NCBI GenBank assembly: GCA_963924565.1
Contig: OZ004609.1
Coordinates: forward strand, 15,128,001 to 15,192,000
Reading direction: 5' to 3'
DNA from: Ascidiella aspersa
Lineage: Eukaryota
DNA length: 64,000 nt
In this document: piece by piece, positions 1-64,000 of the stretch
Layout: every line of letters starts with the position of its first letter
How positions within the stretch are numbered: position 1 is the stretch's first letter
Program-made: the position numbers and the translations under genes
The notes under the pieces: generated by a model
What the model was told of the DNA's origin: nothing
Seen by the model: only the letters and a program-made list of their open reading frames with translations
Databases searched by the model: none

Positions 1-248
1 TTCTGTAGCCACACATCAGGCATTCATTTTACGTAGGTAAGCTTTGCGATGTTGCACTCCTTGTCGCTCAACATCCACACACTTTTAGAAAAGGGTCATA
101 ATCTCAAATTGCTCTGCAGAGTCGAATGTCAACGTAAAATTGGCCGCAATAAATAAGAAATTCTTTAGAAATAAAGAAAACAAACACATTCTGTAACCAC
201 ACATCAGGCATTCATTTTACGTAGTTAAGCTTTGCGATGTTGCACTCC
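1..248 (+). repeat. 60-bp direct repeat
   Basis: 1-60 is repeated at 189-248 with 2 mismatches. Confidence 0.85.
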
Positions 249-593
249 CAAGAATACGTTGTTCGCTTTACGGACACAGCTTACAATTACATCACATCTT
301 CTATCACTTATATAGGGCTACCAGGAGTGCTAGGCTATTGGTCAATGTAATTTTATTTTTTATTAGTGGTTATCAACCAGTTTTTAAGTCTGCATTGGTT
401 TGTTATATGGCATTTAGCGTCATTTATGACAATACGTATCACAACGTGATTTCGACTTACAACCCTACAAAAGCTTTAATTTCAGTAAATATATTTTCAA
501 TTTACAATCTAAGATATTTTTATTGATGACGATAGTTTAATATAATTTATATAAGGAGTGGACAAAAACAATCAGAATTTTAACAGGGCTTAC

Positions 594-714
594 TGGTTCC
601 TGAAGCGACGAGCACCCAAAGTCCCCACACCATGGTATAAACGGACGAGCCAAAAAGAAAACGTTTGTTCCCGGAACAGATTTCATAAAGTATTGTGAGC
701 ATTGCAGATTTCGG
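594..714 (-). CDS. CACHD1: CACHD1 exon
   Basis: RNLQCSQYFMKSVPGTNVFFL...|GTAAGC. Confidence 0.85.
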
Positions 715-3700
715 CTACAAAATAAGTATAAAATTGTTTTCAAAATGAACAAATCTACCTTCAAGTGTGGCTAACAGAGTTTATTGTGTGTCGTCACACC
801 TTTTGAAACACCATTAATGCAATGTTTATTTTTTGTGCTTCTGGCGACATTTTTAAGTGGTTTCTGGGCAGCCTTACAACTGTGGAATCAATGCTCTCTT
901 AACATGTTTGTCAAAACCAGCTTGATAAAAATGAATATGTCGAGCACGAGCAATTCGTTGTGTGCCTAAAGCGAAAAGTCTCCTGAATTACCCTTTAGCA
1001 AAATCAACCGAATAAAATCAATTTACTATTTTTATGTAGTCTCATTGATATGTTATAGAAAAATACAGAATTTGCTTTTCGTAGGGGGGAGCAAGGCATA
1101 GGACAACTATCAAAGGGGGGCGCGGTTAAAAAAAAGCTTGCGTCTTGTGGGCCACCCCTGACGCTTAACGTGAAAAGCAAAATAAGTTTGACGCTCGACA
1201 CTCGACGCACTTAGTTGGCTGCTGCTTATACCTTTACGATGTGAGCTGTACTTGTTATTAGCGAAGTTATGCGTATGCTTTTAAATGCATATTAAACTCT
1301 GTATTTTGATATAAACCTATTCTAATGTCTTTGTGATCATCTACTTTGTGTCATCTCTTTTTTGTTTAAATATACTTACAGTTCTTGTAAGCACAGGTGT
1401 GTTCTATGTTCTCTCGACTTTTACTTTTGAACGTCAAAATAATGTATTGAAAACGCTTAAAATATACCTAAAATGTACAATTTTTTTGATAAAATGTACC
1501 TCAAACAATATTTTATACAAACTTTTACTCACGCAAACAGGGTGTCATTGAGTTGCGCATAGGGTTCAATCTTGTACCAATTTCGATACATTTCCGTATC
1601 CAAATCAAAACAGCTCATTCTTCTTACAAGTTTAAGTTCCAATAGTTTGTTCATCAGGTTTCTATCGCCTGTTTAGGTTAGTACATACCAGTTTTTAGTT
1701 AGTACATACCTTCAAATAAACGTGACAAAGTTCAATATAGCATAAAATAGGCGATCATTTAAAGCATGCCCTTTTTAGAGCGCGGCACACATTTACTAAC
1801 ACTATTTGGGCTGCTGCCAATTTTACGCGGAATTTATTTATTTAGGCCACATAATTGTGACAGCAAAACAATTATATACTATCAACTAAAAGTCGTAAAA
1901 AGACTAAGACTTTGTAGAATAATGCCTATGTCACAAGCAAACTTGGGTGTTCAGAATGTTTTTAGACGCTCTGAATTTCCAACAGGGCGTTAAAACGCCC
2001 CAGAATTCGGCCAAGTTGTGCGCGCAATTAGTGTACAAAAATAGTTCCTGTAGCGCAATTAACCAGAAGTACTCAAAACTTTTCCTGAATTCCCACGTAG
2101 GCACGAGGCCATTGAAGCCAAAAACAATATCTTTCAATTTTATGTAAATGCATTTTTGATTTCGATCGAATGTTACGTTTTGCCCATTTCCAAGGAACAA
2201 TTTTCAGCGTTAAGACTCTTACGCATGTGCACACACGCTGTTATCTAAGAAATGTCGGATTATTATGTGAATAATAACATAAATATTCCGACATTTCCTC
2301 TAAAAAAATAAAACGAGAAGCGCTAAATGCTCCATATGTTTCATCTCGCAAATTTACTTCAATTTACTTCTCGTAACCACTTAATTGCAACGCAGTCGTT
2401 CTTGACTTTTTGGCCAATTTTACAATGATGTAAACTCGCTAGGTGATGCAATCAGTATTGCACAAATGGTTGATAATCAAATCTAATACGCCACAATGAT
2501 GCCATTCATATTCCTTTTGGAAATCAATTCCTGAATATACATTACATTGGTCCGTTAAAATTGAAACGTGAAGTTCGAAAATCGGTGGGTCATTATTGTT
2601 TACAAACTCTTTATACACAAGGTTAAGGCCCCCAAATGTTTCGTCCCACTTTAACTACAGAAATAAACAACAAATTACGCTTACTGGGAATATTATTTGA
2701 CTCTAAAGTAAGTTTTTTGTTCACTTGCTAAAATTCATTAACTCTCTAACACTTAAATTGTGCAAGTTTGATTACATGAAGAGATCATAAAATGTTTTCG
2801 AAAAAGACTAGCTTTGCACTGCATTTTACTTCTCACTTTTCTCAAGAATTTACGTATTAACTAATTCCTGTACACTGATAAAGACTTCAGTATCGGATCG
2901 GATCTAATAGTTTCCATGTGTAGCAGAGGATGGTTTCAGGAAACCAGTAGTAAATACACAAGATTGCATCAAGTGCAAAATATCTCCACTAAGGTAAATA
3001 CACAAGATTGCAACTAGTGCAAACTGTCTCCATTAAGGTTTAAATACGTCTTGCCTTATTCTGCATGGAAGAACAAGGTACAACAAGTGCAGCAGCTTGT
3101 CACGGGCGTCGTCTACTCTAGATAGAGCAACAATTTGTTGTACTCGAGGGCTATAGGGCAACTCGAAAGCGGAAAAGGCGATTTCACAATTTACGCGCAA
3201 GGAACACGCAGAGAATGGAATGTCAACGTTGATTGAAAACTAGATGCAGCGTTTAAGACGGAATGTTTAGATGATGCGTACTTTATACATACACTAAGTT
3301 TAAACAGTTTGATAAAAGTGATATGATGACGATTGACTGCATTCTGGAGTTTGAACATTTATCGCATAAAATGACCTCTTACGAGATGGAATAACCAGAT
3401 ACAATTATTTTTTAAAACTGTTAGATGACGCACCCTTAACTTCTACGAACAACAAATGGCGCTGACATTTGCAAGTCACCTTGTTCGAATCCATGGAGTC
3501 TGATTTTCAACGTATATTTACCTTAACACCACTTGTTGATTACCTGTTACAATGTATTGACGCCAAATAAAACGCCAAATTGGGCGGCGAAATGAACACT
3601 CAAAAGTTCTAAAACGTCTATTTCTTTTAATGATGTTTCAACGACGAAGTCAACATTGTGCTATTTTCAAGTGTAATCAACAGTTGCGTAGCTGAAACCT

Positions 3701-6700
3701 ACAAGTCGGAAGTTAAAGACACTGCTTACTCGAAAACCGTCTGTGGTAAACGGTCGCTGCGAAATTGTTACCGCAATTTAGATTCCAAGTTTAAACATGA
3801 GGTTAAAATTACTTCTTCGCGTACAGTTTAAAGTTTGATGATAGAAAGAAAGTAATTTCCAAATCTCAAGCCCTAATTCCTGCTGGTGTTGGTGGAAAAT
3901 TGTGCAGCATTACCGTTTTTGTCGTCACGAATACCTTGCCTCTGTTGCTTAGCAGGTCGTTACTCCAGAAAGTAGGTGCTGTGCTTGATCTTGCTCGTGG
4001 TCGTGGTCAAGCAACAATGTTCAACAAAGACGTTGAACTGTTTTTGTGGCTGAGTGGTCACTAGTCACTACAATGTTGGTGTTTTCCCACGAGGCACAAA
4101 AAACTGGTGACAACCACTTCTATGTTTGGAAGATATGGAGAAGCCCTGGTAATGTGGCCAGATCGTCGTGCCCAGTAAGATTAGCTCTCAAGACCATGCG
4201 AACCTAATAAAGCGCGTTGCGCGTCTAAGCTGTGAAAACACAGCAGTACGAAGACCGTGGTGAATGGCCACATCTCGCCACTGATATGCGGCATCAATAT
4301 TAATTCAATGCACATATAGTTTGGAGGAAAGTGAAAAAGAGAATCGAGTGTATATCCTATGGTTGGATGCTTCGCCCAGATGATAAGTACGGTGCTTGTC
4401 GGAAAACAGATAACTTAACATATCATCAGGTTCTTACTTCTCATCCGGCCAATTTGGGTTGATCAGTTGCTCTGGTTGTATGAGTATACGAGGGAGCCAA
4501 GGTGCATTGCTGTACTGACAGCCCTATAGTGTGTGCGGCACATCAACGCAGTGAACTAGTTAGTGTTGAGGCGGATTAGTGTCTATTCTTGCGTTTGCCA
4601 TGCATTGCCTTGTGTTCGTAAACTTTTCTTATTGTTGAAAAAAAAATGACAGTGAGATTGTAAGCCTTGCGCATTTTGATGTAAGTACTTTGAGTTAATT
4701 GTGTAAGCATTCTATTACTTGCGGTCAAACGGTCAAAAGTCGCCGGCACAAGGTGCCTTGACATTGTGGATGTCCTTACTTCAGTTGGTGTTACTACCTT
4801 GCGGTAGGAGCTCGCCTTGTTGGTTACTTGTAAGTGTTTGGCAATGATGCTTAACTTACGCTGATGCTGTTTCTCTTTCTGTTTTAATAACATTGTTTTG
4901 TATTCATTTGAATTAAGATGTGAAACCACTTATGCGAGCCTTTGTGTTATTATTGGTTCCTGTTAACAGATAAAGAATTGAGTATCGGATCGAATCCATT
5001 AGTTTTTATGTATGACGTTATTAGGACAAGTTAGGCATAATCTACATATCAACCAAAAAAAAGTTCCAGCTCATCCGGCCTGGGGAAAGTCCCCATTTTG
5101 GATTTTTTAAATGGCCGCCATAAAATACAGTTTTTGCTCATATCTCAGCTTCTACATCATTTATGAAAGAGATTATGGTCTTAAAGCATATATTTTAAGG
5201 GTTAAACAACCCGAATAGAGCACATCATCAACAATTTAAAGTAATTTCTGAATCATCTTCTATTTGGGTTTATAGGTTTTTTATTTAAGAGCTGCCATGT
5301 AATAACTTGCTGGTGAACCCGCATAGAGTGCTGTTTAGTTTTTCAGGTGTTCAAATGCTCTTTCGACGTCCCCATCTCTTTCAGCAAGAACAATAAGTCG
5401 GGTAAAGAGAACCGTTTTTTTCAAAGTAAACCTTAGTGGTTTTACTTTTGTTTTAATAGGTTCAAGGCGAGTAAAATGTTCCAAGCTTTCTTGGAGGTTT
5501 TTACAAATATGCCATGCTTGTTGACAATTAACAGAATTTGTGTAGTCAGTCCTGGTAATGTTGTAGTCAGTCTTGAGTAAAGCTATCACAAGATGATCGC
5601 TTATAAAGAAGTATAAAATAATTGTGATACCTAAACCATTTAACCATCGTATTGAAACATTCATGGTCTTTCTTTCGACGTATTTTCGCCAAATCTTTGT
5701 AACTTTGATTGCATCTTTTCAAACCTACCCTTTCATCCGTCAGAATCTCAAGATGCTTAAGTGCTAGAAAACCCAAAACTCTTACTGATTTCGTATGGCG
5801 AAGCCTGCCGCGTGTGAGACCACCATTTGATTTGGCTTTCCACTGTTACATAGATAAGCTGTTTTGGGGCGAACTTGTGTGCAAACATGCAGCTCAGAAT
5901 CAGATTAAAAAACACGAAAAAATTCTTTGGTTAAATTGGTAACTATTTGTTATATACTATTGCTTGAAATGATCAAAAAAACGCAAAACGCAAACATTTT
6001 TTGCGTGTAAGTAATTAAAATACCCAAAAAATGGTTAAAGCCTTAGATGGAACATCACGGCTTGGTACATCCTCGTTATGCCCATGCGAATGTCATACTC
6101 ATATAGCTGTTTATTTGACAAGAATGGCGAGTGAAACACATGCTTTGCACTTCCGTAATTTTTTTAATAATGGCACAACAAAAATAATTCCCCCCAACTG
6201 TAGTGCGTAATGTTTCTACATGTTTTGCATTTCAAAAATCAAAAATATATGCGATTAAGTGTGTAGAAACAATAAGCTTTTACAAGAGAAAGGAATCTTT
6301 CAAAAAAAAAATTTTTTTGCACCAATTTGTATACAAATTGCAACGGAGACGGAAGATGCTGCTCGGGCTGCCAAAGAAACTGTTTTCGCGGCAAAAATGG
6401 ATCCCTCAGTAAACAAGCTCAAAAGCCACAAGGCATGGAAGTCCGGTTTTCAGGATACGCGAAAGGAACCGTTGTTAAAGTGTCATAGGTGCGGGAAGCC
6501 TGGACATCTTGCGACAACCTGTCGTTTTAAAAACTCCAGGTGTAATTTTTGTAAGTGCACAGGACATTTGCAAGCAGTATGTCGCAAGAAAATGCAGATT
6601 TCGAGCGTAAGGTCAGTGGCATCTCTTGACTGCCAGCTTCTGCCAAAAATGATTTATACACTAGTCGTCGACTCCAAATCGTTCAACGTAGAACTCGATA

Positions 6701-9700
6701 CCGCTGCAGGTGGCAACATTTTGTCAACCAATGTTTGGAGAAGTATTGGGCGGCCGAAGCTTGATGACACGAACCTAATCTCTTTAAAGAAGAATTGGGA
6801 ACCTTACAAGGCTTCGAATTAGAAGTGCAGTTTATGAAAAATTCAACTCCGGTGTATCACAAGCCAAGGCCCGTTCCGTTTGCTCTGCTCGAGGGTTTAA
6901 ATCAAAGTTACGAGGCAGAAGTTCGAAACGGCACATGGACGCCTGTGCAATTTAATGATTGGGGTACACCGGTGGTACCTGTGCGAAAGGCGCCATTACC
7001 AGGTAACTGTGAATCCTCAACTCGAGACACATCGCCAGCCACTACCGTTACCAAGTGATCTAATGCAGAAACTTGGAGGAGGTCACGGTTTCACCAAGAT
7101 AGATTTGGCAGATGCATACAACCAGATTAAACTTGGCCCAAAAAGCCGAAAGAGGTTAGCCCTCAGTACTCATCGAGGCGCTTTTCTTTAAAATGTGTTA
7201 CCTTTCGGAATTTCTTCTGCACCGGGCTATTTCCAAAAGTTAATGAACGACATCACTCACGATTTACCAGGTGTGGCGGTATTTTTAGATGACATCTTGG
7301 TCAGCGGTTCTTCTAAAGAGAATCATTTGCAAAATTTGCGTCGTTTGCTTCAACGCCTTGATCAAAAGGGTCTACGTTGTCGGTTGGAGAAATGCAAATT
7401 TGCGTAAGAAAAAGTTGAATACCTTGGACATGTTCTCACCAAGGAGGGCATTGCCAAAGGAAGTAAAGTCGATGATGTCATAAATATGCCCCCACCAGAA
7501 AATGTGTCAAATCTTCGTTCATTTTTGGGTTCCGTGCAGTTCTACAGCAAGTTCTTACCCCTGATTTTTCAACAGTTGCAGAACCGTTATACCGGCTTAC
7601 CAAGAAAACTGTAACTTGGAGTTGGGGAAAGAAAGAGGAAGATGCTTTTAAACGTTTAAAACAGTTCCTAACGTCAGACAATGTCCTAACACATTTTGAT
7701 CAAACTCTGCCCATTGGAATAGCATGCGATGCATCCAGCATGGGAATTAGTGCGGTTTTATTTCATCGTCTTGCAGATGGAAGTGAAAGACCAATAGCCA
7801 ACATATCGAAAACGCTGACTGACTGCCAGAGGAAGTATAGCCAGATCCAAAAGGAGGCTTTGGCTATTGTGTTCGCTATTCGCAAGTTCTTTCAGTTCCT
7901 GTACGGCCGGAAGTTCATTTTGGTCACTGACCACAAACCCTTGTTGACAATCTTCGGTCCAAAGAAGGCTGTTCCAACGCTCGCAGCAAATCGTTTGACG
8001 AGGTGGGCGCTTCTTCTCAACCAATTCAGTTATGATATTGAGTACAGGAAAATCTCCGACATTAATAATGCCGACGCCCTTAGTCGAAGTACTCGGGTTG
8101 TTGCACCAAGTCATTTGGGAATGCAGAAAATGAAGCAACTGGCCAGAACAGCGGTTTATTGGCCAAATATTGACAGGGACATCATGGATATTTGTCGTAA
8201 ATGTCATAGTTGTGCCTAGCATCAAAATGCTCCACCAAAATCTTTATTGCATCCATGGATTCTACCCGAAAAACCTTGGTCTCGGGTACATGTGGATCAT
8301 GCCATCAACTTTATGGGCCACAATTGGCTGTTCATGATCGATGCTTATTCAAAGTATCCATGCAACCATATGACGCAGTCTATTACAGCAAAATCGACTG
8401 CGGATATTTTAGAGACTGATTTTTCTCACTTCGGGTATCCCTATATGATAGTAACTGACAACGCTCCGATGTTTACATCTGATGAGTTCAAAACATACTG
8501 CAAGGAAAGGGGAATAGTTCACCGCTCTTACCATCCTGCGACAAAATGGGAGCTCCTTACCATGCTGCGACAAATGGCGCAGCTGAACGTCTTGTTCAGA
8601 CTTTCAAACAGGCTTTGAGAAAGTCTGGAATGCCTCCGAAGCAAGCGATAGTGGAATTTCTCATGCAATATCGCAGGACGCCGACTGGGAACGGGTATTC
8701 TCCTAGTCAACTTCTCAATAACCGTCAGATGCGCACAAAGGTGGACTCACTTTTTCCTTCGCCACACATTGCCCAAAGACGGTTATCAAGAGAAACGTCA
8801 CGCGCAAACGCTAAAAAACATCGCTTTGCACAAAGTTCGTACAAGGTTGGAATGCCGTGCTATGCTTTGTATCATGGACCTAAGCACAACCATGACCCAC
8901 GCTGGGTTCCAGCCGTTGTGACAGAAGTTCACGGCACCCGATCGGTCACTGTGAAGGTGATACCTCAGGGACAACTGTGGTGCCGCCACATTGACCAGCT
9001 CCGTCCGCGACACGCATCTCCCGAAGATGAAAATCCCGGTGAACTTCCAACACCGGTGAATGATGACGCTCATATCGATGACGGGCTTTCCGGTGATTTA
9101 CCGGTATCATCCCAGACAACTACCGAGTACGGTCCGACTAATCCGCGACGGTCTAATCGACGCCGCAAGCCTCCGCAACGTTTTTGTTGTTAATGTCGTG
9201 ATATTGTTATTGCGCAGCTTTGTAATTTTGTTGGGGAGGTGTTAAGTATTACGCATTTTGAGCCATGTACTGTAGTCGTTTCCCACCCTGCGGCTTAATT
9301 ACGTTATTCGCATTCTTGTGCTGATTGCTGATTGATTACAGTGCTATTGTGCTGCTATGCTAAGTGATTTCTTTGCTACTTAAACCGTGGTTGGTTTCGT
9401 TTCATTGCCTATTACTACTTCACTGCTCTGATCAAGAATACAACAACTTGTTTCTAATTTTTCCAAAGATTGGTCCTTTTTTCCCCGAAAATAAGGATAC
9501 TAATTGTAAAACAATGCATTACAGTATATTACATAATAACAATGGCTTGTGAAAGTAGTAAGCTGCAGTAAGCAATTTTACGCGTTCATAAAGCGACAAT
9601 TGTACAGAGCTACAGGTTTAGATAACCATGGGTCACGAGTCCCATGCTGCTTTTATGTAGGCCTATAGTGGTCACTGCACAACTTGCCTAGGTCGTTGTC

Positions 9701-12700
9701 AATTTCTTATGTGTGGACAGTTAACAAAGTACGTTAAAGAGGAGACAACGCAGTTAGAGTGTCTTTTTAGTATGTACCACGATATACAAGCTTAAACAGT
9801 ACATTTTATAATGATATTGGTAGGCCAACGAGTTTTGTGAACTACAAAACTGTAGCTGTAGCGTGATTTATATTTAGTAGAGCCCGCAAAAGTCTATTAA
9901 GTCAAATTTTTTTAAGGACCTATTCTGTCCATGAATCAAAGAATAAAGTTGTTTTCAGCGCCCAGGGAACTGTTTTTAAGAAGTTTATAGGTCAAAATAA
10001 AGTAAAAATTTACAATAATAAAGTCAAAATTTGTCAAATTATAGCTTTTTACAAAGTTTTTGTGTTTCTTGAGAGTAATTTTTGTACAAATCGCCGTGGA
10101 AGCATTATCGTCGTGGAAGCAAAAAACGCGACACACTTTTTATCATCAATGAAACACCTTTACTTTTCGACAAAATATTATGTTTGGGTAACTGGCGTCA
10201 ATTCAAGGAAGAACTGTGGCCTCTACAAATAAGCAATTTCGTTAAGTCAAAATTTTTTTTCTTTTTGAGGCTATGGAAAAAACAGCAATTAGTGCCGCCC
10301 ACAAAGTTATGACAAAACACAACAATTTTGCTAGAAGCATTACAGCAAATCATTCAATAAATGATTTTATAACAAGAAAAACTTTGTTAATAAAAAAAGC
10401 AAAATGTCACTGGCCTAATTTTCCTTACAGGCAAAATGCCCCGAGCCTAAGGCGACAGGTCTTTCAAATAAATTTTTTTCGCGCTTTTTAGGCTACGTTT
10501 TTTTACATACAAAAATAGGTCTTTTAAAGTTTTTATTTCATTTATGATGTTTTTTCCCCGAAATCCTGGATATTGCCCTGGTCATCAGTAGCGTGCTTAT
10601 ATTTTTGGTGTAGCGTGCTTATTTTTTGGTCTTAAGCAGAAGGTAACCCTGTTTACAGACCTAGTTTTACTGGTTTACCTAGCCACCAGGGGCGGATCTA
10701 GGGGGGGGGGGCGATATGGCCATGCCCCCCTCCCACCCCCAAACTAAAAAATATGTACATTTTTTTACTTAATAGGCAGCTTATTTTCGCGGTTCCCTAG
10801 GTAATATGGCCTATTTTCGCCAAAATAAGACATATTTTTTAGTTTTGTAGTGGTGTACCAGCTTATGGCGCCATATAATGAATATTTCAAAAAAATTGTA
10901 AAATTCGTTTCGCGCACTCGCGCAAAGCGGCGTTTTTCAGATTTGCAGCGACGGCTTAAGTGACCGTACGCTGACCTCGACTATATAATAACTAACTTAA
11001 ATCCAAGTACAATTAAAAGCTTTTGTGTTGTTAGTGCAAATCTGTATCAGAAATCTTTACTGTTGCGTCGCGGACAAACGGAAAACGTATTCAAACATAA
11101 TCGACAAATATATTTTAACCATTTTTTTTAAATGTAACAAAAACAAGAAATTTAAAAGAAATACCGGTACACCAAAAAAATAGCACTCGCTTCGCTCGCC
11201 AGGTTTGCCCCAAATGGTTATCAAACACTAAAATAGATTAACTATAAAATTTATCGCGTTTTCTCAAAGTAGTTTCATTACACTTTTTAATAGTAGTACA
11301 GGGATGACGACGTGTGGACTCGAATTTTAAACCAAGTATACGCTTTTTTAGCGAATTTGCGCCAAGACTTTACTGCCTCCTTAAAAGTAATTATAAACAC
11401 GTTTTTAAAGTGCAAAAAAATCCGAGGCCCACCTGATTCACAATTGTTATAAAGTTGTAATAACACAAAATCTCATTTAATATATGTTGTGCGGCCCGCA
11501 GAGACCTTTCTGAGTTTGGTTTTGGCCCGCGACTACTACACAAAGGTTGCCGACCCTTGTGTAAGGATTTGAATATAGAGTTTTGCAAAAACCAACTACA
11601 GTAACTTAAAAATTGAGAGAAGTGTCATGAAAGAACCACAGCTGACCGCAGCAGACAACGCTATGGTGTTATTGCGACGTGGCCTCGGCGCTTTTTCGGT
11701 GGCATGTGAGGTTGCTCTCGCCTTTTCGGGAAAAAGCAAGATGTGTAGACAATAGATGGTAGCGTCTTTCAGCGATATTCTTCATACCGGGTCAAACTAG
11801 GAAACCGGTCCACTGTAGAGGCTAACCTTATTACTTTTTCGTGCTTTCAAAAGTTCTGTTTTTCGCGTTATTTTGCCGGAGTTAGTTTATTCGGCTATCC
11901 GATGTTATTTTTACCTGACGCAATGGTATACTTTTGTGACGTCATATCCGAAAAAATGCATGGCCCTCCCCAAACTGAAATCCTAGATCCGCGCCTGCTA
12001 GCCACCTGGACTTTTAGTGTCGGCACAGTTAAAGATTGATAACAAGAAGTATTTCTTAGCATTTAAAACAAACATTTGGACATTGTGGACTGTCATTACG
12101 TAAAATAGACTTTACTGACCTAACGATACAACTAACGATTTTATTGACTTATCAGAAAAGTATTACTATGCAAAAAATTTCTTAAAAACATCCTTTAATA
12201 TTTGGAGGTGGAATTACATCTAGCTCTCGTAAAGTTTTAGTTTTTTTGTATGCACTCTTTTGTTTGCGCTTTATACCGTTTATGTGATATTTTGTGTACC
12301 AAATTGACCTGTAGCTACACAACCACAATTAAGCAGAGGATTTTCTTGTACGAAGAATAGCAAATACGTACGAACGTTGCAAATAAGCAACCTAAATGAC
12401 CTGGTTTAACATGGTAAAAACTTACTTGCGATGTGCTTAAGGCGCAATTGATTTTGCTCATTGTTGTCCAAATATTTTTCATGCAAAATAATGTTTCCTC
12501 CGTCGTCGACTAAAACACAATTCCAAGCTGGGGAAGAATTCAGTCTGGTAAGTAATAACAAGAATAAATGAAAACTACGTCAAAACAAAAATTACAACCG
12601 GTGGTATACATGTTTTGATTGTTTTGTACAAGTAGGCCTATAAGCAAAAATTGCACTTTGCATGAAACTGTCGCATGAAATAAGTTAATATATATTAGTT

Positions 12701-27700: not shown

Positions 27701-30700
27701 AAAAGCCTTTGATTCCATAAACCACACCTGGCTCACCCACACCCTTGTCACCCGCAATTTCCCGACCTGTTTTGCCAATTACCTAATCGCAACCCAAACC
27801 TTCGCCTCATCCGTATCCTAATAAATGGCTTCCCCTCTGAACCCGTGGCGATCAGAAGAGGTGTGAGGCAAGGTGACCCGCCAAGCCTCACCCTCTTCCT
27901 GATCGCCCTTGACCCAATCCTGCAGAACATTCAGCAGAACCCCTCCATCTCACCACCCCCAGCCCCTATCCGCAACCCCCCCAAACTGGTAGCCTACGCA
28001 GATGACGTAACCCTAACCCTCTCACACCCCCACTCACTACCCCCCGTTTTCGACACCTTAGCTAAATTCCAATCCGCGTCAGGCCTCGCCCTTAACCCCG
28101 ACAAAACCAAAGCCCTCCCACCCTCCCAACCCCTACCTACCTGCAATAAACTGGAACCCCCTAGCCATAACCCCCCTAAACATCCCAATTGGCGACCCAA
28201 CCCAAATTGACCACGCATGGACCACGGCATACAAAAAGTTTGAAAACAAGGCCTCACAAATTAAACACCCCTTTCTCACATTTGACACTAAATCTATCCT
28301 GTCTAAAACCCTGCTTCTCCCCCACTTTATCCAACTAGTCCATGTTTACCCCACCCCGGATCGCATCAAGAAAAAGATAAATAAAACACTACTCAAGTTC
28401 TTTATAGGCCCACGTAACCCGACAATTCCACTAGACACCCTGGCAGCCAGTCGCCCCCACGGTGGCTACTCAGTTGCAAATATCCCCCTATATTCAGACT
28501 TATTCATCCGCCCAATAGGAACCTATATGAAACATAGACTCTCCCACACCTCAGCAGACACCCACAGCCAGATAATTGAATACCACTAGCAATAAAATAT
28601 AACCTTAGACTCAAAAATACACTCCCCCACACTGTCTTCCCATCACCACATTACCAAAAAATCTAGAACCTCATACGGAAGCACGACCCAACCATAACCG
28701 AAATACTATCCCCTAAAATAAAACCTTTATACCTCCGCCTCACAACCCCACACCAATACGCAAACCCACACCCCAACCGCAACCCCCCGAACTGGTCACA
28801 AGTTCACCACCCCATCTTACCACCATACCTAAAAACATTCAACTACAAAGCAGCACGCAATGCATTAGCAGTAAAATCACATACAATCCCCAACATCCCA
28901 GCGTTAGAACCTAACTGCTATCTCTGTAACAAAAGATATGAATCAGATGTACATCTGTTCCACATGTGCCCCCAGAACCAGCCCCTCCTCAACCACGTAA
29001 AAAACATATACGCAGGCTTCACTATGTGCTCCACCACCTATTTCAACCACCAACACAGCCATATATTTTTTGTCACACCTCCCCACCCCCCCCAAACAAC
29101 GATCTAATCACGCTCCTGAACACCATACTTCACCACACAATTTGGAAAAAAAGAATCAAGAAAGCCATAGCCCCCACACCTGACCCCAATCCCACTCCCC
29201 CCAGCACTTAATCAATAATTTTAACCGTGCAATCCGGGCACGACACAGAATTGAAGAAGCTAAAACAAACCCACAATACCTAAACTTATACACACAGATA
29301 ATCACCCTCCTCTAGAATCTACCTAACCCCCTTAAAAACCCTACAAGCCAAACCCGACCCACAAATAGAGAGTACAGAAAATCCCTCCGCCCCTCTCTCC
29401 ATAACACATCAAACCCCATCCATTTCCAAGAGGGAAAAGTAATAACCACATCCATTTTGGTTTTTATGACGCCATCTTGTTTTTTCATCAGCCATTTTGT
29501 TTTTTGATTTTTGTTTTTTTTTATTGCTCTGCCTTAGCCAACTACTTTAAATGCATATCCTCGAAAGAGGGGAGCGACAGAAAAGGCAAATCCTTACTCC
29601 TTTGTTAATATCCTCTTTTTGTTAATAATTGGATCGATAAGCATACTCCTCCTTGCAGGAGGAGTGAAGACCAATTTCCTTTGTTACTCCATACCCTTTG
29701 TTAGGCACCCCAATTACTTTTACGCCCATAGTGTTGCGTACCTTACCTTGCTCCCGTCGCCCACTTGCTTTTTGTTGCCCGCAAAAAAATAAATAAAAAC
29801 CACGCAGGGCAATGATGAGCCCAAACCAAAGGGGGGACCTAGCAAATTGCTAGCCCCAACAACCCTGAGGTCACTGAGCCCTCGAAAAAAAAGAAGAAAA
29901 AAAAACGCATGCTCACACACGTACAATTATTTTTGCAGATGAACTAACAACGTCTACCTCGGCAAAAAACACACTTGTACGGCATTCGTGCTGCCTATTA
30001 CCTCTCTTACCAGCTTGTCAAAGCGGAAATACTAACAGATGTATTTTAAAGGGAATAGCACTTTCTATTATTTGTAATTTACATACTGTTTTTTTACCTT
30101 GTCCGTAAAAGCATGTTATTGTGTAAAATAATTGCCTACTCCTGCTGGGCCGTTTAACGTGCTTTTGTCGCACCGTAAACAGTTGCTACTAGCCGTCTTC
30201 AAAAACACAGCACCTATATACTGTGCAATTACTTCGCTATATTAAACAGAGAATGGTTACAATTTACGCGATGTCTGTTTAGTGACTGTGGCGTTAGCAA
30301 GACAAGTTATTAGAATTTACGACTCAACCTAAGTTAAAAATATAAAAACGTTGTTTAGCCCTCGGAACATGGCACGAGGTACGTGGTAACAGTTTGAGAC
30401 AATCCACAAACCTGGGTGGTTTGAACAGAGTCCCCAACAGGTAAAACTTGTTTTACGATAAGAGTTTTATTGCCTCTGTGGCCAGCTTTCATTGATTCTA
30501 TAATGTCTTTGACTCCTGCGTGTCGCTCAAGTTCGTGAATTTGCACAAACTTAGGATGGTCCGACACGTTACTCGGTCGGGGCATAAGAGGATGTGTAAT
30601 TACCAGTCCTGTTCCATCTGCGTGAAAAGTTAATAATACCACAGTTCGAAAACAAATCTTTAACGAATACTCCATGAAGAATTGACATATAATAAAAAAC

Positions 30701-33700
30701 TATTAAGATTAGACGCAACAAAAGTTAATTTTAGGACCTAACAATACACAAAGCTTTGGAACATAATTATTAAGGGTTGGAGAGTTAGACATAAAACGAA
30801 TATCCAAGTACATAAAAAAGTAAATAGAATTAGGTCTTTTTTAGATGTTAAAACTAAATAAAAAACTACTCGTTCACAGAAATTCGAGCTATTTCTATAT
30901 GGGCTGTGATTATTCTATGTTTAATAAGGCCATTTACATATCGGACAAAGCCATCATTGTAAACATCTATGGCTGTTTTTTGTTGAATAAATTCGAGGTG
31001 GTGCTACGCATCTTAAACTGAAACAAATCGAAAACTACAAAACTTGGAAATATTCACTTCTAAAAACGTAACACAATAAGTTATACTGTAGGATTTTTTA
31101 GCCACAAAAAGCTGCTAGCTAATCGCGTTTTAGCCAGGAAGCTTTACAGTGGCACATGGAAGGTGAAAAAAATCGGGAGGGGGGAGGGGGGTGCGCAACC
31201 TTTATGGTTGTGAAAGCGCTGTAGGTGTGTTGAGTTTTAAAGCAATTTGTGAATTTGAATAGTGTTAATAAGCGGTATAACATGCGACCCAGAAAGGCCC
31301 AGTCGTTTCGGCAACTTCGGCCCAATACACCCTCGGACGTAAAATAGGATTACGTTAACTAAGTGCTAATATCGAATGTTAAAAAAGCTATTATAGGTTT
31401 ATGTGTAATTTTTATCTGCATTATACCTACAACAAAAACGTAGGAGTCTTCGCCGTTGTCTAGGTAATACGCATCAGTAAATACTTCCTGTAATGTTATA
31501 TCCACTGCAACCACGCCAAACAAACCCTTGTTGTTGGGCCAGAACACTGGAAGACCGACTGTAAAAATCAGACCTGAAAAAAGTATTCCTATTTAATAGT
31601 TTAAAGTTAAGTTTTGATGTTAGCCTAAACCTAAATAGTCATCATTAGGGCGAATAAAAGGTCATTAAAATGCCATCCTACTGCAAAGTCTTTCAATCAA
31701 TCGTTTTTATCAAACAAAAATTATGCAGAGGCAAACATTAAATACTACATCAAATTATATTAGATTCCTTGTTGATCAGATCCATTAGAAATGTTTTTCG
31801 TAGTGATTTTGAAGTAAAAGAAGTGTTTCGTTCGCTGTTGGAAAATGTTATTGTTCAAAAACATAAAAAAAATTCATGAGAAGTATAGTTAGTTACGGAG
31901 AGTAGCATAAATTTTACATTCATAAACACGAGAGGTAAGTTAAATGCAACTTTTCAATAAAAGGTAACTTTATTATGGCAGGTTTAAACAAAATCCAGGT
32001 ATAGCCCGCTGTTTCTGGTGGCAAACTTTTTTTTCAATCGAATTGTATGATAGATTTTGTTTTTCTCGAGTTTTAACTATTGTAACAATACAAATAAACT
32101 GATGTAATAATTTTTCACTAAAAAAAAAACATTTTCTATTCGATGTGAATTCACTTGTTTGTTGCTCTTCGCAAAATAGAATCTCAAAATTATAATCCAA
32201 TCAAGAAAACCCGAAAAGTAATAACTGATAGATGGCTTTGCATTATCAGAAACACACGTGTGGTGCAAAGGTTGCGAAAAGTCTCAAAAGATTTTGTCGT
32301 TGCAGCGAAATGAATCCAATTGAATGTTTTGGTAGTACTAAAAAATTGCAACAAAATGCATTCAATGGTGCAAACGTTACCTAATCCACCGGTGTCGACA
32401 TATGGGACTGAAAATGTTGGTTTGGTTTGGTTTGTTATAATGTTACTGGAGTAAAAAGAAGAAAGTCTTTCGCGAAGATAAAACGGATCGGTGATTCTGA
32501 ACGAAGTTCCTGAAAACAATAATACTTAGATAAAACAATAATATGAAGTTCAGATAATAAATATAGAGTTAAAGTATTAAATTGTTTTACTCGGTTTATA
32601 AATTCAATTGGAAAACCGCTAAAGCAAAATGCAAAAGATCGTGCTGAAAGCAACGTTGTTCGATTCTGACCTTAGTACTTTCAATGAATTCACAATAATT
32701 TATTTTAACACATTTCTTTCACATCGGAATTTAAAAGAAAAAAAGTTCACCAATATTGGTACTTTTCCCACCCAAAACCTCACCCTACTTGTCCGATATG
32801 AAACTGAAAAATGGCGTTTAAGCAAAGTAGCATATATTAGGTGTAAACGACGCAAATGAGATTAGACCTAACATTAGAGCACATAACTATTTCATGAATT
32901 AGATTACAAATAAAATTACAGAGGGTCTAACTTGTCAAAATAGGCAAAAAGTATTATATGGTTATCTAAGTTAATCAAAACTTAAACCTGAAGTTTTAAA
33001 TTAATTGATAATAATAAAGAAAGTCTACATATATCTTGCTTTAAAAACTAAAATATATAAGTATAAATCAGTTTATTTTAATATTTACCTGATCGTGATT
33101 TGCTCTTTAAATCCATGGTATTATTCGTCAAACTGAAATTTTGTGATGAAATTTCCTCCAACATCGTCATGTTAACTGTGCGTTAATATTTAAAACAATA
33201 ATAATATTAATCATAATAGCTGTTATATCATTTTAAACAAATGCCTTTTTAGCGGTTTATGCAGTTGATTAAACATTGAATAACGGCCTACCTTTTTATT
33301 GCACGCACGCAAATATACACGTAAGGGGTACCGTACAGCGGTTCTCAAATTTAACTTAAATGCAAAGAAAAAACAAGCAAACAAAACTACAGCGCAAGAA
33401 ATTACCAAAACTTTAGGATAACAAATGAGGTGTGACGTGTGATATTTGCACTGGTAAGGCGTGTATAGAATAAGCTTGAAACTTTCATTGCTGCCAAGTA
33501 ACACCGTAAGGTTTCCTCATCATGTTTTACGATAACTATATACCCTTAATCTCGAAAGATGTAATTGACTAGCTACAAATATTACAAGTACGGTCATCTT
33601 CAGTCGCATGTTTTGCGTTTTGGCTGCAACACAGTGGCTTTCTCTATTTATATTAATAAACAACCAATTGCTAGAGCAGTGGTTCTCAACCGCGGCTCCG

Positions 33701-36700
33701 AGTGCCGCACGCGGCTTCTAATCAACTTTTTAGCGGCTCTCATTGGAGTTCAAAAATAAAATGATTTATCACAAGTACATTTGCACACCAGTTCGCTCGA
33801 CAAAAGCAGGGTTTTAGATTAATTGTTTGACTACGAAACTTTGTGACGTCATACCTGAAAGTGTGTATGCCGCCTAATCCCAAAAATACTGGATCGGCCC
33901 CTGCACATAATATGACACGATGCCAAAACAACTCTTAGGAACTTGCCAAGAAAATCGGACATATCAGGCTAAATGAGAAGAGGAACATTTCGCCTTCTTT
34001 GATGTGGTTTGTTGTTAATAATTAAATTTATCTTTAATAAACTGCTTGATATTTTTGCGGCTGTTTCTCCAAAGTTTACAAAGGTTGACAAATACTGCAC
34101 TCGAGCCTTTTTTGTCGCGCGCCGAAGTAAATCAGACTTTAAAAATGTGATTGTTAAATCATAATCAGTCGCTACACTTTTGCTCTATTGGATTTAAAAA
34201 AGCACACGCCAGGAAATGATCATATCTGAAAGCATTCTATTGCCCCAATTAGATTTAGATAAAAAACGGAGTCACAATTAGACGCCCTTGAAAAATCATA
34301 TCGACGCACAAGGTCGGCGCGACGCAATTCCGGTTCGGCTCCTTAAAATTTTAAAATTAACGGTTCAGGTTCGGTTTCCGTTCGGAAAAACTCATAAAGT
34401 TCCGGTTCGGGTCCGGTTCGACCCCCTGCATGGAAGTAACATGGAATACACGTGTTATACTGAAATTTGCCGTATTATTTACTTTTTCGTACATTATGAA
34501 GTATTTCAAAGATGGATAGGCAAATATTTTTCATAACTTTAAAAAATACTCGACTAAATATAAACAAACATTAAATATGGGCTCCTATTATCGTAAGGAT
34601 TTTTACACATTAGTAGCTGTTTTGCACAATGAGTCATCACTGAAATTTTGTTTGGTTACCATCCATTCCAAGACCGTAGGTATGAATGGTGACAGTATTA
34701 TTTAACTTCGCATTGCCTCGGTGTATCGCATTGTAGACCTCAGGTAACCTCCCATACATCTCTTTGGGTTTCCCGTCAGTAATAAACAGTATCACCCAAT
34801 CAGCTTTAAAAACATTAATTAAAACGTGTTAAGATTAACCTTGGGTGAAAACATGTTGTTTTGTAGTTAACTTTTGGCTACAGTAAATATATATTCTATA
34901 TTAGCAACAGTCGTTACGTTATGGGGAAAACTTAAACATATACAGTACAAACAATATTTATTTAAACTAGGATGACACACTTAAAATCAAGCATTAACTA
35001 AGCTATCTACCTGGTTCTAGAGACGTAACTTTTTGTTTTGTTGAGTAGATAAGGTCGAAAGCGTTTTTAAATCCAACGGAGTAAAACGATTCACCTAAAC
35101 GTTGTTCGATTAAAGTGAATATTTTGTTTGTTTGGTAATGTTAACCTACCTCTGGGGTTTAAATGGCTTAGAAAATTCTGATTAAGAGCTTTTATGTTGT
35201 TTCGCGTGGCTGGCGCTAATTCCGTCTGAAAACAGCCTTCGGGGCGCATTGCAACGTTGTTAAACGCTACAAGACCAATCTGTTAGTGACAACCAGTCAT
35301 AAACAAGAAAACAATAACTCATGGTTATTGCGAAAACACGTTTTACATATTAGAAATACTAAGAGTATAAAATAAACGTTGAATTTAAATTTATATTTAA
35401 AGTGTATATATGCTTCGTAATAAATGTCAGGAGCAAGCAAAAATAAATTCCCTATATTATTTTTAGAATTAGGGATTCAACGTAAATGTCTCTAAATCTA
35501 ACACATTGAAATCGATTTCTCAAACTTTTGTTCAAGAAACATCTGAAGATGATTCCTATGTTTTAAGTTGTAGCCTATTTCAGATGAACGTCGTCTGCGA
35601 ATTCCACCCCTCCTATGTAGGCCTAAATGTTTTTACCAATGATTAACCTGCTTTTTTGTAAATAGGTAGCTTTTTTCTTTTTTTTTACAAATGCGAAATA
35701 CTAACCTATCATATTGTCGTAAAAAGTGTAAAAATAATATTTAAATGACAAAGTGAATGTGTAAAATAGGAAGATATCTCCTAGCCCTTGGCTTTAAATG
35801 GGAGAAAATATACTTTAGAGTAGAACCAAAAGCAACGTACGGCGTATGCTGTTTTGGTCCGATTTATTTATTTTGTTTTCTTTACAATGACGTAACATTA
35901 ATAAACGCGACTGAGTACATAGCAAAGATAAGCTTTTGTTTCTTCAACATAAAATAGGTGTTTTTAGCTCTTAAGAACTGCTAATTTCGTTACGTTGAAG
36001 CCGGTTTGGTTAGCGTCTATTTACTAAACCGTGACGAGAATGATGTGGTGCCAGAATTACGTATTTCTTAGGGCCGACCATCGCCTTCGAAAAAATTGTA
36101 ATGTTGTTGCCACTACAACACTGGCCGTATCCTTAAAAGATTTTATTTTAAATGTGTATTTCGATGACATATTTTAGACACAATACGGAAATCACTACCA
36201 AACGGTTACATGCTAAATTGCCACAAGTAATTTTAATTCATAGGTTATACAGCGAGATATGAGCATATTGACACGTTACGGGTCAACAACCATTTGTCCA
36301 CCCGTGAACGATTTAGCACCGGGATTTATTTGTTTAATTACATTTCTATTAATTACCGTTTTCACACAGGCCGTTTCCATATTAGGTTTTACTAGTATTG
36401 TAGAAAAATATTTTTCGTTTCACACATAATCAGCAGCTAAAAGTATAGGGACGACCAGCTGCCAGTGCCATCGCTGTTTTTTTATTATAAGCTTATCGAC
36501 CATATTGTGAAATACCAAAAAAACACGTTATAAGGAATTTCTTCTGACGAACGTGTTGATCCACGTAGTGCAATGATTGGGGAAATTAAAATGTTTTACA
36601 ACTTTACACACTATTTAGCACTCTAGCCAGGATATTACGCTGTAACATTACTTTTTAGTAACATGGTAAATTGCCTTTTTAAATCATCGGCAATAACACG

Positions 36701-39700
36701 CGACTCAAGCAAATTACGCAGGGTACAACATAATAATAAGTAATATAGTTATTAATAGGCCACAGCTTGATGGAATCCTACATTTTGTTTAACCTATATA
36801 CTCGACAATGATTTGACCCGGGGAATACGCATTTCTTTTGAACAAAGCGCCTTTGCCAATATGTAGGGCCCATTATTGTTGCTGCTTTCACAAGTGCCGT
36901 ATCCTACTTTAATTGTGTAAAAGTATTTACTCGACCCATTTTATACACACTACGGAACATTACTTACATGTTAAATTACACATTCATTTACACTTACACT
37001 TAACTTGTACAGTACACACTAATATGGGGTGGTGATCAACAATCACAGCTTGATGTCTTCATACTATTGTATCCACGCAAAATCAGGGCATTGCACGAAT
37101 GAACATAATATATCGAGATTATCGCAAAAGGCTGCACAATATTGTTGCAATTAAATACCCAGTTCAACATGGGCAACGCCTGGTGTTTTGTAATAATTTA
37201 AGGCAGATTAGCTAGCTTTTGATTTTTATTACAAAAGAATACCATTCAATACCAAAAAAGCAAAATCTTTTTAAAGATGTTAAAAATAAATAAAGAAATA
37301 TTTAAAACGTTATAATGTTACCTACTTCTATATGGGCTTCAGTATTCTCACTACGCCTAACTATAACCTCCAACCTTACGCTAATAAGTCTTTAAGCATT
37401 CTATTGCAATTTTCCACCTCATATCTTCATAAACAAAAAAATGGGGTTATAAATGCATGAAAAGTAAAAGTGTGTGCCAGTTTTTATCAATATAATGCTA
37501 CCTTCATCAAATATAATGCTACTTTTATATTTTTGCTTGGGTAGTAGCTAGTTTATTAAATGGTGAAAAATTTAAATGATTTGAGATCTATGTTTTTCAA
37601 AGGTTGTTTTGCTGGGTTGGGATTTTGCACTCGCCCGACAGTTGTGTGCCCTGAACCCTGAATGAACCCTGAATTATTGTTGTTACAGTCCAAATTTGCG
37701 AAAAATGCTAGTATAGACTGAAGGCTAATTATAGTGTGAATCACGCTTGCGTAACTAAAGAATAATAAACATCGCATTTAATAGTCGTTAAACTATCGAG
37801 GGCGGCAATATGAGAACTATCTGCAGAAGTGGTCCCAACCTGAGGGTCGCAAGAGATATCAGTGGGGGTCGCCGTGCACTATTTGTTGAACGAGAAATTG
37901 ACTTAAAGACAAACAACATAAACTAATATTTTAGCGGAAAGAAGCGTGAACAACCGCCAGTCTAACAATTAAACTAGTCGTTTTTATGACGTCACCATTA
38001 GCCTTGTTTTCAATTTTGGACCAAAGTACATTATCATGCATTGTCTAATTCTAATATAAATAAAAATCGTGCATGCTTTTGGCGTAAATCTATGTAAACC
38101 AAAATTGGGGGGTCGCGTAGGTTTACGACCAATAGAAAGGGGCTTGGGTTGGGACAATAAAAATATTCGAAACCACTGATCTATACGCACCGAAATACCA
38201 AGGCAAGTTTAATTATAGGAAAAACAATTAGGTAGGACGTAAATTCGCAGATGGCGTGCCAACATTTTGGCGAGTGCTAATTGGTTGACACTCGTCCCAC
38301 TGGCGAGGACAAGTTTGAATTTATCATCAACTCTGCACTGTGTGTTTATGTAATTTTAAAAATACATAATGAAAGAAAGGCTTTTAGACTGAGCATAGGG
38401 TATTCCATAGATAACACTACTATGATCCTTATATAGTAAAACTATGTTTGCAATTGAGAAATAGTGGTATATATACAAATATATATCCCAAAAAATTTTG
38501 TAAGGGTTTCACTCGAAGTGTTTCGACCTATTTTTTTTAACTTGGGAGAAAAGGTTGGGAAATACTGGATTAAACAAAAGCAAACACAAGTTGAAAGTGG
38601 GGGCAATTTTATCCGTCAGAAAATAATGGCATAGGAGAAAGGTTAGTTTTAAATTTCCTACAACACAGCCCTCATCTAATGTGGGTATGACACATTATAT
38701 TACTAACAAAAAAACAAGGTAAAGTTATCTTCTATATAAGTATAAATTGTTTGTTTTTTAAAACGAGAAAGGTTACCCGATCTTTTGGTGTCATTGTTTC
38801 TAGAGTTGATGAAATTGCGCTCGTTGAAATATTTATTAAACGCTTGCTGTTAAATGTTTTTAACATGGAATGTGAGTTGTCCAGAAGAAACAAAATGTTC
38901 TTCGGTTTTGGTGATGCTGTTTCCACATACCAAGGCCTGGAAGAAAATGTATGTTAATGTGTCTGCTATAATGCCAAAGATTACCGAAATAAGAAAAAAT
39001 ACGTTAGCGTTTTTGTATCAAAAATTATTATTTGTTTTTATTTTTATTTTTTTCTGTCTTCCTACATTTTACAATAGTTAGGGTACAGTTGCCACGCGCA
39101 TAACAAAGCCTATGTAGTTGAACACGTGACTATTTACAAACATCGAATTATAATGAATTACTATTCTGTTAGGCATTAAATTAAAGAAAGTGTGATATAA
39201 CCTTCAGTATAAAAAAACAGTAAAGTTCCTAATGAAGTAAAATTGATTTTTAGAGTTTTGTTGAGGTATCAAGTTATAATTACTCCATTAGTTCTTTATT
39301 TACAGTAAGTCGAACCGTCCGGGATAGTTTAAAAGTTCCAGTTAGGCTTTTGTTGGAGTTAAAAAAAATTTGCGTTACACCTATAAGCGTGGTTCAGTAA
39401 ACGTATAGCAAAATTAATATTGAATTATAACTCGTATTTAAGTTCCATGAAGTGATATAAAAAACCGTAGTCAATTATTATTAAAACCTCTGAACAATAA
39501 AAAAGTAACACTATATTTCATAAATCTATATGACTTTCTTTTCCATCATTTTTCGCTCCGTTGCAGCATAGTTCTGTTTTTTGTTAATTATACCGTAATT
39601 ACGCGAGTTCTCTCTCTTATATCTAGTACCTTTTTCAGCCTATATCTGGAGGTATTTTTATCGTTCACATTTATTCAATAATAATTAACCAGTATGATAT

Positions 39701-42700
39701 AAATTACGTTAAGAAATACAAGTTATTATGTGCTTTGTAAAATATTATTAGCCAAACATATTTTTTTAAATAATTTGCTAACGGCGTCAAATAGAACTTG
39801 GTATAGCTGTAAAATATAACTGGTATATCTATATCTATTAAAAAATTTTGCCGGATTAAACTGTTTTTTTTTAAAGAAAAACTAACCTATTTCTTGGATC
39901 TGTTTTCCCGCACTCTGTTAAGCGCAAGGCAGGGTAAAGCGACAAAATACCCTGATCTGACCCCACGTATTGCCATTTAATATCAGGAATCATTTTCTGA
40001 TTACGCTGCATTTGCTCCAGTACTTTTACACTCAGCGATTGAAACGTGGTGGGAGATGTGGGGGCGATCACTTCACATAGTTCATGTAGATCCACCTGAA
40101 GTATGTCAAGGTAAAGTTAAAATGAGTATAAACAAATCCCAATAATCTAGTGTTTACCCCGCTGAAGCAGAAGTACTGACAAAGATTCAAATTCTTAGGC
40201 ACCCTAAAAATACATTTGCGCCAATGCTTGTAGTATAATTACGACTTTTTCCGATTTGAACGGCAAAAGAAGAAAATACATTTCATTATCCTTAATTGAT
40301 TTATTGTATCCATTGACAATTTCTTTTACTTAACTTAAAAAACTGTTTTGGCTTGAATCACCTTCATTTTTTTCACAAAACAATATTATTATAAATTGCT
40401 ATCAAAAATCTCAGTTTCTTAGTCAACAGATAGCTGCTGATCGACTAGTTCAGAAGCTCTCAAACTATGCGTGGCACAATTATTCCGTGTCGAAACTCAA
40501 CAATATTAATAAAATGCTTTTAGATATTATTATTCCTTGAGGTGGGATTTGAACTTAATATTACATAATTGTTCTAGTTAATTAGGATTTAACAATAACA
40601 TTTCTCAATTGTGATTCACTTCGGCGTTCGACAAGTAAGGGCTGGCGTTAGTTATGTTAGTACCAATATATTGTAGATACTCAAAAAGTGATAATGCCGC
40701 AGCCTAAACGCAAATATGCGATAGAAGGTGTTTGATTGATAATTAAATATACAATAGATTCTACTTCTATTGAATAGAAGTCGATCAAGACCAGACGTCA
40801 TTCTTTCGTGTACCTTACATTTCGGGAAAAACTTGCCACTTATGTTTTACACTTTTTGTCAAATTGCTTTGCGAATACCATGTCTTCTTTTAGGGGCTAA
40901 GACTGCTCGTTAGACTATTCCTGTCGCGGGCCTAAAACAAAGCCGGGTCACATATTTTCGGTATGAGGACAGCGGATTACACATGTAATCTATAAAGTAA
41001 TATATTACCGTATTATTATAACAAACATCCGTTTATCCCAAAACTCGAAACTGTTCTCAACTAAGAACTTGTAAGGGGTCGAAATTAAGCTACTACCACA
41101 AAAAAACAATAACAACCTTGGTTTTATAATTAGAATTGTTTCTCAGTGAATTTTTGCTGTATCGACAGCAAGGTGTCCACTCGTTACCAAAGCTTTCGGC
41201 AAGTGAGGATTCAACGCTGTCCCTCAGTCGAATAGCTGCATTCACACGCGACGTGATGGCTGTTGATATTTCTTCAGACAACTAAAAGTTAATAGATCAA
41301 ATCTAAAATGAGCTTTTTAATTTTATAACATGGTTTCTGTTACTAAAACACTGGTGGGTAATGTGTGAAATGAGTTTTTTTAGCTGCTCCTTAAAATTCT
41401 GTCAATATTGGTAATAGAACGAATTCAGGAGTTTTGCCCGAGGAAATGCCATTTTATTATCTAGGTCAGTTTTGGTTACTTTTTTTAGTTTTGTTCAACT
41501 CTACCACAGATTGCTGGATTCCTTTCAACCAAAAATTCCGATGGTTTCAAGCCGAGTGCTTTTCAGCCTTAAAGCCGAATAAACTCGCACTCCTGAGCAT
41601 GGCTATGTCAAATTACCTCATTTGCCAAATTAATAGAACGGCAGTTATCTAGTAGCCTACTCGGTTTCATGGCGTCAAGTAAGATTTGGCACGAATTAAA
41701 GCCATTTAATGTAGTCGGATCAGGTATCCTTTTTTACAGACAAAAGAAAAAAGTAGTGTATAAATTATACTAAGTTGACGAAACTTGTTGATAGTTCCAG
41801 CACGGCACCTTCAGGCTCAAAAGATTTACTCAAAACGCCAACAAACTTGATTCATAAGTAAAAATAACAAAATTCATTTAGGTACCTAAATAAATAAACA
41901 ATCTAGAAAATATGAAGATTAATCTTGTGCCGAGTTTTAAAAGAGGTCGCGGACTGGCAAAATTACATTAGCTGACTTGACCCCGAAAACATTTCAGAGC
42001 ATCGCAAATAAAACGCTTTTATACAGTTTGCAAAACAGTAATTGTAATTAATAAGGTTGTTAGACGGCGCCCTAATAGGCTGCAAAAATCAATTTAAAAG
42101 CTTCTTTTGTTTTGTGTTTGCTTTAAAAATGTTAATATGCACTTTTGCAAAAATTCTATTGAAATCAAGAAACGCTGATTTATGGTAGTAGGGATATACA
42201 TTCTGGCATAAACAATGTTTGTATATATGACGACATGAAGGTATACAAAATTGCACTAATCAATTAATTTTTCAGCTACACGTTAGCTTTCTTTATACTT
42301 ACATTTGTCACAAATGTGTGTCCGTCCACTTTCCGGTGACCAAAATGAAGTTTATTAACGCTTTCCTACAAAATTTTAGACTATGTTAGCAACTGTTTTT
42401 GGATTACCCTATAAAACAGTGTTTAGAACCTGTGACATAGTGGTCCAAGGGGCCCTTATGCTAATCAAATGAACTTTTTTAAGCACAAAAAAAACAGTAC
42501 TACAAAATAGTAATGTTTGTGACCAGGACTAGTGCACATAAAACTGATTAACCTTAACTATACTTTTTCGCCGGTCAAAAATGTTTTATTATCGCAATGT
42601 TTGGTAGGATCCCCCAAACCGCCCCTGAAGTGTTAAAAGTAACCTCATAGTTATCTACAAACCTGTACTAATGAAACTCCCAGGGTGTCGTTAATCAATC

Positions 42701-42806
42701 TTTCAACATACGACGCAATGACATTGACGTCAGCATATATTGCACGTGTCTGTAAACAATGTGAAGATATCCAAACAACCAGAAAAACAAAACCGTTAGG
42801 TGTCAT
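594..42806 (-). CDS. CACHD1: VWFA and cache domain-containing protein 1 (alpha2delta-like); spliced, 20 coding exons in window, 3' end beyond position 1
   Basis: Exons traced by hand with consistent phases: 42806-42663, 42365-42303, 41281-41117, 40095-39887, 38936-38777, 35279-35150, 35094-35011, 34803-34660, 33175-33089, 32509-32381, 31573-31427, 30617-30412, 22837-22646, 21514-21328, 20011-19834, 19753-19633, 18300-18209, 12544-12426, 1668-1533, 714-594 (2814 nt, 938 aa). Motifs: signal peptide MTPNGFVFLVVWISSHC, IKWQYVGSDQG, DPRNRPWY, VWA LLDNSHS/FITDG, PYVDTGGLG, YHRLDL, FDVTKRLWY, PYKDAAGAG, VMGVDFSL, VPGTNVF. These are collinear with CACHD1 as I recall it. Confidence 0.9.
1533..1668 (-). 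CDS. CACHD1: CACHD1 exon
   Basis: DRNLMNKLLELKLVRRMSCFD...RNWYKI...|GTGAGT. Confidence 0.82.
2855..5008 (+). mobile_element. Highly decayed, internally deleted Ty1/Copia-like LTR retrotransposon
   Basis: LTR-end repeat ...GATAAAGA..AGTATCGGATCG.ATC..TAGTTT at ~2860-2916 and ~4950-5008. PBS GTAGCAGAGGATGGTTTC at 2920-2937. Protease remnants DTAYSKTVCG...IPAGVGG...LPLLLSRSLL...LDL at 3715-4000. RNase H-like remnants (IKRVAR, CTDS) at 4200-4530. Confidence 0.65.
2917..2937 (+). promoter_or_regulatory. Primer-binding site complementary to the 3' end of initiator tRNA-Met
   Basis: Follows the CA LTR end directly; 18-nt match to TGGTAGCAGAGGATGGTTTC. Confidence 0.75.
5032..5860 (-). mobile_element. 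Academ-like DNA transposon relic (transposase pseudogene plus terminus)
   Basis: Minus-strand translation KSNGGLTRGR...KDLAKIRRKKD...KWF.YH...VNCQQA...KTKVKPL...LFTRL with frameshifts. Terminus begins TAGG and has an AAATGGCCGCC subterminal motif. Family assignment is from recall. Confidence 0.5.
6340..9445 (+). mobile_element. Degenerate Ty3/Gypsy LTR retrotransposon (5'-truncated, internally deleted)
   Basis: Two CCHC knuckles (CHRCGKPGHLATTC, CNFCKCTGHLQAVC), protease LDTAA, RT (KIDLADAY, PFGISSAP, FLDDIL), RNase H (CDAS, EALA, TDHKPL, ADALSR), integrase (HLG..., TDN, ERLVQTFK). Multiple stops and frameshifts. Confidence 0.93.
9240..9445 (+). repeat. 3' LTR of the Gypsy element
   Basis: Starts TGTT right after the polypurine tract GGGGAGG and ends AACA. 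Confidence 0.7.
10687..11997. mobile_element. hAT-type non-autonomous element
   Basis: TIRs CAGGGGGCGGATCTAG / CTAGATCCGCGCCTG; perfect 8-bp TSD CTAGCCAC; contains a nested hAT MITE ending GGTTGCCGACCCTTG at ~11559. Confidence 0.85.
12426..12544 (-). CDS. CACHD1: CACHD1 exon
   Basis: LNSSPAWNCVLVDDGGNIILHE...KHIA|GTAAGT. Confidence 0.85.
12880..13353. mobile_element. hAT (Charlie-like) MITE
   Basis: TIRs CAGGGATGTTCAACCT / AGGTTGGACATCCCTG; perfect TSD GTGTATAC. Confidence 0.88.
14123..16023. mobile_element. hAT (Charlie-like) non-autonomous element with nested MITEs
   Basis: TIRs CAGTGGTTCTTAAAC / GTTTAAGAACCACTG; TSD CTCTATAG/CTCTAGAG; 14580-14959 resembles 11155-11559. Confidence 0.85.
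18209..18300 (-). CDS. CACHD1: CACHD1 exon
   Basis: KRDIVGVMGVDFSLNYLYSML...PYC. Confidence 0.9.
18802..19046. repeat. Long inverted repeat (~110-bp arms)
   Basis: AAACCCACAAAGGTTGTAAAAAAGATCT...TTATTCAAAT is the reverse complement of ATTTGAATAA...ACAACCTTTGTGGGTTT. Confidence 0.9.
19633..19753 (-). CDS. CACHD1: CACHD1 exon (ends at a GC donor)
   Basis: YELALSNP...STPYKDAAGAGNVISISKAI...RK|GCATGT. Confidence 0.85.
19834..20011 (-). CDS. CACHD1: CACHD1 exon (second dCache)
   Basis: RFVGTATGVDRVFPG...FDVTKRLW. Confidence 0.9.
21328..21514 (-). CDS. CACHD1: CACHD1 exon
   Basis: KSTVSQSTVLFAPRCFRSPIRYQLTEET... Confidence 0.85.
21800..22105 (-). mobile_element. Chapaev3-like transposase N-terminal fragment (pseudogene)
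   Basis: Minus-strand YLAYFKVSLGDPDKNW ... GVPTV*GEPRNQQDDCYFCL, resembling the YFG..LGDQDK.W / PMVWREP.NH.DDCYFC motifs I recall for Chapaev3. Confidence 0.55.
22646..22837 (-). CDS. CACHD1: CACHD1 exon
   Basis: INATYFWRPIRGTNFSICFV...YHRLDL...CRHFYH|GTAAGT. Confidence 0.9.
23455..27981 (+). repeat. ~2.27-kb tandem duplication inside the L1/Tx1 element
   Basis: 23455-25712 is repeated at 25714-27981; the ORF track shows near-identical peptides at offsets of 2269-2270. Confidence 0.95.
29806..29882 (+). ncRNA. Box C/D snoRNA-like (k-turn) module at the L1/Tx1 3' terminus
   Basis: AGGGC-A-ATGATGA(29812-29818)...CTGA(29874-29877)-GCCCT; internal hairpin CTAGCA-AAT-TGCTAG; extra CTGA at 29865. 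Confidence 0.5.
30412..30617 (-). CDS. CACHD1: CACHD1 exon (dCache)
   Basis: DGTGLVITHPLMPRP...FVQIHELE. Confidence 0.88.
31427..31573 (-). CDS. CACHD1: CACHD1 exon (dCache)
   Basis: LIFTVGLPV...LFGVVAVDITL...DSYVFVV. Confidence 0.9.
32381..32509 (-). CDS. CACHD1: CACHD1 exon
   Basis: GTSFRITDP...LSSFYS...PTFSVPYVDTGGLG. Confidence 0.88.
33089..33175 (-). CDS. CACHD1: CACHD1 exon
   Basis: VNMTMLEEISSQNFS..., phase 1-1. Confidence 0.75.
33677..34098. mobile_element. hAT (Charlie-like) MITE, degenerate
   Basis: Ends CAGTGGTTCTCAACC ... GGTTGACAAATACTG with GCGGCTC subterminal repeats. Confidence 0.6.
34660..34803 (-). CDS. CACHD1: CACHD1 exon (VWA)
   Basis: DWVILFITDGKP...NNTVTIHTYGLG. Confidence 0.88.
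35011..35094 (-). CDS. CACHD1: CACHD1 exon (VWA)
   Basis: GESFYSVGFKNAFDLI...; follows a 55-bp intron. Confidence 0.85.
35150..35279 (-). CDS. CACHD1: CACHD1 exon (VWA)
   Basis: IGLVAFNNVAMRPEGCFQTELAPATRNNIKAL... Confidence 0.88.
38777..38936 (-). CDS. CACHD1: CACHD1 exon (VWA start, MIDAS)
   Basis: PWYVETASPKPKNILFLLDNSHSM...TPKDR. Confidence 0.9.
39887..40095 (-). CDS. CACHD1: CACHD1 exon (VWA_N / first dCache)
   Basis: VDLHELC...IKWQYVGSDQGILSLYPA...DPRNR. Confidence 0.9.
41117..41281 (-). CDS. CACHD1: CACHD1 exon
   Basis: LSEEISTAITSRVNAAIRLRDSVE...TPCCRY...NYKTK; AG/GT borders. Confidence 0.85.
42303..42365 (-). CDS. CACHD1: CACHD1 exon
   Basis: TTTTGTAG|ESVNKLHFGHRKVDGHTFVTN|GTAAGT, phase 0-0. 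Confidence 0.75.
42663..42806 (-). CDS. CACHD1: CACHD1 first coding exon (signal peptide)
   Basis: ATG at 42806; MTPNGFVFLVVWISSHCLQTRAIYADVNVIASYVERLINDTLGVSLVQ; donor CAG|GTTTGT. Confidence 0.75.
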
Positions 42807-45716
42807 TTCAAGGTTACAACGAAATGCAAAATGTTGGACTATTATGTAATTACTTTTTTTTACAACACAACAGGTTTCTGGAAAAAAGAGCAAGTAAGAC
42901 ATTTTGCATACTAAATCTTTGCATTTACTAGCAGTTTATATTCTGCCCTGTCTCGTCTAGAGCAGGTCAAGGGTTGTAGATGTAAGGTACAAAGTTGTAC
43001 ATCTGTAAGTACCCGGAAACCACGAAAGGAACCCGAGAGCTCTACAAAGATAGGCATCTTTTCTAAATGGAGGCCATGGACGACGGACGTGTCAATCGGT
43101 TGTTTGGGGGCAGTCTTATAATTTAAATAAAATGTAAACTACAGAACGATTTCTAATCAAACAAGTTGCTCAGAATGAAGAATATATGAAAATTCGTTAT
43201 AACAATTAATTATGTTTTAAAACACTGGCGGCAAACATCGAACATTCCAGCCCTAAAGTAGTAGGCTACTTTGTCGTATTTTCACGTTTTGCTTACATAT
43301 TTGGATAAAACTAAATGGGTCATCTTTAATTGAACCTAAACTACACAAATAACTTAATCTGCTGAAGAAATGAACTTTTAAAGGTTTAATTAAACGATTT
43401 ATAGTTTTACAACGTAGATTGCTAAATAGAAACATTAAGAACCGTCACGCCATAAAACCCAGGTAATACGAGATTCGTGCGGTTACGCATGGTTTGTTAA
43501 CGAAAAGTTACTGAATCACCATATTTGCTACATTTAGTCTACAGTCCTCATGTACAGCTACAGTGCTACACATAGCCTACAATCCCCATATATAGCCTAC
43601 AGTGCTGCATATAGCCTACAGTCCACCCTATTAACTTGATTATTTGGGCAAAGAAGGCGATGAAAATATATATACCCCTACGTATATAAAACACTATGTA
43701 GCCTTAATAACTAAAACCACTGATTTTGATAAATAAAGCAGCGCCCGACTCTATAAACTAAATCTTAAAACAAAATGCAATTTAAAAATGTACTTTGGAA
43801 TAAGCGGCAGCACCTCTAACACTAGCAAATTGTCTTCACCTAAATTATATATATCCTTTGTCTTTTACTGATGCTAACTGTTGGACAATTGTTATCTTAC
43901 TAAGCACAGTTTTTTTGTGCCAATCGACACTACACCGTACGATTCCACTTGAAGCAGAGAATGTTTCCCTCACAAAAGATTATTATTATTAGACTAGATC
44001 GCTTAGGGCAAAGAGAAAAGCAACACTCCGACACACCTGGGTAGCGATAGCTTTTCAACCATGTTGCCAGATCGTTCGTTTTACAACCAAAAATCACAAA
44101 TTTGTCCTGTTTTAACCTTTGGTAAAAAAAAATTCCTTGGCGGTTGCAGCTTAGTGGGTTGTTAGCATGTCGAACAATTTAGTATACCTTCTACCAGTGC
44201 TCCATCTAACAAAATTTGGTACTGATCAAGCAAATCTTTTTTGTAGTGTGCAAGAATATTTTAAGGCTGAGATGGCAGGGGCCCGCAGCAGATCAATGTT
44301 TTTTGTATGGGGGCGAGTTGTGAAAGATTTAGAGATAACATCTTCTAAACTCATTTTCCCCTTTTAGCTTGGTTTCTGTGCAGATATTTAAATCTACGTG
44401 AGATAAAAAACACACACAAAGCATGAACAATGAAAACCGATTAGACAAAATAATTTACCGATTTAGACAAAATAATTTAGCAAAATGTTCATTACGTCAC
44501 AATCGTCAATGCGGATTTGGTTTGTGTAGTTGCTTAGCTACAAACATCAATAAAAAATGGCCGATGCGAAATGCTAAAAACGTTTTGGCAATAAATGTAG
44601 ATAACTCTTAGTTTTTAATTTAATAATGATGTAAGTGCGCAAAAAAGATCCTTTTTTAATCAGTTGAATTAACGCGAAATCTTCTATCACCGGAAATCAA
44701 TATAACCTATGTTATCTCCTATGACCGGAAATCGAAATATTTGTAAACTGACTTAACTACCAGGAGTATAAACATACTACAATTGTCTTTAAACTCTAGT
44801 CTACGCCAAAGTGGAAAGGGAGATTAACCTTGGCTTGAAACCCATCAAATATCATTGTAAATATATTATTGGCATTTTGTGATGAAGGGCCTAATTGGTC
44901 TTGGCAGCTGTTTTGAAAACTAAATTAAGCAAAAAAGACAAAGCACCAATGTCAGGTTTCAAATTTCGAATGCTACCAAAAGTCCTCTGTTCTCTAATCA
45001 ACTTTCGCAAAGGGGTAGAATTTTCAGGACTTCAACCGGCTTCAGAAATCTTAGGTCTTCATAACCGCAAAAATGAAAAGAAAAGAAACAAAATGAAAAG
45101 AAATGTATATTACCTAAAAAAATGTTGCGCCTTCGGCGCGTTTCATAACAAATCGCTCCTTTTTCTCTTGGCTGCCCACGATATTGCTGATGTTGTCTAT
45201 TCTCGATCGACATATATTTCGTACGTAAGCCGCCGATTTGTTTTAGCTCTGTTGGTGTGCCGCACGTGGAAAAAGGTTGCGGAGCACTGGACACTGCCTT
45301 CTAACATTTATTTAAAATAAAATATTTAAAAGAACCGACTTTAGTGGGCTATTTATTTAAAAGAACCGACTTTAGTGGGCCCAGCTTTTCAGTCCGAATA
45401 CACAACATGTATTTAGCAAGTTAGGAAATCTTGTTAACATTTTTCAATTTAAAGTGACTATTGTCGAGCAACCCGGTATTAACCACCTACAACTGTGCGA
45501 GGACAAATGCTTAACCTTATTAGCATTAATATAAAAAAAATAAGTTTACAATGCATTAAATAGTGTTTTACTAGCTATTTTATTTTGTTTGATTTTCTCT
45601 AATAATGTGACCTCCTTTCAACTTACACATCAGTTGTCCATTTTACTGACTGCAACGTCATTTAGTTGCAGCAGTTGTCAGGGGCGCCCGCAGAAAATTT
45701 TCCAGTAGGGGGCAAT

Positions 45717-46757
45717 CAGGAACGTAACCAGAAAAACAAAAAGGGGGGGTCCTGAATTTCAACTTAGGGAATTCCCCTACTTTTCGTCTAACGTTAATCA
45801 ATAATGACGTCATAGAATGGTGATTGTAAGACGTGATAAAAAAAAACTAATTAGAAACAGCCAAATATACGTCCAGCAAACCGACCGCGTGCGTCGTCGA
45901 CACTCCTGTCAGGCGCCAGCTGCGAAATCACAGTGTGCAATCTTTAACTTGGGGAGAAAAAAACAAACGAAGACCGTGAAATATGTGTGACTAATTGTGG
46001 TAGAATCGCACATAATTCGACTATCAATAGCGCAGTTTTCAAGATCCATGAACGGAACGAGCGCTAAATTACAAGCACGTCTTTTACCACCTACAATACT
46101 AAACGAAGATCGTTTTTCCGGGTGTTATTATTCCACGTATAGCGCAACATCTGCGCCGAGCTGTGTGCCAAGTCAGCTAAATTACAAGCTGCGGGTGAGG
46201 GTAAATAAGTTGTGTCTATTGCACACTTAGCACGTGGTCTTACAGTATACTTAAAGAGCATAATTTTGCGTTAACCATTATTACTTAAAAATGGAAACTT
46301 TGAAACGCGCAGGACAGTCACCATTACACCTTCTTTTAAGAAACTGCTTCGGTTAAACAAATGTCGATGTTACACCAACATCGGATATTAGCGCGGAGAC
46401 CGAACAGCGAGGAACATACTGCGTACAACTCGACGTTTTTTAGCGAGAAAAAAAGAAAGAAGGTTTGACTTAGCGTTGTCAATTGTCGAATACACACTTG
46501 CTAATCAGTCAAACGGAACAAATAACGAAAGAGAAAAACTTCCAGCGTTTACGGTCGACCAAACAAAAGACGAAAAACGGCGTTTTGCGATCGATTTTGG
46601 TTTCGCATTAGATTAAGACGCGTGACCCAATTACTTAAAAAAGCACGCCGCTTCGAACTGTTTGTTAAACCATGACAAAAACGAACAAAAAACGATAATA
46701 TCACTTACAAAAGAGGGTAAGAACTCCCGCGTCCCTGGTTCCTGGATACGCCACCTG
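45717..46757. mobile_element. hAT-type element (same family as 57517-58952) nested in another hAT MITE that starts at 45679
   Basis: Ends CAGGAACGTAACCAG / CTGGATACGCCACCTG; perfect TSD GGGGCAAT; internal sequence shared with 57517-58952. Confidence 0.8.
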
Positions 46758-46786
46758 GGGGCAATGGATAATGCATAATATTTTTA

Positions 46787-46929
46787 ACCTTCATAAGCAA
46801 TAAATATTACACTTATAAATAATACTAATATTCGCATTTTGAAATTCCAGGGGGGCAAGTGCCCCAACCTTCATAAGTAATACATATTACACTTATAAAT
46901 AATACTAATATTCGCATTTTGAAATTCCA
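46787..46929 (+). repeat. ~80-bp-period tandem duplication
   Basis: ACCTTCATAAG...TTTTGAAATTCCA occurs twice. Confidence 0.85.
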
Positions 46930-47754
46930 AGTTATTTTGAAATAACGGACTCAAGTCATAATTATAGCAATAAGTCAATTCCAACTCAAGTCTTTGTTAT
47001 AAAAATTCAGCGCTAAACTACTAAAATTGCTAAACCAACTGGAGTACGAGCAAGAACTCAACTGAAAATAACAAAAAAAAAATATAGCAAGCAGATTAAA
47101 AAACTAAGATAAATAATCCAATTGTGTAAAAAGACAAAAACTACATAACAACTTAAAGTCATTTACCCAAAAGATTTAAGTCAAGTACTTCTTTCAAAAT
47201 AAATTGAATCAAGCCATTTGAAAACAGAGAACGAAGTCAAGCTATTGACTTGAGTCATTATAACACTGCGTAGTGCATCACTTGCCCAAAACAGTAGGTT
47301 AATTTTTATTTACCTACTGCGTACATTTGGTGCTTTGAGGAGCGCTAAATTTAAAACAAACCGATTTTTATATACTGGAAATCATGTGTAGTTAACTAAA
47401 ACACAAATTATTTTGTATAAGTTAAAATAACAATCTGGACTTAAATGCTTTTTTTGCACAAAGTGTTTTATGGAAAAATGAGACGATGGTTCGGATTAAA
47501 TTGCTTGGCCGAAGTGTTTCCTGCAACCAGGTGGGCACGACGCCGTGTCATCCAAAGCTATACGTTTTGCTAACTTTAGTATCCTATGTATCTTTTTTTT
47601 GCGTTTCGCGCGAATATTTTATGAATCTCTTTTTTTGTATAAAAAAAACAGAAACAAGCCAAAAATAGAAAATAAATTTAAAAAACAAGCAGCTATCTAT
47701 ATTACGCCATAATAACAGATGAAACCCGACTTAAAAAAATGTTAAACTAAAAAC

Positions 47755-48190
47755 CCACGACACACAGACTGAAAGCAAGGAGACCCTTCTACAACATAGA
47801 CGAAAATCCAGTAGACATCTAAACTAAATGGAAACATTGCTATTGAACAATTTACCTCCCAGAGGAGAAGTATGGACGACCTAACAACAATTCTACCTGT
47901 TTTAGCTCATAACAACAGGGGAGTTACCGCTAACAGAATAAGATCGAAACACGCCAAAACGACAGAAACCGTGTACGTCTGGTGTACAGAGAGAACCCAA
48001 TTTGCGAACACAACCAGGAGATGGATCATGTCTTAATAAGTCGCCTATTACAAAGATAAGAGGCTACAATGCAGTTCACTACAGCTGGGATGAATACAAA
48101 GAATGACTTGTCAATAACATGATAGAGCTGTGACTTCGCCAAACGAGACTATCACTATTCTACACTACTACTTCTACTACTACAGCAACA
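47755..48190 (+). mobile_element. 3' remnant of a LINE (Ingi/Vingi-like)
   Basis: Decayed HRLKARRPF...NRIRSKHAK...NPICEH.QEMDHVL C-terminal zinc-finger region followed by a (TAC)n-like tail. Confidence 0.5.
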
Positions 48191-50744
48191 AAACACACAA
48201 TAGTCAATGTGATGACACAATAGTTTTGGTCAGGTTATACAGTTTACCTTAAATGCAGTTAAGAATCGAAATGGACCGATCCAATGGCAAAAGGGCCGAA
48301 AGCAAAGAAGCTAAAGAAACCCGAAAATAAGAAGAACGAACAAAGTTCAAGTAACGAAACAAATGGTGGGTCAAACGATTATTTTACAAGGTTATAAACA
48401 CGTTCCGTTATGGTATAAAATTAGACATAGACGATAAAGCATGAAAATACACGAACTATTACCAGGGTTAAGGCTGGTTCACGTGTAGCGTTAGCGTCCG
48501 GCGTCTAACAGCGAACGTCGTCCAGTTCACACATAACGCGTTGCCAGCGTCAACGGCAAATTTCCTCGCTTCTAACCGAAAGCGTCAAAGTTGAAATATT
48601 TCAACTTTTCCGCAACCGAAAGCTTTTTTTAAAAACGTTCGACGTTAAAGATTTTTTTGTATAGTGCCTTAGGAAATGTTTCGTATTGTTATATCCACTA
48701 AATACGTTTCAGACAACAACAAATGCAATGAAAAGCCAACAGACACTAATGGCTACTATTGGCAAGATTTACACAGACAAGCATATGCTTTACGCTTTCA
48801 ACAGATGTTAAACAGGTAACTTTAATCATACTACTTGCAATTTTTTAAACATCAGTTTTAACCAGTAGTTCTTGCAAGTGGTAACCGGTGTTTAAAATGT
48901 AAATTCAAAAAGGCTTTTAATTCATAAGTATATAAGTTTTTTTTGTTTTGAGGACATAATTGTAGCTCATAGTTTCGACAGAAACTAAATCTGAAAAATG
49001 CTGGCTAACACAAATCTAGTCACTAAGGAGAATTTTTAATTATCTCACTGATGTGCAATCGCCAAAAACTTAACTGCTTTTTATATGATACATTCAATAT
49101 TTACGCGGTGAGCGAAAGACACAGAGGGGTCGTTGTAAAAAAGTATAGGAACCATTACTCTTTAAACAGTTGCAATCCGGGTTCCTTCAGTAAAATTTTA
49201 TACTAAGTGCAAGAGTCCTAAAAGTATAATATATTTTTTGAATTGGTAGAATAATGTTAGATTTTAGCAACAAGGTACTCATTTAAATCAGATTTACCAG
49301 GGGAAAAAATGAACATCTGGGGGGTAACAGCCCAAAGGGGTCGGTCGTACGTGCTATCGCAAAATAGAAATATAAAAGTTCGGGAAACAAACGATATTAA
49401 GGCGTGTTCGCTTCGGGCAAATGGATTACACTATATCGATATAGCTTTGGTATTGAAAGTAACAGCAGTCCAATCTAAAACTTAACCAAATAAACGAACT
49501 CGTGTGGTGTTTATTAGGTTACTTGACGTCACACTTAGATATATCTTTGTGACGACACATTTTGACGTAATCTTGTGACGTCGCATTACGACGTAACTTT
49601 GTGACGACATCTCTGAAAAAGTTATCAATCCCCTAAACAAACTCCTAGACCCGCGGCTGGACAGGGGTCACCTGTCGGTTTTATTCTTCCGGCCCGCGGC
49701 ATACTTCCCAAATGAGTTACAGTTTGCTTGATAAAAACAAACTGATGTTTTTTGAGGATTAGTCCAGTTTATAAATTTAAAAAGCACACTTTATTTTTAT
49801 CTCAGCGAACTTTTAGGACAATGACTTACTGTAGAAGTAATGGCTTCCAAGTGGGTGCTAAATGTATTTTCCAAGGTACAACATCCAACAACACACGATG
49901 TAACGGTACAAATAGGATAACCACATGGCCATGTTATATTACGTAAACTTTGAATAATTTTCAATACAAATATTCTGAATATCACAGTCAAGTTACACAC
50001 TAGTCAAACGCCAAATTACTACGAATTAATTTTTTTTACAAGGCATTTTGACAATTCACGGATTTTTTTCATTATCGTGTTATTTTTTAATCAAACGTTA
50101 TCATAATTTCCGATTTCATATATTGTTGTTCAGTTTATTTGGCTTCCATTTAGATCTGTGGTCTTCTCCTATTATATCAGCGTTCCTGCAGCTGCATACA
50201 GACGTCCAATTGGAGGCGCAAGTGAAGAAGAAACTAAGGGAAAAAAACGAAAATAATCCTTATAATTTTGCATTTCGGTAAAAAATGAAAAAAAAATTGG
50301 CAAATAAAAAATATTTCGACATACATTAAGACATTTTTTCACACATTTAAATGGGGGACGTGGAGAAACTGTTCACATAATTAGGTAAGTGCGGACGTAA
50401 AATTAACAGAATTGGTTTGGCAAACACAAAACTTGCACTCAGTTAGTAAACCCGTAGCCATGCCAAGAAGCATCATCAGAATACATAACGCTACAAAGTT
50501 GTGGTTTGTAACTTGGTAGTTTTTTTTTAATTTACAGCTAGAGTGCCATGAACTACTCGTAGCTTTTGTGCTGAGCGGACTCTCAGTTGTCGAAAACCAT
50601 AGTTTGCCAACAATAGAAATAAGATTTTTTTATGACAGGCCGACAAAAATACATCGCGGACGGCGGCTAAAAACCACTGGTCTACAGTACGTCAGACCCC
50701 CTAGTTGTGACAATTACAGTACTAACCTGTATTAAAACGAGAAG

Positions 50745-50888
50745 TTAAGCGTCTTTTGAGGCCGTTGTTTGTTTTGCTGTCATTTCCACGGTATGTACGC
50801 TTGACCCGTCCACGTCAAGTGCTTCGACTTCAGTTTTCAACTTGTCAATCAAATCCTTGGTAAATGCTTCTAGCAAGGGTGTTTGAAC
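50745..50888 (-). CDS. MRPL28: MRPL28 last coding exon
   Basis: TTTTTAG|VQTPLLEAFTKDLIDKLK...SKDA*. Confidence 0.8.
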   Translation of the reverse strand, partial: VQTPLLEAFTKDLIDKLKTEVEALDVDGSSVHTVEMTAKQTTASKDA

Positions 50889-53800
50889 CTAAAAATACAT
50901 AAACATCGAATAAAAGTAAAGTCAACATGCTAGTAAAACCAAAATTTAAAACGGCATGTTAAAAAAATTTCGGGGGATGATAAAAAAAAACGATACTTAA
51001 ACGGGTGAAACAAAAAAAAAGGTTGAAATATGTAATCTGAATCCTGACTATTATGAAATTTTAAGAAAAAACGCAGTAAATTGAAAAGAGGGTGATAAGA
51101 ACAGGTGTTGCTTTACTTCTATTAGATTGATAAACCGGTAAAACTATAACTAATAGTACTTTAAACTTAATTCACCAGATATCATTTTATTGTCAAATAG
51201 ACTGTGTATAACCTTGATGTTTTTATATAAAGCAGGGGTCTGCTTCACCCTACCATATTACCAAAACGTTTTAGTGATTCCCAATTCTGTGACATTAAGG
51301 GCTACTAAAAAAGTTTGCCCAAGACGTACAATTTTTTTCGAATAAAAAGTCTAATTTTGTGCTGTTGGGCCCGGCCTAAGTAAAATTTTTTATTGGGGTC
51401 AGGGCAAGGCTACAATGCCCGGTCGAACTAGTTTGCTAAAATGCAATCGAAATCGAGATAACTGATCCATGCTAAGCTTGATACCCCAAAGTTTGGACTC
51501 GACAAATTGTAGCGTTTTCTTGTGTCACTGTGACTGATTTCGGATTGTAAAAATTGATGAGAAAGTAAATTATTTTATTGCAATAAATGAAATGGCTCTA
51601 ATGTTAATCAAGTACGTTTGACAACGTAGAACCTTACAGTACTAACAGGTTTCATAATATATGTGTTGGTACAAATGTGGGGCCCAAACGATTAAAAAAA
51701 TAGATTTATCTGGTTTAGGTTGGTAAAAAATTTAATATAGAAAATAGGCATAGGGCACCAAAACAAGAGGTGCACACATTGTGCAATATAATAGAATTTA
51801 CCTAGACGATTAGGCAAAACGTGTAAGTTGTGTAGACAATTGTCCCTAGAGTTACATGGCTGCTCAGATAAAACGGAAAAAAAATCTGCATAACTTTGAT
51901 GTTGATTTGGTCCTGCGCAAAAATACAATAGGACCTATATAGCAGCAATAAAGACAGTGGATTTATAATACCATCCATAGTGTTAGGAAGTACTACATAA
52001 CAAAACAAATGCTAGAAAACACATACGCAGAACTAACAACTAAACCTGTTGGAATAAGCCATAAAACTGTCATAGTAAGTTCCAAATCCAACAATATGGA
52101 ACGACTGCGCCGCCGTTTCAACCCCGGTCGTTTTCGTATTGTCGTTTGTACGCCATGGTTTGGGCGCTATATTGTTTGTCCTTGTTTGGAGTTGGGTGGT
52201 GTACGAATTTCGGGTTAAGTGTAAATTACATTAATGTTATTCCATTTCTGTCTTTTTGCTGTAGGTCGGTGCTAATTACGATAAAAATCTTTTCAGCAAA
52301 ACCGTGAAAGATTTGTGCAAAGCGCATCAACTAGGGCAGGGTGGTCTAAGATTGACAGCATCGCGGACCACAATATTTCATGCATATTACATGCGTGCCA
52401 GGGGTTTTCGTTTGGTCGGGGCATAATTTGTTTCAAGATGACGCCACAAAGCATCGTCAAAAAGTAACGTAGAAAGACATATCAGCTCAGAAACTTGCTG
52501 CTCTCATCGAACTAGTCCGCAAATGAAATCCAGTGAATGAGCCGGGCAAAATGGTGCGCGCAAGGCGCGAAAAAAAATGCTGATGAGAAGACTTCATTTC
52601 ATAAGCGTAGAATGTATTTTAACTAGATCAATTTTGCTGAAATTGCAACATGATAACGGTCAGGGCGTAAGCTTTTAGTCGAAGTGAAAACCTGTAAAAC
52701 AATACTTTCCAGAAGCCTCATATAGTTTTTCGTTCATTTACTTTAAAGTTGCAAAAATAGTACTTTTTATGTTTTGTTCATTTTAAAAAGACGGAAAACA
52801 AAACGCAACTATAACTTATAAGTGCACAAATCAGCCATTTTAAAAAAGTTTCACATAGGACGTACTGCGACTTTCAAAGCGGTCTACCACATACCAAAAA
52901 TTAGGCGTTCTTACTTCTTATTGACACCCCCTGGATCCGAACTTGATGAGCGAACAGTGAACTCGCTTTAATGGTGTAACCGGAAAAAAAGTAACCACAA
53001 CCAAACAATTCGAACATGCTTGCTGTTCGTCGGTCACTTATATTTCTTTGATTAAAGTTCAATAATGCCGCATTAAACCCTTAAAGGTACGCACTGCAAT
53101 GGTTCAACAGTGCTCGCGGGCCACGAAAAATGATGTCGCGGGCCACATGTGGTCCACGGGCCTAGGTTTGGACCACCCTGAACAAGAGTTGCTAGACCAA
53201 GGTTAAAAAAATCTTTCGCGATTTTTTGGTGCCTAATGTAAATTATGTCAAAAAAGTTTTTTTCCGGAAAAAAAGGTGTCTACATATCATTACAGTGCAA
53301 CTAAAAAGTGAAGTGGAAAAATTATTGAGTAAAATTTCAAAGCAGTTTTTCAAGGGTCATAATTAGGGCAATTATTTTTTGGACCAAAAAAAAAAAAAAA
53401 AAAAAAAAAGTCTAAATATTGTCAAAATTTACACGTTGGGTCAAAATTCTTTAAGTCAAAATCGATTAAAAATGCACATACATCGTTTACAAGTATAAAA
53501 ATACTACAGTCAGATTTTTGAAATTGTCGTTCAGTTAACGTTTTATCATAAAAAATTAGTTTGTAATTATATGCAACGACATTTTAACGGTATTTATATC
53601 TTCACTATGGCAATATATGGGATACGCGAGCCTGTAGAAATAACCACCCAGACCTAGTTTATCGCACTAGGTTGAGCTCGAATTTCTTTTTTGATTTATA
53701 TAAGTGTGTAGCCTATCTCTGATTTGGCAAATGTATTGAACAGTATTTGGCTATTTTTACCTTTTATACCATGTATTTCAACTGTTTCCACAACATTTTA

Positions 53801-56800
53801 TAAAACAACCAGCTGCTTGTTTTTCTTTCGTATTTTTGTACTTGTTTTTTTTTGGAAACGTCAAAAAAAATGAGTGGTTGACGACTTCAAGACACTAATG
53901 TAGTACTTCAAACAACAATATGTTGTTCAAATCAATTTATTTATTATTATAGGTCAAAATTTCAATTTTTCAGGTCAAAATTTCTAATTTTTTAGGTCAA
54001 AAAATAATTGGCATAGTCATAATATTTGCATGTTTGCTATACTTTACTAAGTTGCTTTCATGTACTATAAAGACTAATCCCTTTTTATTTTTGTCACAGT
54101 TTATACTAATACAGTTTTGTATAAAATACAACAGCAAATATTGCACTAAATATTAGCAATAGACATCGTTGAAATAAAGTAGGGGAGACACTCGTTTTTG
54201 CAGGTTTTTACTAAAGGAGTATTCCTTTTCGATGATATGCACTTCTGAATCATTTGCAGGCATGTATGAGTGAAACTTTTGGGAGCACCAACTATCAGAG
54301 CCAAAAAAGCAGTCACACAACCAATATTTATATTGTTTAATTAAGTGCTCCGGCACAAAGCAAAATAATTATTTGGGAATGTATGTTTTCCAAATTCTTT
54401 AAGTTGCTTCGGTATTTAACTTTAATTCTCATGGAGAATCTGCAGCTGGCTCTAGCATAGTGGTTCCCAAACTTTTTTGGCTCGCGGCACACTAAAAAAA
54501 TCTTAACTATTTTGAGCCACACTCTAAACAGAACAACAACAGAGTAATTTTACAATCGCCGACAAACTATTTTCAATTGTCTTAAAATTACTAATTTGTA
54601 ATGAATAGTGCGTATTTAACTCTAAAATGCTTGCGTGTATGCCAATCGGCAATACAAAATACTCTCGTTTCTGAAATTACAAAACGTTTTACGGCACACT
54701 TGACAATTTCTCGAGGCACACAGTTTGGAAATCATTGCTCTAGTAGCTAGTCGTTAAATAGTGCAACTCACATGGTCCCATTCCATGAGTTGTGGCAAAG
54801 GGGTTTCACTCCAAAAAATGATTGCTGAATGGCTATGGAATTACTCTATACTTTTAATGTCCTGTTTAGTTTTTTTTTAAACATAAAAACAATGCAAAAA
54901 GCAAGAAATGTGGTTGTTTCTTGATACTCACGTTAGCAAAGTACAATTTGTTATGGGAAAGTTGCCAAAGCCTTAATAACTTGTTCCAGATAAAATGCAC
55001 AGTAAACCTCACATCTATTTTGTCATGTTACTCCCCTAACTTTTTTTTTTCTATTTTAACTAAGTACAAATATTGTTCAAGTTAAGCGCTAACTTTAACT
55101 CAGTGGCGTATCCAGGGGGGGTCGGGCTTTTTGTAAGGGATACTATCGTTTTTTGTTCGTTTTTTTTCAGTGTTTAACTCACTTCCCAATGCGGCAAAAA
55201 AGTCCAGCTTTCCTTTTTTTTAACAACTGTGTTATGAACTTGCCGGATTAGCCATCAACGGTAAATAATACCAAAGTCTTGGAACCTCGTCTAAATTTTG
55301 CCACTGCCCACGGTTCGTTCCGTAAGTGCAAACCATTGCTGCAGTCAACAAGCAAGCTGCATAGAACGTACGGTTCTGCTCCACGGATTTAAGCTTACCT
55401 AAAATCCACAAAGAAGGCATCTTTCTCAGTGGACTGTTCGAAACTCGTCAAATTCCATTCATTTGCTGACACAGTTGTCCCCTCACTGAAGAGGTGATGG
55501 TATCATATGGCCTGGTTTCACTTTTTACTGGTGTAGTGTACAGGTGGAATTGACGATGGATATCGCGTCATCCCAATATTGGCCTACTACAGTCTTAAAG
55601 AGAGGACGACATCGCTCCCGGTTGATGTTGTGACTGGCTTGCGGATTTGTTTAGAACAAGTCTTCTTGACATTCGAAGGAACTATTACCAGCAAATACAG
55701 GGTACAGCAATCGGTTTCTCAGTCTCTGTGGTGGTCGCAAACATGGCCATGGAAGAAAAAGCCTTAACAATATTTGCCAACCAACCAAGATTTTGGCGGC
55801 ATTATGTTGACGACATATTTACCATCACTGGTAAAAAAAACAGGTGAAACTATTCCTGCAACCTCAAAACAAGGGGAAGCGAGGTATTCGATTTACCATG
55901 GAAATTCAACAGGCAAACCGCCTTTCATTCCTAGGATATATATGTCCTATGTACAAGGACCAGTGGCGGTGTTTTGTGAAAGAATTTACCACAAGTCAAC
56001 AAGTACAGTCAGGTATCTCAATTTTCGTTCCCATCACCCCATTTGCTAAAAGAGAGGTGTCGTGCGATCACATGAAGAGCAGGCCCGACGCTTATGTTCC
56101 AACAGCACGGGAGATCGCTTGGACTCGCCGAAAACAACACCAAAGGGGTGTTCGAATAAAAGAACAATAACGCAAAAAAATCTGCACTTTCAAACCACGC
56201 AATTTCCCAAGGCCACCAGATTGATTTTTATGCCGCGTCTGCCGACTATATTAGTAAAAGAGTCAGACTACTACAGGAAAATATTTTTTGAATCTTGGCA
56301 CATTCACAAAAAAGGCTAACACCATGAACATCAAAACAGACATGATGCTCTTGGCATGCTACAAACACTTGCTCAAGGACTATATGCTATACGTTATCGC
56401 TAATTGTGTTCTTATCCCATTTTTGCTCGCGGTTTTTCTTGCATTTTTTCTTCATGTTTTTCCACATATTGTACTATGAGCTTTCAATGTCATTCACCCT
56501 AAAGAAGGCGATCTGAATGAATCTCTACTGTGTGCAAGGTGTAACTATTTTTAAATCGTGCTAACTTAAACCAAATAAAATCAATTTTTTTCTGATAATG
56601 TGAGACTCTATTTCCTTCATACATTATATAAGCTTCAAAGCGGTCGATCGAGTCCTGGTAAAAGTCTAGTTTTAGGCCCTCGACACAAATGCTCTGACAA
56701 GTAGTTTTAAGGAATATTTATAAGAGGGCACTGAAAGCCAATTTAGTTTTTACCAGAAATTAATCTTTTGTGGGTAAAACATTAGCTTTTGTTTATGGTA

Positions 56801-59800
56801 CGTGTATGTTGGCTTTTTTCAAAACTAGGGTGTACAGATATCCTTCACCATTCAGTACCAACTAATAAACACCTTAAGAAATGACTATATATTGCTAGTA
56901 ATTAAGTCAATGTGAAACTGGTTGCTATAAAATGCATTCAGATTCTGGCCTAATCCATATACAGATATTTGACCGTTCAGTATAAGAGGTTGACATCCCT
57001 GATTAATTAATGTGTTAACATTAAAACACAAACAATTAGTTCATAAAACAAATATAACCAACTTACACGATTTTTTTGTTCCAATTCCCATTGTTTCCAC
57101 ATGGCTTGTTCCAAAGTTAAGCCTACCCATTCTGCATCCTCTCTACACAAAATATACTTCTGCAAAAATATATATGTTGTTACAACTATTAAAACAAACA
57201 GTATAACATATACGTAAAAAGGATCTAAACTTTACATAAAAATATATATATAATAAATAAAAACACACACCTTATATTTTTTTATTATCTTTTCCTGCCT
57301 TTCAGGGTTGGTTGGGTACAATTTTTCCTTGTCGGCCAATTTTAAAAGCATTTTTCGTTTTAATAAACTTCCCAACTCTTGTAGCAGTTTTGTTGGTGTC
57401 TATGGACAAAATACACTGCTGATTCAACCAGAAAAGTTCATTCAATATACAGGAAAATGTATGAAGAAGTGACACTTTCTAATAAAGATACACTAAACTA
57501 AATATATACTTATATTCAGGGGCGTATCCAGAAATCCAAAAAGGGGGGGGTCCCGAATTTTCAACGTAGGGAGTTCCCCATTTTTAACTTAGGGAATTCC
57601 CCTTTTTTCCGTCTGACGTCAATGCATCATAAAATAGTGACGGATATGACGTCATAAAATAGCGATTGCAATAACGTCATAAATAATAAAAAAATCATCA
57701 GAAACAGCCAATAACGTCAAGCAAAAGCGAACCTTTAGACGCAAAGTGAACACGTGCGTCCACACTTCTGCCAGGCGCCAGCTGCGAAACCGCTTAGTGT
57801 GCAATGGTTAACTTTAGGAGAAAAACGAAAACAAAACCGTGTAATATATCTAATTGATTTTGGTAGATCCATGAACAGAACAACGCTAAATTACAAGCAC
57901 CTCTTTCGCCACCTGCAATACTAAACGGAGATCGTTTTTCCCGGGTGTTATTCGATCTGAGCCGAGCTGTGTGCCAAGTCAGCTAAAATACAAGCACGTC
58001 TCACACCAGGGGTCGGCAACCTTTTTCTAGTCGCGCGCCAAAACCAAACTCAGAAAGGTATTTGCGGGCCGCACAAAATGTTAACTAAGAATCGTGTTAA
58101 TAATTACATTAAAGGAGGCAGGAAAGTGTTAGAAAGCGCGAAAAAAAGCGTTTGTTTGGTTTAAAATCCGACTTGTACGCGCCATACTAGCAGCCTTCCA
58201 CGGCGCAATGGTAAATAAGATGTATTTCAAAAGACAGCATCAAAACATAAACAAACCGGACGTAGAAAGAATTTTTCGCACTTACGTAGTTAAAATAGTC
58301 AATAAGTATTTGAAATGGACTCGTGTATAATTTGTCGAGGCCGCCGACCCGATATTTGAAGAGGCCGCCGACCCGATATATTACACTAGGTTGCCGACCC
58401 CTGTCTTACACCTCTGATATTAAGGCAGGCAGCAAACAGCGAGAAACATCAGCACCGCCTAACGATTAATTGTTGTTGATTGTCGAACACACACTTGCTG
58501 ATCAGCTAACCCGAACGAATAACGAATGGCGAAAGAGAAAAAATATCGGCGCTCTTTCACTATTGTACGTGAAAAGTTATGCAAAAAACAAAACAAAATA
58601 ATACCGCATACCACAACGCATATTGTTTGGGTTAGGGTGCGGGTTAGCGTTTGGGTGAGGGTGGGTCAAGTAATATTATGTTTATTATTAATAATAACTT
58701 GACCTACCCTCAACCAAACGCTAACCCTAACCCAAACAATATGAGTTGTGGTATGCCTCATTTAACAAAAAGTTTTTTTTTAATTTTTACGTACATAAGT
58801 GAAAGAGCGCCAAAATATCCTGCGTTTACGGTTGATCAAACAAGAAACGAAGAACGGTGTTTTGAAAAGGTAATGTCGCTTACGAAAAGGAAGGGGGGGG
58901 TCCGAACCCCCAACCACCCACCCCACCCCTCAACCCCCTGGATACGCCATTGCTTATATTCCTTTTACTGTGGATCACCAAACTTATCCAAACAGTGAAC
59001 ATTTTAACAGCTATTAGATAAATATAATGCTTTTGGGTAAGACATAAATTACAAAAAAAACATTTATAAATTCATGAAATTGCAAGGCAGACAAACACTG
59101 TCATAGGTAATTTATGTGCAAATATAATTGCAATGCTGTTGCACAAACTAAATCTTACAGATAAAATAAACTCATCAATGCCAAAGGAAGCGTCAATCAT
59201 ATCCAGGGCTCTTGAAGTAAACTTAGCTGTAATATGGCAATCCAGTATTTCACTGTAGAATGAACTTTTAACTCGTACCGGCTTCCATTCGCGTGGATAT
59301 TTCACAGGGTTTTTCTAAGCAACAAAAGAAAAAGTTATGTATGGGTCAAAATAAATCATATGTTAAACAAACACACACACAATGTCGCCACTTCCAGGTT
59401 TATAGCCTGCAATGACACCTTCACCAGCCCATATTTCACGTCTTGAAGCTTTTGGGTAGTATACACGGACAGGAATATTTATTGCCTTCATGGGCCTCCC
59501 ATCTTGATTACATTTCCACATACCTTAAACAAAAATGTACAAAAATACCTTAGTATGCCACAAATTGTATAAATAGGTTACAATTAGACAATAATGAAAC
59601 ACTTTGATAGTAGTTGTTATTCCTATGCCATATAAATAAAAAATGTAGGCATGCTGTTGAAGTACCTTGACTTGATTAATATTTGGTTCTGTTGACACCT
59701 AAACTGCTTTTTTTGGAAGCTTACAAGCACCAAGTTTCTTAAAGTAGGAACCAAACTCAGGCCGGGAGGATAACTTAATGCCAGCATCAACATCTATAAT

Positions 59801-62480
59801 GACTAATACACATAAAAAGCAAATTATTATGCCAACTGACATCACAGCTATAAAGCTACAGACAAACCAAACAAAAAGTAACAAAGCAAAAATTGTTTAT
59901 GAATTACATTTTTACATAGTTTAAGTGAGTGAATTTTATGCTTTATCCAGTTTATAACATGTCATTTTATGCATTGCATATTTTTTTTTTTTTTTTTTAA
60001 TGAAGTGTAAAAGTTTGCATAATTACCAAAAAAATATGGGCTCCATGGCTTGGTGCCCCCAACTTTCTTAAACCTGCCCAATGCTTACTATATATATATA
60101 TTTTGATGTTCTGGGACCACGGAAAATCGAAACCCATCACAATAGATCTGTATCACTTCAGGTCAAGTTTGACAGTTTGTTTTCTATGAATTATACTCAT
60201 ATAAATGCAAAAGATTTACTGACAATGACAAGTGTTACACAATCAAATGGAACATCCCAGAACTTTTTACGATAAGTGCATTACTTTTTACATTCGTTAG
60301 AGGGGAATTCTCCATTTTTGCATTTTTGTTTGATGAACTCGTAGCACCATGTGCATAAGGGAACAATAATTAAATGGGCAGAAAATTTATTTTAGGAAAA
60401 TATCTTATTTTTGCTCGAATTATATAGGCCGAATATTTATTTTCGGGACATATCTTGTTATTGTCGATGTTCTTTTTCGGTTGTTATGATATGTTTCAGA
60501 CCGATTTTTTTCCAGAGCTTTACAGAAAAAGTGTACATCATACAACTTTCAAATTTTTAAACATGACGTAGAGTGGTATGCATTAGAGGTTTATGAGGCT
60601 GCACCACTAGGGGCATTTGATAAGGTTAATCAAAGTCCTGTTCGAAGCTCGCAATAAAGACTCTTTGTCCCGTTGTATGATCCTAATGAAGACTTATTTT
60701 CCCATTGTATGATCGCAATAAAGACTTTTTGTCCCATTTGAAAAAAAATTGTTTACCGGCAAACAATCAAAGACGTCATTGCTGCAGTGGTAAATAGTTA
60801 TGAGGTTTATTGTTTAACTTAAACGTTGTTAATTTTTAAATCTTTAACCAAGTCGTTGAAGCTTTTGGAAAAGTTGATTGGACATGGGATGTACCCAGCG
60901 ATAAGAATTCTACTCTTTTGTATTTATTGAATTGTTTGTATTAGAAAATTAAAAGCAATTTGAAGTTCATAGCGGTCAACCAAGCCAATCCTTAAAAAAT
61001 AACTGTCCGTGAATATTATATATTGCATATCCGAATTATGTTAAGATACGAATCGAAACCTCATTTTTTACAGGGGTGCTCAAACTTTTCTGCCTAATAT
61101 AATGCCGCAAACTGGCCACTTAAATGGTGATTTTATATATGAGGAAAAAACATTTAACTTTTGGTTATACTTTCTTTCCTTGATAATGTAAAAAACTTGC
61201 TGCCAATTTATTGCATTTTGGAATACGCATGTTTTGAAATGTTTTGCTTAAATAAATTATGGTCACAGTATCACACTAAACACATTATTTAATAACCCGA
61301 ACTACTGAAAGTACCATTTTATTTGCTATTGCTGTTGACAAAGCGGAAATAAATAAAAGCATATTAGGATCTGATCTACTAAACTAATTAATTAGATGTA
61401 CAGTTGGGGTTTCGTATATGTTTTAGGATTTGCCCTAAGTAAAATTGTTACTTATTCTGCCATTTAAATGCTAAAAATGAGTGTGGGTGATTTTTTTCTT
61501 AAACGACAATTTTATAGTTTGCCGTGTTTGTACAATTTACCATGTCCTACAAAACACTAAACTTTACTAAGAATGATGATAAATAAAAGCTAGTAACAAA
61601 TATAACATCCAGCATCTTCCCAAATCATTTGATCATTTGGATGTCACTAGATAACTCTGTCTAACTTATTTTAAACACATACAATTTCTAGATATTTGAT
61701 GGCTTCTCAGCTTTCATAAATTGGCGAACTGCACAGATATCCTTCGAGATTAAAATAAAAGAGGAAACCACCTACAATTCTGGCGGGCTATGAAGATTAT
61801 TGGCGCGTTTACCTAATATGAGGAAAAATAATGTTTGGAAAAACCTTGGCTTGGCAATTATGGGCCACCGTACTGAAGCTATACATGATTAAATCGCTTA
61901 CGCAAAAATGCAGTGTGGTTTTGGATGGCTAAAGATGGCGAAAAAGGTAACATGCACAGCTAGCCTTGGAAACTAATGCTCAATAGAAAGTTGACAATAA
62001 TTGGTGGGTAAATTATTCAGAAATAGGGTCCCAAACCTCTACGTTACCAGAAATATACAATATTTTACATGTATATTCGTCAATGTTTTAGAGAGGGCTA
62101 AGTACTCCAAAACATTAAAACTCTCCATATATGCAATGGTAATATTGAAAAAGGCATAATGTTTTGCACAAACAGCAAAAATAGTCTACACATAGTTGTT
62201 AGAATTTCATTTTTTTATGCAGTTAAAAGAAAACATTTAGACTATTGCCCTTGAGTTATCAAATTAATATTCTGAAATTTACTTATGTGTACTCTTACTT
62301 AAACCACACTGTTAGTATTTATCAGAAATTTTGATAGCATTAGGCATTGTAAAAGAGCACACTGATAGTAAACTTGCAAATGTCACACCTGAATACTGTG
62401 GTCGTTTAGTGCCTTCATTGATAATCTGATGCAAAACAGGTCTTTTGGACTCATACTCTTTTCTCCAAAATTCAGGTAAC
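50745..62480 (-). CDS. MRPL28: 39S mitochondrial ribosomal protein L28 (bL28m); spliced, first exon beyond the window end
   Basis: Exons 62480-62389, 59523-59381, 59314-59159, 57399-57271, 57159-57067, 50888-50745 (TAA). Motifs RLPEFW, IPVRVYYPKASRREIWAGEG, WKP...FYSEILD...RALDMIDASFGIDEFIL, LKRKMLLKLA, EDAEWVGLTLEQA, PLLEAF match MRPL28. Confidence 0.92.
52337..53180. mobile_element. hAT MITE
   Basis: Ends CAGGGTGGTC... / ...GGACCACCCTG with GCGGGCC subterminal repeats. Confidence 0.6.
54458..54737. mobile_element. hAT (Charlie-like) MITE
   Basis: TAGTGGTTCCCAAAC / GTTTGGAAATCATTG; TSD CTCTAGCA/CTCTAGTA. Confidence 0.75.
55230..56520 (+). mobile_element. Penelope-like retroelement relic in an MRPL28 intron
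   Basis: LNFATA, LPKIHKEG, VSLFT, YYQQIQGTAIG...VVANMAME, FWRHYVDDIF, YLNFRSHHP, ESWHI motifs, with frameshifts and deletions. Confidence 0.85.
57067..57159 (-). CDS. MRPL28: MRPL28 exon
   Basis: KYILCREDAEWVGLTLEQAMWKQ. Confidence 0.9.
57271..57399 (-). CDS. MRPL28: MRPL28 exon
   Basis: TPTKLLQELGSLLKRKMLLKLA...LYPTNPERQEKIIKKYK. Confidence 0.9.
58007..58403. mobile_element. Nested hAT (Charlie-like) MITE
   Basis: CAGGGGTCGGCAACC / GGTTGCCGACCCCTG; TSD TCTCACAC/TCTTACAC; related copy starts at 63868. Confidence 0.85.
58548..58811. mobile_element. Nested fold-back MITE with telomere-like motifs
   Basis: TIRs GGCGCTCTTTCACT / AGTGAAAGAGCGCC; perfect TSD AAAATATC; nearly the whole element is palindromic, with GGGTTAGGG / CCCTAACCC. 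Confidence 0.85.
59159..59314 (-). CDS. MRPL28: MRPL28 exon
   Basis: WKPVRVKSSFYSEILD...IDASFGIDEFILS. Confidence 0.92.
59381..59523 (-). CDS. MRPL28: MRPL28 exon
   Basis: MWKCNQDGRPMKAINIPVRVYYPKASRREIWAGEGVIAGY. Confidence 0.88.
60650..60740 (+). repeat. ~32-bp minisatellite, 3 units
   Basis: CGCAATAAAGACT.TTTGTCCC.TTGTATGATC repeated. Confidence 0.7.
62389..62480 (-). CDS. MRPL28: MRPL28 exon
   Basis: TTTGTAG|(R)LPEFWRKEYESKRPVLHQ...|GTGTGA. Confidence 0.75.
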
Positions 62481-62974
62481 CTACAAAAAATGCACATTAG
62501 AAACAACCAGAAATAGGTGTCAATGTTTGTTAGACCTTGTATTATTTGGAATAAACATAACCAACAGCATACATGACTTTTCTATTTAATGATGTTCTCT
62601 GTTTATTTAAGGTACTATTATTTACTATATACAAAATGGAAGCTCTTTAAGTGTGCCATTTAGTTATCGTAGGAGAAAATCTGACCTTCAATTCACTTTG
62701 TACCTATACTATAAACAAAACAGCTGCTTAGTGAAACAACTATTTACTTCTGCAAACAAAAATATGTTACTTAAAACACCATGACAAAACCTTGCAGAAC
62801 ATGTATTTGGCCAACGACTAAGGACTGTTGAAAAATACTTTTTTTTTATGTTACTTAAAATGTATTCTTCTTAAAGCCCCCAAATCCCTACTCCACCCCA
62901 TTTTTAGAGCTGTCATTTAATTTATCACATATATGCAATGAAATATATTTTAACAAATTGTTTATTATGAAAAG

Positions 62975-63554
62975 CAAAGTGTTTTAATCAACATTGGGTC
63001 GCGACCCCAAAGTAGGGTGGCCTGAATTTTTTGTGGGGTCGCCATAACTCACCATATTCCTGCTCTTTTAGTACGAATTATTTATTTTGTTGTCTTTATG
63101 ACATCACACCATTAAACATAACTCAGTGCATTTTCTACATAAAATTGCTTTTTAAGCTCGTAAAAGCCGCTAAATCAGCTAAGGTGACATTTAACAAAAA
63201 CTAGATTTATTTGATTTAGCCCAGCGACAATCGACTTTTCTGAAATTGTTTTTTGGGACATACTTTCAATGCGTTCAAAAGCGTTAAATTTTTAACAAGT
63301 CAAATTTTGTTATTAAACATAACGAACGTGGTTTGCCGATATGACAATTAGGCTTTGTATTCATTTTGGTGCCCATGTGTAGCCACTGCTCTCTGGAATT
63401 ATGCATGATTTACGCACAATCGCTTGTGTTACTTTGTTCCAGTAATATTTGCATATTTTTATTTACATCTGAAAACAAAATGGGGTCGTAAAATAAAATC
63501 TCATTTCATTTCATTAAAATTGGGGTCGTTTATCAAAAAGGTTGGAGACCACTG
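62975..63554. mobile_element. hAT (Charlie-like) MITE, followed by another hAT end at 63564 related to 10500-10650
   Basis: GGGTCGCGACCC subterminal motifs; ends AGGTTGGAGACCACTG; 63564-63660 resembles the reverse complement of 10555-10650. Confidence 0.6.
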
Positions 63555-64000
63555 CTCTATAGTCAGGGTTGCCATCTGCTCAGACCAAAAAATAAGCACG
63601 CTACTCCAAAAAAATAAGCACGCTTCTAAAGATCAGGGACAGATCCAGGACTCTGGGGGTGAAATCCATGGTTTCAGAAATAACGTTATAAAATAAAATA
63701 AAAACTTAAAAAACAGCTATTTTTGAATGCGTAAAATGTAGCATAAACGCGCGAAGCTCAAAAAAATGCGTTTATTAGGTTGAAATTGGCAAGTTAATCA
63801 CCCTTATTTAATGCAAGCTTTGTCAATTTTTTCGCGTCAAAGCGCACCAGTTATACAAATTTTAAACCAGAGGTCGGCAACGTATTTCTAGTCGCGGGCC
63901 AAAACCAAACCCAGAAAGGTCTTTGCGGGCCGCACAAAATGATAACTAAGAATTGTGTGATTGAAATGTTAGAACAACTGTAAATCAGACGGGTCTCGGA

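What the first reader, a model, noticed from the sequence alone, without database searches (positions are those of the whole stretch)
29806..29882. Box C/D snoRNA-like k-turn module caps the 3' end of the L1/Tx1 retrotransposon
Seen: two nucleotides before the poly(A) tail the element reads AGGGC-A-ATGATGA-[55 nt]-CTGA-GCCCT. This gives a 5-bp terminal stem, a 3-nt bulge (AAU), a perfect box C (RUGAUGA) and a box D (CUGA) abutting the stem. Inside are a hairpin (GGGG..CTAGCA-AAT-TGCTAG-CCCC) and a second CUGA. Established: this is the geometry of the C/D k-turn bound by Snu13/15.5K (L7Ae family), and ~77 nt is typical snoRNA size. Inference: the family may use a host k-turn-binding RNP to protect, localise or mark its 3' end for ORF2 recognition. 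Alternatively it captured a snoRNA and now disperses it. I know of no description of this for L1/Tx1. Here it is antisense to CACHD1, so it would be expressed from the element, not from the host intron.
Basis: partly seen in the sequence, partly recalled or inferred. Interest (0 to 1): 0.78.

Follow-up and report, generated by a model that had tools for sequence, protein, structure and literature searches.

The report
LINE tails ending in snoRNA-like module
A group of jumping genes (L1-like LINEs) in this animal genome carries, between its poly(A) signal and its poly(A) tail, a small folded RNA module whose conserved ends look just like the kink-turn of a box C/D snoRNA, which suggests that the elements borrow a host RNA-packaging protein, although binding has not been tested.

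Summary
At 29806-29882 the sequence reads AGGGC-A-AUGAUGA-55 nt-CUGA-GCCCU, and the A-rich tail starts 2 nt later. This geometry occurs once in the window, against 0.01 per shuffled window.

It is not a one-off. A covariance model finds at least 99 copies in the genome, always at the 3' end of L1-like LINEs (RVT_1, zf-RVT) and before poly(A). At least eight variants keep GGGCAAUGAUG...CUGAGCCC while the interior is replaced by different, covarying hairpins.

New here:
- An AAUAAA hexamer lies about 5-13 nt upstream of the module in 39 of 46 loci.
- An abundant, distantly related L1-like family lacks the module and has AAUAAA 7-16 nt before poly(A).
- Of three competing helices, the terminal stem is best supported, but by only one compensated pair.

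Against a true snoRNA: no Rfam match, no 28S guide complementarity, no conserved C'/D'. RNA reads were too few to tell (4 reads).

Best reading: a selected 3' handle of C/D k-turn type. Binding by Snu13 is inferred, not shown. I found no description in print. Earlier notes of this scan report the same module elsewhere in this genome.

The parts
26856..27557 (+). ORF fragment with the end of an AP-endonuclease domain (LINE ORF2, degraded)
   Evidence: Pfam Exo_endo_phos, E 8.5e-4, 19.6 bits, below the 24.5-bit cut-off, residues 7-49
27845..28210 (+). Reverse transcriptase fragment of the LINE ORF2
   Evidence: Pfam RVT_1, E 1e-11, 45.4 bits
28153..29169 (+). ORF2 C-terminal region, broken, homologous to the zf-RVT-bearing C-termini of other module-bearing LINEs
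   Evidence: tblastn of ORF pieces of L034, L031 and L045 on the window element: 52-74% identity in pieces
29788..29797 (+). Two overlapping AATAAA hexamers (poly(A) signal) ending 8 nt before the terminal stem
   Evidence: AATAAA or ATTAAA lies within 40 nt upstream of the module in 39 of 46 unique loci, against 13 of 184 control windows
29806..29810 (+). 5' strand of the terminal stem (AGGGC)
   Evidence: 95.6% of cells paired over 18 representative variants
29811..29818 (+). AAU bulge (29811-13) and box C AUGAUGA (29812-18)
   Evidence: AATGATG is invariant in the 18 representatives, but most of them were found with a pattern that requires it
29819..29835 (+). GCCC-AAACCAAA-GGGGG segment: a possible small hairpin, or a rival partner for GGGC
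   Evidence: RNAalifold pairs CCC with GGG. The local hairpin GGGC/GCCC is favoured by energy in 7 of 10 V1-V3 representatives
29833..29857 (+). Inner hairpin (GGGG..CTAGC-AAATT-GCTAG-CCCC)
   Evidence: 2 of 5 inner pairs carry compensatory changes among 24 copies. Other variants have a different hairpin sequence at this place
29865..29868 (+). Inner CUGA within the conserved CCCUGAGG. Not a conserved D' box
   Evidence: It reads CCCGAGG in variants V4-V7
29874..29877 (+). Box D (CUGA) abutting the terminal stem
   Evidence: The box C G / box D C pair is G-C in 15 and G.U in 3 of 18 representatives
29878..29882 (+). 3' strand of the terminal stem (GCCCU)
29885..29905 (+). A-rich tail (decayed poly(A))
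   Evidence: Other copies carry pure A runs of 20-55 nt at the same place

Best explanation
The 77-nt stretch is one copy of a selectively maintained 3'-terminal RNA module. It belongs to a group of related L1-like LINE lineages and sits between the element's own AAUAAA and its poly(A) addition site. The invariant part is a closing helix (GGGC/GCCC plus one variable pair) next to an AAU bulge, GAUG(A/C) on one strand and CUGA on the other. This is the architecture of a box C/D kink-turn. The interior is a variable cassette of hairpins. My proposed mechanism is as follows. In the element's transcript the closing helix and k-turn form and are bound by a k-turn-binding protein, most likely host Snu13/15.5K, possibly with further C/D core proteins. 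This gives the RNA a compact, protected 3' handle directly upstream of the poly(A) tail on which reverse transcription is primed. The same closure loops the module out, so that AAUAAA and the cleavage site come within about 10-15 nt. That is the spacing seen in a module-less LINE family of the same genome. Shown: the anatomy, the conservation, the position of the poly(A) signal and the restriction to one clade. Inferred: k-turn formation, the identity of the binding protein, and the benefit (3'-end definition, stability, or marking of the template).
For: The exact geometry occurs once in the window, against 0.01 per shuffle. At least 99 model matches lie in the genome, out of 150 candidates scored. 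91 matches in 90 loci were aligned. In the copies aligned with their flanks the module sits at the 3' end, followed by poly(A) or an A-rich run. The LINE lineages that carry it share only 43-88% amino-acid identity in the ORF2 C-terminus and have unalignable 3' UTRs. Their modules are 77-92% identical. Variants V4-V8 keep GGGCAAUGAUG and CUGAGCCC around quite different interiors. The V4 ORF2 is 52-58% identical to V1/V2-type ORF2s, about the same distance as among V1/V2 lineages. A search anchored only on the 5' end finds mostly copies with CUGAGCCC or a one-letter variant before the tail. A search anchored on the poly(A) signal plus the 3' end finds the 5' end in 9 of 10. Among 18 representatives, the terminal stem plus the box C G / box D C pair is paired in 96.3% of cells, with one compensated pair (A-U to C-G); 13 of 500 shuffles reach the score. 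The two rival helices show no compensation and are reached by 500 of 500 shuffles. The V5 change that compensates the terminal stem breaks the rival 3' hairpin. AAUAAA or AUUAAA lies 1-19 nt (mode 12) upstream in 39 of 46 loci, against 13 of 184 control windows. The tail starts 1-3 nt after the stem in most copies. Ten sampled copies of zf-RVT LINEs with long ORFs, 8 of them one family, lack the module; the best model score was 8.8 bits. In 7 of those 8 copies AAUAAA lies 7-16 nt before poly(A). That ORF2 C-terminus is only 26% identical over 58 aa to a module-bearing one. Stand-alone snoRNA-like genes with the same termini exist in this genome.
Against: No Rfam C/D family matches any LINE module, even at E up to 10. 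For V1-V3 type modules the energy model prefers a local hairpin, GGGC-AAUGAUGA-GCCC, that would hide box C. Its probability is 0.43-0.91 in 7 of 10 representatives. Among 81 distinct copies, boxes C and D are no better conserved (0.70-0.94) than, for example, AAACCAAAG. Mutual information shows only subfamily signal plus one hairpin pair. Terminal-stem covariation rests on one pair in one variant family. The divergent variants were found with queries that reward the termini. No C' box is present, the inner CUGA is not conserved, and no guide complementarity to 28S exceeds shuffled guides; the one 10-nt match is in a single copy, among about 20 tests. The RNA run gave 4 reads from 7.79 million records read, so nothing shows a stable small RNA or maps the poly(A) site. 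Several copies lack box D and the 3' strand; these may be deletion products of dead copies.
Confidence: 0.5

Rival explanations
1. A stringent-type LINE tail. The module is the structure that the element's own ORF2 protein recognises to start target-primed reverse transcription. The C/D-like letters are simply part of what that protein reads, and no host snoRNP protein is involved.
For: The tail is conserved across diverged lineages, with a covarying stem-loop, directly before poly(A). Conserved structured 3' ends before poly(A) are described for some L1-clade LINEs of plants and a green alga (PMC3747384, passages read). The module is confined to one related group of LINEs and is absent from a distant L1-like family. 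That fits co-evolution with one reverse transcriptase.
Against: The interior hairpins, the usual recognition element, are the variable part, while the invariant part is exactly the k-turn consensus. A full RUGAUGA/CUGA/stem register is unlikely as an accident. No SINE partner sharing the tail was seen: 0 of 60 loci have a tRNA-like head within 500 nt upstream on the same strand. That is a weak test.
Confidence: 0.3
2. A purely structural spacer. The module matters only because its closing helix brings AAUAAA and the cleavage site together, as in HTLV-1. The k-turn letters have no protein partner.
For: The poly(A) signal sits at a fixed short distance upstream and the tail 1-3 nt downstream. 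The module-less family shows the same spacing without a loop-out. The HTLV-1 precedent of a folded 276-nt spacer is cited in PMC2645353 (passage read).
Against: It does not explain why a spacer would be inserted at all, nor why AAU-GAUG...CUGA next to the helix is invariant while the interior changes freely.
Confidence: 0.1
3. A captured, working guide snoRNA (or a snoRNA-derived retroposon) that the LINE merely disperses.
For: It has C/D box grammar. Stand-alone snoRNA-like genes with identical termini lie at contig 7 positions 31068874-31068932 (-) and about 21436696 (+). The first gets weak, sub-threshold hits to SNORD20/50/58 (E 0.6-1.6). snoRNA-derived retroposons are known from platypus (cited in PMC3747384).
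Against: No guide complementarity to 28S. No C'/D'. No Rfam match. The interior is hairpins. The module was never seen without a LINE 3' UTR and poly(A) signal upstream, apart from truncated copies. It has persisted through deep LINE divergence.
Confidence: 0.05
4. A chance resemblance in a young repeat, with no selected function.
For: Within the main family the whole module is uniformly about 85-90% conserved, as expected of recent copies.
Against: The termini are kept between lineages with 43-58% ORF2 identity and unalignable UTRs. The poly(A) signal position is kept. The chance rate of the geometry is 0.01 per window.
Confidence: 0.02

Closest known systems
Box C/D snoRNA terminal motif (k-turn bound by Snu13/15.5K/L7Ae)
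   Same: A 4-5 bp terminal stem, a 3-nt bulge ending in U, GA of box C opposite GA of box D, a U.U pair, a G-C pair, and an overall size of 52-90 nt. The roles of the individual k-turn positions are recalled knowledge.
   Different: It is not an independent or intronic gene but the last 77 nt of a LINE transcript, before poly(A). It has no guide, no C'/D' and no Rfam match. The interior is hairpins.
Stringent-type LINE 3' tails, including L1-clade examples in monocots and Chlamydomonas (PMC3747384, passages read)
   Same: A conserved, structured 3' end with compensatory changes, directly upstream of poly(A), shared by diverged LINEs.
   Different: Here the invariant part is a two-strand internal-loop motif that closes the whole module, not the loop or flank of a single hairpin. 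No SINE partner was found.
Telomerase RNA 3' domains of snoRNA type: H/ACA in vertebrates, C/D in Trypanosoma brucei, bound by Nop58 and Snu13 (PMC5855555, passages read)
   Same: The RNA template of a reverse transcriptase related to LINE RTs carries a snoRNP-type domain used for maturation and stability.
   Different: Telomerase RNA is a host gene. Here the carrier would be a selfish element's mRNA/template, and it is polyadenylated.
HTLV-1 3'-end processing, where a folded 276-nt spacer juxtaposes AAUAAA and the cleavage site (Bar-Shira 1991, as cited in PMC2645353, passage read)
   Same: The poly(A) signal and the poly(A) site are separated by a structured insert whose closure restores normal spacing.
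   Different: The insert is 77 nt rather than 276 nt. It lies in a LINE, and the closure carries a k-turn consensus.
snoRNA-derived retroposons (platypus, Schmitz 2008, cited in PMC3747384) and snoRNA-ended long RNAs (sno-lncRNA, SPA; recalled, not looked up)
   Same: A snoRNA-type fold joined to a retroposed or long RNA, with snoRNP ends that protect RNA termini.
   Different: In platypus the snoRNA is the cargo and the LINE tail is separate. Here the snoRNA-like fold is itself the LINE's tail and is followed by poly(A).

Membership tests
Box C/D snoRNA | Box C (RUGAUGA) near the 5' end and box D (CUGA) near the 3' end | tested here: met
   Window 29812-18 and 29874-77. In variants V4-V7 box C reads AUGAUGC.
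Box C/D snoRNA | Terminal stem abutting the boxes, in k-turn register (3-nt bulge, tandem G.A) | tested here: met
   Geometry scan: 1 site against 0.01 per shuffle. 96.3% of cells paired in 18 representatives. G.A pairing itself cannot be shown by sequence.
Box C/D snoRNA | Antisense guide of 10 nt or more next to box D or D' against rRNA or snRNA | tested here: not met
   Against the genome's 28S (L227) the best runs are 7-8 nt, no better than shuffled guides. One 10-nt run occurs in a single copy. 18S and snRNAs were not tested.
Box C/D snoRNA | Internal C' and D' boxes | tested here: not met
   The inner CUGA is 5 nt from box D, leaving no room for C'. It reads CGAG in V4-V7.
Box C/D snoRNA | Match to a curated C/D family model | tested here: not met
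   No Rfam match over any LINE module at E up to 10.
Box C/D snoRNA | Accumulates as a stable small RNA bound by Snu13, Nop56/58 and fibrillarin | tested here: inconclusive
   One RNA-seq run: 4 reads laid from 7.79 million records read, about 6% of the run. A paired-end cDNA library is not suited to 77-nt RNAs. Protein binding cannot be tested here.
Stringent-type LINE 3' tail | 3'-terminal sequence or structure conserved among diverged LINE lineages | tested here: met
   Modules are 77-92% identical, while ORF2 C-termini are 43-88% identical and the UTRs are unalignable.
Stringent-type LINE 3' tail | Stem-loop supported by compensatory changes | tested here: met
   Inner hairpin: 2 of 5 pairs compensated in 24 copies. 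Other variants have different hairpins at the same place.
Stringent-type LINE 3' tail | Partner SINE with the same tail | tested here: inconclusive
   0 of 60 loci have a tRNA-like head within 500 nt upstream on the same strand. Other kinds of head were not sought.
Stringent-type LINE 3' tail | Tail required for recognition by the element's RT | not testable with these tools
   Needs biochemistry.
L1/Tx1-clade LINE | ORF2 with AP endonuclease, RT and a C-terminal zinc-binding domain | tested here: met
   Window copy: RVT_1 plus a weak endonuclease end. Relatives: RVT_1 and zf-RVT.
L1/Tx1-clade LINE | Placement of the RT in the Tx1 branch; target-site specificity | not tested
   No tree was built. 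All 17 module copies listed at contig 8 positions 18.27-18.49 Mb lie on one strand, which could hint at target preference but was not followed up.
Self-cleaving ribozyme (hammerhead, HDV-like) | Match to a ribozyme model | tested here: not met
   No ribozyme family in Rfam scans at E up to 10. UGAUGAG resembles the hammerhead core, but no GAAA strand follows.

The most novel reading that the evidence does not exclude
A clade of L1-like LINEs has made a box C/D snoRNP-type kink-turn domain a fixed part of its RNA. It recruits host Snu13, and perhaps Nop58/Nop56/fibrillarin, to the extreme 3' end of the retrotransposition template. Telomerase RNAs use H/ACA or C/D domains in a comparable way. 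The snoRNP-like cap would define and protect the 3' end and could route the RNA through nucleolar or Cajal-body compartments before reverse transcription.
Probability: 0.35. Interest if true: 0.85.

Novelty: new variant of a known kind. Interest (0 to 1): 0.7.

Why it matters
Three things are poorly understood outside a few model elements: how LINE RNAs are marked as templates, how they get a defined 3' end despite weak poly(A) signals, and which host RNPs they exploit. A LINE clade whose invariant 3' feature is a C/D kink-turn would be a natural case of a retrotransposon borrowing the snoRNP assembly pathway. That would parallel SINEs that borrow SRP9/14 and telomerase RNAs that carry snoRNA domains. 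It also makes a concrete, cheap prediction: Snu13 binds a 77-nt RNA and GA-to-CC mutants do not. The arrangement of poly(A) signal, looped-out module and poly(A) site is a second testable idea on 3'-end formation. I found no paper describing either for LINEs. Those searches cover only the open-access library, and supplements were not available.

Tried and rejected
Rfam scans of the window region and of eight loci found no C/D family and no ribozyme over the LINE modules.

RNAalifold on the first alignment returned only a 3-bp CCC/GGG helix, because of gaps. It was not informative.

Per-column conservation and mutual information among 81 distinct copies showed only subfamily signal. Dead copies cannot tell selected positions from neutral ones.

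A scan of metagenome contigs with the termini pattern gave 120 or more stretches, about the number expected by chance in so large a collection. The model scored 80 of the 120 and found nothing above 20.6 bits (E 0.08). They are therefore not homologues. One contig holds three tandem snoRNA-like genes with the same termini; I did not pursue it.

Guide complementarity to 28S was rejected. The 9-nt identity of CCUGAGGUC with the 5' end of this genome's 28S is about what chance gives.

The hammerhead idea (UGAUGAG) was rejected: no GAAA strand and no Rfam hit.

The SINE partner search found no tRNA heads next to modules.

RNA reads were too few. One paper search ('snoRTE') matched an unrelated word and was wasted.

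Not checked: the CACHD1 claim, target-site duplications, the element's 5' end, 18S and snRNA targets, and the organism's identity. Earlier notes call it an ascidian.
Full report
THE OBSERVATION.
- AGGGC (29806-10), A (29811), AUGAUGA (29812-18), then 55 nt.
- CUGA (29874-77), GCCCU (29878-82), CG, then an A-rich tail (29885-29905).
- An inner hairpin (CUAGC 29839-43 / GCUAG 29849-53, within G and C runs) and a second CUGA (29865-68).

A script asked for the strict geometry: 5 Watson-Crick pairs, one nucleotide, RUGAUGA, 20-120 nt, then CUGA abutting the stem. It finds this one site in the 64-kb window. The mean in 200 dinucleotide shuffles is 0.01. Folding energy alone is not special (z = -1.68). 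Rfam finds nothing over the site even at E up to 10.

Upstream on the same strand lie a reverse transcriptase fragment (RVT_1, E 1e-11) and a weak endonuclease end. Relatives of the element carry RVT_1 and zf-RVT. The element is therefore a degraded L1-like LINE. I did not test Tx1 placement or the CACHD1 statement.

IT IS A FAMILY FEATURE. A DNA search of the window's own genome (308 Mb) gives 41 matches to the last 160 nt. When 30 loci are aligned with their flanks, the module sits directly before poly(A) or an A-rich run, and the sequence upstream of it differs completely between groups of loci.

A covariance model built from 24 distinct copies finds 99 matches at E up to 0.01 among the 150 candidates that were scored. 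This is a lower bound. 91 matches in 90 loci were aligned.

The carriers are related but far apart. ORF2 C-terminal pieces are 43-88% identical in protein between module-bearing loci. The window's element is 52-59% identical to L034, in three pieces. The modules themselves are 77-92% identical in DNA. A non-coding stretch that is kept while the neighbouring UTR is lost and the protein drifts to about 50% identity is under selection in the active lineages.

DEEPER VARIANTS. A pattern of the two termini with a free 40-70 nt gap gives 34 matches (reversed-pattern control 0). A 5'-anchored pattern (box C end plus any A-run) gives 105 overlapping matches (control 0). Together they reveal at least eight variants, which I call V1-V8. 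All share GGGCAAUGAUG at the start and CUGAGCCC at the end.

The interiors differ. In V4-V7 the stretch after box C is CUCCCC rather than GCCC. The central hairpin has quite different sequences that still pair, for example GGUGUC/GGCACC, GGUG/CACC, and a 10-bp CGACAAUU/AAUUGUCG type. The inner CUGA becomes CGAG.

The V4 ORF2 has zf-RVT and is 52-58% identical to V1/V2-type ORF2s. That is no further than V1/V2 lineages are from each other. So the interior can be exchanged while the ends stay.

Caveat: these searches require or reward the termini. A lineage with drifted termini and a drifted interior would be invisible. Two partial controls help. The 5'-anchored search did not require the 3' end, yet mostly returned copies with CUGAGCCC or a one-letter variant. 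The exceptions were a few chance hits, a few decayed or internally deleted copies, and one group of near-identical copies within 400 kb on contig 7. A search anchored on AAUAAA plus the 3' end returned the 5' end in 9 of 10 matches.

WHICH HELIX? GGGC has three conceivable roles:
- a local hairpin with the proximal GCCC, which would bury box C;
- no partner, with the distal CCUC instead pairing with the conserved GAGG as a 3' hairpin.

The energy model is undecided. The local hairpin has probability 0.43-0.91 in 7 of 10 V1-V3 representatives. The terminal stem has probability 0.36-0.91 in all 6 of V4-V8 and the stand-alone gene.

Counting pairs on 18 representative variants (alignment A3) gives:
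- Terminal stem plus the box C G / box D C pair: 96.3% of cells paired, one pair with changes on both sides, and 13 of 500 shuffles reaching the covariation score. The changed pair is A-U in 8, G.U in 5 and C-G in the 2 V5 rows.
- Local hairpin: 88.9% paired, no compensation, closing pair broken in 6 of 18, 500 of 500 shuffles as good.
- 3' hairpin: 87.0% paired, no compensation, 500 of 500 shuffles as good.

The V5 change that restores the terminal pair (GCCC-G with C-GGGC) at the same time breaks the 3' hairpin. So the terminal stem is the best supported of the three, but on thin evidence. The four G-C pairs never vary in lineages I could find, which says nothing either way.

Within the main family, boxes C and D are no better conserved than the rest. 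The only covarying Watson-Crick pair that mutual information finds is in the inner hairpin.

A NEW PIECE: THE POLY(A) SIGNAL. In 39 of 46 unique loci an AAUAAA or AUUAAA hexamer lies within 40 nt upstream of GGGC, at 1-19 nt (mode 12). It occurs in 13 of 184 control windows taken further upstream. Of the 7 loci without it, one is the stand-alone snoRNA-like gene and the others have one-letter variants. Contig ends in two DNA assemblies show further, different upstream sequences that also end in AAUAAA-like hexamers just before the module (table 7). The tail starts 1-3 nt after the stem in most copies.

As a control, I took ten zf-RVT matches with the longest open frames from the 150 listed and fetched 900 nt downstream of each. 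None has the module; the best score was 8.8 bits at E 1.1 with filters off. Eight of the ten are one family. In 7 of those 8 copies AAUAAA lies 7-16 nt before poly(A). That family's ORF2 C-terminus is only 26% identical over 58 aa to a module-bearing one.

So the module is specific to one group of LINEs. In that group it sits as an insert between a normally spaced signal and site. If the terminal helix closes, the path from AAUAAA to the cleavage site is about 10-15 nt, as in the module-less family. A folded 276-nt spacer that juxtaposes AAUAAA and the cleavage site is known from HTLV-1 (cited in PMC2645353, passage read). This supports closure of the module in the nascent RNA, independently of who binds it.

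IS IT A snoRNA? The grammar is that of a C/D snoRNA. The same termini occur on two stand-alone, tail-less, AT-rich snoRNA-like genes in this genome: contig 7 at 31068874-31068932 (-) and at about 21436696 (+). The first gets weak sub-threshold hits to SNORD20, SNORD50 and SNORD58.

The LINE module fails several membership tests:
- No curated family matches it.
- There is no room for a C' box, and the inner CUGA is not conserved.
- The segments next to box D or the inner CUGA show no complementarity to this genome's 28S beyond shuffled guides. 18S was not tested.

It is therefore not a methylation guide carried along. It works like a C/D terminal motif without being a snoRNA gene.

Expression could not be judged. 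The one RNA run with the same species label gave 4 reads on the 801-nt stretch, from 7.79 million records read.

MECHANISM. I commit to a protein-bound kink-turn handle. The closing helix and the AAU/GA...GA internal loop form a k-turn that is bound by a k-turn protein, most likely host Snu13. This compacts and protects the 3' end next to the poly(A) tail, where L1-type reverse transcription is primed. It also sets the poly(A) site.

I put about 0.5 on this reading and 0.35 on recruitment of Snu13, with or without further C/D core proteins (the novel case). The main rival is recognition by the element's own ORF2 protein, the stringent-type tail described for some L1-clade LINEs of plants and a green alga (PMC3747384), at 0.3. 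The two are not exclusive.

A suggestive parallel is telomerase RNA, the template of a related reverse transcriptase. It ends in an H/ACA domain in vertebrates. In Trypanosoma brucei it carries a C/D domain that binds Nop58 and Snu13 (PMC5855555, passages read).

NOVELTY. Five searches of the open-access library found no paper describing a C/D or kink-turn module at a LINE 3' end. They used combinations of snoRNA, Tx1, kink-turn, box C, box D, non-LTR retrotransposon, Snu13, Ciona and L1 clade. Subscription journals and supplements were not visible.

Two earlier notes of this scan (s1-790851 and s1-801579) report the same module on other pieces of this genome and reach a similar reading. I treated them as leads only. 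My tests agree with them and add four things: the poly(A) signal anatomy, the module-less control family, the comparison of three helices and the 28S test.

Noticed in passing
Own genome, contig 8, about 18.27-18.49 Mb (loci L002-L006, L013, L015, L016, L019, L026, L038, L045, L070, L095, L096): All 17 module-bearing LINE 3' ends listed in this 220-kb stretch lie on the + strand, and they come from several different variants (V1, V2, V4, V5, V6). This could be a one-strand transposon graveyard or piRNA-cluster-like locus, or a preferred target array.
   Followed up: no
Own genome: contig 3 at 22750-22828 (-) and 39282191-39282269 (+); contig 5 at 17238-17316 (-): Identical V4 copies with identical downstream flanks lie 17-23 kb from two contig starts, and 171 kb from the end of contig 3. 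In each case the 3' end points outward. They look like duplicated subtelomeric blocks holding an apparently young element (339-506 aa open frames at the zf-RVT match).
   Followed up: partly
L091:300-359 (-) = contig 7 at 31068874-31068932; L230, about 47-130 (+) = contig 7 at about 21436696: Two stand-alone box C/D snoRNA-like genes have the same GGGCAAUGAUGA start and a CUGAGCCC or CUGAGCUC end, with AT-rich interiors and no poly(A). The first has sub-threshold Rfam hits to SNORD20/50/58. No 28S target was found for it.
   Followed up: partly
L217-L219 and L221-L225 (for example contig 7 at 15313392 and onward): An abundant L1-like (zf-RVT) family with long open frames (up to 1277 aa at the match) and long pure poly(A) tails, apparently young. 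It lacks the module. In 7 of the 8 copies AAUAAA lies 7-16 nt before poly(A), with variable end points.
   Followed up: partly
L233 plus L096 (contig 8, 18309700-18311280) and three further loci: The V5 variant of the module follows, about 250 nt downstream, a 370-aa open frame with a CCHC zinc knuckle and a long K/R-rich stretch. That frame has no similarity to the ORF2 pieces. It may be an ORF1-only or internally deleted element that uses the same tail.
   Followed up: partly
Contig 7, 25.38-25.77 Mb (L074, L075, L078, L079, L085); also L062, L081, L084: These copies end ...CCAACCUCUGAAAAAA or ...CACCCUCUAAAA and lack box D and the 3' stem strand. They look like deletions between the short direct repeats CCCU/CUGAG. 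L002, L003 and L056 have a 9-nt deletion between the two CUGAG repeats.
   Followed up: no
Own genome, contig 5: 9.80, 11.90, 13.45 and 14.24 Mb (L227): Four full-length 28S genes lie megabases apart on one contig, and each listed one is preceded by partial 28S fragments within 1-3 kb. This is an unusual rDNA arrangement or an assembly effect.
   Followed up: no
L032:91-606 (-); L018, L039, L043: A cluster of three tRNA-Trp genes. In addition, tRNA-Ala(GGC)-like sequences recur near several loci and may be a separate tRNA-derived SINE unrelated to the module.
   Followed up: no
L138:10984-11931 (metagenome contig): Three tandem box C/D snoRNA-like genes of about 84 nt with the same GGGCAAUGAUGA...CUGAGCCC termini, in an unidentified organism. 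Most of the other matches in that scan are at the level expected by chance.
   Followed up: no
Window 29863-29871 and L227:1504-1512: The module's CCUGAGGUC is identical to nucleotides 4-12 of this genome's 28S rRNA as delimited by the Rfam model. A 9-nt match is about what chance gives.
   Followed up: partly
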